Part shown: one piece after another, positions 1 to 35,565 of the stretch | Position numbering within the stretch: position 1 is the first letter of the stretch | Layout: each line of letters begins with the position of its first letter | Source: Chloroflexota bacterium | Lineage (GTDB): Bacteria > Chloroflexota > Dehalococcoidia > UBA6926 > JACQUM01 | Assembly: GCA_016210295.1 (NCBI GenBank) | Contig: JACQUM010000018.1 | Coordinates: forward strand, 1-35,565 | Direction: 5' to 3' | Length of the DNA: 35,565 bases | Made by a program: the position numbers and the translations under genes | The notes under the pieces: generated by a model | The model's database searches: none | What the model was told of the DNA's origin: nothing | What the model saw: the letters and a program-made list of their open reading frames with translations, nothing else

Positions 1-109
1 AGACGACACCCAGGCGCTCGTCGTCCCAGTTGTCTGAGGAGCCGCCGCCGATGTGGCCGCCGCCGATGTGGCCGCCGCCGATGTGGCCGCCGCCGCCCCA
101 ACCCATCAT
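1..109 (-). CDS. 5' part of a Gly/His-rich repeat protein; continues beyond the left edge
   Basis: The reverse strand reads ATG ATG GGT TGG GGC GGC GGC GGC, then three copies of CAC ATC GGC GGC GGC. This translates as MMGWGGGG(HIGGG)x3 SSDNWDDERLGVV and stays open to base 1. The ATG at 109-107 overlaps the TGA (108-106) of the upstream ABC exporter as an ATGA junction. It is truncated, so it is absent from the ORF track. Confidence 0.4.
   Translation of the reverse strand, partial: MMGWGGGGHIGGGHIGGGHIGGGSSDNWDDERLGVV
41..96. repeat. Perfect 15-bp tandem repeat (gccgccgccgatgtg) x3 plus a partial fourth unit
   Basis: Units at 41-55, 56-70 and 71-85 are identical, followed by a degenerate unit. 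The repeat encodes the HIGGG repeats on the minus strand. Confidence 0.9.
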
Positions 110-1929
110 GGCTGGCCCCCGTCTGAAAGCCCTGTTGCTTGGACATGGACGTGCTCCTGCTGGCGGAGCTGGAGTTCGTAGATGCGCTGGTAGGGCCCGC
201 CCTGCCGGGCCAACTCCTCGTGGCGGCCGCGCTCGACGATGCGGCCCTCTTGGAGGACGAGGATCTGGTCGGCGCTCTTCACCGTCGCCAGCCGGTGGGC
301 GATGACGAAGGTTGTCCTGCCCTTGATAAGCTCCGTCAACGCCTGCTGGATCAGGTACTCCGTCTCGATGTCCACGCTGGAGAGGGAGTCGTCCAGGATG
401 AGGATGCGGGGGTTCCGGAGCAGGGTCCGGGCGATGGCCACCCGCTGTTTCTGGCCGCCGGAGAGGTTGATTCCCCGCTCCCCAACCCAGGTATCGTAGC
501 CTTCGGGAAGGCCCACGATGAAATCGTGGATGCATGCGGCCCTGGCCGCGGCGACGATCTCCTCCTGGGAGGCCTCGGGACGGCCGTAGGCGATGTTGTC
601 GCGGATGGTGGCGGAGAAGAGGAACACGTCCTGCTGGACGATGCCGATGGCCTGGCGCAGCGACGTCAGAGTCACCTCGCGGATGTCCGCTCCGTCGATG
701 GTGACGCGCCCAGCCGTGACGTCGTAGAAGCGAGGGAGGAGGTTGACCAGGGAAGTCTTTCCGCTCCCCGTGGCCCCCAGGAGGGCGATCACCTGCCCGG
801 GTGCTGCAGCCAGAGAAACGTTGTGGAGGACGGACATCTGGGAGCCGTAAGCAAAGGAGACTCCTTCGAAGCGGACGTTGCCCCGGACGTCGGTCAGGGG
901 GCGGGCGTCGGGCTTCTCCTTCACCTCCGGTACGGCGTCCATGACCTCGAAGATGCGCTCGCCGCTGGCGACGGCCTGAGAGATCTGGTTCCCCAGCCAC
1001 CCGACCATCCGGACCTGCATGGTGATGCTGAGGAGGTAGAGGAGGAACTTGGTCAGCTCTCCCGCCGTGAGGCGTCCGGCCAGGACCTCGCTCCCTCCGT
1101 ACCAGAGGATGGCCGCGGAGGCCAGGTTGACGGCCAGGGCCATGAATGCGCCGTTGCTCGCCTGGGTCTGGTTGGCCGCCAGGTTCCGGTCGTGGACCTC
1201 AGCGGCCCTGCGGGCGAAGCGCTCCGCCTCCAGGTCCTCCCGGGCGAAGGCCTTCACCACCTTGATCCCGGAGAGGTTCTCCTGGAGGACGGTGCTCATG
1301 GCGGCGATCCCCTCGCTCACCTTGAGCCACAGGGGCCGGAGGCGCCGGCTGGTGACGGTAGTCCGGTAGGCGATGAAAGGGAGGACGGCGAAGGTGATGA
1401 GGGCCAGCCGCCAATCGAGGGCGACCAGGATGGCGGTGACCATGGAGAGGAGGAGTCCGACCTGAAGGAAGCGAAGGACGGCGAAGCTGATGAGCATTCG
1501 CACCGCTTCGACGTCGGCGGTGGCGCGGGACATAAGCTGGGCGGTCTGCATGCGGTCGTAAAAGGAGAAGCTGAGGCGCTGGTACCGGTCGTAGAGGGCG
1601 TTGCGGAGATCGTAGGCGATGCGTTGCGAGACGGCCTGGCTGAGGTAGCTCTGGCCGAAGGAAGCAGCGCCCCGGAGAAGGCTGGCGACGATGACCGCCA
1701 GCGCCAGGAGGGCCAGGGCGCCGAGGCTCCCCCGGGCGAGGATGGCGTCCACGGCTTCGCCCAGGAACTGGGGAACGGCGAGAGTGAAGACGCTGGAGAC
1801 GACAAGGAAAAGGCAGGCGAGGGCCGTTGGGCCTTTGTAGGGCCCAAGGAAGCTCAGGAGTCGGAAGAAGAGGCGGACGTTGTAGGTGACTCCCGAGGGC
1901 TTCGCCGCGCTCACGGAGACTGTGGCCAC
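106..1929 (-). CDS. Fused ABC exporter (transmembrane domain plus ATPase, MsbA/MdlB-like type I exporter)
   Basis: The six-helix exporter N-terminal half begins with the usual FFRLLSFLGPYK. It carries Walker A GATGSGKTS, signature LSGGQKQRVAIAR and Walker B ILILDD. The ORF-track start at 2145 would overlap the upstream gene. GTG at 1929 (or 1914) gives a typical length of about 605 aa. Confidence 0.9.
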   Translation of the reverse strand: MATVSVSAAKPSGVTYNVRLFFRLLSFLGPYKGPTALACLFLVVSSVFTLAVPQFLGEAVDAILARGSLGALALLALAVIVASLLRGAASFGQSYLSQAVSQRIAYDLRNALYDRYQRLSFSFYDRMQTAQLMSRATADVEAVRMLISFAVLRFLQVGLLLSMVTAILVALDWRLALITFAVLPFIAYRTTVTSRRLRPLWLKVSEGIAAMSTVLQENLSGIKVVKAFAREDLEAERFARRAAEVHDRNLAANQTQASNGAFMALAVNLASAAILWYGGSEVLAGRLTAGELTKFLLYLLSITMQVRMVGWLGNQISQAVASGERIFEVMDAVPEVKEKPDARPLTDVRGNVRFEGVSFAYGSQMSVLHNVSLAAAPGQVIALLGATGSGKTSLVNLLPRFYDVTAGRVTIDGADIREVTLTSLRQAIGIVQQDVFLFSATIRDNIAYGRPEASQEEIVAAARAACIHDFIVGLPEGYDTWVGERGINLSGGQKQRVAIARTLLRNPRILILDDSLSSVDIETEYLIQQALTELIKGRTTFVIAHRLATVKSADQILVLQEGRIVERGRHEELARQGGPYQRIYELQLRQQEHVHVQATGLSDGGQP

Positions 1930-1936
1930 GCTAGGA

Positions 1937-1942
1937 ATTATA
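1937..1942 (-). promoter_or_regulatory. Candidate -10 box TATAAT, 7 nt upstream of the exporter GTG (possible leaderless mRNA)
   Basis: The minus strand reads GGTATAATTCCTAGCGTGGCC. There is no Shine-Dalgarno sequence between the box and the GTG, and no convincing -35. Confidence 0.3.
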
Positions 1943-2090
1943 CCGTACCTGTGCCATATGAGGGCTGCCCGACTGGCGCCTTGCTCGTGTCGCCTTTGGC
2001 GTCCGCCGATGGCGGACGAAGGGAAGGGGGTCAGGGGGATGGTCGATAAGGGTTTTTCATCACCCTGCCAGAGCCTCAGAAGCCCCAACC

Positions 2091-3266
2091 CTAGGGTCCC
2101 CCAAAGACGGTGCTCTCCGGATGGTAGCCGGACCAGCCATACCACTCGGAGATAAAGGAGGGGACGAACTTGAGGTCCTCTGTCGCCAAGGAGTCTGAGA
2201 CCGCGTGGCCCAGGAGATCCCAGCGGGAGCCCGTCTCCCCGTCCACCAACTCAACACCCTGGGATAGCGTATTATTGGAAAACTTCAAGACCCGGCCCCC
2301 CACCGCCCGCGAATAGGCCAGCCCTGTACGGGCGCGACGGTCGTACACCACCACAATGGGCTCTCCGGCCAGGGTGTCGTTGACCACGCCCAAGGCCTCC
2401 TCCAGCTTCTCCAGTGGATAGGCGCGGAACTGACCCCGCACCTCAACCCCCACCACCAGCGTGTTGGCGGGCAGCCGACTGTCGCCAAAGCGCGCCTCGT
2501 CCTGCTGGAAGATCCCGATTCTGACGGGACGATAGCGATCCTGGAAGGGAGTATTGGGGGAGAGGACCAGAGACGCGGGGTGCTGCTTTTTCCACTGGCC
2601 CCAGGTCATCTGGGGCAGCGGGATCATAGCCAAGCGGGTCCCCCCCAGGGGCCCGCGCAGCGCCAGACCATCCAGGTGCGTCCACATCGTGCCCGTCTCC
2701 CGGTCCACCATGGTCAGCACCCCCTGCAAGAGCCCAAACACCTCGAAGGTGAGGTGGCGGCCTCCCACCAGGGGGTCGAAGCCGACCCCCGAGCTGCACT
2801 TGATTCAATAGGTGATGAGCAATGGCCGACCGGCCGCTGCATCGTTGACGATGTGGTGGTAGCGCACCATCCGGACCGGATAGGCCCGGGCCTCCCCTGC
2901 CCACTCCAGGCCCAAGACCAGATCATCGTCGGGCAAGAAGGTGGCCTCTTGGGCCTTCAGGAAGGCCGGGTCATCCAGCGGCACAAAGGCGGTGGTCCGG
3001 CGATAGGTCACATCCTCTTCCCCGGTGGTGGGCGGGACAGGTGAGGGGGAGCTTGGCGCAGGAAGGGACGCTTCTGGGGGAGCCGAGCTTAGCTCTGTTG
3101 TTGGCAGTGGCGTGACCCCAGGCGTTGGACCGGGAGCCAGCGCCGCAGAGGGCTCAGCCTCGCGCGCGGGCTCGAGGTCGCCGCTAGAGGTGCAGCCCGA
3201 TAGCGAGACCAGCCCCAAGATGGCCACCAAGAGAAGCGCTCGCCGGAAGCGTAGACTGGGGGACAT
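2091..3266 (-). CDS. DUF3179-family lipoprotein, candidate selenoprotein with an in-frame UGA at 2807-2805
   Basis: ORFs 2805..3323 and 2091..2768 are in the same frame, separated only by one TGA. The joined sequence reads ...AYPVRMVRYHHIVNDAAAGRPLLITY-[UGA]-IKCSSGVGFDPLVGGRHLTFEVFGLL. This matches the DUF3179 core ...VTYCPLCGSG..., with the UGA at the first Cys. The start is ATG 3266 (RBS GGAGGCAAGGGG) and gives the signal peptide MSPSLRFRRALLLVAILGLVSLSGC with a lipobox. Confidence 0.6.
2771..2790 (-). promoter_or_regulatory. SECIS-like hairpin downstream of the in-frame UGA
   Basis: The minus strand reads GGGGGUCG-GCUU-CGACCCCC, a perfect 8-bp stem with a 4-nt loop that starts with G. The stem begins 14 nt after the UGA and the loop 22 nt after it. 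Confidence 0.5.
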
Positions 3267-3429
3267 CGATATCCCCTTGCCTCCATCCCGTCCTCTTTCT
3301 TCATGCCTTGCGGGCGTCATCACTGTTACCCTTGTCCACGCTCTTGTCCGGTGAACTCCAGTGCGGAAATGCCTTCTCGAGATTCCCCATTTCCACCGGT
3401 CCCGGCCTAGTTCAACGGGACAAAGGGTA

Positions 3430-4278
3430 TTAGAGCCTCTCGCTCATCTCCCGCAGGCGGGCGACACGCTCCTCCAGCGGCGGGTGAGTGGAGAAGAGGT
3501 TCGCCATCTGGCGGCCGGAGAGGGGGTTGACGATGAAGAGGTGCGCGGCCCCCTCGGGCACCTGCATCGGTTGGCGCTGGACGCCCCGCTGCAGCTTCTC
3601 CAGGGCCGAGGCAAGGGCCAGGGGCTTCCGGCTGAGAAGGGCGCCGGAAGAGTCCGCCTGGTACTCCCGCGCCCGGGAGATGGCAAGCTGCACCAGGAGG
3701 GCCGCCAGCGGCATGACGATGGCGACGACTAGGAGGCTGATGATGTTCCCCCCTCCATTCTCTCGGTCTCGTCCGCCGCCGAACATCATGCCGAAGCGGG
3801 CCATCATGGCGACCATGGAGATGGCCCCAGCGATGACCGCGACGACCGACATGATGAGGGTGTCGCGGTTCCCCACGTGGGAAAGCTCGTGGGCCATGAC
3901 CCCCTCCAGCTCCTCCCGAGTGAGCGTGTTCAGCAGACCGCGTGTGGCGGCGACGGCGGCGTGCTGCGGGTCCCGGCCCGTGGCGAAGGCGTTGGGGGAG
4001 TCGGAGTCGATGACGTAGACCTCGGGCATGGGCATCCCCGCCTGTCTGGTCAGCGTCTCGACGACGGAGTGGAGGACGGGCTCCTCCTCCGGCGTGACCT
4101 TGCGGGCGTGGTTCATGGCCAGGGCCAGCTTGTCGCTGAACCAGTAGGCGAAGAAGTTCATGGCGAGGGAGAGGACGAGGCCCATCACCAGCCCGGCCCT
4201 TCCGCCGAGCAGATAGCCGGTAGCCAGGAAGAGGAAGCCCAGCACGAGGAGCAGGGCGAGGGTCTTGATGCCGTTCAT
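3430..4278 (-). CDS. htpX: M48-family zinc metalloprotease HtpX
   Basis: It has the HELSHV (HExxH) motif, four transmembrane segments, and the C-terminal STHPPLEERV typical of HtpX. ATG 4278 with GGAGG 11 nt upstream gives MNGIKTLALLL. Confidence 0.9.
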   Translation of the reverse strand: MNGIKTLALLLVLGFLFLATGYLLGGRAGLVMGLVLSLAMNFFAYWFSDKLALAMNHARKVTPEEEPVLHSVVETLTRQAGMPMPEVYVIDSDSPNAFATGRDPQHAAVAATRGLLNTLTREELEGVMAHELSHVGNRDTLIMSVVAVIAGAISMVAMMARFGMMFGGGRDRENGGGNIISLLVVAIVMPLAALLVQLAISRAREYQADSSGALLSRKPLALASALEKLQRGVQRQPMQVPEGAAHLFIVNPLSGRQMANLFSTHPPLEERVARLREMSERL

Positions 4279-4408
4279 GCCGTTTTTGACCTCCGTCGGG
4301 AGACCCTCCTGGCCTCCTTCACTCTCCATTATACAAGCGCAGCCGCTGCCCAAGGGGCCACCTGGGCCCGTGCCTACGACTCGGACCGCTCAGTGGGAGC
4401 GTTGCCGA

Positions 4409-4436
4409 TTGACGGGGCTGGGCCGCCCCTTACAAT
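4409..4436 (+). promoter_or_regulatory. Sigma-70-type promoter for the tetR operon (TTGACG-16 nt-TACAAT)
   Basis: TTGACG lies at 4409-4414 and TACAAT at 4431-4436. The predicted transcription start (TSS), about 4443, falls inside the palindrome at 4441-4462. Confidence 0.55.
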
Positions 4437-4440
4437 GGAG

Positions 4441-4462
4441 ATAGACCGACCAGTCGGTCTAT
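4441..4462. promoter_or_regulatory. Perfect 10-bp-arm palindrome, probable TetR operator
   Basis: ATAGACCGAC-CA-GTCGGTCTAT lies 20 nt upstream of the tetR ATG and overlaps the predicted TSS. Confidence 0.6.
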
Positions 4463-4481
4463 TAGGTTTTGCCGGAGGGAG

Positions 4482-5117
4482 ATGGCTCGGAGCGTTCACG
4501 TGGTAACAGCGCCTGCTCAGGGCAAGGAAGCCACCCGAGAGCGCATCCTGGACGCGGCCACCGAGGTCTTCGCCGAGAAGGGCTACCACGGCGCCGCTGT
4601 AGACGACATCGTCCGGCTCTCCGGCACCTCCAAGGGCGCCATCTACTTCCACTTTCCCAGCAAGAGGGAGATATTCTTTGCCCTCGTCGGTCGCCTCGCC
4701 GGTCTCCTGGCCTCCTCCACCGAAGAGGCCATCGCTTCCCGCCATCGAGGGGTGGAGAGGGTGGACGCCGCGCTCCAAGCCGTCTTTCGCATCTTCTCGA
4801 AGCATCGCCGTTTGGCCAAGATCCTCCTTGTGGGAGGCGTCGGCCTCGGCCCCGTCTTCGACGAGCGCCTGCTTGCCCTTCACGCTCGCTTCGCTCAGAC
4901 GATCCAAAGTCGTCTGAACGCCGCCGTTGGCGACGGCTCCCTTCCGCCGATAGACACGGAGATGGTGGCCTACGCCTGGCTGGGAGCCGTCAACGAGGTC
5001 ATCGTCCGCTGGCTCTACACGGGCCAGCCTGACCCTCTGGAGAGGGCGCTGCCTGCTCTGCGCTCCATGCTTCTTCGCAGCGTTGGCGCAACCGTGAGGG
5101 AGGAGGCCCCGGCCTGA
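4482..5117 (+). CDS. TetR/AcrR family transcriptional regulator
   Basis: The N-terminal helix-turn-helix reads RERILDAATEVFAEKGYHGAAVDDIVRLSGTSKGAIYFHFPSKREIF. An RBS GGAGGG lies upstream. Confidence 0.9.
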   Translation: MARSVHVVTAPAQGKEATRERILDAATEVFAEKGYHGAAVDDIVRLSGTSKGAIYFHFPSKREIFFALVGRLAGLLASSTEEAIASRHRGVERVDAALQAVFRIFSKHRRLAKILLVGGVGLGPVFDERLLALHARFAQTIQSRLNAAVGDGSLPPIDTEMVAYAWLGAVNEVIVRWLYTGQPDPLERALPALRSMLLRSVGATVREEAPA

Positions 5118-6577
5118 TGGCCCGCTCTTATCGCGACCTCCGCGAGTTCGTCGCTTTCCTGGAGTCCCGGGGAGAGCTCACGCGCATCAAGGCCGCGGTC
5201 TCCTGGGACCTGGAGATCTCCCAGATCTGCGATCGGGTGGTGAAGCAGAGCGGCCCTGCGCTCCTCTTCGAGAACGTTTCGGGTTACAAGACCCCCGTCC
5301 TCATCAACACCTTCGGCACGGCGCGGCGCATGGCCTGGGCCCTGGGCGTGGACGACCTGGACGAGCTTGGGGAGCGGGTGCGGAAGCTCCTCCACATGGT
5401 CCAAGGTCCGCCCCAGGGGCTGTTGAACAAGCTCCGCGCCCTCGCCGACCTGGCGAAGATGGCCCGCATCGCCCCGCAGCGGGTAGACGACGCCCCCTGT
5501 CAGGAGGTCGTTCTGAAGGGGGACGAGGTCGACCTGTTCAAGCTCCCCATCATCAAGTGCTGGCCCCAGGACGCCGGACGTTACATCACCCTCCCCCTCG
5601 TCATCACGCGCGACCCGGAGTCGGGCGTCTACAACCTGGGCATGTACCGGATGCAGGTCTTCGACAAGAGCACGACGGGGATGCACTGGCAGACCCACAA
5701 GGTGGGGACCCACCACCAGCGCCTCACCGAGGAGAAGGGAATGGAGCGCATGGAGGTGGCGGTGGCCTTGGGCGGCGACCCGGCCACTGTCTGGACGGGC
5801 TCCGCTCCCCTCCCCCCTGACGTGAGCGAGTACCTGGTGGCGGGCTTCCTTCGAGAAAGGCCTGTCGAGGTGGTGAAGGGCGTCACCGTGGACTTGGAGG
5901 TCCCCGCCCAGGCGGAGATCGTCCTGGAGGGGTACGTGGACGTGAAGGAGCGGCGAGTGGAGGGGCCCTTCGGCGACCACACGGGCTACTACTCGCTGGC
6001 GGAGGAGTACCCCGTCTTCCACGTCACCGCCGTGACGCACCGCCGCGACGCCATCTACCCCACTATCATCGTGGGCCGGCCTCCTCAGGAGGACTACTGG
6101 ATGGGCAAGGCGACGGAGCGCCTCTTCCTGCCCATCATCCAGATGGTCGTTCCGGAGGTGGCGGACATGAACATGCCCGCCGAGGGCGTGTTCCACAACC
6201 TGGTCGTCGTCTCTATCAAGAAGGAGTTTCCCGGCCACGCCCAGAAGGTGGCCCACGCCCTGTGGGGGCTGGGCCTGATGATGCTGGCCAAGGCCATCGT
6301 CGTGGTGGACCACAACGTCAACGTCCACGATCTCTCCGAGGTGGCCTGGCGGGTGACCAACAACATCGACGCCCGCCGGGACGTCTTCTTCGCCGAGGGG
6401 CCGGTGGACGACCTGGACCACGCGGGCTCGGCGCCCCGTTTCGCCAGCAAGCTGGGCATCGATGCGACGCGGAAGGGCAGGGGAGAGTTGGGCGGGCGGG
6501 AGTGGCCGCCGGACATCGTCATGGCGCCGGAGATGGTGGCGCTGGTGGAGCGCCGCTGGAAGGAGTACGGGCTGTGA
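5117..6577 (+). CDS. ubiD: UbiD-family (prenyl-FMN-dependent) aromatic decarboxylase
   Basis: The N-terminus is typical of UbiD (YRDLREFVAFLESRGELTRIK...LLFENV.GY), and the protein is 486 aa. Its ATG shares a base with the tetR TGA. Confidence 0.9.
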   Translation: MARSYRDLREFVAFLESRGELTRIKAAVSWDLEISQICDRVVKQSGPALLFENVSGYKTPVLINTFGTARRMAWALGVDDLDELGERVRKLLHMVQGPPQGLLNKLRALADLAKMARIAPQRVDDAPCQEVVLKGDEVDLFKLPIIKCWPQDAGRYITLPLVITRDPESGVYNLGMYRMQVFDKSTTGMHWQTHKVGTHHQRLTEEKGMERMEVAVALGGDPATVWTGSAPLPPDVSEYLVAGFLRERPVEVVKGVTVDLEVPAQAEIVLEGYVDVKERRVEGPFGDHTGYYSLAEEYPVFHVTAVTHRRDAIYPTIIVGRPPQEDYWMGKATERLFLPIIQMVVPEVADMNMPAEGVFHNLVVVSIKKEFPGHAQKVAHALWGLGLMMLAKAIVVVDHNVNVHDLSEVAWRVTNNIDARRDVFFAEGPVDDLDHAGSAPRFASKLGIDATRKGRGELGGREWPPDIVMAPEMVALVERRWKEYGL

Positions 6578-7464
6578 GCGCCTCCGCGTCTTCTGCGGTT
6601 CGGGGGGGCCCCCTGGGCCGCATCGGCCTTCTGCTCGACGCCATCCGCTTTGAGCACACCGTCTTCGCGCTGCCCTTCGCCTATCTGGGCATGGTCCTCG
6701 CCGCCCGGGGCCTCCCCACCTGGTGGCAGTTCCTGTGGATCACCGTGGCGATGGTGGGGGCCCGGACCTTGGCCATGTCCATGAACCGCCTCATCGACTG
6801 GCACCAGGACGCCCTCAACCCACGCACCGCCAACCGCGCCCTCCCGCGTGGCCTGCTGAAGCCCATCGAGATGGGGGCCCTGGCCGCCGGGAGCGTGGCG
6901 GTCTTCCTCTTCGCCGCCGCGATGCTCAACACCCTGGCCCTGGTGCTGGCGCCCTTCGCCGCCGCCTACGTTGTCCTCTACTCCTACACCAAGCGCTTCA
7001 CCTGGACCAGCCACTTCTGGCTGGGCTGGGCGGACGGCATCGCCCCGGCGGGAGGGTGGATCGGGGTGGCGGGAAGCCTCTCCTGGGAGGCGGTCCTCCT
7101 TGCTTTCGCCGTGGCGACCTGGGTGGCGGGCTTCGACCTCATCTACGCCTGTATGGACCGGGAGTTCGACATCGCCCACGGTATTCACTCCATCGCGGTG
7201 AAATGGGGGACCGCCGCCGCTCTTCGCTGGTCGAAGGCGATGCACCTCCTCACCTCGGCCTCCCTGCTGGCCGTGGGGCCCTGGCTGGGGCTGGGGTGGC
7301 CCTACTATATCGGCTGGGCTCTGGCGACGGGCCTCCTCGTGTACGAGCAGCGGCTGGTCAGTCCCGGCGATCTCTCCAAGGTGAACGTGGCCTTCTTCAA
7401 CGTGAACGGCTACATCGCGATAATCGTCTTTAGCTTCACCTTTGGTGCGGTATTCGTTCGATAG
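6574..7464 (+). CDS. ubiA: UbiA-family aromatic polyprenyltransferase (4-hydroxybenzoate-type or MqnP-like)
   Basis: It has NRLIDWHQD (NxxxDxxxD) and DREFD motifs and multiple transmembrane helices. GTG 6574 overlaps the ubiD TGA as GTGA. The ORF-track extension back to 6262 lies inside ubiD. Confidence 0.85.
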   Translation: MSASASSAVRGGPLGRIGLLLDAIRFEHTVFALPFAYLGMVLAARGLPTWWQFLWITVAMVGARTLAMSMNRLIDWHQDALNPRTANRALPRGLLKPIEMGALAAGSVAVFLFAAAMLNTLALVLAPFAAAYVVLYSYTKRFTWTSHFWLGWADGIAPAGGWIGVAGSLSWEAVLLAFAVATWVAGFDLIYACMDREFDIAHGIHSIAVKWGTAAALRWSKAMHLLTSASLLAVGPWLGLGWPYYIGWALATGLLVYEQRLVSPGDLSKVNVAFFNVNGYIAIIVFSFTFGAVFVR

Positions 7465-7474
7465 GAGGTACTGA

Positions 7475-8074
7475 ATGGACCCGGTCGTCGTCGGTATCTC
7501 GGGGGGGAGCGGGGCGGTGCTTGCCAAGCTAGCCATTGACGAACTCATGGCTCGCAACATACCCGTGTGGGCTACCTGCTCCAGCGCGGGCCGTCAGGTC
7601 TGGCACCATGAGATGGGAGAGCCCTTCTCGCGCGCCCTGTCCGAGTGGGGAGACAACCCCCTGTTCACCTATTACAACATCAACGACATCGGCGCGCCCC
7701 TGGCCAGCGGCAGCGCGCCCACGACGGGGATGCTCGTCATGCCCTGCAGCATGGCGACGGTGGCCGCCATCGCCCACGGCCTGGCCGACAACCTCCTCCG
7801 CCGCGCCGCCGACGTCACGTTGAAGGAGCGGCGCCGCCTGATCATCGTACCGCGGGAGACCCCGTTCTCTTCCATACACCTGGAGAACCTGTTGAAGCTC
7901 TCCCAGGCGGGGGTCGTGGTCCTCCCGCCGGCACCGGCCTTCTACCTGCGCCCCAAGTCGGTGGAAGACATCGCCCGCTACATCGCCGCGAAGGCCCTCT
8001 CCGCCCTTGGCCTGCCGGGAACCCTGTCCCAAGAATTTCGCTATCAGGGAAGAGAAGAAAGGAGCAGTCCATGA
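7475..8074 (+). CDS. ubiX: UbiX flavin prenyltransferase
   Basis: It has VVGISGGSG, MLVMPCSMATVAAIAHGLADNLLRRAADVTLKERRRLIIVPRETP, and an AGGAGG RBS. Confidence 0.9.
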   Translation: MDPVVVGISGGSGAVLAKLAIDELMARNIPVWATCSSAGRQVWHHEMGEPFSRALSEWGDNPLFTYYNINDIGAPLASGSAPTTGMLVMPCSMATVAAIAHGLADNLLRRAADVTLKERRRLIIVPRETPFSSIHLENLLKLSQAGVVVLPPAPAFYLRPKSVEDIARYIAAKALSALGLPGTLSQEFRYQGREERSSP

Positions 8075-9066
8075 GAAAGATCCGCTGGCCGTCTCCGCTT
8101 GGTATCCTCGCCATCGTGGGGGCTATGACTCTTCTGGTGGCGAGCTGTGCGCCGGCGCCAACCTCCATACCTTCTACTCCAACGCCCGCGCCCCCGGTGA
8201 AGATGCGCATCGGCCTCCTGCCCATCATCGACAGCGTCCCCTTCTACGCCGCCGAGGCCGACGGGCTGTTCAAGGCAGCGGGCCTGGAGGTGGAGCTGGT
8301 CACCTTCGCCAGTGCCTTCGAGCGGGACGCCGCGATCCAGAGCGGCCAGATCGACGGCCAGCTCGCCGACCTCATCGCCTCCGGCCTGCTCAACGCCCAG
8401 GAGCGTCGCATCCGCATCGTCAAGACGACCCACCGGGGCACCCCGGCGCGCTCGATGATCTCCCTTGTCGCAGGGAAGGCCAGCAGCATTAGCTCGCCTG
8501 CCGACCTCAAAGGGAAGAAGGTGGCCATCTCTCACAACACCATCATCGAGTACTCCGCCGACGAGCTGTTGAGGCAGGCTGGCGTGGACCCGAACTCTGT
8601 CGAGAAGGTGGAAGTCGCCCGGATACCGGTGCGGATGGAGATGCTCGCCCAGGGGCAGATCGAGGCGGCCATCCTTCCGGAGCCCCTGACGACCCTGGCG
8701 GTCAACACGGGAGGCAGGCTCCTCCTTGGCGATGGGCAGACCGGGACGGGCATCAGCGTCCTGGAGTTCCGCATCCCTTTCCTGGAGCAGAACAAGGAGG
8801 CGGTGCGGGCCTTCGTCGCCGCGCATGATAAGGCGGTGAAGGCGGCCAACGCGGACCCCGAGAAATACCGACCTCTCCTCTCGGAGAAGGCGAACCTGCC
8901 GGCGGTCTTGAAGGAGTCGTTCACGGTGCCGCTCTTCCCCGAGACGGACATCCCCACCCAGGCCGAGATCGACAGGGTCATGTCCTGGCTCGTGTCCAAA
9001 GGGCTCATCCCCAAGGCCGTGCCCTACAGTGAGATGGCGGACTCAAGCTTTCTCCCCCGCAAGTAG
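8071..9066 (+). CDS. ABC importer substrate-binding lipoprotein (NMT1/SsuA/TauA-like, NitT/TauT family)
   Basis: ATG 8071 overlaps the ubiX TGA. The signal peptide has the lipobox LLVASC. The pattern IGLLPIIDSVPFYAAEA...ELV.F.S matches this family. Confidence 0.85.
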   Translation: MRKIRWPSPLGILAIVGAMTLLVASCAPAPTSIPSTPTPAPPVKMRIGLLPIIDSVPFYAAEADGLFKAAGLEVELVTFASAFERDAAIQSGQIDGQLADLIASGLLNAQERRIRIVKTTHRGTPARSMISLVAGKASSISSPADLKGKKVAISHNTIIEYSADELLRQAGVDPNSVEKVEVARIPVRMEMLAQGQIEAAILPEPLTTLAVNTGGRLLLGDGQTGTGISVLEFRIPFLEQNKEAVRAFVAAHDKAVKAANADPEKYRPLLSEKANLPAVLKESFTVPLFPETDIPTQAEIDRVMSWLVSKGLIPKAVPYSEMADSSFLPRK

Positions 9067-9077
9067 GGCAAAGGAGA

Positions 9078-9863
9078 CTGCCCACGAATACCCAGCGTCC
9101 CCTTGCTCAGCTCCAGGGACTGAGCTTCGCCTATGAGAGGCGGACGCCCATCTTCGGCGACTTCACCTGGTCCGTGGAGAGAGGAGAGTCCTGGGCCATT
9201 ATCGGGCCTTCCGGGTGCGGCAAGACGACTCTTCTCTACCTCCTGGCAGGGCTCCGCCGGCCGGAGCGCGGTCAGGTTTTCGTCGCTAGTAAACCGCTGC
9301 GGGGGCCTCGCCGAGCCACCGGGCTCATCCTTCAGGACTACGGGCTTCTCCCGTGGGCGACTGCAGCGGAGAACATCGATCTTGGACTGCGCCTTCGCGG
9401 CATCGATGGGCGGGAGCGCCGGCGACGGGTAATGGAGTGGATGACCCACCTGGGCATCGCTAGCCTGGCGGGCCGGTACCCTGCGCAGCTCTCCGGCGGC
9501 CAGCGGCAGAGGGTCGCCATCGCCCGGACCCTGGCCTTGGAGCCGGACCTTCTCCTCATGGACGAGCCTTTCAGCGCCCTGGACGCCCTGACGAGGGAGG
9601 AGCTTCAGGGCCTCGCCTTAGAGCTGGCCGTCGGTCGGGGCTTGACCACAGTCCTGGTGACGCACAGCATCGAGGAGGCTGTCTTTCTGGGGCGCCGGAT
9701 CCTGGTCCTGGGCCATCCGCCTGTCAGCGCTCCCGACGTCATCGAAAATCCGGGAGCGGGAGATTCGAGCTATCGGGCCCAGCCGGAGTTCCATCGTGTG
9801 GTGCGGGAGCTGCGGCAGCGCATCCAGGGGACCCGGGCCGTCGTGGCGTCGAAAGGGGAGTAA
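9078..9863 (+). CDS. ABC importer ATP-binding protein (NitT/TauT family); start codon unresolved
   Basis: It has Walker A GPSGCGKTT, signature [13 protein letters not shown] and Walker B LLLMDEPFSALD. The first ATG/GTG/TTG in frame is GTG 9174, only 10 codons before Walker A. The conserved N-terminal strand and A-loop (LQGLSFAYERRTPIF) are encoded upstream of it. The 5' limit is set at CTG 9078 and is uncertain. Confidence 0.8.
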   Translation: MPTNTQRPLAQLQGLSFAYERRTPIFGDFTWSVERGESWAIIGPSGCGKTTLLYLLAGLRRPERGQVFVASKPLRGPRRATGLILQDYGLLPWATAAENIDLGLRLRGIDGRERRRRVMEWMTHLGIASLAGRYPAQLSGGQRQRVAIARTLALEPDLLLMDEPFSALDALTREELQGLALELAVGRGLTTVLVTHSIEEAVFLGRRILVLGHPPVSAPDVIENPGAGDSSYRAQPEFHRVVRELRQRIQGTRAVVASKGE

Positions 9864-9869
9864 GGGACG

Positions 9870-10634
9870 ATGCCTCGATGGCTGCGCCTTCCTACTGGCA
9901 CCAACATCGTTCTGGCGGGCTTGGCCCTTCTCCTGCTGTGGCAGGTAGGGGCCTGGCTTGTGAATTCCTCTATTCTCCCCGGCCCAGGCGGCGTCCTCCT
10001 CGCCTTCCCGTCGGAGCTGCGCCGCGGGCTGATGGGCCACGTGATGATCAGCGCTTACCGGGTGGGGGTGAGTATTCTGCTCGCCGGGGCGGTCGCGGCG
10101 CCGTTGGGGATGGTCATGGGCCTGAACCGCACGCTCTACACCTTCACTGCGCCCCTGGTGTACGTGAGCTATCCCATCCCCAAGATCGTCTTCTTACCTC
10201 TCTTTCTCCTCTTCTTCGGCCTGGGGGACATGCCCAAGATCGCCATGATTTTCCTCATCCTCTTTTTCCAGGTGCTTTTGCTGGTGCGGGACGCAGCCCA
10301 AAACGTGCGGGCCGAGCTGGTCTTTTCCGTGCGCTCCCTGGGAGCGCACGGATGGCAGCTCCTTCGTTACGTCTACTTCCCGGCGTCGCTTCCCGCGCTT
10401 CTCTCCGCCCTGCGGGTGAGCACCGGCACGGCGATAGCCGTCCTTTTCTTCGTGGAGAGCTTCGGCACCTCTTCGGGACTGGGCTACTACATCCTGGTGG
10501 AGTCCTGGGGCCGCTTGGATTACACGAGGATGTATGTTGGCGTGCTGAGCATGGCGCTGCTCGGCCTGGCGACCTACTACCTTCTCGACTTCCTGGAGGC
10601 CCGTCTCTGCCGGTGGACGCGGGTGGGAGGCTAA
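9870..10634 (+). CDS. ABC importer permease (NitT/TauT family, BPD-type)
   Basis: It has about six transmembrane helices and an EAA-like loop (VRDAAQNVRAELVFSVRSLGA). Confidence 0.9.
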   Translation: MPRWLRLPTGTNIVLAGLALLLLWQVGAWLVNSSILPGPGGVLLAFPSELRRGLMGHVMISAYRVGVSILLAGAVAAPLGMVMGLNRTLYTFTAPLVYVSYPIPKIVFLPLFLLFFGLGDMPKIAMIFLILFFQVLLLVRDAAQNVRAELVFSVRSLGAHGWQLLRYVYFPASLPALLSALRVSTGTAIAVLFFVESFGTSSGLGYYILVESWGRLDYTRMYVGVLSMALLGLATYYLLDFLEARLCRWTRVGG

Positions 10635-10687
10635 GGGGAAGAGAAAAAGAAGGAGCGCGTGGAGAGCGTTCTATACGGACAAGGAAG

Positions 10688-10730
10688 AAATAGGGAGGCC
10701 GCCCGCCTATGGCGGGCGGCCTCCCTATTT
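10688..10730. terminator. Bidirectional intrinsic terminator between convergent genes
   Basis: AAATAGGGAGGCCGCCCGCC-tat-GGCGGGCGGCCTCCCTATTT forms a perfect stem of about 20 bp, flanked by A and T runs. Confidence 0.75.
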
Positions 10731-10759
10731 GCGAGGGAAACTGCTCCCCTTCTTACCAC

Positions 10760-11722
10760 TTACCAGGAAGGATGCCTGTCGTTGGCGGGGTTGTCGGTGA
10801 CCTGGACGAGCTTTTGCAGGAGATCCTCCCCCGCTCCCGTGGGGACGAAGTAGACATTCCAATTGCCGTCTTTATCGGTGGAGAAGAGGACATAGCTACC
10901 GGCTGCCTGCCCCAAATCGCCCCAGACCGGCTGAATGGCGTTGAAGGAGGAGCTCTTGACGACCGGCTGCAGTCGGCGGCCATCGGTCTCCACCTCGTAG
11001 ACGGCGGCTTTGCCGTCGGTCTGGACCTCGAGGATGAGACGCGGTCGAACCTTCGGTGTCATCATTGAGGGGCGCCAGTCGCTTGCTGGCCGCTCGACGA
11101 TGACGCGCTCATCCTTGCCGATGATCATCGAGGCGAGGTCCAGCTCCTCTAAAGAGTCGCCCGTGGCCCAGGTGACGCGGCTGACGTCTGACTGGATGAT
11201 GGGAGTGAGGTTGAAGTTCTGGTTATCGGTGATCTGCTCCAGGTTGCTGCCGTCGGTGTTGACCGCGTAGATTTGGGGCCGGTCGTTGTTTTTCCCGGTG
11301 ACGGTCAGGGAGAGGAGCAGACGCGCGCCTTCGGCGTACCAGCTCGGACTACCAGCGACGCCCGCTTCCTTTGTGATGTTCTGCGGGTTGGAGCCGTCGA
11401 CGCCCATGATCCAGACGTCGGCCTTGCCGCCGCGGTCGCTCACGAAGGCCACCTTCGTCTTGTCGGGAGACATGGCGGGTTCGGTATCGGAGGCGGGGTT
11501 GTTGGTGAGGTTCTGGCGGCCCGTCCTGTCCGACCTGATGAAGTAGACCTCCCAGTTGCCGTCTCGGTCGGACTCGAAGACGATGGGGACAGCCGTGGCA
11601 GAGCCACCGCCGCCGCCGGGCGGCGCACCTTCGCCCCCGGGTGTGGTTGTGCCGCCTCCGCCACAGCCCGCAATGCCCAAAGTCAGGGCCGCCAGGGCAA
11701 AGCCGACCAGTAACCCCTTCAC
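10760..11722 (-). CDS. PD40/TolB-like beta-propeller lipoprotein
   Basis: GTG start with an AAGGAGGGAG RBS. The signal peptide ends in the lipobox GIAGC. Repeated motifs (DRDGNWEVY..., SPD.TKVAFVSDRGG..D.W) are PD40 repeats. Confidence 0.8.
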   Translation of the reverse strand: MKGLLVGFALAALTLGIAGCGGGGTTTPGGEGAPPGGGGGSATAVPIVFESDRDGNWEVYFIRSDRTGRQNLTNNPASDTEPAMSPDKTKVAFVSDRGGKADVWIMGVDGSNPQNITKEAGVAGSPSWYAEGARLLLSLTVTGKNNDRPQIYAVNTDGSNLEQITDNQNFNLTPIIQSDVSRVTWATGDSLEELDLASMIIGKDERVIVERPASDWRPSMMTPKVRPRLILEVQTDGKAAVYEVETDGRRLQPVVKSSSFNAIQPVWGDLGQAAGSYVLFSTDKDGNWNVYFVPTGAGEDLLQKLVQVTDNPANDRHPSW

Positions 11723-11807
11723 GCTCTCCCTCCTTGGAGCAGCCCCGGCTCGCCTGGTCTTTTCCGAAGAACTTGTCTGGCTTTACCGGGGTCCCGGGTA
11801 TCTTCTA

Positions 11808-12758
11808 TTAGTACCGAATCCGGGGGTCCAACCACCCGTAGAGGAGATCGACGAACAGGTTGGTCATGACGATGGTCACGCCCACCATCGTGACGATGAT
11901 CTGGACGACCGGGTAGTCGCGGTTGGTGATCCCCTGGACCATCATGCGCCCGATGCCCGGCAGGGCGAAGACCTGCTCGGTGACGACCAGGCCGCCCACG
12001 GTGACGGGTATGAAGAGGGCGATGAGGGTGACCACGGGAATCAGGGCGTTACGCAGGGCGTGGCGGATGATGACCACCCGCTCCGCCAGCCCTTTGGCGC
12101 GAGCTGTCCGAATATAGTCCTCGCGCAGCACCTCCAGCATGGTGGAGCGGGTCATGCGGAGCGGGACCGCTGAGAGGGAGTAACCGACGACTGAGGCCGG
12201 GAAGATGAGCTGCCCCAGGTTGCGCAGCGGGTCGTCCCATAACGGGATGTACCCTTGCTCCGGTATCCAGCCGAAGAACCGAATCAGAAGCAGGAGCAAG
12301 AGCATCCCAGACCAGAATGTAGGGATCGATAAACCTATGATGCTGAAGACGCGTAAGATGTAGTCCCAGGCGGTGTCCTGTTTGAGGGCGCTGATGATGC
12401 CCCCTGGGATGGCGATGGTCACGCCAATGACGATGGCCATGAGGCCGACCTGGGCGGAGAGGGGGAACTTCCGTCCGATGAGGAAGCTGTTGGGCTGGCG
12501 GTAAAAGTAGGACTCGCCGAAGTCGCCGCGGACGAAGCTCCAGAGCCAGTCGCCGTACTGGATATAGAGGGGCCGTTTCAAACCCAGCTCTTCCCGGAGT
12601 TTCTCCAGCTCCTCTTCACGGCCGATCATTCCCTCGCCGCCCAGCATGGCCAGGGCCACATCGCCGGGTGCGATGCGCATGACGACGAAGACGAGGAGGG
12701 TGACCCCCAGCGTGGTGGGGATGGCCAGCAAGAGCCGTCGGATGATGTATGCCCACAT
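11808..12758 (-). CDS. ABC permease, Dpp/Opp (DppB/OppB) type
   Basis: The N-terminus MWAYIIRRLLLAIPTTLGVTLLVFVVMR and the motif REDYIRTARAKGL are typical of the family. ATG 12758 has an AAAGGGGAG RBS. Confidence 0.9.
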   Translation of the reverse strand: MWAYIIRRLLLAIPTTLGVTLLVFVVMRIAPGDVALAMLGGEGMIGREEELEKLREELGLKRPLYIQYGDWLWSFVRGDFGESYFYRQPNSFLIGRKFPLSAQVGLMAIVIGVTIAIPGGIISALKQDTAWDYILRVFSIIGLSIPTFWSGMLLLLLLIRFFGWIPEQGYIPLWDDPLRNLGQLIFPASVVGYSLSAVPLRMTRSTMLEVLREDYIRTARAKGLAERVVIIRHALRNALIPVVTLIALFIPVTVGGLVVTEQVFALPGIGRMMVQGITNRDYPVVQIIVTMVGVTIVMTNLFVDLLYGWLDPRIRY

Positions 12759-12833
12759 AATGGCTCCCCTTTCTCGCACCCAGGCTCCCAAGGGGTAGCC
12801 TGGCCTCCCTCGACGAACGCAGTCTGGTACGGT

Positions 12834-12862
12834 AGTTTATGGGCGGCGGACTAGACTGTCAA
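12834..12862 (-). promoter_or_regulatory. Sigma-70-type promoter TTGACA-17 nt-TAAACT for the permease/PD40 unit
   Basis: On the minus strand, TTGACA lies at 12862-12857 and TAAACT at 12839-12834. This leaves a 5' UTR of about 70 nt containing a CCAGGCT...AGCCTGG hairpin. Confidence 0.5.
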
Positions 12863-12915
12863 GAATCCCTCGGTATCCGATGGTGAACTTTCCGGCGCCC
12901 TCTTTGTTTGGCAAG

Positions 12916-12989
12916 TGCCCCCAAGGGGATTCGAACCCCTGGTCTCCACCTTGAAAGGGTGATGTCCTAGGCCGCTAGACGATGGGGGC
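12916..12989 (-). tRNA. tRNA-Glu (anticodon UUC)
   Basis: The sequence is GCCCCCATCGTCTAGCGGCCTAGGACATCACCCTTTCAAGGTGGAGACCAGGGGTTCGAATCCCCTTGGGGGCA. It has a 7-bp acceptor stem, anticodon loop CTTTCAA and T-loop GGTTCGAATCC. It is close to E. coli tRNA-Glu as I remember it. CCA is not encoded. Confidence 0.9.
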
Positions 12990-13016
12990 CCTCAGTAGTT
13001 TCTACTATACGCTACT

Positions 13017-13204
13017 ACGAAGAGCCAAAGGGCGCTCCTAGCAAGTTGCTGAAAACCCTTTGACCATCCCCCTGTCCCCTTCCCTTCGGCAGGCTCGGAG
13101 CAAGCTCCGGCCAGGAAGAGGTGTGGAAATTATATCTGGCGGGCACCCCCAGGCCCCCCGTCAAAGGGGTAAACCCCCTTTGCACCCCTCTTTTTTTCAT
13201 CAGC
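13017..13204. repeat. Intergenic structured repeat, copy A; the core at 13127-13204 is inverted relative to copy B
   Basis: It shares ACGAAGAG...CTAGCAAG(T/G)TGCTGAAAA and a core of about 70 nt with 28828-28920. The core is GTGCA-hairpin-GGGGG..CTGGGGG.TGCCC.CCAGATATAATTT, about 80% identical by eye. Confidence 0.7.
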
Positions 13205-13207
13205 CTG

Positions 13208-14251
13208 TTAGGGATAGAACGCCAGGGTATCCAGTCCCTCCGTCTCCGGCAGGCCGAACATGAGGTTCATGTTTTGGATGGCCTGGCCTGCCGCCCCCTT
13301 GACCAGGTTGTCCAGGGTGGTGATGACCATGATCCGTCCAGTACGCAGGTCCATGACCGGGTAGACCTGAGTCATGTTGCTCCCCCAGGTCTGCTTGGTC
13401 TGGGGCGGCTCCTGGGTCACGTCAAGGAAGGGCTCGTTCTTGTAATAGTCGCGGAACAGGTCGGTGAGGCGCTTCTGTCCCTGAGCGCTGATGGGCAGAC
13501 GAGAGTCGGCGGGCTTCACGTAGATGGTGCTGAGAATTCCCCGGGTCATGGGGATGAGGTGGGGGACAAAGGTCACCTGCCAGGGCTGCGAGGTGTCCAT
13601 CTGGCGCAGCTCCTGGGTGATCTCCGGCAGGTGGCGGTGCCCCTCCAGGCCATAGGCGGAGACGTTCTCGTCCGCCTCGGAGAAGTGGACGTTCAGGCTG
13701 AGGGTGCGGCCCGCGCCAGAAACACCTGACTTGGCGTCTATGATAACGTCCGGCCCGATGAGCCTCTCCTTGACCAGGGGCGCCAGGCCCAGGAGGGCAC
13801 CTGTGGGGTAGCAGCCCGGGTTCGCCACGAGACGGGCGGAGGCGATCTCCCGGCGATGGAGCTCGGTGAGGCCGTAGACCGCCTCTTCCAGGTATTGCGG
13901 GCCGGGGTGAGTCACCTTGTACCACGACTCGTACTCGTGGACGTCTTTGAGCCGGAAGTCGGCGGAGATGTCCACGACCTTGGCCCCCTTCTCCAGGGAC
14001 TGGATGCAAGCCTCGGCGCTGGCCTTGTGGGGCAGGGCGGAGAAGGCGACGTCCACGCCCTCTAGCTCGTCCTTTTCGATGATGGGCAGGCCCATCTTGA
14101 CCAGGTGGGGGAAGACGCTGTCCAGACGCTTTCCCGCCATGCTGCGGCCCGTGACGGCCACGAGCTGAGCGTCGAGATGGTGGCGGAGGATGCGAGCGAG
14201 CTCCATTCCCGCGTAGCCCGTCACGTTGATGATGCCGACTTTGACTGTCAT
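13208..14251 (-). CDS. argC: N-acetyl-gamma-glutamyl-phosphate reductase
   Basis: It has VGIINVTGYAGMELARIL and the active-site motif ANPGCYPT, at 347 aa. Confidence 0.95.
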   Translation of the reverse strand: MTVKVGIINVTGYAGMELARILRHHLDAQLVAVTGRSMAGKRLDSVFPHLVKMGLPIIEKDELEGVDVAFSALPHKASAEACIQSLEKGAKVVDISADFRLKDVHEYESWYKVTHPGPQYLEEAVYGLTELHRREIASARLVANPGCYPTGALLGLAPLVKERLIGPDVIIDAKSGVSGAGRTLSLNVHFSEADENVSAYGLEGHRHLPEITQELRQMDTSQPWQVTFVPHLIPMTRGILSTIYVKPADSRLPISAQGQKRLTDLFRDYYKNEPFLDVTQEPPQTKQTWGSNMTQVYPVMDLRTGRIMVITTLDNLVKGAAGQAIQNMNLMFGLPETEGLDTLAFYP

Positions 14252-14328
14252 GGCGTGTCCTTCCTCTTTGGTTTACGGTATCACAATAATCGTTCCGGTT
14301 CTGCGTCGCCTGCCGATCAGGGGAAGGC

Positions 14329-15015
14329 TTAGCCCGGCGTTTCCTGTCTGACTATCTGCCCGTCCCGCATGTGGATGATCCTTCTTGTCCTTGTGGCTAG
14401 CTCCGGGTTGTGGGTCACCAAGAGTATGGTCTGACCCTCCTTGTTGAGGTCGGCTAGCATGTCCACAATCTGTAAACCTTGGGAGCTGTCCAGGTTCCCA
14501 GTTGGCTCATCGGCAAGGATCAATTCGGGGCTCTTAGATAGAGCCCGGGCAATAGCCACCCTCTGCCGCTCGCCCCCGGACATCTGGCGGGGCAAGTGCC
14601 TCATCCGGTGGGCGAGTCCGACTCTCTCCAGGGCCTCCTCCGCTGTCCGTGAGGCTCTGGCACCCCCTATGCCAGCCACCCGCAGCTGTTACGCTACATT
14701 GTCTTTGGCGCTCAGGGTGGGCATCAGGTTGAAGGTCTGGAAGACAAAGCCTACCCGCCTCGCCCGAATGTTAGTTAGCCTTGCGTCCCCCGCCTTTGAT
14801 ACGTCCTCTCCCGCGAATATGACCTTACCCTTTGTTGGCCTGTCGAGGCAGCCGAGAAGGTGAAGGAGCGTGGACTTGCCTGAACCGGATGGCCCGACAA
14901 TAGCTGAGAAGTCTCCTTTCTCCACAGATAGATGCACCCCTTGCAAGGCGGGCACCTCCACCTCGTCCAGCTTGTAGATGCGCCACAGGCTCTCGGCCCG
15001 CACGATCTCACTCAT
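14329..15015 (-). pseudogene. MacB/LolD-type ABC ATPase interrupted by an in-frame TAA (14691-14689)
   Basis: ORFs 14689..15030 (Walker A GPSGSGKST) and 14329..14679 ([27 protein letters not shown]) are collinear in one frame. The junction reads ...[19 protein letters not shown]..., where homologues have NVALPL. ATG 15015 overlaps the upstream permease stop. Confidence 0.8.
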
Positions 15016-16167
15016 AGTGGAGGGCCTCAAGGGGAGAGATCCTGGTGGCCTGCCAGGCCGGTAAGAAGGCCGCGATCATGGAGAGGAGCACGGCGGCTGT
15101 CACGATTTGAATCAAGCTGCCTGCTTCCACCACCTCGGCCAACCCGAATCCGACGAGTCTGTCGAGGAGGAACGCGATAGGGATGGAGAGGACGCCGCCG
15201 ATAAAGCCGATGAGCATGGCTTCGAAGATAATAGTGCGGAGCACCAGCCAGCGGGAGCCCCCGATGGCCCGGAGCGTGCCGATCTCCCTGGTGCGCTCGG
15301 AGACGGCCATCACCATCACGATCAGGACCACGACAGCAGCAATCACGTAGACGGTGTTGTTGATCAGGCGGAAGAAAATGCGCTGCCCCTCCATCACAGC
15401 ATCCAGGTTCTCAGCTATTTCCTCCTGGGTCACCACGGAGAGCTTCGGGTGTCTTTCTCGGATACCTTCTGCTACGGGAGCGACATCCGATACTCGCAAG
15501 GCGGTTATCAGCAACGCCGAGACGGAGCCGGGCTGATTGAAGACATCCTGGGCTGTCCCCAGGGGCATTAGCACGACGGGAGCCATCACCCTGTTGTCGA
15601 ACTCCTTCCCCGCTAGGAGGCCCGCCACCTGCAATCGTTCGCCTGCCACCGTTATGCCATCCCCCACGCTGGGCCCCCCGAAAAAGAGGCTTGATAAGGG
15701 ACCCAGAATGACCTCGCGGGCCCTCGGCCCTGTGAAGCTCAGTGTGCCGCCTTTCACTAAGGCCTCTTTGCCAACGTAGGCCCCGATCTTGTCCGGCTCT
15801 ATTCCCACGGCGAGAGCCTGAGGTGGTGCGTTGGGGAAGGGGGGCGGAGCAAGCAGGCGGAAGATGATCGGCGTCGTGCCTTCGTCATCAACCCGGCCCG
15901 CCACTTCCTGGATGATCTGCCGCGCCTCTTCTTCTTTCAGAGTGCTGTTTATCGGGGGGAACTCCTGGCCCCCATCCCGGCACCGGCCTGGGAGCGCACA
16001 TACATCTGACCGGCGTACTTGGCCAGCTCTCGCTGCATGTCCCGTTCCGTGAAGTCCAGGATGGTGGTCAGGAGGATAACGAGCTCCAGGGCCACGCCGA
16101 TGCCTACGATAGTCAGGATGGTGCGTGTCTTGCGCATCCACAAGTTTTTCCAGGCCAAGTCCAACAT
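15008..16167 (-). pseudogene. FtsX/MacB-type ABC permease with a frameshift near 15950-15990
   Basis: The true N-terminus (MLDLAWKNLWMRKTRTILTIVGIGVALELVILL, ATG 16167 with a GAGG RBS) lies in the frame of ORF 15949..16197 and stops at 15949. The rest of the protein, including the FtsX C-terminal domain, is in the frame of ORF 15008..16201. The junction lies in G5/C6 homopolymer runs. Confidence 0.8.
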
Positions 16168-16205
16168 CGTTGACCTCGACGACGGGGATCCTCTCAATCA
16201 ATTCT

Positions 16206-16901
16206 TCACGGGGCCACCGTCGCCATCGCCTCCTGATGCGCCACCGTGCTGGAGGGGCAGATGTCGTTGAGCACGCAGGCCTCGCACCGAGGCCGCGGCG
16301 CCTTGCATACCTGCCGTCCGTGGGTGATCAGGTCCACGTGGAACTGGTACACCTGCTCCGGCGCCAGCAGGGACTCCAGCTCCTCCTGGGATCTCTCCGC
16401 CGAGGCCTTGCCGTCCACAAGGCCGAGTCTCCGGGCCACCCGGTGAACGTGGGTGTCCACCGGCAAAGCGGGTAGCCCGAAGGAGAAGAGGAGGACGCAC
16501 GCGGCCGTCTTGGGCCCCACGCCAGGGAGCGCCCGAAGCCAGGCACGCGCCTCTTCCAACGGCATCGCGTCGAGAAAGGAGAGGTCCAAGGAGCCGCGTT
16601 CCTTCTGGATACGCTGGAGGATGCGGATGATCCGCGGCGCTTTGATTTGGGAGAGTCCACCGCTCTTGATCGCCGTGGCGACCTCGCCCGGGTCTGCCCG
16701 GGCGACATCTTCCCAGGTGGGAAAGCGACGGTGCAGGCTGTCATAGGTGCGGAAGGCGTTGGCGTCGGACGTGTGTTGGGACAGGACGGTGAAGACCATC
16801 TCGCCCAGGGGGTCGCGACGCGGCTCCCATCGTCGCTCCCCGTAATGGTCACGGAGGCGCGCATACACCTCTTGCGCCTGTCGCCTCTTCCTGATGGCCA
16901 A
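16206..16901 (-). CDS. nth: Endonuclease III (HhH-GPD DNA glycosylase with a 4Fe-4S cluster)
   Basis: It has the HhH motif LPGVGPKTAACVLLF and the C-terminal cysteine cluster CKAPRPRCEACVLNDIC. Confidence 0.95.
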   Translation of the reverse strand: MAIRKRRQAQEVYARLRDHYGERRWEPRRDPLGEMVFTVLSQHTSDANAFRTYDSLHRRFPTWEDVARADPGEVATAIKSGGLSQIKAPRIIRILQRIQKERGSLDLSFLDAMPLEEARAWLRALPGVGPKTAACVLLFSFGLPALPVDTHVHRVARRLGLVDGKASAERSQEELESLLAPEQVYQFHVDLITHGRQVCKAPRPRCEACVLNDICPSSTVAHQEAMATVAP

Positions 16902-17057
16902 CGCTGTAACTCACCAGTTCAAAGTGTTCGACGACGCCCATTCTAGCACGAAGGGGGGAAGGGGCTGTCTCGGCGTGAGACCGTGAGGGTTTTCGCTGGT
17001 GCCCCTACCTTGCCAAAGAGATGACAACGACAGATACTTATAGTATGGAGGTGACGC

Positions 17058-17237
17058 ATGGGGGTCTTTCGTTTTTATCTCGAAGGCACGGTCTCCTTGG
17101 ATATCGAGGCGGAGAGCTACGAAGAGGCCCGGGCCCGGTCCCAAGCCCAGCTCGAAGCCTTCGAGGAGGCGGTGAAGGAGCTCTTGAAGAGCAAAGACCC
17201 GGAGGTCTCCGGTGTCGTGAGCGTCTCCGTCCGGTAA
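17058..17237 (+). CDS. Small hypothetical protein (59 aa), paralogue 1
   Basis: ATG 17058 follows GGAGGTGA at 6-nt spacing. The product is MGVFRFYLEGTVSLDIEAESYEEARARSQAQLEAFEEAVKELLKSKDPEVSGVVSVSVR, ending at TAA 17235-17237. It falls below the ORF-track length cutoff and is paralogous to the next ORF. Confidence 0.6.
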   Translation: MGVFRFYLEGTVSLDIEAESYEEARARSQAQLEAFEEAVKELLKSKDPEVSGVVSVSVR

Positions 17238-17277
17238 GAGAGCAATTGGAAGCCTGACCACGGGAAGGAGAGGGAAG

Positions 17278-17502
17278 TTGAAGAAGACCTATCGCGTTAT
17301 CCGAGATGCGACGGCTGTCTTGGAGGTCGAGGCGCCCAGCTACGAAGAGGCGCTGGCCCGCTCCGGGGCCAAGTCGGAGGCCCTCCAGGAGGCGCTCAAG
17401 GAGCTCCTCCTTCTTCGGGGTTCCAAGTTTCCCAACATCGTGAGCGCGACGGTCAGCACCAACAACGTCATCTCCGGCCCCATCGGGCACCCGTACCACT
17501 AA
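17278..17502 (+). CDS. Small hypothetical protein (74 aa), paralogue 2
   Basis: TTG start after GGAAGGAGAGGG. It aligns with paralogue 1 (..LEVEAPSYEEALARS...EALQEALKELL...VSATVS) and shares the DNA string AGCTACGAAGAGGC. Confidence 0.6.
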   Translation: MKKTYRVIRDATAVLEVEAPSYEEALARSGAKSEALQEALKELLLLRGSKFPNIVSATVSTNNVISGPIGHPYH

Positions 17503-17674
17503 ACGACGGCTTCCCGTTCCTGCGTCTCCGTCGAGAGTCTGCGAGCGCTGAGGTCGGCGACTCTTGAGCCTCGCCACGGCTTTCTGTGGCTCTTTGCGCG
17601 CCTCGATTCCATCCGCATGGTAGAATGGCCTCTTAGGCGAACTTTTCCCTAAGTGACCTCACTTTGGAGCCCAC

Positions 17675-19033
17675 GTGCGCGACCGCATCGAGGAGGCCCT
17701 TCGCGGCCACAACGCCGACTACATCGAGTTGCGGATAGAGGAGATCGAGGGGACTCATCTCTCCTTCCGGAACACCGAGCTGGAAGACATCGGCCGCAGC
17801 CGGAGCCTCGGCGGGTGTGCCCGAGCCCTCGTCAAAGGGGGCTGGGGCTTCGTCTCCTTTACCTCCCTGGAGGGCCTGAGGGAGAAGGTGGCCCTGGCGG
17901 TGAGCCAGGCCCGCATGGTGGGCGGCAAGAGACTCAAGCTGGCCGCCGGGCCTCTTATCGATGAAGAGGTCCCCCCCACGCTGCCGAAAGACCCGCGAAC
18001 GGTCCCTCTGGCGGAGAAGGTGGCGCTGCTGCGCGAGTATACCGATGCCCTCTGGAGTGTCCCGCACATCCAGAGCACCGGTCTCGCCTACGGCGATCGC
18101 TACCGGCGTGTCATCTTCGCCAACGGGGAGGGCAGCTACATCGTCCAGGCGCGTGTGGACGTGAACTTTCGCCCATGGGCTGCCGCCCGAGACGGCGGGG
18201 ACGTGCAGCAATACGGGGTCAGCCTTGGCAGCCTGGGCGACTACGGGCTGGTGGAGGGAAAGCACAAGGAGGTCCGTGGTGTCGCCGAGAAGGCCGTGGA
18301 GTTGCTCTCGGCTCCACGGCTTCATGGCGGCGAATACGTGGTCATCTGCGACCCCATCCTGGCGGGCGTCTTCGCCCACGAGGCCTTCGGCCACCTCTCG
18401 GAGTCAGACTTCGTCTATGAGAACGAGCGGGTCCAGGAGCTGATGGTCCTGGGCCGGCGCTTCGGCGGACCGCATTTGAACATCGTCGACGGGGCCGCCA
18501 TCCCGGGCCTGCGTGGCTCCTACAAGTACGACGACGAGGGGATGCCCGCCACCCGCACGGACCTCATCCGCGAGGGCGTGTTGGTGGGACGCCTCCACTC
18601 TCGTGAGACGGCGGCCAAGATGCAGGAGCCCCCCACTGGGAACGCCAGGGCGATCGACTTCCATTTTCATCCTATCGTTCGGATGACCAACACGTTCATC
18701 GAGCCCGGGACGGCTTCTGTGGAAGACATCTTCGCCGAGGTGAAGGACGGGGTCTACGCCAAGAACTGGTACGGCGGGATGACGAGCATGGAGATGTTCA
18801 CCTTTTCCGCGGGAGAGGCCTATCGGATCCGAAACGGCCGTGTGGCGGAGCTCCTTCGGCCCGTCGTCCTCTCGGGGAACGTCTTCACGACTCTGGAGAA
18901 CGTGGACGCCGTCGCCAACGACCTGGACTTCAACCAGGGCGGAGGCTGCGGGAAAGGCGGCCAGGCGCCTCTCCCTGTCTCCAACGGCAGCCCGCACATT
19001 CGCATCCGCAGCTGCCTCGTGGGAGGCGCGTGA
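17675..19033 (+). CDS. tldD: TldD metalloprotease (peptidase U62)
   Basis: It has the HEAFGHLSESD motif and a C-terminal GGCGKGGQ...PHIRI. GTG start after a GGAG RBS. Confidence 0.9.
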   Translation: MRDRIEEALRGHNADYIELRIEEIEGTHLSFRNTELEDIGRSRSLGGCARALVKGGWGFVSFTSLEGLREKVALAVSQARMVGGKRLKLAAGPLIDEEVPPTLPKDPRTVPLAEKVALLREYTDALWSVPHIQSTGLAYGDRYRRVIFANGEGSYIVQARVDVNFRPWAAARDGGDVQQYGVSLGSLGDYGLVEGKHKEVRGVAEKAVELLSAPRLHGGEYVVICDPILAGVFAHEAFGHLSESDFVYENERVQELMVLGRRFGGPHLNIVDGAAIPGLRGSYKYDDEGMPATRTDLIREGVLVGRLHSRETAAKMQEPPTGNARAIDFHFHPIVRMTNTFIEPGTASVEDIFAEVKDGVYAKNWYGGMTSMEMFTFSAGEAYRIRNGRVAELLRPVVLSGNVFTTLENVDAVANDLDFNQGGGCGKGGQAPLPVSNGSPHIRIRSCLVGGA

Positions 19034-20337
19034 TGGACCGCGTCCTGGCCTTTGCGGCGAAGGCTACAAGGGAGGCGGAGGTTCAAGCGGTGGAGAGCCG
19101 CTTCACCACGGTCGGCTTCGAGACCGACCGTCTCAAAGAGGTGCAGACCCGCGAAGGGTGGACCATGGGCGTCCGGCTCCTGGTGGACGGGCGCGTGGGC
19201 CTGTCCTCCACCAACGATCCCGCTGAGGAGGAGGGAGTCGTTCGCCGCGCCCTGGAGCTGGCGCCCTTCGGGCCGGAGGTAAACTTCGAGCTCCCCTCTC
19301 CCCAGGAGTACCCCGAGGTGCCGACCTATGATCCGGCCATCGAGGGGGTGACTGCCAAGAAGATGGTGGAGTTCTTCCGCTCTCTTCTCGCCGACTTGAA
19401 AGCGGCGTACCGAGACGTTCTCTTCGAGGGGGGCGTCACCGCCGGGACCACCTTGCTCTCCTTGAAGAATAGTCGCGGCCTGGACCTGAGCTACCGAAAG
19501 AGCACCTACGCCTTCTGGGTGAGCGGCACGCGAGTCCAGGGAATGGACATGCTTTTTGTTGGAGACCGACAGCGCTCGACCGGCCCTGTGTGGGACTACA
19601 CGCGGGTGAAGGCCTCCGTTCTGCGCCAGCTGGACCTGGCGAAGAACCTTGTTCCCGCCCCAGCGGGACGCGTCCCTGTGCTCTTCACTTCCCGCGGCTT
19701 CGCAGGCACTCTCCTTGGCCCACTTCTCGCTGCCTTGAACGGCCGCACCGTCGTCCAGGGGGCCTCCCCTCTGGCGGGCCGCCTCGACGAGCAGGCCTTC
19801 GACGCCAGCTTGACTCTTCTGGACGATCCGACAATCCCCTTGAAGCCGCCTGCACGTCCCTGGGACGAAGAAGGGACACCCAGCCGGCCGCTACCTCTGG
19901 TCGAGAAGGGAGTGGTCCGCAACTTCCTGTACGATCTCCACACGGCGGCCCGAGCCGGAGCGAGGAGCACGGGCAGCGCCTCGGGCGGGATTGGCAGCAT
20001 GCCGGGGCCTTCTGCCTCCTACCTCCAAGTCCTGCCCGGCCAGGTGCCTTTCGACACGATGGTAGCGAACGTGCAAGACGGGCTCCTTGTGGAGGAGCTG
20101 ATTGGAGCAGGGCAGGGCAACACTTTGGGCGGCGAGATCGCGGGGAACGTGCTCCTCGGTTATCGGATCCAGAACGGGAGCGTCACAGGCCGCGTCAAGG
20201 ACACGGTGATTCACTGCAATCTCTACCATGTCCTGCGGGACATCGGCGCCATTGGTCAAGAGGCAGAGGAAGTAGGTGGCTTCCTTTCTGTTCCGCCAAT
20301 ACTGTGCCTGGACGTCTCCGTGGCACGGAAGGAGTAA
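19030..20337 (+). CDS. pmbA: PmbA/TldE (peptidase U62 partner subunit)
   Basis: The U62 family pattern is present but lacks the HExxxH motif. Its start overlaps the tldD stop (GTGATG). Confidence 0.9.
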   Translation: MMDRVLAFAAKATREAEVQAVESRFTTVGFETDRLKEVQTREGWTMGVRLLVDGRVGLSSTNDPAEEEGVVRRALELAPFGPEVNFELPSPQEYPEVPTYDPAIEGVTAKKMVEFFRSLLADLKAAYRDVLFEGGVTAGTTLLSLKNSRGLDLSYRKSTYAFWVSGTRVQGMDMLFVGDRQRSTGPVWDYTRVKASVLRQLDLAKNLVPAPAGRVPVLFTSRGFAGTLLGPLLAALNGRTVVQGASPLAGRLDEQAFDASLTLLDDPTIPLKPPARPWDEEGTPSRPLPLVEKGVVRNFLYDLHTAARAGARSTGSASGGIGSMPGPSASYLQVLPGQVPFDTMVANVQDGLLVEELIGAGQGNTLGGEIAGNVLLGYRIQNGSVTGRVKDTVIHCNLYHVLRDIGAIGQEAEEVGGFLSVPPILCLDVSVARKE

Positions 20338-21314
20338 TGGCCTTGCGGGATGCCTCCAAGAGCCTGGCGGAGGTTCTGGCGGAGCTGCAAGACCCCGTGA
20401 ACCCTTTGCGCTCGGCGACCCTGCCCCACCTCTCCGGCCTCGACACTGCGGAGGCGAAGAGAGCACAGGTTGCTCTTGCTTCGGCGCCCTTCGAACGGCG
20501 ACGGGCTGTTCTGCGACGGATGGTCGAGATGGCGGAGGACAACGTCGATCTCGACTTCACGCCGATCTTTCGCCTCTCTCTCGAGGACGAAGATGAGGAG
20601 GTGCGGGAGTCCGCCCTCTGGGGGCTTTGGGAGTGCGACGAGCGGTCCCTCATCGGCCCGCTCATCCGGCTCCTGAGTCAGGACCCCGAGGTCCGTGTCC
20701 GGGCAGCGGCGGCCCAAAGCCTGGGCCGCTTCGCGATGCTCGCCCAGAGAGGGAAACTGCACCCCTACGATATCCGCAGGACGAACGAGGCGCTCCTGAA
20801 TGCCCTTCAAGGAGAAGAAGAGTCCGTGGAGGTGCGACGGCGCGCCCTCGAGGCAACGGCCCCCTTCGATTCCGAGGAGGTCCGCGAGCTTATCACCGAG
20901 GCGTACGAGAGCGAGAACGAGTCGATGCGCGCGTCGGCCCTCCACGCCATGGGGCGCACGGGAAACATCTTCTGGCTTCCTCTCGTTCTGGAGGAGATGG
21001 CGAGTCCTCTTGCCGAGATTCGCTACGAGGCGGCGGGTGCGGCGGGGGAGATCGGAGTCGAGGACGCCGTTCCGCATCTCGTCCGGTTGCTCCAGGACGA
21101 GGATCCCGAGGTGCAAGAGGCCGCCATCTATGCCCTGGGGGTCATAGGTGGCTCGACGGCTCAGCGCAGTCTTCGCCGGTGCTTGGAGAGTCAGGACCCT
21201 CGCATCCGCGAAGCGGCGAGCGCGGCTCTCGGAGAGCTGGAGAGTTGGGAGCAGTTCCCTTCCAGCATGGCTCGCTCCGGCGTAGAGTTGACCGAAGAGG
21301 ACACGGACCTCTAG
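20337..21314 (+). CDS. HEAT-repeat (PBS-lyase-type) protein
   Basis: ATG 20337 overlaps the pmbA TAA as TAATG. It has repeated D..VR..A..ALG units (EDEEVRESALWGL, DPEVRVRAAAAQSLG, DPEVQEAAIYALG, DPRIREAASAALG). The ORF-track extension to 19590 lies inside pmbA. Confidence 0.8.
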   Translation: MALRDASKSLAEVLAELQDPVNPLRSATLPHLSGLDTAEAKRAQVALASAPFERRRAVLRRMVEMAEDNVDLDFTPIFRLSLEDEDEEVRESALWGLWECDERSLIGPLIRLLSQDPEVRVRAAAAQSLGRFAMLAQRGKLHPYDIRRTNEALLNALQGEEESVEVRRRALEATAPFDSEEVRELITEAYESENESMRASALHAMGRTGNIFWLPLVLEEMASPLAEIRYEAAGAAGEIGVEDAVPHLVRLLQDEDPEVQEAAIYALGVIGGSTAQRSLRRCLESQDPRIREAASAALGELESWEQFPSSMARSGVELTEEDTDL

Positions 21315-21339
21315 CTCGGCGGGCACGCGCCGTTTCAAA

Positions 21340-21388
21340 TAGCAGCGAGAACGGCAAGGTATCCATACCCTTGCCGTTCTCGCTGCTA
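21340..21388. terminator. Bidirectional terminator hairpin between convergent genes
   Basis: TAGCAGCGAGAACGGCAAGG-tatccata-CCTTGCCGTTCTCGCTGCTA forms a perfect 20-bp stem. Confidence 0.7.
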
Positions 21389-21407
21389 GAGAATCCGTCG
21401 GCTGCCT

Positions 21408-22106
21408 TTACCGACCCTTCGGCTTGGGCTTTGCCTTCGGCTTGGGGCGCATAGGCATCTGTGCATTACCTCCTTTCTCTCCAGTCTCTTCGGCCGGTAG
21501 GCCCAGGTAGGCGAGGAACTCTGAAGGTGACGCCTCGTGAGAGCGAGGAGTCGCGTTCCACTCCTTCACTCGCTGAAGGTAGGCGTCCTCATCGTCGGTG
21601 AAGGCGGTGTAGGCCCTGCGGACTGGCGCCTCGTCCATGACTTCGTCAGCGGCGTTGTATCCCCAGCACGGGTCCTGAAAAAGCTGGAAAGGGCCGTTTG
21701 GCTGCGCCGCGTCGACTGGATCGAAAGGGTATGTTTGGCAGACGAGAGGCTTGAAGGGGTGGATGGAGCAAAGGTTGTCTTTCAGGAAGATGCACGCCTC
21801 TTCCCTCCGAGATAGGCCGAGGAGACGCATCCCGGAGCGAGTGCGAAACATTCTCTCGTCGCTCTCTACGATGGAGCCCTCTTCGAAGTCGGAGACGCCA
21901 TAGAGGGTCAGAAAGGCCGAGAGGCGACGATGGAGGTTATCGCGGATGCGCTGGACATCTTCCGCGGTGACGAGCGGGATGTACCTTCGACAGCACTCTC
22001 CGCAGAGAGTGCACCGAAACCTGATCGCCGGTGGTTCGTGGCCACGCCTGTGGGGACCGTCTACTATACGACCCCTTGTGCTGTATTCATGGCGCCAGGC
22101 TAGCAC
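21408..22106 (-). CDS. YkgJ-family Cys-cluster protein (CxxCxxCC, UPF0153); start uncertain
   Basis: It has FRCTLCGECCRRY and later ACIFLKDNLCSIHPFKPLVCQTYPF, with a Lys/Pro-rich tail KPKAKPKPKGR. The only canonical in-frame start close to the domain is GTG 22106, which has no nearby RBS. Confidence 0.7.
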   Translation of the reverse strand: MLAWRHEYSTRGRIVDGPHRRGHEPPAIRFRCTLCGECCRRYIPLVTAEDVQRIRDNLHRRLSAFLTLYGVSDFEEGSIVESDERMFRTRSGMRLLGLSRREEACIFLKDNLCSIHPFKPLVCQTYPFDPVDAAQPNGPFQLFQDPCWGYNAADEVMDEAPVRRAYTAFTDDEDAYLQRVKEWNATPRSHEASPSEFLAYLGLPAEETGEKGGNAQMPMRPKPKAKPKPKGR

Positions 22107-22369
22107 GATTTCGCACAGTTGACAAGAGTTTCTCCCTTGAATTTTCTTTTCTCCTCGCGAAAACGCAAGAGGGCCGGCCAGCGGAAGCAAGACGGTTGCC
22201 GTTTGTGGCCTGGATTGGAGATGGGAGGGGTGACCACGGCTGTGTCTGAGCACGGTGTCCGGACAGGCATCGGGCCCAGGAGACGAATATTCCTCGTGTC
22301 ATGCGAGGCGGCCCTCGCCGCTTGTCCTGGGTCAGGCGGCCAGACCTCCGCGTGATTTTCCCGTCGGGG

Positions 22370-23716
22370 CTAGAGCAAGGAAAGGAGAGAGAGATAGGCG
22401 ACCTGGAGCTGTCTATCCACGAGGACGCCGTTTTGAAGAAGGACGTTCGTCACACGCTCGTCGGGAACGACTCCCTGGCCCTGGGTGGGATGACCGGAGG
22501 GTGTGTACCATCGACCAACGGTGAGGTAGATGGCGGAGCCATCGCGCAGCTCTTTGAATATCTGGATTGCCCCCTTCCCATAGGTGGTCGTTCCGAAGAG
22601 GCGTGCCCGCCCGTAGTCCTGGAGCGCTCCCGCTACGACTTCCGCGGCGCTTGCCGTGTTCTGGTCTACTAGAACGACTAGGGAGATCGTCAGGGCGGCG
22701 GGAGGCCCGCCCCCGCGCGCCTTCCAGTCCTGGCGTTTTCCTGTGCTGTCGACCTCGTAGAGGATGAGCTTCTCCCCGAGGAACTGCCCTGCCACGTCTA
22801 CCGCATCTTCGATAGTCCCGCCGGGGTTGAAGCGCAGGTCCAGGAGGATCCCGCGGGCGCCTGTTTCCAGCGATTCCTGTAGCCGCTGGTGGAACTCCTG
22901 CCCCGTTGTCTGGGCGAAACGCCAAATGCGGATGTAGGACACGTCGCCGGAAAGACTGGCCCTGCCAACCGATGGCTCTGCCACGAGGGTGCGTGAAACG
23001 GGTACTTCGAAGGGGCGCTCCACGCCTGCGCGGGAAACGAGGAGGACCACGGAGGTCCCCGCAGGGCCCCGGACCATCTTGACGACCTCCTCGGCGGTCA
23101 GGCCTTTCGTGGACGTTCCGTCCACGGCGAGGATGACGTCCTGCGCTTGGAGCCCTGCCGCCTCGGCGGGGGTGTCCGAAAGGGGTTCGAGGACCACGGT
23201 CTCGCCCGCGTCGGTCTGGCCGATGTACGCGCCGATGCCCTGGTACTGACCCTCGAAGAACCTCTCCGCAGCGTGGAACTCCTCCGCGCTCAGGTACTGA
23301 CTGAAGGGGTCTCCGAGGGCGGCGACCATGCCCTGAGAGGCGGCGCGTGCCAGGTCTTCGGCGGAGACCGCCGGCCGAAGCTCACGCAGCACCTCCCACG
23401 CCGCCCAGACCCTTTCGAGTCCGTCAGGAACATCCCTTGGTGGTGCTCTGTGGAGGGAGTCCAGGGCCTGTTGGAACGCGCTCTCCTCGACGCCGCTGCG
23501 CGCCAGCATTTCCCGGATAGCCCCCTCGATCGCCTCGTCGGGTCCCAGGGACGAGGCGTCAACGGCGGAGACCTTCAGGACGCTCCAGGTCTCCCAAACG
23601 AGGCCGAGGCGAGGCTCTCCCTGGATGGTTGGAGAGGGCCGCGTGACGACTCCCACCAGGAGAGCGGAGGCGGCCAGGAGAGAGAGCAGACTTGCGAGAA
23701 CGTCGCGTCGATCCAA
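22370..23716 (-). CDS. S41-family C-terminal processing peptidase (Ctp/Prc) with a PDZ domain
   Basis: It has an N-terminal transmembrane or signal segment, a PDZ-like LQAQDVILAVDG, and the catalytic region VLVDQNTASAAEVVAGALQD...TTYGKG. Confidence 0.9.
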   Translation of the reverse strand: MDRRDVLASLLSLLAASALLVGVVTRPSPTIQGEPRLGLVWETWSVLKVSAVDASSLGPDEAIEGAIREMLARSGVEESAFQQALDSLHRAPPRDVPDGLERVWAAWEVLRELRPAVSAEDLARAASQGMVAALGDPFSQYLSAEEFHAAERFFEGQYQGIGAYIGQTDAGETVVLEPLSDTPAEAAGLQAQDVILAVDGTSTKGLTAEEVVKMVRGPAGTSVVLLVSRAGVERPFEVPVSRTLVAEPSVGRASLSGDVSYIRIWRFAQTTGQEFHQRLQESLETGARGILLDLRFNPGGTIEDAVDVAGQFLGEKLILYEVDSTGKRQDWKARGGGPPAALTISLVVLVDQNTASAAEVVAGALQDYGRARLFGTTTYGKGAIQIFKELRDGSAIYLTVGRWYTPSGHPTQGQGVVPDERVTNVLLQNGVLVDRQLQVAYLSLLSLL

Positions 23717-23786
23717 TTCAGTAGCGCTCCAGAGTGAGGGGGAACGTCGCCCTTTCCCCCATTCTATCCGGCTACAACCTCTCTTC

Positions 23787-26204
23787 CTACCCTTTCCTTG
23801 TTAGCTTCGGAGAGGGGGTCTTGGCAGAAAGAGAGGCCGTTCCCTTCTGCAGGCTGATGTGGACGATGGTCGCTCCCTCGCCGCCCTCTGCCGCCTCCGC
23901 TATTTGGAAGGAGTCGACGAGGGGATGGCTGCCGAGATGGCGGTGAACGGCGCGACGAAGAGTCCCGGTTCCCTTTCCGTGGACCACGCGCAGCGTCGCC
24001 AGGCCGGAGAGGAAGGCTTGGTTGAGCCGAGCCTCCAGCTCTTCTATGGCCTCCTCCGTTGTCTTCCTGCGCAGGAGGATCTCAGAGGGCGGCTTTGCAG
24101 GGACTGGCACAGAGACGTCGGCCCTGGAAACGGAGCGCTGGACGGGTCCTCCTCTCCGCTCCTCCGGGAGCGGTTCGAGCTGGTGCCACGGCAGGCGCCC
24201 TCTCACTGCCCCCATCTGGACATCCACCTCTCCCTGCTCGTCGGGGGCAGTCAAAAGCATGCCCTGTACGCCGAGGCTAGGGATGTAGACAGGGGTGCCA
24301 GGCTTGGGAACGGCAGTTGGCCTTCGCTCCAGGGCAGCCCGCCGGGACGCGGTGGATAACGCTTGACGGACCTCCTCTGTCTCGTCGGTGTTTTCCCTCG
24401 CCGTTTCCCTGGTGACGAGCTGGTAGTCCAGCATGGCTCGAAGGCGCGCGAGGCGGGCTTGCAAGCGCTTGGTCTCCTCCAAGAGGTCTCGGCGGCCCTG
24501 CTCCTTGGCGCCTCGGCGCTCTCGCTCCGCCTCTTGCAGTTCCCTTTCCAGGGCTGCCCGAAGGGTCGCGGACTCCGTCTGCGCCTTCTCCGCGACACGG
24601 CGCAGCTCCGCAGTCTGGGCGCGCTCCTGTTGGATCTCGGCCAGGAGACTATCGATCTTGACGCGCTCCTGACCTAGGGTCTGTCGAGCCCTCTTCAAGA
24701 CGGAGGAGGGGACCCCCAGCCTCTGGGCGATGGCCAGGGCGTTGCTTCGGCCAGGCAGGCCCAGGACGAGACGATAGGTGGGAGCCAGGGTCTCGGCGTC
24801 GAACTCGACGCTGGCGTTGCGAGCGCCGGGCGTCGTCTGGGCGAAGCTCTTGAGGTCGCTGTGGTGCGTGGTGGCCACGGTGGTGATCCGACGCTCCAGG
24901 AGATAGGAGAGGATGGCCTGGGCCAGGGCGGAGCCCTCGTCGGGATCGGTGCCCGCGCCCAGTTCGTCCAGAAGCACGAGGCAGCCATCGTCTCCCTCCT
25001 GCAAGACCTGGACGATGGTGGCCATATGAGAGCTGAAGGTAGAGAGGGACTGCTCGATGGACTGTTCGTCGCCGATGTCGGCGAAGACCCGGCGGTAGAG
25101 CGGGACCCGGGCGGCCCGGGCGGGGACCTGAAGGCCGGCCAGGGCCATGAGGGAGAGCAACCCCACCGTCTTGAGGGCCACGGTCTTGCCTCCGGTGTTC
25201 GGGCCTGTGATGAGCAGGACAGTGGCAGGACCGCCCACCTCGATGGTGATGGGGACGGGCTCGCGTGGGATGAGGGGATGTCGTGCCTCCTCAAGACGCA
25301 GGGAGGCGCTCTCGGAAAGAGGGACGAGTTCCGGTTCCACGCCTCCCACCGCCTCCGCATGCCGTCCCTTGGCCAGGGCCAAGTCGAGGTGGGCGAGGAC
25401 CGCCAGGGCCTCGCCCAGGCGCGGCGCCTCCTCTGCGACGAGGCCCGTGAGGCGACGGAGGACGTGGTGCTCCTCGCGGGCCTCTTCCTCCTGGAGCTCG
25501 CGCCAGTGGTTCCCCAGGTCCACGACGCCCAGGGGCTCGATAAAGAGGGTCGCCCCGGTGCTGGAGACATCGTGGACGATGCCGGAGAGAGCGCTTCGGT
25601 GGTCGGCCTTGACAGGAAGGACGTACCGGTTGTTCCGCTGGGTGACGAGGCCCTCCTGGAGAACCTCGCGGTACTGAGGAGACTGGACAAAACGGTTCAT
25701 CGCCTCGACGAGGTGCTCGTGCGCGAGGCGGGTTTCCGCTCTCAGCTCGCGGAGAAGAGGAGAGGCGTCGTCGGCGAGATGGCCGTCGACCTGGATACAG
25801 CGCGTGATCTCCTTTTCCAGGGCCCAGAGTTCCGGCAGGTGTGAGCCGAGGTCGGCGAGGAGAGGGGCGGTCTCTTTCCTGCGAAGAAGGCTCGCCCGTG
25901 CCTGGCGCGTCACGCCGGCTGTGGTGGCGACCTCCAGGAGTTGGAAGCTGTCCAGGGTGCCTTCCTTGCGGGCGCGTTGGACAGCGGCGCGGACGTCGCG
26001 CACGGAGGTCAGGGGAGGCGCGGCCTTCTCCTGGAGAAGCCGCCGGGCCTCGCGGGTCTCCTGCTGGCGGCGGACCGCGGCTGCGGCGTCGGCGGTGGGG
26101 AGAAGCTCCAGGGCCTGCTCCCGGCCAAGGGACGTCGCGGCGAAGGCGGCCAGCCGCTCCCGGACGGCGGTGAACTCCAGAGTCTGGAGGGATTTGTCTT
26201 GCAT
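23787..26204 (-). CDS. mutS2: Endonuclease MutS2 (MutS ATPase plus C-terminal Smr domain)
   Basis: It has Walker A GPNTGGKT and DELGAGTDP, long coiled-coil segments, and the Smr domain LRVVHGKGTGTLRRAV, at 805 aa. Confidence 0.95.
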   Translation of the reverse strand: MQDKSLQTLEFTAVRERLAAFAATSLGREQALELLPTADAAAAVRRQQETREARRLLQEKAAPPLTSVRDVRAAVQRARKEGTLDSFQLLEVATTAGVTRQARASLLRRKETAPLLADLGSHLPELWALEKEITRCIQVDGHLADDASPLLRELRAETRLAHEHLVEAMNRFVQSPQYREVLQEGLVTQRNNRYVLPVKADHRSALSGIVHDVSSTGATLFIEPLGVVDLGNHWRELQEEEAREEHHVLRRLTGLVAEEAPRLGEALAVLAHLDLALAKGRHAEAVGGVEPELVPLSESASLRLEEARHPLIPREPVPITIEVGGPATVLLITGPNTGGKTVALKTVGLLSLMALAGLQVPARAARVPLYRRVFADIGDEQSIEQSLSTFSSHMATIVQVLQEGDDGCLVLLDELGAGTDPDEGSALAQAILSYLLERRITTVATTHHSDLKSFAQTTPGARNASVEFDAETLAPTYRLVLGLPGRSNALAIAQRLGVPSSVLKRARQTLGQERVKIDSLLAEIQQERAQTAELRRVAEKAQTESATLRAALERELQEAERERRGAKEQGRRDLLEETKRLQARLARLRAMLDYQLVTRETARENTDETEEVRQALSTASRRAALERRPTAVPKPGTPVYIPSLGVQGMLLTAPDEQGEVDVQMGAVRGRLPWHQLEPLPEERRGGPVQRSVSRADVSVPVPAKPPSEILLRRKTTEEAIEELEARLNQAFLSGLATLRVVHGKGTGTLRRAVHRHLGSHPLVDSFQIAEAAEGGEGATIVHISLQKGTASLSAKTPSPKLTRKG

Positions 26205-26588
26205 CTACCGCCCCTCGCTCGTGGAGCGCCGCCGGACGATCTCCACCCAGGAACGATCGAGGACGCTGCCTTTGATGGCGACGCCGGGCTTGCTCACGCG
26301 CACGCGCACCTCCTCGGCGGGCAGGGCCGCCAGGAGACGTTGAGCGATCTCTTCCGCCAGCGCCTCCAGGAGCTGCACGCTGGGCCCCTCCATCACCTCG
26401 CGCACCGTCCGGTAGGCGACACCGTAGTCCAGGGTGTCTTCCAGGCGGTCCGAGGAGGCGGCACGGGAAAGGTCTGCCACCATCTCCACGTCTACCACGA
26501 AGCGCTGGCCCATGCGGCGCTCCTCTTCTTTGACGCCGTGGTAGCCGTAGAAGACCATCCCTTCCAGACCGATGCGGTCCTGCGCCAT
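26205..26588 (-). CDS. folB: Dihydroneopterin aldolase
   Basis: From ATG 26588 the product is MAQDRIGLEGMVFYGYHGVKEEERRMGQRFVVDVEM...DTLDYG (127 aa). Its TAG directly abuts the mutS2 ATG. Confidence 0.9.
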   Translation of the reverse strand: MAQDRIGLEGMVFYGYHGVKEEERRMGQRFVVDVEMVADLSRAASSDRLEDTLDYGVAYRTVREVMEGPSVQLLEALAEEIAQRLLAALPAEEVRVRVSKPGVAIKGSVLDRSWVEIVRRRSTSEGR

Positions 26589-26596
26589 GCCTCTCC

Positions 26597-27355
26597 TCAG
26601 TCTCGGGACCAGCGCCAGGGATAGTGTCGGTAGGGCTGCCAGATGGGCTGGCCGTGAAGTCTGCGGTACAAGGCGACACTCCCCGCCCCCACGACGAAGC
26701 CGCCGATGTGCGCCCAGTAGGCGACTCCCTCCGATTGGGCGGAGACGCCCAGGGAACCGAGGCTGCTGAAGAACTGGAGGAGGAACCAGAAGCCCAGGAG
26801 ATAGACGGCGGGGATGCGGACCACGGTGACGAAGAAGAAGATGACGAGAGTCCGAACGCGGCTCAAGGGATAGAGCAAGAGGTAGGCGCCGAGGATTCCA
26901 GCGATGGCGCCGCTGGCCCCGATGGTGGGGACGTCGCTCCCCTGGTTGAAGAGGATGTGGGCGCCTGAGGCGGCCAGGCCGCAGGCGAGGTAGAAAAGCG
27001 CGTACCGCAGGTGGCCCAAGCGGTCCTCCACGTTGTCGCCGAAGACCCAGAGGTAGACCATGTTCCCAAGAACGTGGGCGAAGCCGCCGTGGATGAACAT
27101 AGAGGTGATAAGGGTGCCCCACAGAGGAATGGGCGTGGCGATCTCCAGCACGCGGGCGCCGATGTTCAGGGAGGTGAAGTCCTCGCCGCTAGTCAGCTCT
27201 GCGGGGACCGCGCCGAACTTATAGAAGAAGGCCATCTGGCCGAGGTCGCCCAGGGTCAGCTCGTAGAGGAAGACGAGGACGTTCAGGGCGATGAAGGCCC
27301 ACGTCACATAGGGGCGTCGGCTGCTGGGGACCTCGGGGTCGGACAGGGGGATCAA
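26597..27355 (-). CDS. Rhomboid-family intramembrane serine protease
   Basis: It has HGGFAHVLGNMVYLWVFG and the catalytic GASGAIAGILGAY, and later AHIGGFVVG. TTG start. Confidence 0.9.
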   Translation of the reverse strand: MIPLSDPEVPSSRRPYVTWAFIALNVLVFLYELTLGDLGQMAFFYKFGAVPAELTSGEDFTSLNIGARVLEIATPIPLWGTLITSMFIHGGFAHVLGNMVYLWVFGDNVEDRLGHLRYALFYLACGLAASGAHILFNQGSDVPTIGASGAIAGILGAYLLLYPLSRVRTLVIFFFVTVVRIPAVYLLGFWFLLQFFSSLGSLGVSAQSEGVAYWAHIGGFVVGAGSVALYRRLHGQPIWQPYRHYPWRWSRD

Positions 27356-27373
27356 GAAACGCTCGCTTTCCTA

Positions 27374-27400
27374 AAGAAGGAGGAAATTCTCCTCCTTCTT
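27374..27400. promoter_or_regulatory. Perfect 11-bp inverted repeat made of Shine-Dalgarno and anti-Shine-Dalgarno sequence
   Basis: AAGAAGGAGGA-aattc-TCCTCCTTCTT lies in the divergent intergenic region between the rhomboid and CoA-transferase genes. Confidence 0.5.
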
Positions 27401-27568
27401 CTCTTTACCCTCGTCATGCGGCGCCGCTCGAGATGCTAGGCTCTCTTTCTTCTCGGTGTCCCTTCCTTCTACCAGCATACCAGGCTGAGGTCCGGAGTTC
27501 GTTTGCCCAGAGCGAGGGATGGGATTGCTACAATGAGAACGCCAATTCCCAATAGCGAGGAGACCTCT

Positions 27569-28762
27569 ATGTCTGGCCCTCTCTCCGGTCTGCATATCCT
27601 GGACCTGACCCGCGTCCTCGCGGGCCCCTTTTGCACCATGCTCCTGTCGGACCTCGGGGCCGAGGTGATCAAGGTGGAGCAGCCGGAGGTGGGCGACCTG
27701 ACCCGCGGTACGGGGCCGTTCATGAAAGGGGAGAGCTACTATTTCATCAGCGTGAACCGAGGGAAAAAGAGCGTCACCGTGGACTTTTCCAAGGAGGAGG
27801 GGAAGGAGATCGTCCTGGGGATGGCGCAGAGGTGCGACGTTCTGGTGGAGAACTTCGTTCCCGGGACGATGGCGAAGTGGGGCCTGGGGTACGAGGCGCT
27901 GCGACAGGTCAACCCGCGGCTCATCTACTGCGCCATCTCTGGGTTCGGCCAGACGGGCCCCTATGCAGGGCGTCCGGCTCTGGACGTGGTGGTGCAGGCC
28001 ATGGGCGGGATCATGAGCATCACCGGAGAGCCAGGAGGCCCTCCCGTGCGCCCGGGCTCCTCTCTGGGGGACATCGTCGCCGGCCTCTACGCCGCGACGG
28101 CCATCCTGGCCGCCGTCTACGAGCGGGACCGGAGCGGCCAGGGGCAGATGGTGGACGTTCCCATGATGGATTGCCAGGTGGCGATCTTGGAGGCGGCCAT
28201 CGGAAGGTATCTGTGCACCGGCGAGGTGCCTGGCCCGCTCGGGAGCCGTCACCCCACCTTCACCCCTTTCCAGGCCTTCCGCACCGCCGATAGCTGGGTG
28301 GTGGCGGCTGTCGTGGGGGGCGTGAACGACATGTGGCCTCTCTTCTGCTCGGCCATCGGGCATGTCGAGATGATCGACGATCCCCGCTTCGCCGACGGGA
28401 ACCTCCGCACCGAGCACTACGCGGAGTTGGCGCCCATCCTGGAAGCCGCGATGCGGGGGAAGACGACGGACGAGTGGGTGGCGGAGTTCACCGAGATGGG
28501 TATCCCGTGCGGGCCGGTCAACACTATCGACCGCGTGGTGCACGACCCCAGCATCCAGGCCCACGGGATGATCGTGGACATTCCGCACAACTCCCTGGGC
28601 ACGGTGCCGGTCGTGGGCCTGCCTGTCGCGCTGTCCCGAACGCCTGGCAGGCCCCAGGGCGCCCCGCCGGACCTGGGACAGCACACAAAAGAGGTGTTGA
28701 CGGGTCTCCTGCGCTATTCCCCTGAGAAGGTGGCAGAGCTGCAGCGGAAGAGAGTCCTGTGA
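27569..28762 (+). CDS. Family III CoA-transferase (CaiB/BaiF/Frc-like)
   Basis: It has MSGPLSGLHILDLTRVLAGPFCTMLLSDLGAEVIKVE and GFGQTGPYAGRPALD. ATG 27569 follows a GAGGAG RBS at 7-nt spacing. Confidence 0.9.
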   Translation: MSGPLSGLHILDLTRVLAGPFCTMLLSDLGAEVIKVEQPEVGDLTRGTGPFMKGESYYFISVNRGKKSVTVDFSKEEGKEIVLGMAQRCDVLVENFVPGTMAKWGLGYEALRQVNPRLIYCAISGFGQTGPYAGRPALDVVVQAMGGIMSITGEPGGPPVRPGSSLGDIVAGLYAATAILAAVYERDRSGQGQMVDVPMMDCQVAILEAAIGRYLCTGEVPGPLGSRHPTFTPFQAFRTADSWVVAAVVGGVNDMWPLFCSAIGHVEMIDDPRFADGNLRTEHYAELAPILEAAMRGKTTDEWVAEFTEMGIPCGPVNTIDRVVHDPSIQAHGMIVDIPHNSLGTVPVVGLPVALSRTPGRPQGAPPDLGQHTKEVLTGLLRYSPEKVAELQRKRVL

Positions 28763-28827
28763 CGAGTGGTGTCCGCCCTGAGCCTGTCGAAGGGCGAGTG
28801 GCCTGGCGTTTTGTTACTCTGAGCGGA

Positions 28828-28920
28828 ACGAAGAGTCTAGCAAGGTGCTGAAAAAGGGGAGTGCAGAGGGGCGAAGCCCCTTTGCCGGGGGTCTGGGGGG
28901 GTGCCCCCCAGATATAATTT
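28828..28920. repeat. Intergenic structured repeat, copy B
   Basis: See copy A. It contains the hairpins GCAGAGGGG-cgaag-CCCCTTTGC and CTGGGGGG-gt-CCCCCCAG, followed by AGATATAATTT. Confidence 0.7.
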
Positions 28921-28967
28921 GGGGCTTGTATACTTGACGCAGTCCTTGCGTCAAGTATACAAGCCCC
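28921..28967. repeat. Perfect 21-bp-arm palindrome with a 5-nt loop
   Basis: GGGGCTTGTATACTTGACGCA-gtcct-TGCGTCAAGTATACAAGCCCC lies directly next to repeat copy B. Confidence 0.9.
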
Positions 28968-29500
28968 CTTCGATGCGTAGTTCGTTCTCTTCCAAATGCC
29001 GTTCCTGTCAGGTGTCCAACCCGCGGGAAACTGAAAACATCGCCCCCCTGCTTCTCCCCCAGGTACAGAGAAGATGTCCCCAAGGCGCTCCGCGCAATCT
29101 CTTAGACCGCACAGCACGCGAGTGCCCGTCCTCCGGTCAAGTCGGGCGACAAGGGGCGACCAGCCCTCTCTGATCCTCTGCGCACGAAGGACCTGCCACT
29201 CTAAGATCATCGCCTCGATTTCTTGCGACGAGCCATTGGGCACTTCCACCGTGCTTTCGACCTGTTTCAGCGCCCCAAGGGGTTCGCCTTCACCTTTCAT
29301 CAGCTCTCCAGTTCACCCTCCGTTGCGTATTGACGTGAGCTTGCAGGATACTGTCTCCGTAGCTCTCAATATTAGCGCCGCACCAGGTCCCGCTCCAGAG
29401 TGAACCGAAAAGGAGTAATTGCGTAACGTTCGTCACTACGAGCGAGCACAGCGAGTAGGGAATTCGCTATACTCCCCCTAGCTTGTCAGCGAGGTGACTC

Positions 29501-30328
29501 ATGCAGGTCACGTCTCATGTCTACGTCATGCACTACGATGACGGCGCCGTCGGACACCCCGGCGGCAGCAACAACTACTTCGTCGGCGATCCGAAGGAGG
29601 AGATGGTCCTCATCGACACGGGGGACCACCAGAAGGTCTGGACCCAGAAGGTCCTGGACTACTGGCGGAAGCTGGGCCGGCCTAAAATCGGCGCCATTCT
29701 CATCACCCACGGCCATGGCGACCACACCGGCGGTCTCGACCGCATCTACGAGGCCACGCGTGCCTTGGTCCGCTGCCATCCCAAGCTGGCCGAGCGGCTG
29801 CGGGTCGTGGTGGGTGAGAAGGCTGTCGTCCCCCTCCGCTCCACGGAGGTCATTCGGACGGGAGGGGGAGCCACTCTCCGGGCCCTGTTCACCCCTGGCC
29901 ACGAGGTGGATCACGTCTGCTACTACCTAAGGCAGGACCGTGTCCTGTTCACCGGCGACACCATCCTCGGCGCCTCCTCTTCCAGCGTGCGGGACCTGTC
30001 CAGCTATATGAAGTCCTTGCAGCTCCTGGCCCGCTACCGGCACGACACCATCTGCCCCGCTCACGGCCCCGTGGTGCCGTCTCCTCGCGGCGCCCGCCTC
30101 GTCCAGTGGTACATCAACCACCGCAACGAGCGGGAGCAGCAGGTCCTGGCCGCTCTGCGCAAGGGAATCGCCGACGTCTCCGAGATGGTGCGGGACATCT
30201 ACCCGCGCAACCTGAAGCGAGGGCTGGTGCACTCTGCGGAGGGGAATGTCCAGACCCATCTGGAGAAGCTGGTCAAAGAGGGCAGGGTGGCGGAGACGCC
30301 ACCTCGCTACGTCCTGAAGAAGAAGTAA
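29501..30328 (+). CDS. MBL-fold metallo-hydrolase (LACTB2-like, with a C-terminal winged-helix-like tail)
   Basis: It has ILITHGHGDHTGG (HxHxDH), later FTPGHEVDH and GDTIL, and a GAGGTGA RBS. Confidence 0.9.
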   Translation: MQVTSHVYVMHYDDGAVGHPGGSNNYFVGDPKEEMVLIDTGDHQKVWTQKVLDYWRKLGRPKIGAILITHGHGDHTGGLDRIYEATRALVRCHPKLAERLRVVVGEKAVVPLRSTEVIRTGGGATLRALFTPGHEVDHVCYYLRQDRVLFTGDTILGASSSSVRDLSSYMKSLQLLARYRHDTICPAHGPVVPSPRGARLVQWYINHRNEREQQVLAALRKGIADVSEMVRDIYPRNLKRGLVHSAEGNVQTHLEKLVKEGRVAETPPRYVLKKK

Positions 30329-30385
30329 AGCTCGGCGGTGCGGAACGTCTTCCAGCCCCCTGCCCATCCTGAAAGGTCTCAAGAG

Positions 30386-30404
30386 ACAGGGGGCTATCCC
30401 CTGT
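30386..30404. terminator. Short hairpin between convergent genes
   Basis: ACAGGGG-gctat-CCCCTGT forms a 7-bp stem. There is no clear U-tract. Confidence 0.35.
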
Positions 30405-30450
30405 AACCCCCGCCGAAAGGGCTTCCGCCCTCTCCGGACTCACTCGACGG

Positions 30451-30876
30451 TCACGAGGTCTCTTTGAGGATCGCCTGGGGCAGATCCAAGTTGACGACCA
30501 CGTTCTCCTGGTGGTCACGGACGACAATCATCTCGATGCCATCGGAGCCGCTGAGGTTGATCTCCTGGTGGATGATCCGTGGGGGCACATGGACGAAGTC
30601 GCCGGGCCCCGCCTCGATGCTCCGGTCCAGCAACGCGCCGAAACGAAAGCGGGCGTGACCTTTGATCATGTAGATGCCCGACTCGGCGTCGCCGTGGTGG
30701 TGGGCCCCCGAGCGCACACTCGGGGCCAACGTGACGAACCCGACCCACAGGTTCTGGGCACCCACTGTCTGCGCGGCAATGCCGGCGTAGCGATTCATGC
30801 CAGGAGTCTGCCCTGGGTCCAGCGTCAGTTCGCTGGCCCGGACGACCTGCAGCCCGGCCTTGCCGCGGGGAGGCAT
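30451..30876 (-). CDS. Cupin-domain protein
   Basis: It has the cupin motifs GAHHHGDAESGIYMIKG and GDFVHVPPRIIHQEIN. Its ATG overlaps the upstream stop (TGATG). Confidence 0.85.
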   Translation of the reverse strand: MPPRGKAGLQVVRASELTLDPGQTPGMNRYAGIAAQTVGAQNLWVGFVTLAPSVRSGAHHHGDAESGIYMIKGHARFRFGALLDRSIEAGPGDFVHVPPRIIHQEINLSGSDGIEMIVVRDHQENVVVNLDLPQAILKETS

Positions 30877-31874
30877 CAGCGCTCCTCTTCGCTCAACACA
30901 CGGGCCGTCGGCATGTGGATGCTCACCGGCTCTAGGTAGACGGGGGCCACGGCGGTCGTGCCGGGCAGGAGGTGCGAGACAGCCATCTTGAGGGGCTCCG
31001 TGGCCAAGTCCAGGAAAACGGGGTAGAGGTCATCGTGGTGGGCGGCCAGCAGGACTTTGGGCCGATAGAGCTCCACCAGAGGCAGGGTCCGCTCGTCGAG
31101 CTGGCGCCGGACCAGGGGCCGTCCGATGAAGCCGACGATGGCCGCGTCCACGCCTCCCAGGGAGCCGAAGTACTCCTGCTCCTCCTTGCTGATAGGGCCG
31201 GCGCTATCCCTGTAGACTAGGCGGAAGTCGCCGATCTCGAAGACAAGGCACATGGTGGCCTCTTCCATCACTCGCTTGTCCATGCTGCCGCGAGCGGAGA
31301 CGGAGTTGTAGTGAGCCTGCTCCTCAGGCGTCAATGGACCCTGGTCCTCCTCCCACTTCTCTCGGGCCTCCCGCAGGATTTGAATGTTGGGCATGGGAGC
31401 AGGCTCGTCCTCGTCTGCCAGAAGGTGGAAGCCGTGCAGCACCCGGACCCTATAGTCGCCGAAATCTACCAGGTCACCCGACTCCAGACCGGTGAGTCCC
31501 AGGGTCTGCTTGGCGGGCAGGCCCTCCTTGATCACGACGTTTGCGGCGATGGGGTGGCCAACGACCGTGGCGCCGGTCCGACCCGCCACGTAGGCGGCGT
31601 CGGCGATGTGGTCGTAATGAGGATGGCCGATGAAGATCTGCTCGGCGCGCACCACCTCTTTGGGAGTGAATCCCAAGGGGCGCATGCGGGGGCCGCGGTC
31701 ATAGAAGCAGTCCAGCAGCAGGACGTGGTCGCCGAAGGTCACTTCGAAGTTCGCTGTCCCCAGCCAGCGCAGGGTCACCACGTCCGGCCGAGGGTCCGGC
31801 CGGCCGCCCAGCATGGCCGGGGTTCCGAAAGCTGCCCGGTTTCCCCCGTGAGTGAACCGATATCTCGATGCCAT
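30876..31874 (-). CDS. MBL-fold metallo-hydrolase
   Basis: It has IFIGHPHYDHIADAAYVA (HxHxDH). ATG 31874 gives MASRYRFTHGG. Confidence 0.85.
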   Translation of the reverse strand: MASRYRFTHGGNRAAFGTPAMLGGRPDPRPDVVTLRWLGTANFEVTFGDHVLLLDCFYDRGPRMRPLGFTPKEVVRAEQIFIGHPHYDHIADAAYVAGRTGATVVGHPIAANVVIKEGLPAKQTLGLTGLESGDLVDFGDYRVRVLHGFHLLADEDEPAPMPNIQILREAREKWEEDQGPLTPEEQAHYNSVSARGSMDKRVMEEATMCLVFEIGDFRLVYRDSAGPISKEEQEYFGSLGGVDAAIVGFIGRPLVRRQLDERTLPLVELYRPKVLLAAHHDDLYPVFLDLATEPLKMAVSHLLPGTTAVAPVYLEPVSIHMPTARVLSEEER

Positions 31875-32021
31875 GGTGCCCCCCGAGTGTGTGCTCTTAT
31901 CTGGTGAAAAATCACCAGACGCGACCATGCCATGGTATGCGAGAAAGTGAAGGCTCGCAAGTCGCGGCAGAGGAGGGGGAGCCCTGAGACCTCACCACCG
32001 AGGACCACCGTGCTGGTGGCC

Positions 32022-32053
32022 TTGACATTCCACCTAACTGGAAGGTTTATCAT
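32022..32053 (+). promoter_or_regulatory. MerR-type promoter with a long spacer and a CueR-like dyad
   Basis: It reads TTGACA (32022-27), a 20-nt spacer, then TATCAT (32048-53). The spacer carries ACATTCC-N8-GGAAGGT (32025-32046), resembling the E. coli copA operator ACCTTCC-N7-GGAAGGT as I remember it. Confidence 0.6.
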
Positions 32054-32092
32054 ACAAGCAAATGATAGAACCTAGGGATGGTGGGTGACGGA

Positions 32093-32575
32093 ATGAAGAT
32101 CGGCGAGTTGGCGAGAGAGGCAGGCGTCACGGCCAAGACAGTCCGCTACTACGAGCAACTGGGCCTCCTGGAGGAGCCTCCCAGGACCGAGGCGAGGTAC
32201 CGCATCTATGGGCCGGCGCACGCGGAGCGCCTGGAGTTCATCGTTCAGGCGAAGCGGCTGGGGCTCTTGCTGGGGGAGGTCCGCGACATCTTGACTTTGC
32301 ATGAGCAAAGACAGGCTCCCTGCGTCCATGTCTTGGCCCTGCTGGATCAGAAGCTGGAGCAGGTCCAGGCGATCATGGAGGACCTCCAGCAGTTCCAAAG
32401 GGAGGTCCGGCGCCTCAAGGCCGAGTCGGAGAGGCGCCTTGCGGGATTGCCCGTCGGCGCCCGCATCTGCGGCATCATCGAACAAGGCATCCATGCTCGA
32501 GGCGAGGTGGCCCTGGCCTGGCTGGAGGGCAGGGGAAAGGCCAGAAAGGACCGCTTGAGCCCTCGCCCATCTTGA
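32093..32575 (+). CDS. MerR-family (heavy-metal-responsive type) transcriptional regulator
   Basis: It has MKIGELAREAGVTAKTVRYYEQLGLL, a coiled-coil dimerisation helix, and Cys residues at APCVH and ARICGII. Confidence 0.9.
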   Translation: MKIGELAREAGVTAKTVRYYEQLGLLEEPPRTEARYRIYGPAHAERLEFIVQAKRLGLLLGEVRDILTLHEQRQAPCVHVLALLDQKLEQVQAIMEDLQQFQREVRRLKAESERRLAGLPVGARICGIIEQGIHARGEVALAWLEGRGKARKDRLSPRPS

Positions 32576-32643
32576 CTTTCCCTTCGTCAGGAAGGTGTAG
32601 GCTGGGCGCGAAGATAGAATGAAAGGGGAGGGTGATTGCTGAG

Positions 32644-33237
32644 ATGGCGCGGTCAATCGGGGCGGGAATACTTCCGATCGAGCCTGGGTACCTTGTCGCG
32701 GCGCTCCTGGTCTTCCTCGGTGGGTGCGCGCAGGACATGGGCTCCTCGACTGCCCCCGTGGCCACCTCTCCGACCACCGGGCAGATGACCATGACGGAGG
32801 CCGCGCCGCCGAGCGTCCCCCCCGTCAAGGGGTTCTACAATGAGCGAGAAATCTGGTTCATTCACACCGAAGCATCGGACAGTGGCGTCGCAGCGATGTT
32901 GACAGCCATGATGGACTCCAAAGTCTTGCTGGTGTCCTCCCTGGCTGGCGTGGCTCCCTCTTTGCTCGCTGACGTCTTCGTCTTTACGAACGGGGTTACG
33001 GGCGGTGGCCCCTTCGGCTTCCAACCGGACGTCTTCGATCGCGCGCCAGGTGACGAGGGTTACACACCTCTGCGAGTCGTGAATTTAGTGGCATGGAAGA
33101 AGGAGGGTACTTCGCCGCGGGAACTGAGGTCCGCGGAGGAGGTGCGAGTGGCAGAGTCTCGGGGAGAGGTTACCATTACACGCCCGGGCGCCGTGGTGAA
33201 CATGCCCATCCTCACATGGCCGGGGGGCCACAGGTAG
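32644..33237 (+). CDS. Conserved hypothetical lipoprotein in the MerR operon
   Basis: The signal peptide has the lipobox FLGGC. I do not recognise the mature domain (GFYNEREIWFIHTEASD...FTNGVTGGGPFGFQPDVFD...VVNMPILTWPGG). ATG 32644 follows GGGGAGGG. Confidence 0.7.
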   Translation: MARSIGAGILPIEPGYLVAALLVFLGGCAQDMGSSTAPVATSPTTGQMTMTEAAPPSVPPVKGFYNEREIWFIHTEASDSGVAAMLTAMMDSKVLLVSSLAGVAPSLLADVFVFTNGVTGGGPFGFQPDVFDRAPGDEGYTPLRVVNLVAWKKEGTSPRELRSAEEVRVAESRGEVTITRPGAVVNMPILTWPGGHR

Positions 33238-33283
33238 CGCGGACGCTTTGGCGGCAGCGGGGCGTACTTTTGGAGGACGAACA

Positions 33284-33619
33284 ATGAAGCGGTTTCTTCG
33301 TACGGAGGAATACATCCTGGCTGCGTTGAGCAGTCTGCTCCCACTGCCCTGGTGATGAGTGGTGCCAGGCCTGCTCGGGCTGCTGGGGGCCAGCAGCAGC
33401 GGGGCGGCCATGGTACCTGCGTTGCAGGTGCTGACCTGGCCCTTCCTGGGCCTTACGACTCTCACCCTGAGTTGGGGTTGGTACCGCGCCCTGGGTCACA
33501 GGGGGTGGCGCTCTCTCTGGGGTAGACGCAGCGTCTTGCTCCTCGTGGCCTCTACTAGCCTCAGCGCACTTCTCTGGGGGCTGCGCTTCGCCGGACTCCT
33601 CGGGGCACGGCCCTGGTGA
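33284..33619 (+). CDS. Small membrane protein, MerF/MerT-like, with tandem in-frame UGA-UGA (33353-33358); alternatively a 23-codon upstream ORF plus ORF 33359..33619
   Basis: ATG 33284 follows a strong RBS (GGAGGA, 6-nt spacing). The frame reads MKRFLRTEEYILAALSSLLPLPW-TGA-TGA-VVPGLLGLLGASSSGAAMVPAL..., all in one frame. The stops fall in the middle of a predicted transmembrane helix, where MerF has LVALCCFTPVLVILLGVVGLS. Confidence 0.4.
33379..33397 (+). promoter_or_regulatory. SECIS-like hairpin downstream of the UGA-UGA
   Basis: GCUGCUGG-GGG-CCAGCAGC forms a perfect 8-bp stem with a G-only loop. It starts 20 nt after the second UGA. Confidence 0.35.
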
Positions 33620-33661
33620 CATGACCTCTCCCGACCGCTCATATCCTTCTCGGCCTGTGAC

Positions 33662-33690
33662 TTGAGGCTGCCCTGCCGTCATGGTATCCT
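33662..33690 (+). promoter_or_regulatory. Candidate promoter TTGAGG-17 nt-TATCCT with an extended -10 TG
   Basis: It lies 25 nt upstream of the nuoE ATG. Confidence 0.35.
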
Positions 33691-33714
33691 AGCGCCTAGT
33701 TCGAGAAATCACGA

Positions 33715-34191
33715 ATGGAGGGGGCTCCGGTGGTTTCAGCGTCCAATGATGCGCTGCGCGCTCAGGTCCGCGGCATCCTGGAGAAGTACCGCGGCCACAA
33801 GGGCGCCCTCCTCATGGGCCTCTTGGACGTCCAGTACACCCTGGGCTACGTGCCGGAGCTCACCGTCCAGGAGGCGGCGGAGGTCCTGAACGTCTCTTTC
33901 CCCGAGGTGTGGGGCGTCCTCACCTTCTACGCCGACTTCAAGGTGGGGAAGAAGGCCGACCATCTCATCGACGTGTGCATAGATACCCCCTGCCATGTCG
34001 AAGGCGCCGAGCGTATCTGGGAGGCGCTGGAACAGGCAGCAGCCCAGGGGACGGACTCCCCTCGTTTTGAGCTCCGGCGCGTCTCCTGCCCGCGCCTGTG
34101 CGCCAAGGCCCCGGTCATCGCCCTCGACCAGCAGTGGAAGGGAGAAATGACGGTAGAGAAGGCGGTGAAAGTCGCCTCCGACCTTCCTTGA
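33715..34191 (+). CDS. nuoE: NuoE/HoxE-type [2Fe-2S] subunit (24-kDa family)
   Basis: It has the thioredoxin-like 2Fe-2S pattern C..PC...(about 36 residues)...CPRLC, preceded by LLMGLLDVQYTLGYVP. Confidence 0.9.
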   Translation: MEGAPVVSASNDALRAQVRGILEKYRGHKGALLMGLLDVQYTLGYVPELTVQEAAEVLNVSFPEVWGVLTFYADFKVGKKADHLIDVCIDTPCHVEGAERIWEALEQAAAQGTDSPRFELRRVSCPRLCAKAPVIALDQQWKGEMTVEKAVKVASDLP

Positions 34192-34210
34192 CGACCAAGA
34201 AGGGGACTCC

Positions 34211-35565
34211 ATGCCATCGGCAGCCTACGAGAAACTGAGGGAGCGGGCCTGGAAGGCCTGGCAGCCCTGGGAGGAGAGCACGATGCCCCGCGTCACCGTG
34301 GGCATCTCCGCCTGCTCCCTCTCCGTCGGAGCGGGCGAGACCCTTGCTGTCATTCGGAGCGAGGTCCAGCGTCTGGGGCTGGAGGTCCGCATCATGGAGG
34401 TGGGGGACATCGGCTTCTGCTGGGCGGAGCCCGTTGTGGGGGTTGCGCACCCCGGGGAACCCTTCGTCCTCTACGGGCCGGTGGCGCCGGAGATCGCTGC
34501 CCGCTTCGTCGCCGACATCCTGGTTGCTCGTCTCCCGAGACGAGACGTGGCCCTCGGCACGATGGGAAAGGGAACGGTCGAGGGGATTTCCCCGCTCTCA
34601 GACCAGCCGTGGATGCGACACCAGCGCCGCCTGGTGATGAAGAACTTCGGGATCATCGGGCCCGGCAACCTGGACCACTATGTCGCCAAGGGCGGGTATT
34701 GGAGCTTCGACAAGGCGCTCTTCGAGATGAAGCCCGCCCAGGTGATCGACGAGGTCAAGGCCTCCAACCTCCGGGGCCGTGGGGGAGCCGTTTTCCCCAC
34801 CGGCACCAAGTGGGGCTTCATGACCAACGCTCCGGCCCCCAAGTACCTGGCTGTGAACGGGGAGGAGGGCGACCCCGGCGCCTTCACCGACAAGGGTATC
34901 GTGGAGAACGACCCCCACATGCTCCTGGAAGGTGCTCTCATCTCCGCCTATGCCATGGGCTGCACCAAGACATTCATCCACATCCGCGCCGAGTATTTCC
35001 TGGCTGTCGAGCGTCTGCGCCGCGCGGTGCGGGAGCTGGAGGAGGCGGGCCTGGTGGGCCACCACATCCTCGGCTCCGAATTCAGCCATGAGATCGAAGT
35101 TGAGGCCACGGGCCATGCTTACATTTGCGGCGAGGAGACAGCGCTCATGGAGTCGGTGGAGGGGAAGCGCGGCGCCCCCCGGCCCAGGCCTCCCTTCCCC
35201 GCTCAGTACGGCATCTTCGGCCGCCCCACCAACGTGAACAACGTGAAGACTATCTCCTATGTGCCCGCCGTGCTTCGCATGGGCGCTGACGCCTTCCTCA
35301 AGTTGGGCACCCAGAACGCCTCCGGTACCGCCATGCTCTCGCTCTCCGGCCACATCAACAAGCGCGGCATCGCGGAGATACCTGTTGGCCTCAACCTCAA
35401 GACCGTGATCGAGGATGTGGCGGGCGGCGTACGCAACGGGAAGAAGGCCAAGGCGCTCCAGTGCGGCGGCCCCCTCGGCGGCCTCATGGCCGCGACCGAG
35501 ATGGACATGATCGCCGAGTTCCAGGCCATGACCGCCAAGAGCTCTCCCCTTGGCTCCGGCGGCAT
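34211..35565 (+). CDS. nuoF: NuoF/HoxF/HydB-type NAD(H)- and FMN-binding flavoprotein subunit; 3' end lies outside the window
   Basis: I translated this by hand, as it is absent from the track because no stop falls in the window. It reads MPSAAYEKLRERAW..., with an N-terminal thioredoxin-like extension, then LRGRGGAVFPTGTKW, NGEEGDPGAF, YICGEETALMESVEGKRG and NVNNVKT. Confidence 0.9.
   Translation, partial: MPSAAYEKLRERAWKAWQPWEESTMPRVTVGISACSLSVGAGETLAVIRSEVQRLGLEVRIMEVGDIGFCWAEPVVGVAHPGEPFVLYGPVAPEIAARFVADILVARLPRRDVALGTMGKGTVEGISPLSDQPWMRHQRRLVMKNFGIIGPGNLDHYVAKGGYWSFDKALFEMKPAQVIDEVKASNLRGRGGAVFPTGTKWGFMTNAPAPKYLAVNGEEGDPGAFTDKGIVENDPHMLLEGALISAYAMGCTKTFIHIRAEYFLAVERLRRAVRELEEAGLVGHHILGSEFSHEIEVEATGHAYICGEETALMESVEGKRGAPRPRPPFPAQYGIFGRPTNVNNVKTISYVPAVLRMGADAFLKLGTQNASGTAMLSLSGHINKRGIAEIPVGLNLKTVIEDVAGGVRNGKKAKALQCGGPLGGLMAATEMDMIAEFQAMTAKSSPLGSGG

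Follow-up and report, generated by a model that had tools for sequence, protein, structure and literature searches.

Do two adjacent open reading frames on the minus strand of a Chloroflexota contig, 2805..3323 and 2091..2768, represent separate genes, or a single gene in which an internal UGA is read as selenocysteine (Sec)? The question arises from a first-pass annotation of the window (the whole 35,565-nucleotide stretch of DNA analysed here), in which the two ORFs were described as collinear and split by a single TGA at 2807-2805. Frame and layout were confirmed. Translation across the interruption reads ...LLITY-stop-IKCSSGVGFDP..., and the joined product, from ATG 3266 to TAG 2093-2091, is 391 aa long. 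The joined protein had also been taken for a complete DUF3179-type protein with a lipoprotein signal peptide, and this was borne out in the Pfam search: PF11376 (DUF3179) was matched with an E value of 1e-64 and 219.1 bits over profile positions 7-292/292, which exceeds the gathering cutoff of 27 bits over the full profile. The N-terminus, MSPSLRFRRALLLVAILGLVSLSG followed by C, fits the criteria for a lipoprotein signal as read from the sequence (positive n-region, hydrophobic core and lipobox [LVI][ASTVI][GAS]C), and lipobox-like motifs are present ahead of the DUF3179 domain in most relatives. Collinearity of the two ORF halves holds in 43/43 loci. Together they very probably form one gene with its UGA decoded as selenocysteine. 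The features of the locus are given below, with residues counted from ATG 3266; in this corrected count Sec is residue 154 and its partner Cys is residue 157.

2091..3266, minus strand: complete selenoprotein gene (as very probably read), DUF3179 product; ATG 3266-3264, Sec-UGA 2807-2805, TAG 2093-2091
3192..3266, minus strand: lipoprotein signal peptide, residues 1-25, lipobox L-S-G-C (Cys25), read from sequence
2982..3191, minus strand: Pro/Ser/Thr/Ala-rich low-complexity linker, residues ~26-95, between lipid anchor and domain, from sequence
2589..2981, minus strand: module 1, residues ~96-226, with His137-His138, Sec154 and Cys157; from the internal duplication, a structural model and local Rieske-like fold matches
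2853..2858, minus strand: His137-His138 codons CAC CAC, near-invariant in the family; secondary structure from the model
2805..2807, minus strand: in-frame UGA (Sec154), aligned to the first Cys of the family CxxC in orthologue and homologue alignments
2796..2798, minus strand: Cys157 codon TGC, Sec partner in U-x-x-C, Cys in 43/43 loci
2771..2790, minus strand: SECIS-type hairpin, arms 2790-2783 (GGGGGUCG) and 2778-2771 (CGACCCCC), loop 2782-2779 GCUU
2094..2483, minus strand: module 2, residues ~262-391, homologous to module 1, without HH and without CxxC

Conservation of the UGA codon and the downstream hairpin

The UGA had been placed on the first Cys of the CxxC motif of family members. 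Alignment of 49 full-length homologues gave the same position: the column aligned with the UGA has Cys in 48 and Ser in one, and the second Cys of the motif is invariant. The window protein, ...TY-U-IK-C-SSG..., has Sec at the first position of a UxxC/T motif in a PF11376 protein. Orthologues were fetched from Chloroflexota/Dehalococcoidia as species representatives, with the flanking 85 residues 52-82% identical to the window protein. The Sec codon is TGA, and not TGC or TGT, in 42/42 of them, close and distant relatives alike. TCA (Ser) was seen at the Sec site in one low-coverage contig. An actinobacterial locus (L043) and the Cys-type protein P0113 have TGC at the site and lack the hairpin. 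The partner Cys157 is encoded by TGC in 35 loci and by TGT in 8, a synonymous variation that leaves Cys in 43/43. Extra interruptions occur in a few relatives, as a frameshift in L036 and also in L025, L037, L040 and L042. It is new here that the Sec type appears to extend to the whole Dehalococcoidia/SAR202 clade, and that gene calls there are widely reduced to pieces of ~225 aa. In a scan of the window for further read-through TGA candidates, the output was dominated by spurious high-GC ORFs.

The hairpin reported by the first-pass annotation, a perfect 8-bp stem 14 nt past the UGA with its loop at 22 nt, was found as described at 2790-2771. The element, GGGGGUCG-GCUU-CGACCCCC, codes for Gly-Val-Gly-Phe-Asp-Pro and folds in isolation with -16.1 kcal/mol. 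Bacterial SECIS elements are recognised by a loop of 3-9 nt, a stem of 4-16 bp, a G at loop position 1 or 2, a UGA-to-loop distance of 16-37 nt and an MFE <= -7.5 kcal/mol (PMC13188914, Fig. 2 legend). With a loop of 4 nt, a stem of 8 bp, G as the first loop base, a distance of 22 nt and its folding energy, the window hairpin passes on each count. A permissive Rfam scan of the hairpin region returned noise and matched no SECIS family. A role as terminator was rejected, a U-tract being absent and the terminator scan raising no flag.

The hairpin covaries among the orthologues. The 7 core pairs are formed almost always, compensatory changes are seen at 3/7 of them, and the covariation score was reached by 0/500 shuffles. 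Codon choice follows the stem. The Gly codon at +6 is GGG in 42/42, as against 21% of the Gly codons elsewhere in those genes; Val at +7 is GTC or GTT only and Pro at +11 is CCC or CCT only, while the wobble position in the loop is unconstrained. In 40/42 the loop opens with GG or GU, as is more usual for a SECIS (GGUU in 28/42), the window loop being GCUU. Since the hairpin overlaps the conserved peptide GVGFDP, part of its conservation is protein-driven. The recurrence of the same TGA and hairpin in 42/42 orthologous loci of other species is nevertheless far beyond chance, in agreement with the original argument that a random nonsense mutation would not be expected to bring the two together.

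Selenocysteine machinery and other readings of the UGA

Chloroflexi have been reported to contain selenoproteins and an unusual 8/4 tRNA-Sec (PMC1794560, PMC5389517). Searches of the window with ARAGORN and Rfam gave tRNA-Glu alone. Pfam scans of its 27 ORFs revealed housekeeping genes only, selA, selB and selD being absent from the 35.6-kb window. ARAGORN detected no tRNA-Sec in 45 relatives' loci; given the non-canonical 8/4 form reported for Chloroflexi, the program may miss this tRNA. The relatives' flanks were searched by tblastn with E. coli SelA, SelB and SelD queries. In ~800 kb of this DNA (10-kb flanks) selA, selB and tRNA-Sec were not found, and one selD match was obtained, in L025. 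A tblastn match in L032 was a false lead and corresponded to TypA/BipA. The L025 selD (TIGR00476, 386 bits) is located 2.4 kb from the DUF3179 gene and has a UGA at the active-site Cys position. A UGA-containing selD and a UGA-containing DUF3179 gene are found together on ENA ERZ26166491:contig_1 (2.4 Mb), and in 120/120 of the nearest SelD homologues the gene call lacks the N-terminus. A selD of this lineage with its own active-site UGA makes sense only in a Sec-decoding cell.

Alternative explanations of the interruption were considered against these data. The UGA could be read by a near-cognate tRNA (Trp, Cys or Arg) independently of a SECIS, the hairpin merely slowing the ribosome, to give a full-length but selenium-free protein. 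The absence of selB, selA and tRNA-Sec from the DNA searched and the deviation of the window loop GCUU from the commonest G[G/U] pattern are in favour of such read-through. It is very unlikely all the same: the UGA is exactly on the CxxC Cys of a family whose place among the selenoproteins has already been listed, the hairpin has the dimensions, the spacing and the loop G of the SECIS model, and the lineage has a selD with an active-site UGA, once on the same contig. Alternatively, translation could stop at the UGA and leave a 153-residue lipoprotein fragment, with a second polypeptide starting from GTG 2768, the start used in the public record. Gene callers indeed give just the C-terminal ORF; the public record of this gene is a 225-aa C-terminal fragment only, as it is for >100 related protein clusters (~225 aa), and an in-frame GTG or ATG is present 12-13 codons past the UGA in 29/43 loci. 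In 14 loci, however, the first start is elsewhere or absent. The first in-frame start 3' of the UGA varies between codon 1 and codon 32 across loci, and Cys157 precedes every in-frame start codon in most of them. The 11-12 codons from the UGA to the GTG are conserved as protein, GTG 2768 itself is a conserved Val codon, the break would fall inside module 1 and part HH from Cys157, and the Cys-type homologues are single chains. Two separate polypeptides are, on these grounds, highly improbable.

In favour of a chance nonsense mutation, or of a base miscalled at 2806 in sequencing or assembly, the codon is one base from TGC or TGT, and clear errors or decay are seen in some long-read relatives (the L036 frameshift, which lies in a G-run). 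The same TGA recurs, however, in 42/42 species-level genomes, which come independently from many studies, and the protein is strongly conserved to either side of it; an error or a pseudogene is effectively refuted and hardly to be believed. Genome-wide reassignment of UGA (genetic codes 4 or 25; Trp or Gly) is refuted and has next to no probability, as TGA serves as a regular stop both in the window, where it terminates 10/27 Pfam-supported genes with complete domain coverage, and in the relatives, where it ends 16/43 DUF3179 orthologues. A single gene with a Sec-decoded UGA is the reading we prefer, and from the sequence data we infer that Sec is inserted in the source organism itself.

Module organization and possible function

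The two halves of the protein are 37% identical (E 4e-22), and module 2 aligns with the PF11376 profile over the latter's N-terminal half (E 7e-18). The body of the protein has arisen by tandem duplication of an all-beta module of ~125 residues, and HH and UxxC are retained in module 1 only; both observations are new here. At the lost sites module 2 reads ...EEALGVVND...VVVYDRRA.... In the family, H137 is present in 49/49 and H138 in 48/49 homologues, and HH in 41/43 Sec-type loci. The AF2 model used is that of P0002, the closest full-length relative of the window protein. His137-His138 are predicted to be at the start of a beta-hairpin whose end carries UxxC, and the region equivalent to the linker has pLDDT < 50 in the modelled homologue.

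The best local Foldseek matches of the P0002 model are Rieske ferredoxins (5bok, 2qpz, 3gce) and the cluster-less NirD-like proteins 3c0d and 4aiv. These matches have probabilities of 0.96-1.0 and target-normalised TM-scores of 0.45-0.56 over ~90-110 columns, but E values of 0.03-0.1. The duplicated module is possibly Rieske-like. In the window protein, as in Rieske [2Fe-2S] domains, a His pair and a Cys/Sec pair would lie on neighbouring loops, and 15 residues separate His138 from Sec154. The Rieske motif is CxH-x15-17-CxxH, a similar spacing. The ligand pattern itself is different, HH-x15-U-x-x-C in the window protein as against CxH...CxxH. No Pfam Rieske match was obtained at E <= 10, hhalign against a BphF sequence gave a probability of 0.2%, and a PDB profile search gave no match.

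In the proposed mechanism, SelB carrying Sec-tRNA(Sec) would bind the hairpin 2790-2771, 14 nt past the UGA, as the ribosome arrives. The UGA at 2807-2805 would be decoded as selenocysteine and translation would run on to the TAG at 2093-2091. The resulting 391-aa lipoprotein would be anchored via Cys25 to the outer face of the cytoplasmic membrane, with a flexible linker of ~70 residues separating the lipid anchor from the body. The active centre would be in the first module alone, with Sec154-x-x-Cys157 at the end of the beta-hairpin and His137-His138 at its start, a geometry suggested by the homologue model. Our best guess is that this centre may bind a metal or carry out selenol/thiol redox chemistry outside the cell. 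The functional proposal comes from weak fold matches (Foldseek E 0.03-0.1), to which the sequence-level searches add no support. As no neighbour is common to >6/43 loci, gene neighbourhood gives no operon clue to function. That DUF3179 is a Rieske-fold-derived extracytoplasmic metal centre with Sec as a direct ligand (His-His/Sec/Cys) is a rather doubtful, speculative extension. If it were true, the abundant ocean clade Dehalococcoidia/SAR202, all of whose examined orthologues are Sec-type, would depend on selenium for a cell-surface metal/redox function, and the almost invariant GGGGUCG-GGUU-CGACCCC would be a class-wide, sequence-specific SECIS fixing the peptide GVGFDP.

The principal result is a correction of the annotation. 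Current knowledge is not overturned, as DUF3179 is already on published selenoprotein lists. The DUF3179 fragments, together with the truncated SelD of the lineage, indicate that the selenoproteomes of Dehalococcoidia/SAR202 are under-called. That a cell-surface selenoprotein is conserved across a clade ubiquitous in the sea and in groundwater suggests that the clade requires selenium. This is directly testable, since one of the carriers has been cultured, Ca. Lucifugimonas marina JH545 (L029), whose orthologue reads ...LVTY-U-ILCHSGVGFDP.... The hairpin provides a clean natural case of RNA structure dictating both codon choice and protein sequence. For a family of roughly 8,800 clusters at 50% identity, the His-His and UxxC centre, carried by an all-beta module that has been duplicated, is a concrete start for assigning function.

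Comparison with known selenoproteins and SECIS elements

The implication that DUF3179 might be a new selenoprotein family did not stand. The family is tabulated as a UxxC/T selenoprotein family in two reviews, PMC9312934 (2022) and PMC13188914 (2026), both of which credit the entry to Zhang & Gladyshev 2007 (PMC1976440). The subject of that paper is deltaproteobacterial symbionts. Some members already carry the NCBI name 'DUF3179 domain-containing (seleno)protein'. Chloroflexi/Chloroflexota are mentioned in neither review. The window protein resembles the listed DUF3179 selenoproteins in the PF11376 domain, the Sec position in U-x-x-C and the SECIS-type hairpin right after the UGA; it differs in coming from a Chloroflexota MAG and from a clade that is Sec-type in every member examined. 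The Cys-type DUF3179 proteins (P0113, P0118 and Armatimonadota '(seleno)protein' entries) share with it the two modules, an N-terminal signal or anchor and the invariant AYP...HH..ND...TY-C-x-x-C...G motifs at 31-41% identity, but carry TGC at the site and lack the hairpin. The peptide after CxxC is N-T-G-I-x-Y-D in the Cys-type proteins as compared to S-S-G-V-G-F-D-P in the Sec clade, where it is shaped by the RNA stem. Sec-containing SelD, in which U takes the place of Cys17, is a different protein but occurs in the same lineage, once on the same contig, and its ORF is mis-called in a similar manner, short of the N-terminus.

The hairpin was also compared with the SECIS elements of E. coli fdhF and Moorella fdhA (bSECISearch consensus). 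In common with these it is a stem-loop within the coding region that follows closely on the UGA, and its small apical loop begins with G, at 22 nt from the UGA. In fdhF the apical loop is GGUC, its G and U making contact with SelB. The window element, in contrast, is a short perfect stem of 7-8 bp, without the bulged U and without a long lower stem, and has the loop GCUU, to which SelB binding is putative; elements of this type are almost invariant across the whole class.

An in-frame UGA in the DUF3179 gene

On the minus strand of the window, a TGA at 2807-2805 is the sole separator of two same-frame ORFs (2805..3323 and 2091..2768); the DNA at the site reads ...CTC ATC ACC TAT TGA ATC AAG TGC AGC TCG GGG GTC GGC TTC GAC CCC CTG GTG.... 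The joined product from ATG 3266 is 391 aa long; in this numbering the Sec falls at position 154 and the partner Cys at 157. With the UGA entered as Cys, it matched Pfam DUF3179 (PF11376) at E 1e-64 with a score of 219 bits, spanning positions 7-292 of the 292 in the profile; no match was found among the NCBIfam models. At the N-terminus, MSPSLRFRRALLLVAILGLVSLSG-C has the textbook form of a lipoprotein signal, and a Pro/Ser/Thr-rich linker of ~70 residues comes after it. The first-pass annotation had described collinear ORFs split by one TGA and a complete DUF3179 protein with a lipoprotein signal, and both descriptions were confirmed.

When searched against proteins, the joined sequence found more than 100 nearest homologues at 50-66% identity. 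Nearly all are ~225-aa fragments spanning just the C-terminal 57% of the query, which suggests that the relatives are probably interrupted alike. Loci were fetched from species-representative genomes (45 in number, almost all from Dehalococcoidia/SAR202/Chloroflexota MAGs and including the cultured Ca. Lucifugimonas marina JH545) and were searched by local tblastn with the 85 residues around the UGA site. The aligned codon is TGA in 42/42 Chloroflexota loci covering the site, at 52-82% identity across the 85 flanking residues. The sole non-Chloroflexota locus, from Ca. Poriferisodalaceae (L043), has TGC (SY-C-PL-C-NS). Of 49 full-length family members, 48 have Cys in the UGA column and one has Ser; the second Cys of the CxxC is invariant. 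The earlier placement of the UGA at the first Cys of the family CxxC is borne out by this column, and the codon comparison in close relatives that accompanied it returned TGA throughout the 42 Chloroflexota loci.

Cys157 is retained in 43/43 loci with alternating codons (TGC 35, TGT 8), and the position of the first in-frame start codon past the UGA ranges between codons 1 and 32, depending on the locus. This pattern clearly argues that the stretch right after the UGA is translated. A pseudogene was dismissed on the TGA in 42/42 loci and the conserved coding beyond it, and a sequencing error on the recurrence of TGA at the same codon in all 42. A reassigned code was also rejected: UGA terminates 10 of the 27 Pfam-supported genes in the window and 16/43 DUF3179 orthologues, and is elsewhere an ordinary stop. 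A genuinely split gene would account for two ORFs, yet it is unlikely in view of the invariant Cys157 and the scattered start codons. The selenoprotein interpretation of the first-pass annotation is thus supported by the UGA/Cys alignment, the conserved TGA and the properties of the hairpin, and genuine decoding of the UGA as Sec is considered highly probable.

Some loci depart from this picture. P0002 (56% identity), which alone among the close relatives is full-length, carries TCA (Ser) instead of TGA and retains the hairpin GGGGUCGGAUUCGACCCC despite this change; its locus, L046 (ENA ERZ24794648 NODE_701722), is a 1475-bp contig at ~3x coverage, and the TCA is either a low-coverage base-call error or a recent Sec-to-Ser change. 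At L036 (~10403-10440), a 1-nt deletion in the hairpin G-run (GGGG for GGGGG) causes a frameshift. Extra interruptions occur in the N-terminal part of L025 and L037 and in the C-terminal part of L040 and L042; all five are probably long-read homopolymer errors or decaying paralogues. Two Sec-type DUF3179 paralogues are present in some genomes, namely L006 with L036 (contig CBDFLS010000002.1) and L038 with L040 (one MAG). The latter two have each lost one His of the pair (HE and PH, respectively) and differ in spacer (U-PT-C and U-QK-C).

The hairpin downstream of the UGA

2790-2771, minus strand: hairpin GGGGGUCG-GCUU-CGACCCCC, starting 14 nt after the UGA, with its loop 22 nt after the UGA

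Folded alone, the hairpin has an energy of -16.1 kcal/mol. The published bacterial SECIS model (PMC13188914, Fig. 2 legend) specifies a loop of 3-9 nt on a stem of 4-16 bp, G within the first two loop positions, a UGA-to-loop distance of 16-37 nt and an MFE <= -7.5 kcal/mol; the window hairpin agrees with the model on all four constraints. The position, GCUU loop and SECIS-like spacing noted in the first-pass annotation were confirmed. GCUU is a minority variant, the loop being GGUU or GUUU/GUUA/GGUA in 40/42 sequences.

When aligned, the 42 sequences give the consensus GGGGUCG-GGUU-CGACCCC, and seven core pairs form in almost every one. Compensatory double changes were seen at three core pairs: one switches from C-G to U-A in six sequences, and the other two each switch from G-C to A-U in a single sequence. 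Some of these changes alter the amino acid (Asp to Asn, Val to Ile). The observed covariation score was reached by 0/500 column shuffles, and with the 3' arm displaced by 1-3 columns pairing dropped to 38-69%, from 90%. GGG occupies the Gly codon at +6 in 42/42, although it accounts for only 21% of Gly codons in the rest of these genes. At Val +7 only GTC/GTT occur, whereas GTG and GTA together supply 48% of the Val codons at other positions; where residue +11 is Pro (40/42), its codon is CCC/CCT, against 54% CCG and CCA elsewhere. The wobble base inside the loop is unconstrained (G, U or C). Synonymous sites are thus held to bases that pair. The hairpin is absent from the Cys-type homologues. 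By these comparative signals, the hairpin has the behaviour expected of a functional RNA element.

Selenocysteine machinery and genomic context

No sel genes or tRNA-Sec were found in the 35.6-kb window, and neither selA nor selB was seen in the window or in the relatives' flanks. ARAGORN detected no tRNA-Sec on the relatives' loci, which may be explained by the unusual 8/4 form reported in Chloroflexi (PMC5389517). Selenoproteins have been reported in Chloroflexi (PMC1794560). Two selD genes were located in relatives:

L025, 6604-7650, minus strand: selD (TIGR00476 equivalog, 386 bits vs cutoff 125)
L049, ~9950-10981, plus strand: selD with an in-frame TGA at the catalytic Cys position

The L025 gene, 2.4 kb from the DUF3179 gene, is the only selD found in the relatives' flanks and also has an in-frame TGA at the catalytic Cys position (...LAHCAG-U-AAKFSP...). 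The nearest 120 homologues of its product are all called as N-terminally truncated ORFs of 303-328 aa. This is the same signature as at DUF3179, and Sec-type SelD seems to be systematically mis-annotated in the lineage. One of the 120 lies together with a UGA-type DUF3179 gene (...FLITY-U-IKCSSGVGFDP...) on ENA contig ERZ26166491:contig_1 (2,399,274 bp). If this genome had no Sec system, it would be difficult to account for its two genes from known selenoprotein families that each have UGA at the redox Cys.

Genes neighbouring the DUF3179 loci were not conserved enough for a functional clue. Elsewhere in the window lie:

41-95, minus strand: perfect 15-nt tandem repeat GCCGCCGCCGATGTG x3.7, running off the window start
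4482-8074, plus strand: compact TetR - UbiD - UbiA - UbiX set, just upstream of htpX and the DUF3179 gene
17675-20337, plus strand: TldD/PmbA metallopeptidase tandem pair, ORFs overlapping by 4 nt (19030-19033)

Read on the minus strand, the repeat looks like the beginning of a small Gly/His-rich ORF, MMGWGGGG(HIGGG)x3SSDNWDDE..., which comes immediately downstream of an ABC exporter gene (106..~1900); its product could be a metal-binding or secreted peptide. The Ubi set comprises a prenyl-FMN-dependent decarboxylase, a prenyltransferase and a flavin prenyltransferase, UbiA and UbiX being recognised by eye from ORF translations. A HEAT-repeat protein follows the TldD/PmbA pair, and the gene content there is ordinary.

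Protein architecture and relation to known families

The domain consists of two homologous halves (37% identity, E 4e-22), a tandem duplication of a ~125-residue module at 2094-2981 (minus strand); compared alone with the Pfam profile, module 2 matches its N-terminal half. Only module 1 retains the His pair (His137 in 49/49 and His138 in 48/49 family members) and the U/CxxC, the module 2 counterparts being ...AL... and ...YDRRA.... Multi-copy giants occur among representative search matches, e.g. P0361 (1587 aa, 6 matched stretches). At L009 (9248-10213, plus strand) a longer region, 322 aa before the UGA, precedes the domain, and its extra segment (...VAYYEAFNDGDIETISAILTPDVVY...) resembles a candidate N-terminally fused SnoaL/NTF2-like domain.

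In the AlphaFold2 model of P0002 (mean pLDDT 83.7 in the domain, most blocks >90), HH opens and U/CxxC closes one beta-hairpin, judging from secondary structure; the two motifs should thus be spatial neighbours. His137, His138, Sec154 and Cys157 would form a lipid-anchored extracytoplasmic centre that would bind metal or carry out selenol/thiol redox chemistry, a function proposed with low confidence.

Foldseek of the model against the PDB gave no global match. The best local matches were Rieske ferredoxins, Rieske domains and NirD-like domains (probability 0.96-1.0, target-normalised TM-score 0.45-0.56, E-values only 0.03-0.1). Since sequence methods gave no support for a Rieske relationship and the ligand pattern of the window protein differs, the module is possibly Rieske-like, not a Rieske protein.

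The value of these results lies in a repaired annotation, a SECIS element fixed in sequence across a whole class, a selenium dependence of SAR202 bacteria that can be tested and a first structural handle on DUF3179. The novelty implied earlier does not hold: the tables of two reviews (PMC9312934, PMC13188914) already include DUF3179 among the selenoprotein families, with the motif UxxC/T, both reviews credit it to Zhang & Gladyshev 2007, and some members bear the NCBI name 'DUF3179 domain-containing (seleno)protein'. Neither review mentions Chloroflexi/Chloroflexota, and in the literature searched DUF3179 appears in just three papers. The family counts 8,758 50%-identity clusters at E <= 1e-3, and among the best 150, Sec-type fragments are in the minority. 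The window gene is therefore a mis-annotated new member of a known selenoprotein family, within which a whole clade is apparently Sec-type and mis-annotated.

What the first reader, a model, noticed from the sequence alone, without database searches (positions are those of the whole stretch)
17058..17502. Tandem pair of paralogous mini-proteins (59 and 74 aa) of unrecognised family, one invisible to the ORF track
Two consecutive small ORFs each have a strong RBS. They share a clear pattern: beta-strand-like x(L)(D/E)(I/V)EA.SYEEA.ARS......EA...(A)(V/L)KELL, then ..VS..VS. They also share identical DNA strings (AGCTACGAAGAGGC, AAGGAGCTC).

Conservation at the protein level, with divergent third positions, argues that they are real coding genes that arose by duplication.

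The long ORF the track offers in this region (17021..17257) is in another frame and has an implausible, Arg/Gly-rich composition.

The pair sits between nth and tldD, in a 770-bp region that otherwise has no annotation. The SYEEA helix is faintly reminiscent of HicB/UPF0150-type small alpha/beta folds, but I cannot assign a family.
Basis: seen in the sequence. Interest (0 to 1): 0.6.

Follow-up and report, generated by a model that had tools for sequence, protein, structure and literature searches.

The report
Young orphan mini-protein gene pair
Two adjacent small genes (59 and 74 codons) in an uncultured Dehalococcoidia bacterium are real, selection-constrained duplicates of a protein family found nowhere else, so they are a sound annotation and a neat case of a young lineage-specific gene, but their function is unknown.

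Summary
ORF A (17058..17237, 59 aa) and ORF B (17278..17502, 74 aa) both have Shine-Dalgarno sites. They are 45% identical over 56 residues (E 6e-14).

Both are coding. GC3 is 0.80/0.85, like the neighbouring genes. Against the only close relative (a 1.7-kb contig, about 93% identical), changes fall mainly at third codon positions. dN/dS is 0.19 for A and 0.10 for B, against 0.09 for tldD. The rival +frame ORF and the long antisense ORF fail these tests.

The family is an orphan. I found no relative among 1.84 billion representative proteins, 5.8 billion clustered proteins, 400 genomes of the class, metagenome, viral, phage and plasmid collections, Pfam, NCBIfam, PHROGs, PADLOC or PDB.

In about 30 relatives nth and tldD lie 60-190 bp apart. 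The pair is therefore a lineage-specific insertion between their promoters, and it has its own promoter-like site.

The HicB hint failed (hhalign probability 1.6%), as did a tautomerase check. There are no RiPP enzymes nearby.

AlphaFold gives only a confident central helix, with no fold match.

My best reading is a young, tandemly duplicated, soluble mini-protein pair that probably self-associates. The function is unresolved. Interest is low to moderate.

The parts
17010..17044 (+). Promoter-like site of the A-B unit: TTGCCA (17010-17015), 17-nt spacer, GATACT (17033-17038). An overlapping TATAGT lies at 17039-17044.
   Evidence: Consensus scan: 1 site found against 0.1 expected in shuffles. 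Read directly. Not covered by the relative contig, so its conservation was not tested.
17047..17054 (+). Shine-Dalgarno site of ORF A (GGAGGTGA)
   Evidence: Read directly. There are 6 nt between GGAGG and the ATG at 17058.
17058..17237 (+). ORF A: 59 aa, 6.6 kDa, pI 4.55, no hydrophobic segment.
   Evidence: ORF. GC1/2/3 0.65/0.37/0.80; differences from L011 by codon position 0/3/7; dN/dS 0.19; pI. AF2 mean pLDDT 77, helix 21-46.
17238..17277 (+). A-B spacer (40 nt) carrying the Shine-Dalgarno site of ORF B (AAGGAGA, 17265-17271).
   Evidence: The spacer differs from L011 at 35% of positions, against 6-7% in the two coding regions. AAGGAGA is unchanged.
17278..17502 (+). ORF B: 74 aa, 8.0 kDa, pI 8.1, TTG start. 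It has a C-terminal extension of about 15 residues (STNNVISGPIGHPYH) that A lacks.
   Evidence: ORF. GC3 0.85; differences from L011 by codon position 3/1/12; start TTG changes to GTG; dN/dS 0.10. Residues 33-74 are identical in the relative despite 7 synonymous changes. AF2 mean pLDDT 71, helix 22-45.
17096..17183 (+). Duplicated core, copy 1 (the second strand and the helix of A).
   Evidence: 88 nt, 77% identical to 17319-17406; core dS 0.48, dN 0.28.
17319..17406 (+). Duplicated core, copy 2 (in B).
17573..17598 (+). Terminator-like hairpin after B: GCCACGG-CTTT-CTGTGGC, followed by TCTTTGCG.
   Evidence: present in both the MFE and centroid folds. In L011 one pair changes A-U to G-C and one pair is broken. 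The T tract is weak, and the consensus scan did not call it. Tentative.
16938..16948 (-). Left bracket of the insert: the extended -10 of nth (TGCTAGAATGG on the minus strand).
   Evidence: Inverted repeat I4. Read directly. Its function as a promoter is inferred from the consensus only.
17618..17628 (+). Right bracket of the insert: the extended -10 of tldD (TGGTAGAATGG).
   Evidence: (I4). Partly conserved in L011, which reads TGGTAAGATAG. tldD therefore appears to have its own promoter downstream of B.

Best explanation
A and B are two genuine protein-coding genes of a young, taxonomically restricted ('orphan') family.

A single ancestral mini-gene entered, or arose in, the short divergent promoter region between nth and tldD in one Dehalococcoidia lineage. 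It then duplicated in tandem (start-to-start spacing 220 nt). The copies diverged quickly (paralogue dN/dS about 0.55). Both are now kept by purifying selection about as strong as that on the housekeeping neighbour tldD.

They form their own small transcription unit: a promoter-like site, two Shine-Dalgarno-led cistrons and a weak terminator-like hairpin. tldD keeps its own promoter downstream.

The products are soluble cytoplasmic mini-proteins of 6.6 kDa (acidic) and 8.0 kDa (near-neutral). Each is built around a 25-residue amphipathic helix flanked by extended segments in which hydrophobic and polar residues alternate.

Inferred, not shown: the flanking segments need a partner to form a sheet. 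The two proteins therefore most likely assemble with each other or with themselves into a small oligomer and act as an accessory binding or regulatory factor. The strictly conserved C-terminal tail of B would be its specific interaction surface.

Shown: gene reality, duplication, selection, lineage restriction and insertion site. Inferred: transcription-unit boundaries, translation, oligomerisation and any cellular role. I put gene reality above 0.9, and the oligomeric binding-protein mechanism at about 0.3.
For: Coding:
- GC3 is 0.80/0.85, against 0.84-0.85 in nth and tldD.
- Against contig L011 from an independent assembly, differences by codon position are 0/3/7 for A and 3/1/12 for B.
- NG86 dN/dS is 0.19 for A and 0.10 for B, against 0.09 for tldD, at similar dS of 0.18-0.22.
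- The deficit of non-synonymous changes in A and B together has binomial P=1.8e-5.
- The A-B spacer is 35% diverged, but the Shine-Dalgarno site is kept and B's start changes TTG to GTG.
- The antisense ORF has dN/dS 1.5 and GC3 0.51.

Duplication:
- BLASTP E 6e-14 and an 88-nt repeat of 77% identity.
- Identical residues share a codon in 20 of 25 cases, against 12.1 expected.
- Paralogue dS is 0.84 overall and 0.48 in the core, only about 2.5-4 times the orthologue dS.
- Orthologues (93-94% identical) are much closer than paralogues, so the duplication predates the split of the two strains.

Lineage restriction:
- The searches found only the two proteins themselves or their close orthologue. 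Two further repeat-protein hits are artefacts.
- Nothing in 40 relatives, in 400 genomes of the class read in six frames, or in 175 tldD loci.
- Nothing in metagenome, genome or viral contig scans, nor in phages and plasmids.

Insertion:
- The relatives' gene order is argC-nth, then divergently tldD-pmbA-HEAT. The nth-tldD gap is 59-191 bp in about 30 loci.

Protein properties.
Against: - Only two genomes carry the genes, so the substitution counts are small: 10 in A and 14-16 in B. Copy A in the relative lacks its first 8 codons because the contig ends there.
- There is no expression data.
- AlphaFold, run with a 4-sequence alignment, gave only moderate confidence (mean pLDDT 71-77, pTM about 0.5) and no DSSP strands. 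The strand assignment and the oligomer idea rest on residue periodicity read by eye; my crude hydrophobic-moment script was uninformative.
- The excess of shared codons in the core could reflect past gene conversion or an RNA-level constraint rather than youth.
- The origin of the ancestral gene (transfer from an unsampled donor, or de novo birth) is undetermined.
Confidence: 0.7

Rival explanations
1. A and B are ribosomally made precursor peptides (RiPP or bacteriocin-like). A conserved N-terminal leader (strand plus helix) would be removed by the adjacent TldD/TldE protease from Ser/Thr/Val-rich C-terminal cores. The nearby MacB-type ABC transporter might export the products.
For: - Tandem paralogous small genes lie directly upstream of tldD-pmbA.
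- TldD/E removes the leader of microcin B17 (PMC5810440, found).
- The N-terminal two-thirds is the conserved part, and the C-termini differ in sequence and length.
- B's tail is strictly conserved between the two strains.
- A lineage-specific ABC transporter sits on the other side of nth.
Against: - The 25 kb annotated around the pair holds no YcaO, radical-SAM, lanthipeptide, RRE or other maturation gene.
- tldD-pmbA-HEAT is conserved next to nth in relatives that lack the peptides, so the adjacency comes from an insertion beside a housekeeping operon.
- tldD has its own promoter-like site, and a hairpin separates it from B.
- There is no Cys and no double-glycine or other known leader-cleavage motif.
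- The C-terminal 'VSxxVS' segment is itself conserved between the paralogues, like a structural strand.
- The ABC transporter genes are disrupted.
Confidence: 0.07
2. They are very divergent HicB/UPF0150-like antitoxin-type domains, or another toxin-antitoxin or defence accessory acquired from a mobile element.
For: - The 'S-Y-E-E-A' start of the helix, preceded by strands, loosely recalls the 'G-D-T-x-E-E-A' helix start of the HicB N-domain (one search aligns these 12 residues).
- HicB genes are abundant in this group of genomes.
- In other lineages the nth-tldD gap holds other inserted genes, including a Fic-motif gene.
Against: - PF15919 hits two other loci in this genome but not A or B.
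- hhalign probability is 1.6%.
- The HicB hallmark P-x-x-P-G-C is absent.
- There is no HicA or other toxin ORF with coding composition in the 773-bp gap.
- PADLOC and PHROGs give no significant hit. Phage, plasmid and viral-contig collections give none.
- Codon usage is native-like.
Confidence: 0.04
3. They are not genes: either a non-coding tandem DNA repeat or chance ORFs in GC-rich DNA, with the real gene (if any) being the antisense 179-aa ORF 17038..17577 or the +frame ORF 17021..17257.
For: - Long spurious ORFs are common at 65% GC.
- The antisense ORF is open in both strains.
- Paralogue differences are spread evenly over codon positions.
Against: - Orthologue substitutions sit at third positions of A and of B, although the two are in different frames.
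- dN/dS is 0.1-0.2, against 1.5 for the antisense ORF.
- GC3 is 0.80-0.85 for A and B, against 0.51 (antisense) and 0.39 (+frame rival).
- The spacer between the ORFs evolves about 5 times faster than the ORFs.
- There is no Rfam match.
Confidence: 0.03

Closest known systems
Taxonomically restricted (orphan) small-protein genes, and variable cargo at a fixed chromosomal site (compare the 'replacement flexible genomic islands' of PMC4033161)
   Same: - The genes have no homologues outside one narrow lineage, are short, and are tandemly duplicated.
- They sit at a site (the nth-tldD gap) that is empty in most relatives. In other Dehalococcoidia it holds unrelated genes: a histidine-phosphatase-type gene in L040, L061, L062 and L090, and a Fic-motif gene in L100 and L105.
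   Different: - Replacement islands as described in that paper are large, occur within a species and mostly encode cell-surface functions.
- Here the cargo is 0.67 kb, the comparison spans families of a class, and no recombination signature was tested.
- Unlike many orphans, both copies are under purifying selection as strong as that on a housekeeping neighbour.
HicB / UPF0150 N-terminal domain (Pfam PF15919)
   Same: It is a small cytoplasmic alpha/beta domain whose N-terminal strands lead into a long helix starting with a Ser/Thr-x-E-E-A cap.
   Different: - There is no profile match, and hhalign probability is 1.6% over 12 columns.
- It lacks the conserved PxxPGC turn.
- There is no HicA partner and no C-terminal DNA-binding domain.
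4-oxalocrotonate tautomerase-type beta-alpha-beta subunits, including the heterohexamers whose alpha and beta subunits are encoded by tandem paralogous genes (recalled from the literature, not checked here)
   Same: - The chains are 60-75 residues with a strand, a long helix and a strand, and make a sheet only on oligomerisation.
- They are encoded by two adjacent paralogous genes.
   Different: - The catalytic N-terminal proline is absent (A starts MGV, B starts MKK).
- PF01361 gives no match in this genome, and hhalign probability is 0.2%.
- There is an extra N-terminal strand-like segment.
De novo designed 'ideal' alpha/beta proteins (PDB 4hhu OR280, 4nez, 4ney, 5cw9, 2kl8)
   Same: These are the only PDB sequence hits (E 0.001-0.6). 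They align a helix end, a loop and a strand (LEALEKALKEMIRQ-ARKFAGTV) with A/B residues 31-55. This fits a simple, idealised helix-loop-strand design.
   Different: The hits are artificial proteins. The similarity is compositional over about 25 residues and says nothing about descent or function. Foldseek with the AF2 models found no match.
Microcin B17-type precursor peptides processed by TldD/TldE (PMC5810440)
   Same: They are small gene products encoded next to, or dependent on, the TldD/E protease.
   Different: - There is no synthetase or other modification genes.
- The C-terminal part is not Gly/Ser/Cys-rich.
- The adjacency to tldD arose by insertion next to a conserved housekeeping operon.

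Membership tests
HicB / UPF0150 antitoxin N-domain (PF15919) | Significant match to the family profile | tested here: not met
   Pfam scan of A and B at E<=1 lists no HicB family. A whole-genome PF15919 search finds C105 and C132 in this genome, but not 17058-17502.
HicB / UPF0150 antitoxin N-domain (PF15919) | Profile-profile similarity over the domain, including the PxxPGC turn before the helix | tested here: not met
   hhalign of A3 against an alignment of 11 HicB domains from relatives gives probability 1.6% over 12 columns. The PGC turn is absent from A and B.
HicB / UPF0150 antitoxin N-domain (PF15919) | Adjacent HicA toxin gene | tested here: not met
   No other ORF with coding composition lies between nth and tldD.
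Tautomerase superfamily (PF01361) | Catalytic N-terminal proline (Pro-1 after Met removal) | tested here: not met
   A begins MGVF and B begins MKKT. All 7 relatives' tautomerases begin (M/V)P.
Tautomerase superfamily (PF01361) | Profile match | tested here: not met
   No PF01361 match in G000 at E<=0.001. hhalign probability 0.2%.
RiPP precursor peptide | Modification enzyme or RRE-domain protein encoded in the same cluster | tested here: not met
   A Pfam scan of 20 neighbouring proteins across 10.7-35.6 kb of the window shows none.
RiPP precursor peptide | Conserved leader plus variable core, and cleavage or modification of the product | tested here: inconclusive
   The N-terminal two-thirds is more conserved than the C-terminus. 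However, the C-terminal VSxxVS segment is also shared, and no known cleavage motif is present. Product chemistry cannot be tested here.
Genuine protein-coding gene (as opposed to a chance ORF) | Purifying selection in the reading frame, and codon-position composition like the host's genes | tested here: met
   dN/dS is 0.19 and 0.10, with combined P=1.8e-5. GC3 is 0.80/0.85. The alternative frames fail.
Genuine protein-coding gene (as opposed to a chance ORF) | Evidence of transcription and translation | not testable with these tools
The only evidence is the Shine-Dalgarno sites, a promoter-like site and the conserved start and Shine-Dalgarno site of B.
Taxonomically restricted (orphan) gene family | No detectable homologue outside a narrow lineage despite sensitive searches | tested here: met
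   The only carriers are the window genome and one contig of about 93% nucleotide identity.

The most novel reading that the evidence does not exclude
The pair is a protein family caught shortly after its birth: either de novo origin, or capture from an unsampled mobile source followed by rapid remodelling. It would already be fixed under purifying selection. Its two diverged copies would form a hetero-oligomer with a minimal strand-helix-strand architecture that has no counterpart among solved structures.
Probability: 0.15. Interest if true: 0.55.

Novelty: new member of a known kind. Interest (0 to 1): 0.25.

Why it matters
- **Annotation:** both genes are real and the overlapping longer ORFs are not. 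A falls below common length cut-offs and could be missed.
- **Evolution:** this is a clean small example of a lineage-restricted gene that was inserted between two divergent housekeeping promoters and duplicated. The copies diverged fast (paralogue dN/dS about 0.55) and then came under selection as tight as on tldD (0.1-0.2). It could serve as a tractable model for how new mini-proteins become fixed.
- **Structure:** at 59 and 74 residues, the proteins are easy targets for NMR or crystallography, so the question of a possible new minimal fold or oligomer is cheap to settle.
- **Caveat:** orphan tandem paralogues are common in uncultured lineages. This scan alone has hundreds of such notes. Without a function this finding is not surprising to a specialist.

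Tried and rejected
1. **Homology searches, all negative.**
   - Pfam, PHROGs, NCBIfam and PADLOC. The best hit was PF17950 at E 0.014, 16 bits against a cut-off of 25, so I disregarded it.
   - Word-indexed search of 5.8 billion proteins with B and with A.
   - Full HMM search of 1.84 billion representatives. The two extra hits are artefacts of many weak repeat matches summed: a eukaryote-like coiled-coil repeat protein and an Fn3-like repeat protein.
   - Pattern and tblastn scans of metagenome, genome and viral contigs.
   - tblastn of phages and plasmids.
   - Six-frame HMM search of 40 relatives and of 400 genomes of the class. The two per-genome hits at E about 0.008 lie inside large ORFs and are expected by chance.
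   - hmmsearch --max over 15,422 frames from 175 tldD loci.
2. **Looking for syntenic divergent copies.** Gaps of similar size (738-822 bp) in L040, L061, L062 and L090 looked promising. They hold an unrelated minus-strand histidine-phosphatase-type gene (RHG motif). L100 and L105 hold a Fic-motif gene.
3. **Closer relatives via TldD.** JGI metagenomes gave at most 71% identity. Exact-sequence look-ups of A and B found no further contigs.
4. **Structure.** The two AF2 runs gave only a central helix. Foldseek against PDB and BFVD found nothing at E<=0.001. The PDB profile search hit only designed proteins.
5. **HicB and tautomerase hypotheses.** Both were rejected by profile-profile tests.
6. 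**RNA element.** No Rfam hit. Folds of the flanks are not more stable than shuffles.
7. **Other copies or a source sequence in the same genome.** None at protein or DNA level.
8. **Hydrophobic-moment script for secondary structure.** Uninformative.

Full report
**1. What is there**

The 773-bp gap between nth (16206..16901, minus strand; HhH-GPD and EndIII FeS domains) and tldD (17675..19033, plus strand; PmbA/TldD domains) holds two plus-strand ORFs.
- ORF A is 17058..17237 (59 aa, ATG). GGAGGTGA lies just upstream.
- ORF B is 17278..17502 (74 aa, TTG). AAGGAGA lies 7 nt upstream.
- The two are in different reading frames, so they are not a read-through fusion.
- The proteins align without gaps at 45% identity over 56 residues, E 6e-14.
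- The DNA shares an 88-nt core of 77% identity.
- The genome holds no third copy at protein or DNA level.

**2. Are they genes?**

- Codon-position GC is 0.65/0.37/0.80 for A and 0.60/0.43/0.85 for B. This matches nth and tldD (GC3 0.84-0.85). The +frame rival 17021..17257 has GC3 0.39.
- The large protein collection held one near-identical B protein, P0001 (2 substitutions). Its contig L011 is 1,732 bp, from an independent Logan assembly of SRR22388047. It carries the last 51 codons of A, all of B and the start of tldD, in the same arrangement and at about 93% nucleotide identity. The arrangement is therefore not an assembly artefact.
- Differences from L011 by codon position are 0/3/7 in A and 3/1/12 in B. 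One of B's first-position changes is the start codon, TTG to GTG.
- Nei-Gojobori dN/dS is 0.19 for A and 0.10 for B, against 0.09 for the first 380 codons of tldD. dS is similar in all three, 0.18-0.22.
- The shortage of non-synonymous changes in A and B together has binomial P=1.8e-5.
- The 40-nt spacer is 35% diverged, against 6-7% inside the ORFs. The Shine-Dalgarno core AAGGAGA is unchanged.
- The 179-aa antisense ORF is open in both strains, but it has GC3 0.51 and dN/dS 1.5.
- No Rfam family matches the region.

I conclude that both are protein-coding and under purifying selection.

**3. How old is the duplication?**

- Paralogue differences are spread evenly over codon positions, 24/18/24.
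- Synonymous sites are not saturated. Of the 25 identical residues, 20 use the same codon, against 12.1 expected from local codon usage (P=5e-4).
- Paralogue dS is 0.84 overall and 0.48 in the 33-codon core, with dN/dS about 0.55.
- Orthologues are far closer (93-94%) than paralogues (77% in the core). The duplication therefore predates the split of the two strains, but by only a few-fold in dS, unless an old gene conversion event homogenised the core.
- The pattern is fast divergence after duplication, followed by tight constraint now.

**4. Where did it come from?**

- The titles of the TldD relatives identify the group as uncultured Dehalococcoidia.
- In the 15 loci from the nearest sampled genus, and in about 25 further Dehalococcoidia loci, nth and tldD are divergent neighbours only 59-191 bp apart. 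The conserved gene order is argC-nth, then divergently tldD-pmbA-HEAT.
- The window differs by two lineage-specific insertions. One is a MacB-type ABC transporter pair between argC and nth. The other is the A/B unit between nth and tldD.
- The A/B insert is bracketed by the two genes' matching extended -10 elements, TGnTAGAATGG, at 16938-16948 (minus strand) and 17618-17628 (plus strand). It therefore sits between the two divergent promoters.
- The same gap holds unrelated cargo in other lineages: a histidine-phosphatase-type gene, and a Fic-motif gene. It appears to tolerate insertions. This loosely recalls variable cargo at fixed loci (PMC4033161).
- No homologue of A or B was found anywhere. 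Closer relatives of the lineage could not be found through TldD in JGI metagenomes.
- The source (de novo birth, or transfer from an unsampled donor) stays open. The native-like codon usage argues against very recent transfer from a compositionally different donor.

**5. What are the proteins like?**

- A is acidic (pI 4.55, net charge -5.5). B is near-neutral (pI 8.1). Neither has a hydrophobic segment that could act as a signal peptide or membrane helix.
- With only a 4-sequence alignment, AlphaFold gives mean pLDDT 77 for A and 71 for B. It predicts a confident helix (A 21-46, B 22-45) and extended flanks with no DSSP strands. B's last six residues are below pLDDT 50.
- Read directly, the flanks alternate hydrophobic and polar residues as amphipathic strands do: A has F4/F6/L8, V12/L14/I16/A18 and V54/V56/V58.
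- B's C-terminal half (residues 33-74, including the 15-residue extension that A lacks) is identical in the relative despite seven synonymous changes. The poorly modelled tail is therefore constrained.
- Foldseek found no structural neighbour.
- The only PDB sequence hits are de novo designed idealised alpha/beta proteins, matched over a helix-loop-strand of about 25 residues.

My inference: these are strand-helix-strand mini-proteins whose sheet is completed by self- or hetero-association. This is a hypothesis (about 0.3), not a result.

**6. Named alternatives tested**

- *HicB/UPF0150.* The family profile detects two other loci in this genome but not this one. hhalign probability is 1.6% over 12 columns. 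The PGC turn is missing, and there is no HicA partner.
- *Tautomerase-type beta-alpha-beta subunits encoded by tandem paralogues.* There is no Pro-1, no PF01361 hit, and hhalign probability is 0.2%.
- *RiPP precursors for the neighbouring TldD/E* (the role of TldD/E in microcin B17 maturation: PMC5810440). No maturation enzyme lies in the annotated neighbourhood. tldD has its own promoter. The adjacency arose by insertion next to a conserved operon. The idea is not excluded, but it is weak (about 0.07).

**7. Verdict**

The pair is a new orphan family of a familiar kind: lineage-restricted, tandemly duplicated small genes. The evidence for selection is unusually clean and the insertion site is well defined, but there is no functional lead. 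Interest is low to moderate.

Noticed in passing
window 14329-16201 (minus strand): A MacB-type ABC transporter (ATPase plus FtsX/MacB_PCD permease) lies between argC and nth only in this lineage; in relatives argC and nth abut. Both genes look damaged. The ATPase is split into 14689..15030 and 14329..14679. The permease N-terminus (15949..16197) is in a different frame from the body (15008..). Sequencing error and real decay were not distinguished.
   Followed up: partly
L040, L061, L062, L090 (about 1240-1860) and L100, L105 (749-1843): The nth-tldD gap holds different inserted genes in other Dehalococcoidia. One is a minus-strand protein of about 200 aa with the RHGxTxWN histidine-phosphatase motif. 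The other is a 364-aa protein with the Fic motif HPFWDGNGRTAR. The site seems to be an insertion hot spot.
   Followed up: partly
window 16938-16948 (-) and 17618-17628 (+): nth and tldD carry near-identical extended -10 elements (TGCTAGAATGG and TGGTAGAATGG) facing away from each other. This may be the typical promoter form of this organism.
   Followed up: no
window 17675-21314: The tldD-pmbA-HEAT-repeat gene order is not special to this genome. A homologue of the HEAT protein lay within the 2-kb flank in 48 of 80 Dehalococcoidia tldD loci, and pmbA in 64 of 80. Pfam confirms HEAT_2, HEAT and HEAT_PBS repeats in 20334..21311.
   Followed up: partly
window 17038-17577 (minus strand): A 179-aa antisense ORF spans both small genes and stays open in the related strain. 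Yet it has dN/dS 1.5 and GC3 0.51. It shows how misleading ORF length is at 65% GC.
   Followed up: yes
window 16963-16985: A short palindrome, GTCTC-GGCGT-GAGAC, lies in the nth/A upstream region. It could be an operator or chance. It is not covered by the relative contig.
   Followed up: no

Follow-up and report, generated by a model that had tools for sequence, protein, structure and literature searches.

An unannotated gene with a conserved UGA-UGA pair in Chloroflexota, most likely encoding a selenoprotein remotely related to the mercury transporter MerT

The question raised by this locus was whether two adjacent in-frame UGA codons in a 35,565-nucleotide stretch of Chloroflexota DNA (contig JACQUM010000018.1; "the window" denotes this whole stretch) end a short open reading frame or are read through as selenocysteine (Sec) within a single longer gene. 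An ORF of 23 codons with a good ribosome binding site, continuing in frame through TGA TGA into a downstream ORF, had been described in the original prediction, and its coordinates were reproduced (Table 1). The 23 codons from ATG 33284 specify MKRFLRTEEYILAALSSLLPLPW; the stop pair is followed in frame by GTG GTG CCA GGC, and 86 codons precede the terminal TGA at 33617-33619. Inspection of the window sequence upstream of GTG 33359 revealed no purine-rich motif, in agreement with the earlier statement that this potential start lacks a ribosome binding site. GenBank entry HY685_00850 covers only the last 85 residues, and all NCBI records retrieved for the family were truncated hypothetical proteins of 85-87 residues. 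Two full-length database translations (P0020 and P0038) span both ORFs and read ...LPLPW-WW-VVPG, the WW of which is taken to be the product of a translation table with TGA as Trp. The region 33284-33619 is most likely an unannotated selenoprotein gene belonging to a real family, in which the insertion of Sec is inferred and the transport of Hg is untested.

Table 1. Positions of the predicted gene, its putative signals and its upstream neighbours in the window
Feature	Coordinates	Strand	Remarks
MerR-type promoter/operator 1	32022..32053	+	TTGACA, 20-nt spacer with dyad TTCC-N8-GGAA, TATCAT; upstream of merR
MerR-family metal-responsive regulator gene	32078..32575 (start possibly ATG 32093)	+	Pfam MerR_1 E 8.7e-18, MerR-DNA-bind E 6.7e-14
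MerR-type promoter/operator 2	32572..32603	+	TTGACT, 20-nt spacer with TTCC-N8-GGAA, TAGGCT; overlaps merR stop
DUF7482 gene, predicted lipoprotein (LVFLGGC lipobox)	32632..33237	+	PF24298 E 2.6e-31; first of two-gene unit
Shine-Dalgarno GGAGGA	33272..33277	+	six nt ahead of ATG 33284
Full predicted selenoprotein ORF	33284..33619	+	111 residues: M1-W23, U24, U25, V26-W111, stop TGA
UGA no. 1 (Sec24)	33353..33355	+	counterpart in 17 metagenome contigs and P0146 is TGC (Cys)
UGA no. 2 (Sec25)	33356..33358	+	TGA in all UU and CU forms; TGC in P0146
SECIS-like hairpin 1	33368..33409	+	MFE -30.1 kcal/mol
Hairpin 2 (conserved)	33414..33430	+	7 bp, loop GUU; no role assigned

The codons TGG-TGA-TGA were found in all 49 loci compared (the window and L001-L048), which had been gathered by peptide patterns excluding the UGA site (for L005-L048, by patterns downstream of it) and come from Dehalococcoidia, SAR202 and other Chloroflexota, to which the retrieved loci of the family are limited. 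A site-neutral metagenome census, in which any TGN TGN was allowed, added 64 TGA-TGA contigs and 17 TGC-TGA contigs; neither TGA-TGY nor TGY-TGY turned up there in a family member. Of the alternative pairs that had been proposed as worth seeking, Cys-Sec (CU) is thus represented by the latter 17 contigs and Sec-Cys (UC) is absent from this census, while Cys-Cys (CC) was found in a distant homologue, P0146 (L049), which reads ...SLPW-CC-VLPGLL with TGC TGC at the site. This protein was matched at E = 5.6e-4 in a HMMER search of 1.84 billion proteins, the query alignment for which consisted of database sequences carrying WW at the UGA site. Of the 130 family loci, 113 (the 49 loci and 64 metagenome contigs) have the Sec-Sec (UU) form and the other 17 the CU form; as the first codon is always TGA (113 loci) or TGC (17) and never TGG or TGT, this position appears to be kept as Sec or Cys. 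The two forms differ by a single base (TGC vs TGA) and have the putative selenocysteine insertion element (SECIS) in common. At least once Trp occurs at the second position, contig L050 having TGC TGG at the site. A sequencing artefact or pseudogene was ruled out by conservation in about 130 independent contigs. A reassigned code, with TGA as Trp or Gly, was also rejected, as TGA terminates both merR and the UGA-pair gene itself in the window, as well as 8 of 40 homologues. Three loci (L035, L036 and L047) appear to be frameshifted, and L001 carries one additional TGA.

Coding constraint was evident on both sides of the pair. For the 10 codons upstream, entropy at the three codon positions was 0.93/0.32/1.37, compared with 0.63/0.30/1.14 past the UGAs, and it was flat at about 1.9 farther 5' of the ORF; by this measure the 23-codon upstream stretch is evolving as coding sequence in all relatives. 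With the upstream frame conserved and P0020 and P0038 crossing both ORFs, a lack of spanning homologues, which would have refuted the original prediction, was not encountered. It was also possible that two products are made, namely a 23-residue hydrophobic leader and, through termination and reinitiation at GTG 33359, a protein of 85-86 residues, the hairpin described below having a regulatory or pausing function. Gene callers mark the downstream ORF alone, the GTG of the window abuts the stop pair, and stops in tandem are a textbook case of strong termination. The codon following the second UGA, however, is GTG in only 21 of 40 loci, being GTC, GTA, GTT, ATC or ATT in the others, and reinitiation is therefore not conserved; nor do homologues as a group begin at the GVV position, a second observation that would have counted against a single gene. 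In the 19 loci without a start codon there, the next canonical start may lie 4-21 codons downstream, inside a conserved helix. Motifs of the GGAG/AGGA type are found in homologues ahead of the upstream ATG only, and not ahead of the post-UGA codon. Furthermore, every one of the 80 internal stops was TGA and none was TAA or TAG, whereas the genuine terminator of the same gene varies (TGA in 8, TAG in 18 and TAA in 14 of 40 loci), and the TGC at the first stop in close relatives, like the TGC TGC of the distant one, fuses the two parts. The two-product explanation was accordingly considered to have hardly any chance of being correct.

A perfect 8-bp hairpin with a GGG loop at 33379-33397, beginning 20 nt past the second UGA, had been pointed out previously and was recovered exactly (GCTGCTGG-GGG-CCAGCAGC, pairing 33379-33386 with 33390-33397 around the loop at 33387-33389). 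Its extent had been underestimated, as it is the top of the longer hairpin 1, the lower helices of which pair 33368-33371 with 33406-33409 and 33374-33377 with 33400-33403, and a second conserved hairpin follows. All 42 sequences compared folded as one long hairpin, with the loop 28-34 nt from the first UGA and 25-31 nt from the second, and in 39 of 42 homologues a G occupied one of the first two loop positions. Pairing was seen in 92% of cells across the 42 sequences, against 32-48% in slid controls, and the covariation was reached by none of 500 shuffles. Hairpin 1 was also more stable than synonymous-codon shuffles (mean z -2.65; window z -3.3), compared with -0.38 for a control region, and the Cys-Cys homologue P0146 displayed no stability excess at this place (z -0.27). 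Hairpin 1 is under selection at the RNA level. Published criteria for a bacterial SECIS require a loop of 3-9 nt, an upper stem of 4-16 bp, a G at loop position 1 or 2, a distance of 16-37 nt from the UGA and an MFE of -7.5 kcal/mol or lower (PMC13188914). The SECIS check suggested in the original prediction was met for both UGAs, the GGG loop with its 8-bp stem starting 31 nt after the first and 28 nt after the second in a structure of -30.1 kcal/mol.

Hairpin 2 covaries at one pair (CG 24 / UA 14) and is likewise more stable than synonymous shuffles (mean z -2.45). It is present in the Cys-Sec forms and absent from the Cys-Cys homologue. That it might be a second SECIS, dedicated to the second UGA, was rejected on the grounds that it is kept in the single-UGA Cys-Sec forms and that its loop lies 62-65 nt from the UGAs. 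A search against Rfam returned only tRNA-Glu at the gathering threshold and, near the UGA site, only chance lncRNA/sRNA matches; to our knowledge Rfam holds no general bacterial SECIS model, and this null result was therefore treated as uninformative.

That these genomes use Sec is indicated indirectly: known selenoprotein genes were identified from sequence on the same contigs. A DUF3179 gene in the window, a member of a known selenoprotein family, contains a Cys-position UGA at 2805-2807 (minus strand) in the context TY-U-IKC, with a hairpin of its own and a Pfam match across the UGA (E 1e-64); the claim of a second Cys-position UGA within 35 kb was thereby borne out. Its U-x-x-C motif led to this UGA, which was subsequently verified; scanning the GC-rich window blindly for ORFs bridged by TGA gave too much noise. 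Among the homologous loci, L002 carries UGSC and L003 a redoxin with a U-AKC motif, and the Dehalococcoidia count among the most selenoprotein-rich bacteria (PMC13326102). No tRNA-Sec was detected in the 35.6-kb window or in 47 loci, the remaining parts of the genomes not being covered.

A full-length protein could also arise without selenium, through read-through of one or both UGAs by a near-cognate Trp- or Cys-tRNA or another suppressor, yielding a Trp/Cys pair, or else full-length protein alongside truncated chains; perhaps only the second UGA is a true Sec codon. This would be in keeping with the TGC TGG of L050, with the tolerance of Cys at the first position in the Cys-Sec form, and with the literature, in which no characterised bacterial precedent was found for one SECIS serving two adjacent UGAs. 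It does not account for a first codon restricted to TGA or TGC, for a SECIS loop lying 16-37 nt from either codon, or for a selected hairpin that occurs wherever the UGA does and is missing from the CC homologue, and TGA is an ordinary stop here, ending merR and the window gene. Selenium-free read-through was consequently regarded as improbable, though not to be dismissed. That the region is one gene, encoding a membrane selenoprotein of 111 residues, probably with three helices, which is a remote relative of MerT and bears a vicinal Sec pair, can be held with considerable confidence, the insertion of Sec and the role in metal handling being inferred. It is also held to be likely, with appreciable doubt remaining, that both UGAs are decoded as Sec from one shared SECIS. 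This would represent a natural bacterial vicinal Sec-Sec, forming a membrane-embedded diselenol/diselenide metal site that is lineage-wide in Dehalococcoidia and SAR202 and one base away from Cys-Sec.

To examine the relationship to mercury transporters, a profile search of the joined protein against Mer and DUF models was made, as had been recommended; it gave no Pfam match and placed the window protein below every curated NCBIfam cut-off. Across 31 family members, Pfam returned only spurious Cyt_bd_oxida_II matches and two weak MerC matches (2/31, E 0.03), with no Pfam MerT model matched. Of the 31 members, 29 matched the NCBIfam model MerTP_fusion (best E 2e-4), for which the window protein scored about 21 bits, far short of the cut-off of 180, and P0146 matched merT_RC607 over profile positions 17-93 of 97 (E 2.4e-6), again below the cut-off. 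Profile-profile alignment with hhalign placed UU on the CC of MerT over 82 columns (P 0.019) and on the CC of MerF over 38 columns only (P 0.033). The resemblance to the first helix of MerF that had been noted previously thus holds for the superposition of CC on UU, but it is weak, and the protein is closer, remotely, to the three-helix MerT. The similarity to MerT, so far as these alignments reach, is weak but consistent. In the window the site reads W-UU-VVP-GLLGLLG, with xxP directly after the vicinal pair in the predicted first transmembrane segment; the translated protein has no Cys anywhere outside the UU site, and the loop that joins helices 2 and 3 contains many Trp, Arg and His residues. 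A continuous hydrophobic helix through the pair had been proposed, whereas the AlphaFold2 model (32-sequence alignment; pLDDT 68, pTM 0.35) has a break at LPLP just ahead of UU, a detail of low confidence like the rest of the model. A Foldseek search of PDB with this model gave no match, and a PDB sequence-profile search gave only chance CFTR matches (E about 0.6). With a model of such low confidence and no Foldseek match, the fold comparison supports no inference on the window protein.

The MerR regulator postulated in the window was confirmed by Pfam; against the NCBIfam models CadR-PbrR, ZntR, MerR and CueR its E-values ran from 1e-23 to 5e-30, with none of the equivalog cut-offs reached. 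The layout of promoter/operator 1 presumably resembles that of CueR/MerR operators, and a sigma-70 scan with spacers of 16-18 nt did not match it, its 20-nt spacer being too long. Transcription of the DUF7482 gene and of the selenoprotein gene is inferred to start from promoter 2. The window operon has this MerR and the DUF7482 gene, and no MerA; apart from the window, one metagenome contig was the only locus with a DUF7482 neighbour. In L003 the order is MerR, MerA (TIGR02053, 541 bits vs a cut-off of 454), an HMA protein, the UU gene and a MerE-like gene. Of the 49 loci, 13 have MerR and about 10 have MerA in the vicinity, and MerA adjoins the gene in 7 of the 17 CU contigs. Many loci have unrelated neighbours, among them an MFS transporter, a protein of 330-345 residues with no known family and a membrane protein of 79 residues, and the Cys-Cys homologue adjoins a P-type metal ATPase gene.

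These neighbourhoods leave room for a Sec-Sec membrane selenoprotein that is not a Hg importer, but serves as a thiol/selenol redox relay, in the handling of selenium or chalcophiles (Cu(I), Ag, Cd, As), or as a metal sink. Such a role would suit the window operon with its MerR and DUF7482 lipoprotein and without MerA, a MerR that scores best against CadR/PbrR and ZntR, the unrelated neighbours at many loci, the P-type metal ATPase beside the CC homologue, and the want of a second Cys pair for hand-off. It is harder to reconcile with recurring partners that, where they can be named, are mercury-specific, with MerA passing its equivalog cut-off and MerE-like, HMA/MerP-like and MerR genes recurring nearby, or with family similarities that are to MerT models only. 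A non-Hg role was therefore judged the less likely outcome, albeit a possibility to be taken seriously.

On the mercury reading, translation would start at ATG 33284, and SelB with Sec-tRNA(Sec), recruited by the single hairpin 33368-33409, would read both UGAs (33353-33358) as Sec, the apical loop being 31 and 28 nt away and hence within the usual 16-37 nt of each. The resulting vicinal Sec-Sec, in LPLPW-UU-VxPGLLG of the first transmembrane segment, would occupy the position of the Cys-Cys pair (CCxxP) that is essential in MerT, MerF and MerC. There the pair may hold a soft metal ion, with Hg(II) the likeliest candidate, in diselenolate form and transfer it to the other side of the membrane; in the window, the gene would share a MerR-type promoter with that for the DUF7482 lipoprotein. 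The conservation of both UGAs, the coding constraint on either side, the aligned Cys, the selected RNA structure and the mer-operon context of relatives were observed; the insertion of Sec at both codons, metal specificity, transport of Hg(II) and its direction, and regulation are inferred. The affinity of Hg for Se is far above that for S, which raises the question of metal release, and a diselenolate might hold Hg(II) too tightly for hand-over.

More than 100 contigs call for re-annotation, with a selenoprotein product of about 111 residues. On the prevailing view, each bacterial UGA depends on a closely spaced SECIS of its own, and a conserved UGA-UGA with one hairpin is a natural test both of SECIS spacing limits and of the reloading of SelB on the same element after a 3-nt step of the ribosome; if the proposal is true, the bacterial SelB-SECIS system can act twice in succession with a 3-nt offset. 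Dehalococcoidia and SAR202 are abundant in the dark ocean and groundwater. If the proposal holds, some of the systems by which abundant bacteria of the deep ocean and of groundwater handle mercury would depend on selenium, a vicinal diselenol at a MerT-like metal-entry site tying selenium availability to mercury handling. The CC, CU and UU forms, side by side, constitute a rare stepwise series for the replacement of Cys by Sec.

Among known systems, MerT of Tn501 (PF02411) and the Bacillus RC607-type MerT (NF033560) have CCLGP in the first helix where UUVVP is found here, about 110 residues, three predicted helices with a positive loop between helices 2 and 3, and a mer-operon location beside MerA and MerP-like genes, as have relatives of the window gene. 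MerT differs in possessing the cytoplasmic Cys pair C76/C82, which has no counterpart here, and in using Cys rather than Sec, and the similarity is marginal. MerF (pMER327/419; solved by NMR) likewise has a vicinal pair followed by xxP in a Leu/Gly-rich helix (LVALCCFTPVLVILLG vs LPLPWUUVVPGLLGLLG), but consists of two helices with a C-terminal CC pair (C71/C72), whereas in the window protein a third helix is predicted and a second pair is lacking. There are also known MerT-family selenoproteins with a CU motif, such as ABB16073.1 of Carboxydothermus hydrogenoformans ("putative mercuric transport protein") and WP_250634603.1 (bioRxiv 10.1101/2022.07.06.499078; PMC9312934; PMC13188914). These too are small metal-transporter-like membrane proteins, linked to mercury-resistance genes, with Sec at the vicinal-Cys site of the first helix, and the 17-contig CU sub-clade of the present family shows precisely this arrangement; a single Sec is given for them (PMC9312934; PMC13188914), unlike the UU of the window gene and of 113 of 130 loci. 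The related model NF045683 (MerT_CopZ_Se) was matched by 5 of 31 members at E of at least 0.03, its cut-off of 375 bits being missed. Multi-Sec UxxU proteins (NF041115, Prx-like, FmdB-family) also place two Sec in one metal or redox site (PMC13188914), but their UGAs are two codons apart, whereas here they are adjacent, lie in a membrane segment and share one SECIS. No report of an invariant vicinal Sec-Sec was found in the literature. A vicinal diselenol in a thiophilic-metal transporter had been expected to be highly unusual; single-Sec members of the MerT family are already known, so that only the Sec-Sec pair is new.

The window is a contig of 35,565 bp from a Chloroflexi MAG. GenBank records the gene as hypothetical protein HY685_00850, which covers no more than its C-terminal 85 residues. 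The sequence agrees with the layout claimed in the original prediction, in which a ribosome-binding site and ATG 33284 are followed by 23 codons, TGA TGA, an in-frame continuation and an 8-bp hairpin with a GGG loop (see table). For the ten codons 5' of the UGAs, codon-position entropy was 0.93/0.32/1.37; the 25 codons 3' of the pair gave 0.63/0.30/1.14, and the profile was flat, at about 1.9, further 5' of the upstream ORF. With coding-type entropy on both sides and the pair retained in 49 of 49 loci compared (always as TGG-TGA-TGA), the UGAs were confirmed to lie within one conserved reading frame, and the upstream and downstream ORFs are read, on sequence grounds, as one coding sequence. 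The upstream ORF could instead encode a leader peptide, with reinitiation at GTG 33359, a finding that would have refuted the prediction. SD-like motifs in the homologues lie before the upstream ATG. As no more than 21 of 40 loci have GTG directly after UGA2 (GTC, GTA, GTT, ATC or ATT in the others) and the next canonical start lies up to 21 codons downstream, no restart after the pair is conserved, and reinitiation was considered very improbable.

Features of the probable selenoprotein gene and its surroundings on the contig
Feature	Position	Strand	Remarks
Shine-Dalgarno GGAGGA	33272-33277	+	6 nt 5' of ATG 33284
Upstream 23 codons, MKRFLRTEEYILAALSSLLPLPW	start ATG 33284	+	end at TGA TGA
Tandem TGA TGA	33353-33358	+	in frame, after 23 codons
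Downstream frame, opening GTG GTG CCA GGC	to TGA 33617-33619	+	86 codons, in frame with ATG 33284
8-bp hairpin, loop GGG	33379-33397	+	3' of UGA pair
Second hairpin, 7 bp, loop GUU	33414-33430 (alignment A2 columns 74-90)	+	conserved in all aligned homologues
MerR-type promoter/operator 1	32022-32053		before merR; layout read in sequence, function inferred
MerR-type promoter/operator 2	32572-32603		overlaps merR stop, ahead of DUF7482 gene; function inferred
DUF3179 gene	2091-3266, TGA 2805-2807	-	motif LLITY-U-IKC

The initial protein search used a query with Cys in place of Sec and returned 37 relatives, nearly all of which were 85-87 residues long and began VVPGLLG, indicating that gene callers had placed starts directly after a stop. 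In the JGI translations P0020 and P0038 the site reads LPLPW-WW-VVPG, which is taken to mean that TGA was translated as Trp, and the DNA of three contigs read CTN CCN TGG TGA TGA GTG GTN CCN GGC, with an upstream in-frame ORF of ~23 codons. Scanning one genome per species with two peptide patterns from 3' of the site (PAL[QR][VA]LTWP and LW[GTS]LRF[AG]G[LV]L) recovered 44 loci, each in a MAG of Dehalococcoidia, SAR202 or other Chloroflexota. Apparent frameshifts were seen in three of the 49 loci compared (L035, L036 and L047). When stop codons were counted in 40 non-redundant intact loci, the internal stops were TGA in 80 of 80 cases, and the true end of the gene was marked by TGA in 8, TAG in 18 and TAA in 14. 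One locus, L001, carries an extra in-frame TGA at ~5240 (SR-U-SF), at a position that is Arg in every homologue (CGN in the near-identical L020); this is likely a mutation or contig error.

Homologues with Cys at the site, for which the original prediction had called, were found in both Cys-Cys (CC) and Cys-Sec (CU) form. HMMER, run exhaustively against 1.84 billion representatives, recovered at E 5.6e-4 the protein P0146 (...ASLPW-CC-VLPGLL), whose DNA reads TGC TGC and which is the sole Cys-Cys homologue found; its gene (L049, 1777-2082) lies outside a mer operon, directly 3' of a heavy-metal P-type ATPase (68-1744). A metagenome scan permitting any TGN at both positions yielded 64 contigs with TGA-TGA, 17 with TGC-TGA and two unrelated matches; TGA-TGY and TGY-TGY occurred in no family member. 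In a short contig (L050, 302-307), the family member encoded 3' of a MerA C-terminus reads TGC TGG (Cys-Trp) at the site, perhaps through decay of the copy, an error in sequencing or a natural change from Sec to Trp. Position 1 is thus predicted to be Sec or Cys; at position 2, Sec is predicted for the family proper, and the distant homologue has Cys. This is a classical selenoprotein signature.

All 42 aligned sequences form a single long hairpin with a conserved 12-bp lower helix containing a U-U mismatch, above which the upper stem varies. The distance from UGA1 to the start of the apical loop is 28-34 nt and that from UGA2 is 25-31 nt, and 39 of the sequences have a G within the first two loop positions. 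SECIS prediction at the site was positive, since the window hairpin satisfies every criterion of the bacterial model (PMC13188914): an apical loop of 3-9 nt (GGG, 3 nt), an upper stem of 4-16 bp (8 bp), a G in the first two loop positions (present), a distance of 16-37 nt from the UGA (31 and 28 nt for UGA1 and UGA2) and an MFE of <= -7.5 kcal/mol (-30.1 kcal/mol). In the alignment, 92% of cells were paired, compared with 32-48% when partners were slid by 1-3 columns, and the covariation was reached by 0 of 500 shuffles. Synonymous-codon shuffles within each gene gave a mean z of -2.65, against -0.38 for a control region taken from those genes, and detected no excess structure in the Cys-Cys homologue (z -0.27). 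The second hairpin, present in the Sec-Sec (UU) and CU forms and absent from the CC homologue, also covaries (CG in 24 sequences, UA in 14), pairing a Pro codon at its synonymous third position with a Gln/Arg codon at its second, where the change is a replacement. Its distance from the UGAs is too great for a standard SECIS, and a role as a device for the second Sec was ruled out because Cys-Sec forms retain it.

UGA conservation, the Cys homologues and the SECIS support the predicted Sec-Sec reading as a whole, with Sec insertion itself inferred. The gene probably encodes a single MerT-like membrane selenoprotein of 111 residues that carries Sec24-Sec25, both UGAs being decoded in a SelB-dependent manner from one SECIS. 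Passage of the UGAs by selenium-independent or partial read-through is considered unlikely.

Profile searches with the joined protein gave a mixed outcome: Pfam returned nothing for the window protein, while NCBIfam gave weak but consistent MerT-type matches among 31 members, namely MerTP_fusion in 29 (best E 2e-4, UU site covered), merT_RC607 in three and a MerT/CopZ selenoprotein model in five. The CC homologue P0146 matched nearly the whole merT_RC607 profile (E 2.4e-6), and so bridges the UU family and MerT. Using Tn501 MerT and MerF sequences, each 100% identical to annotated plasmid genes, hhalign placed UU on CC in MerT (P 0.019, 82 columns). The originally proposed resemblance to MerF held in that UU likewise aligned on CC, but the support was only weak (P 0.033, 38 columns). 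The window protein has no Cys outside the UU site. Because its N-terminus and helix 2-3 loop are positively charged, an N-in topology with three helices, resembling MerT, is suggested; the AlphaFold model was of low confidence.

The gene order in L003 is MerR, MerA (TIGR02053, 541 bits against a cut-off of 454), HMA protein, UU gene and MerE-like protein. MerR was a same-strand neighbour at 13 of the 49 loci and MerA at about 10. Further neighbours include regulators of the ArsR type, an MFS transporter, a GDCCVxC (seleno)protein and proteins whose family is unknown. The GDCCVxC protein (small and Cys-rich; NF041374, E 3.5e-29) was seen at three loci, in L019 directly 5' of the UU gene at a distance of about 310 nt. 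MerA adjoined the gene in 7 of 17 CU and 7 of 64 UU metagenome contigs, most of them short. From gene context, handling of a soft metal, probably Hg(II), is plausible. In the window, a MerR-family gene and a DUF7482 lipoprotein gene precede the selenoprotein gene, two near-identical MerR-type promoter layouts of inferred function can be read (TTGAC(A/T), a 20-nt spacer with TTCC-N8-GGAA, and TAnnnT), and the operon lacks MerA, which leaves a function other than mercury import, itself compatible with the Sec-Sec reading, as a lesser but real possibility. On the 3' side of the selenoprotein gene (33715-35563, +) are genes for a NuoE-like 2Fe-2S thioredoxin-like ferredoxin and a NuoF-like (Complex1_51K) protein, which may be part of a formate dehydrogenase or hydrogenase module running off the contig.

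A second Cys-position UGA on the contig, also proposed originally, was borne out in the DUF3179 gene, whose joined 391-residue product matches PF11376 across the UGA (positions 7-292 of 292, E 1e-64) and in which an 8-bp hairpin with loop GCUU starts 17 nt 3' of the UGA. DUF3179 figures among the listed selenoprotein families (PMC9312934); annotation has probably split or truncated the window copy. On SAR202-type contigs, a UGSC-family selenoprotein gene (GLGD-U-GSC) lies ~1.7 kb 5' of the UU gene (at 3254 in L002 and 3134-3436 in L001), and in L003 a redoxin-like gene (5810-6442) just 3' of the mer operon with the UU gene is split by a TGA at 6128 within a UxxC motif (FFTGVG-U-AKC). Dehalococcoidia MAGs are among the bacteria richest in selenoproteins (PMC13326102).

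Text searches of the literature turned up nothing relevant on bacterial Sec codons that are adjacent or consecutive. The multi-Sec bacterial families given in two reviews, of 2022 and 2026, have UxxU or CxU motifs (PMC9312934, PMC13188914). MerT-family selenoproteins have been predicted in Carboxydothermus and ocean metagenomes and are NCBI-curated with a CU motif; the two reviews give one Sec for that family, and no UU family appears in them (PMC9312934, PMC13188914). In the present family UU predominates beside a CU sub-clade; it is captured by none of the curated models, being annotated only as truncated hypothetical proteins, and it is therefore regarded as a new variant beside the already-known MerT-family selenoproteins.
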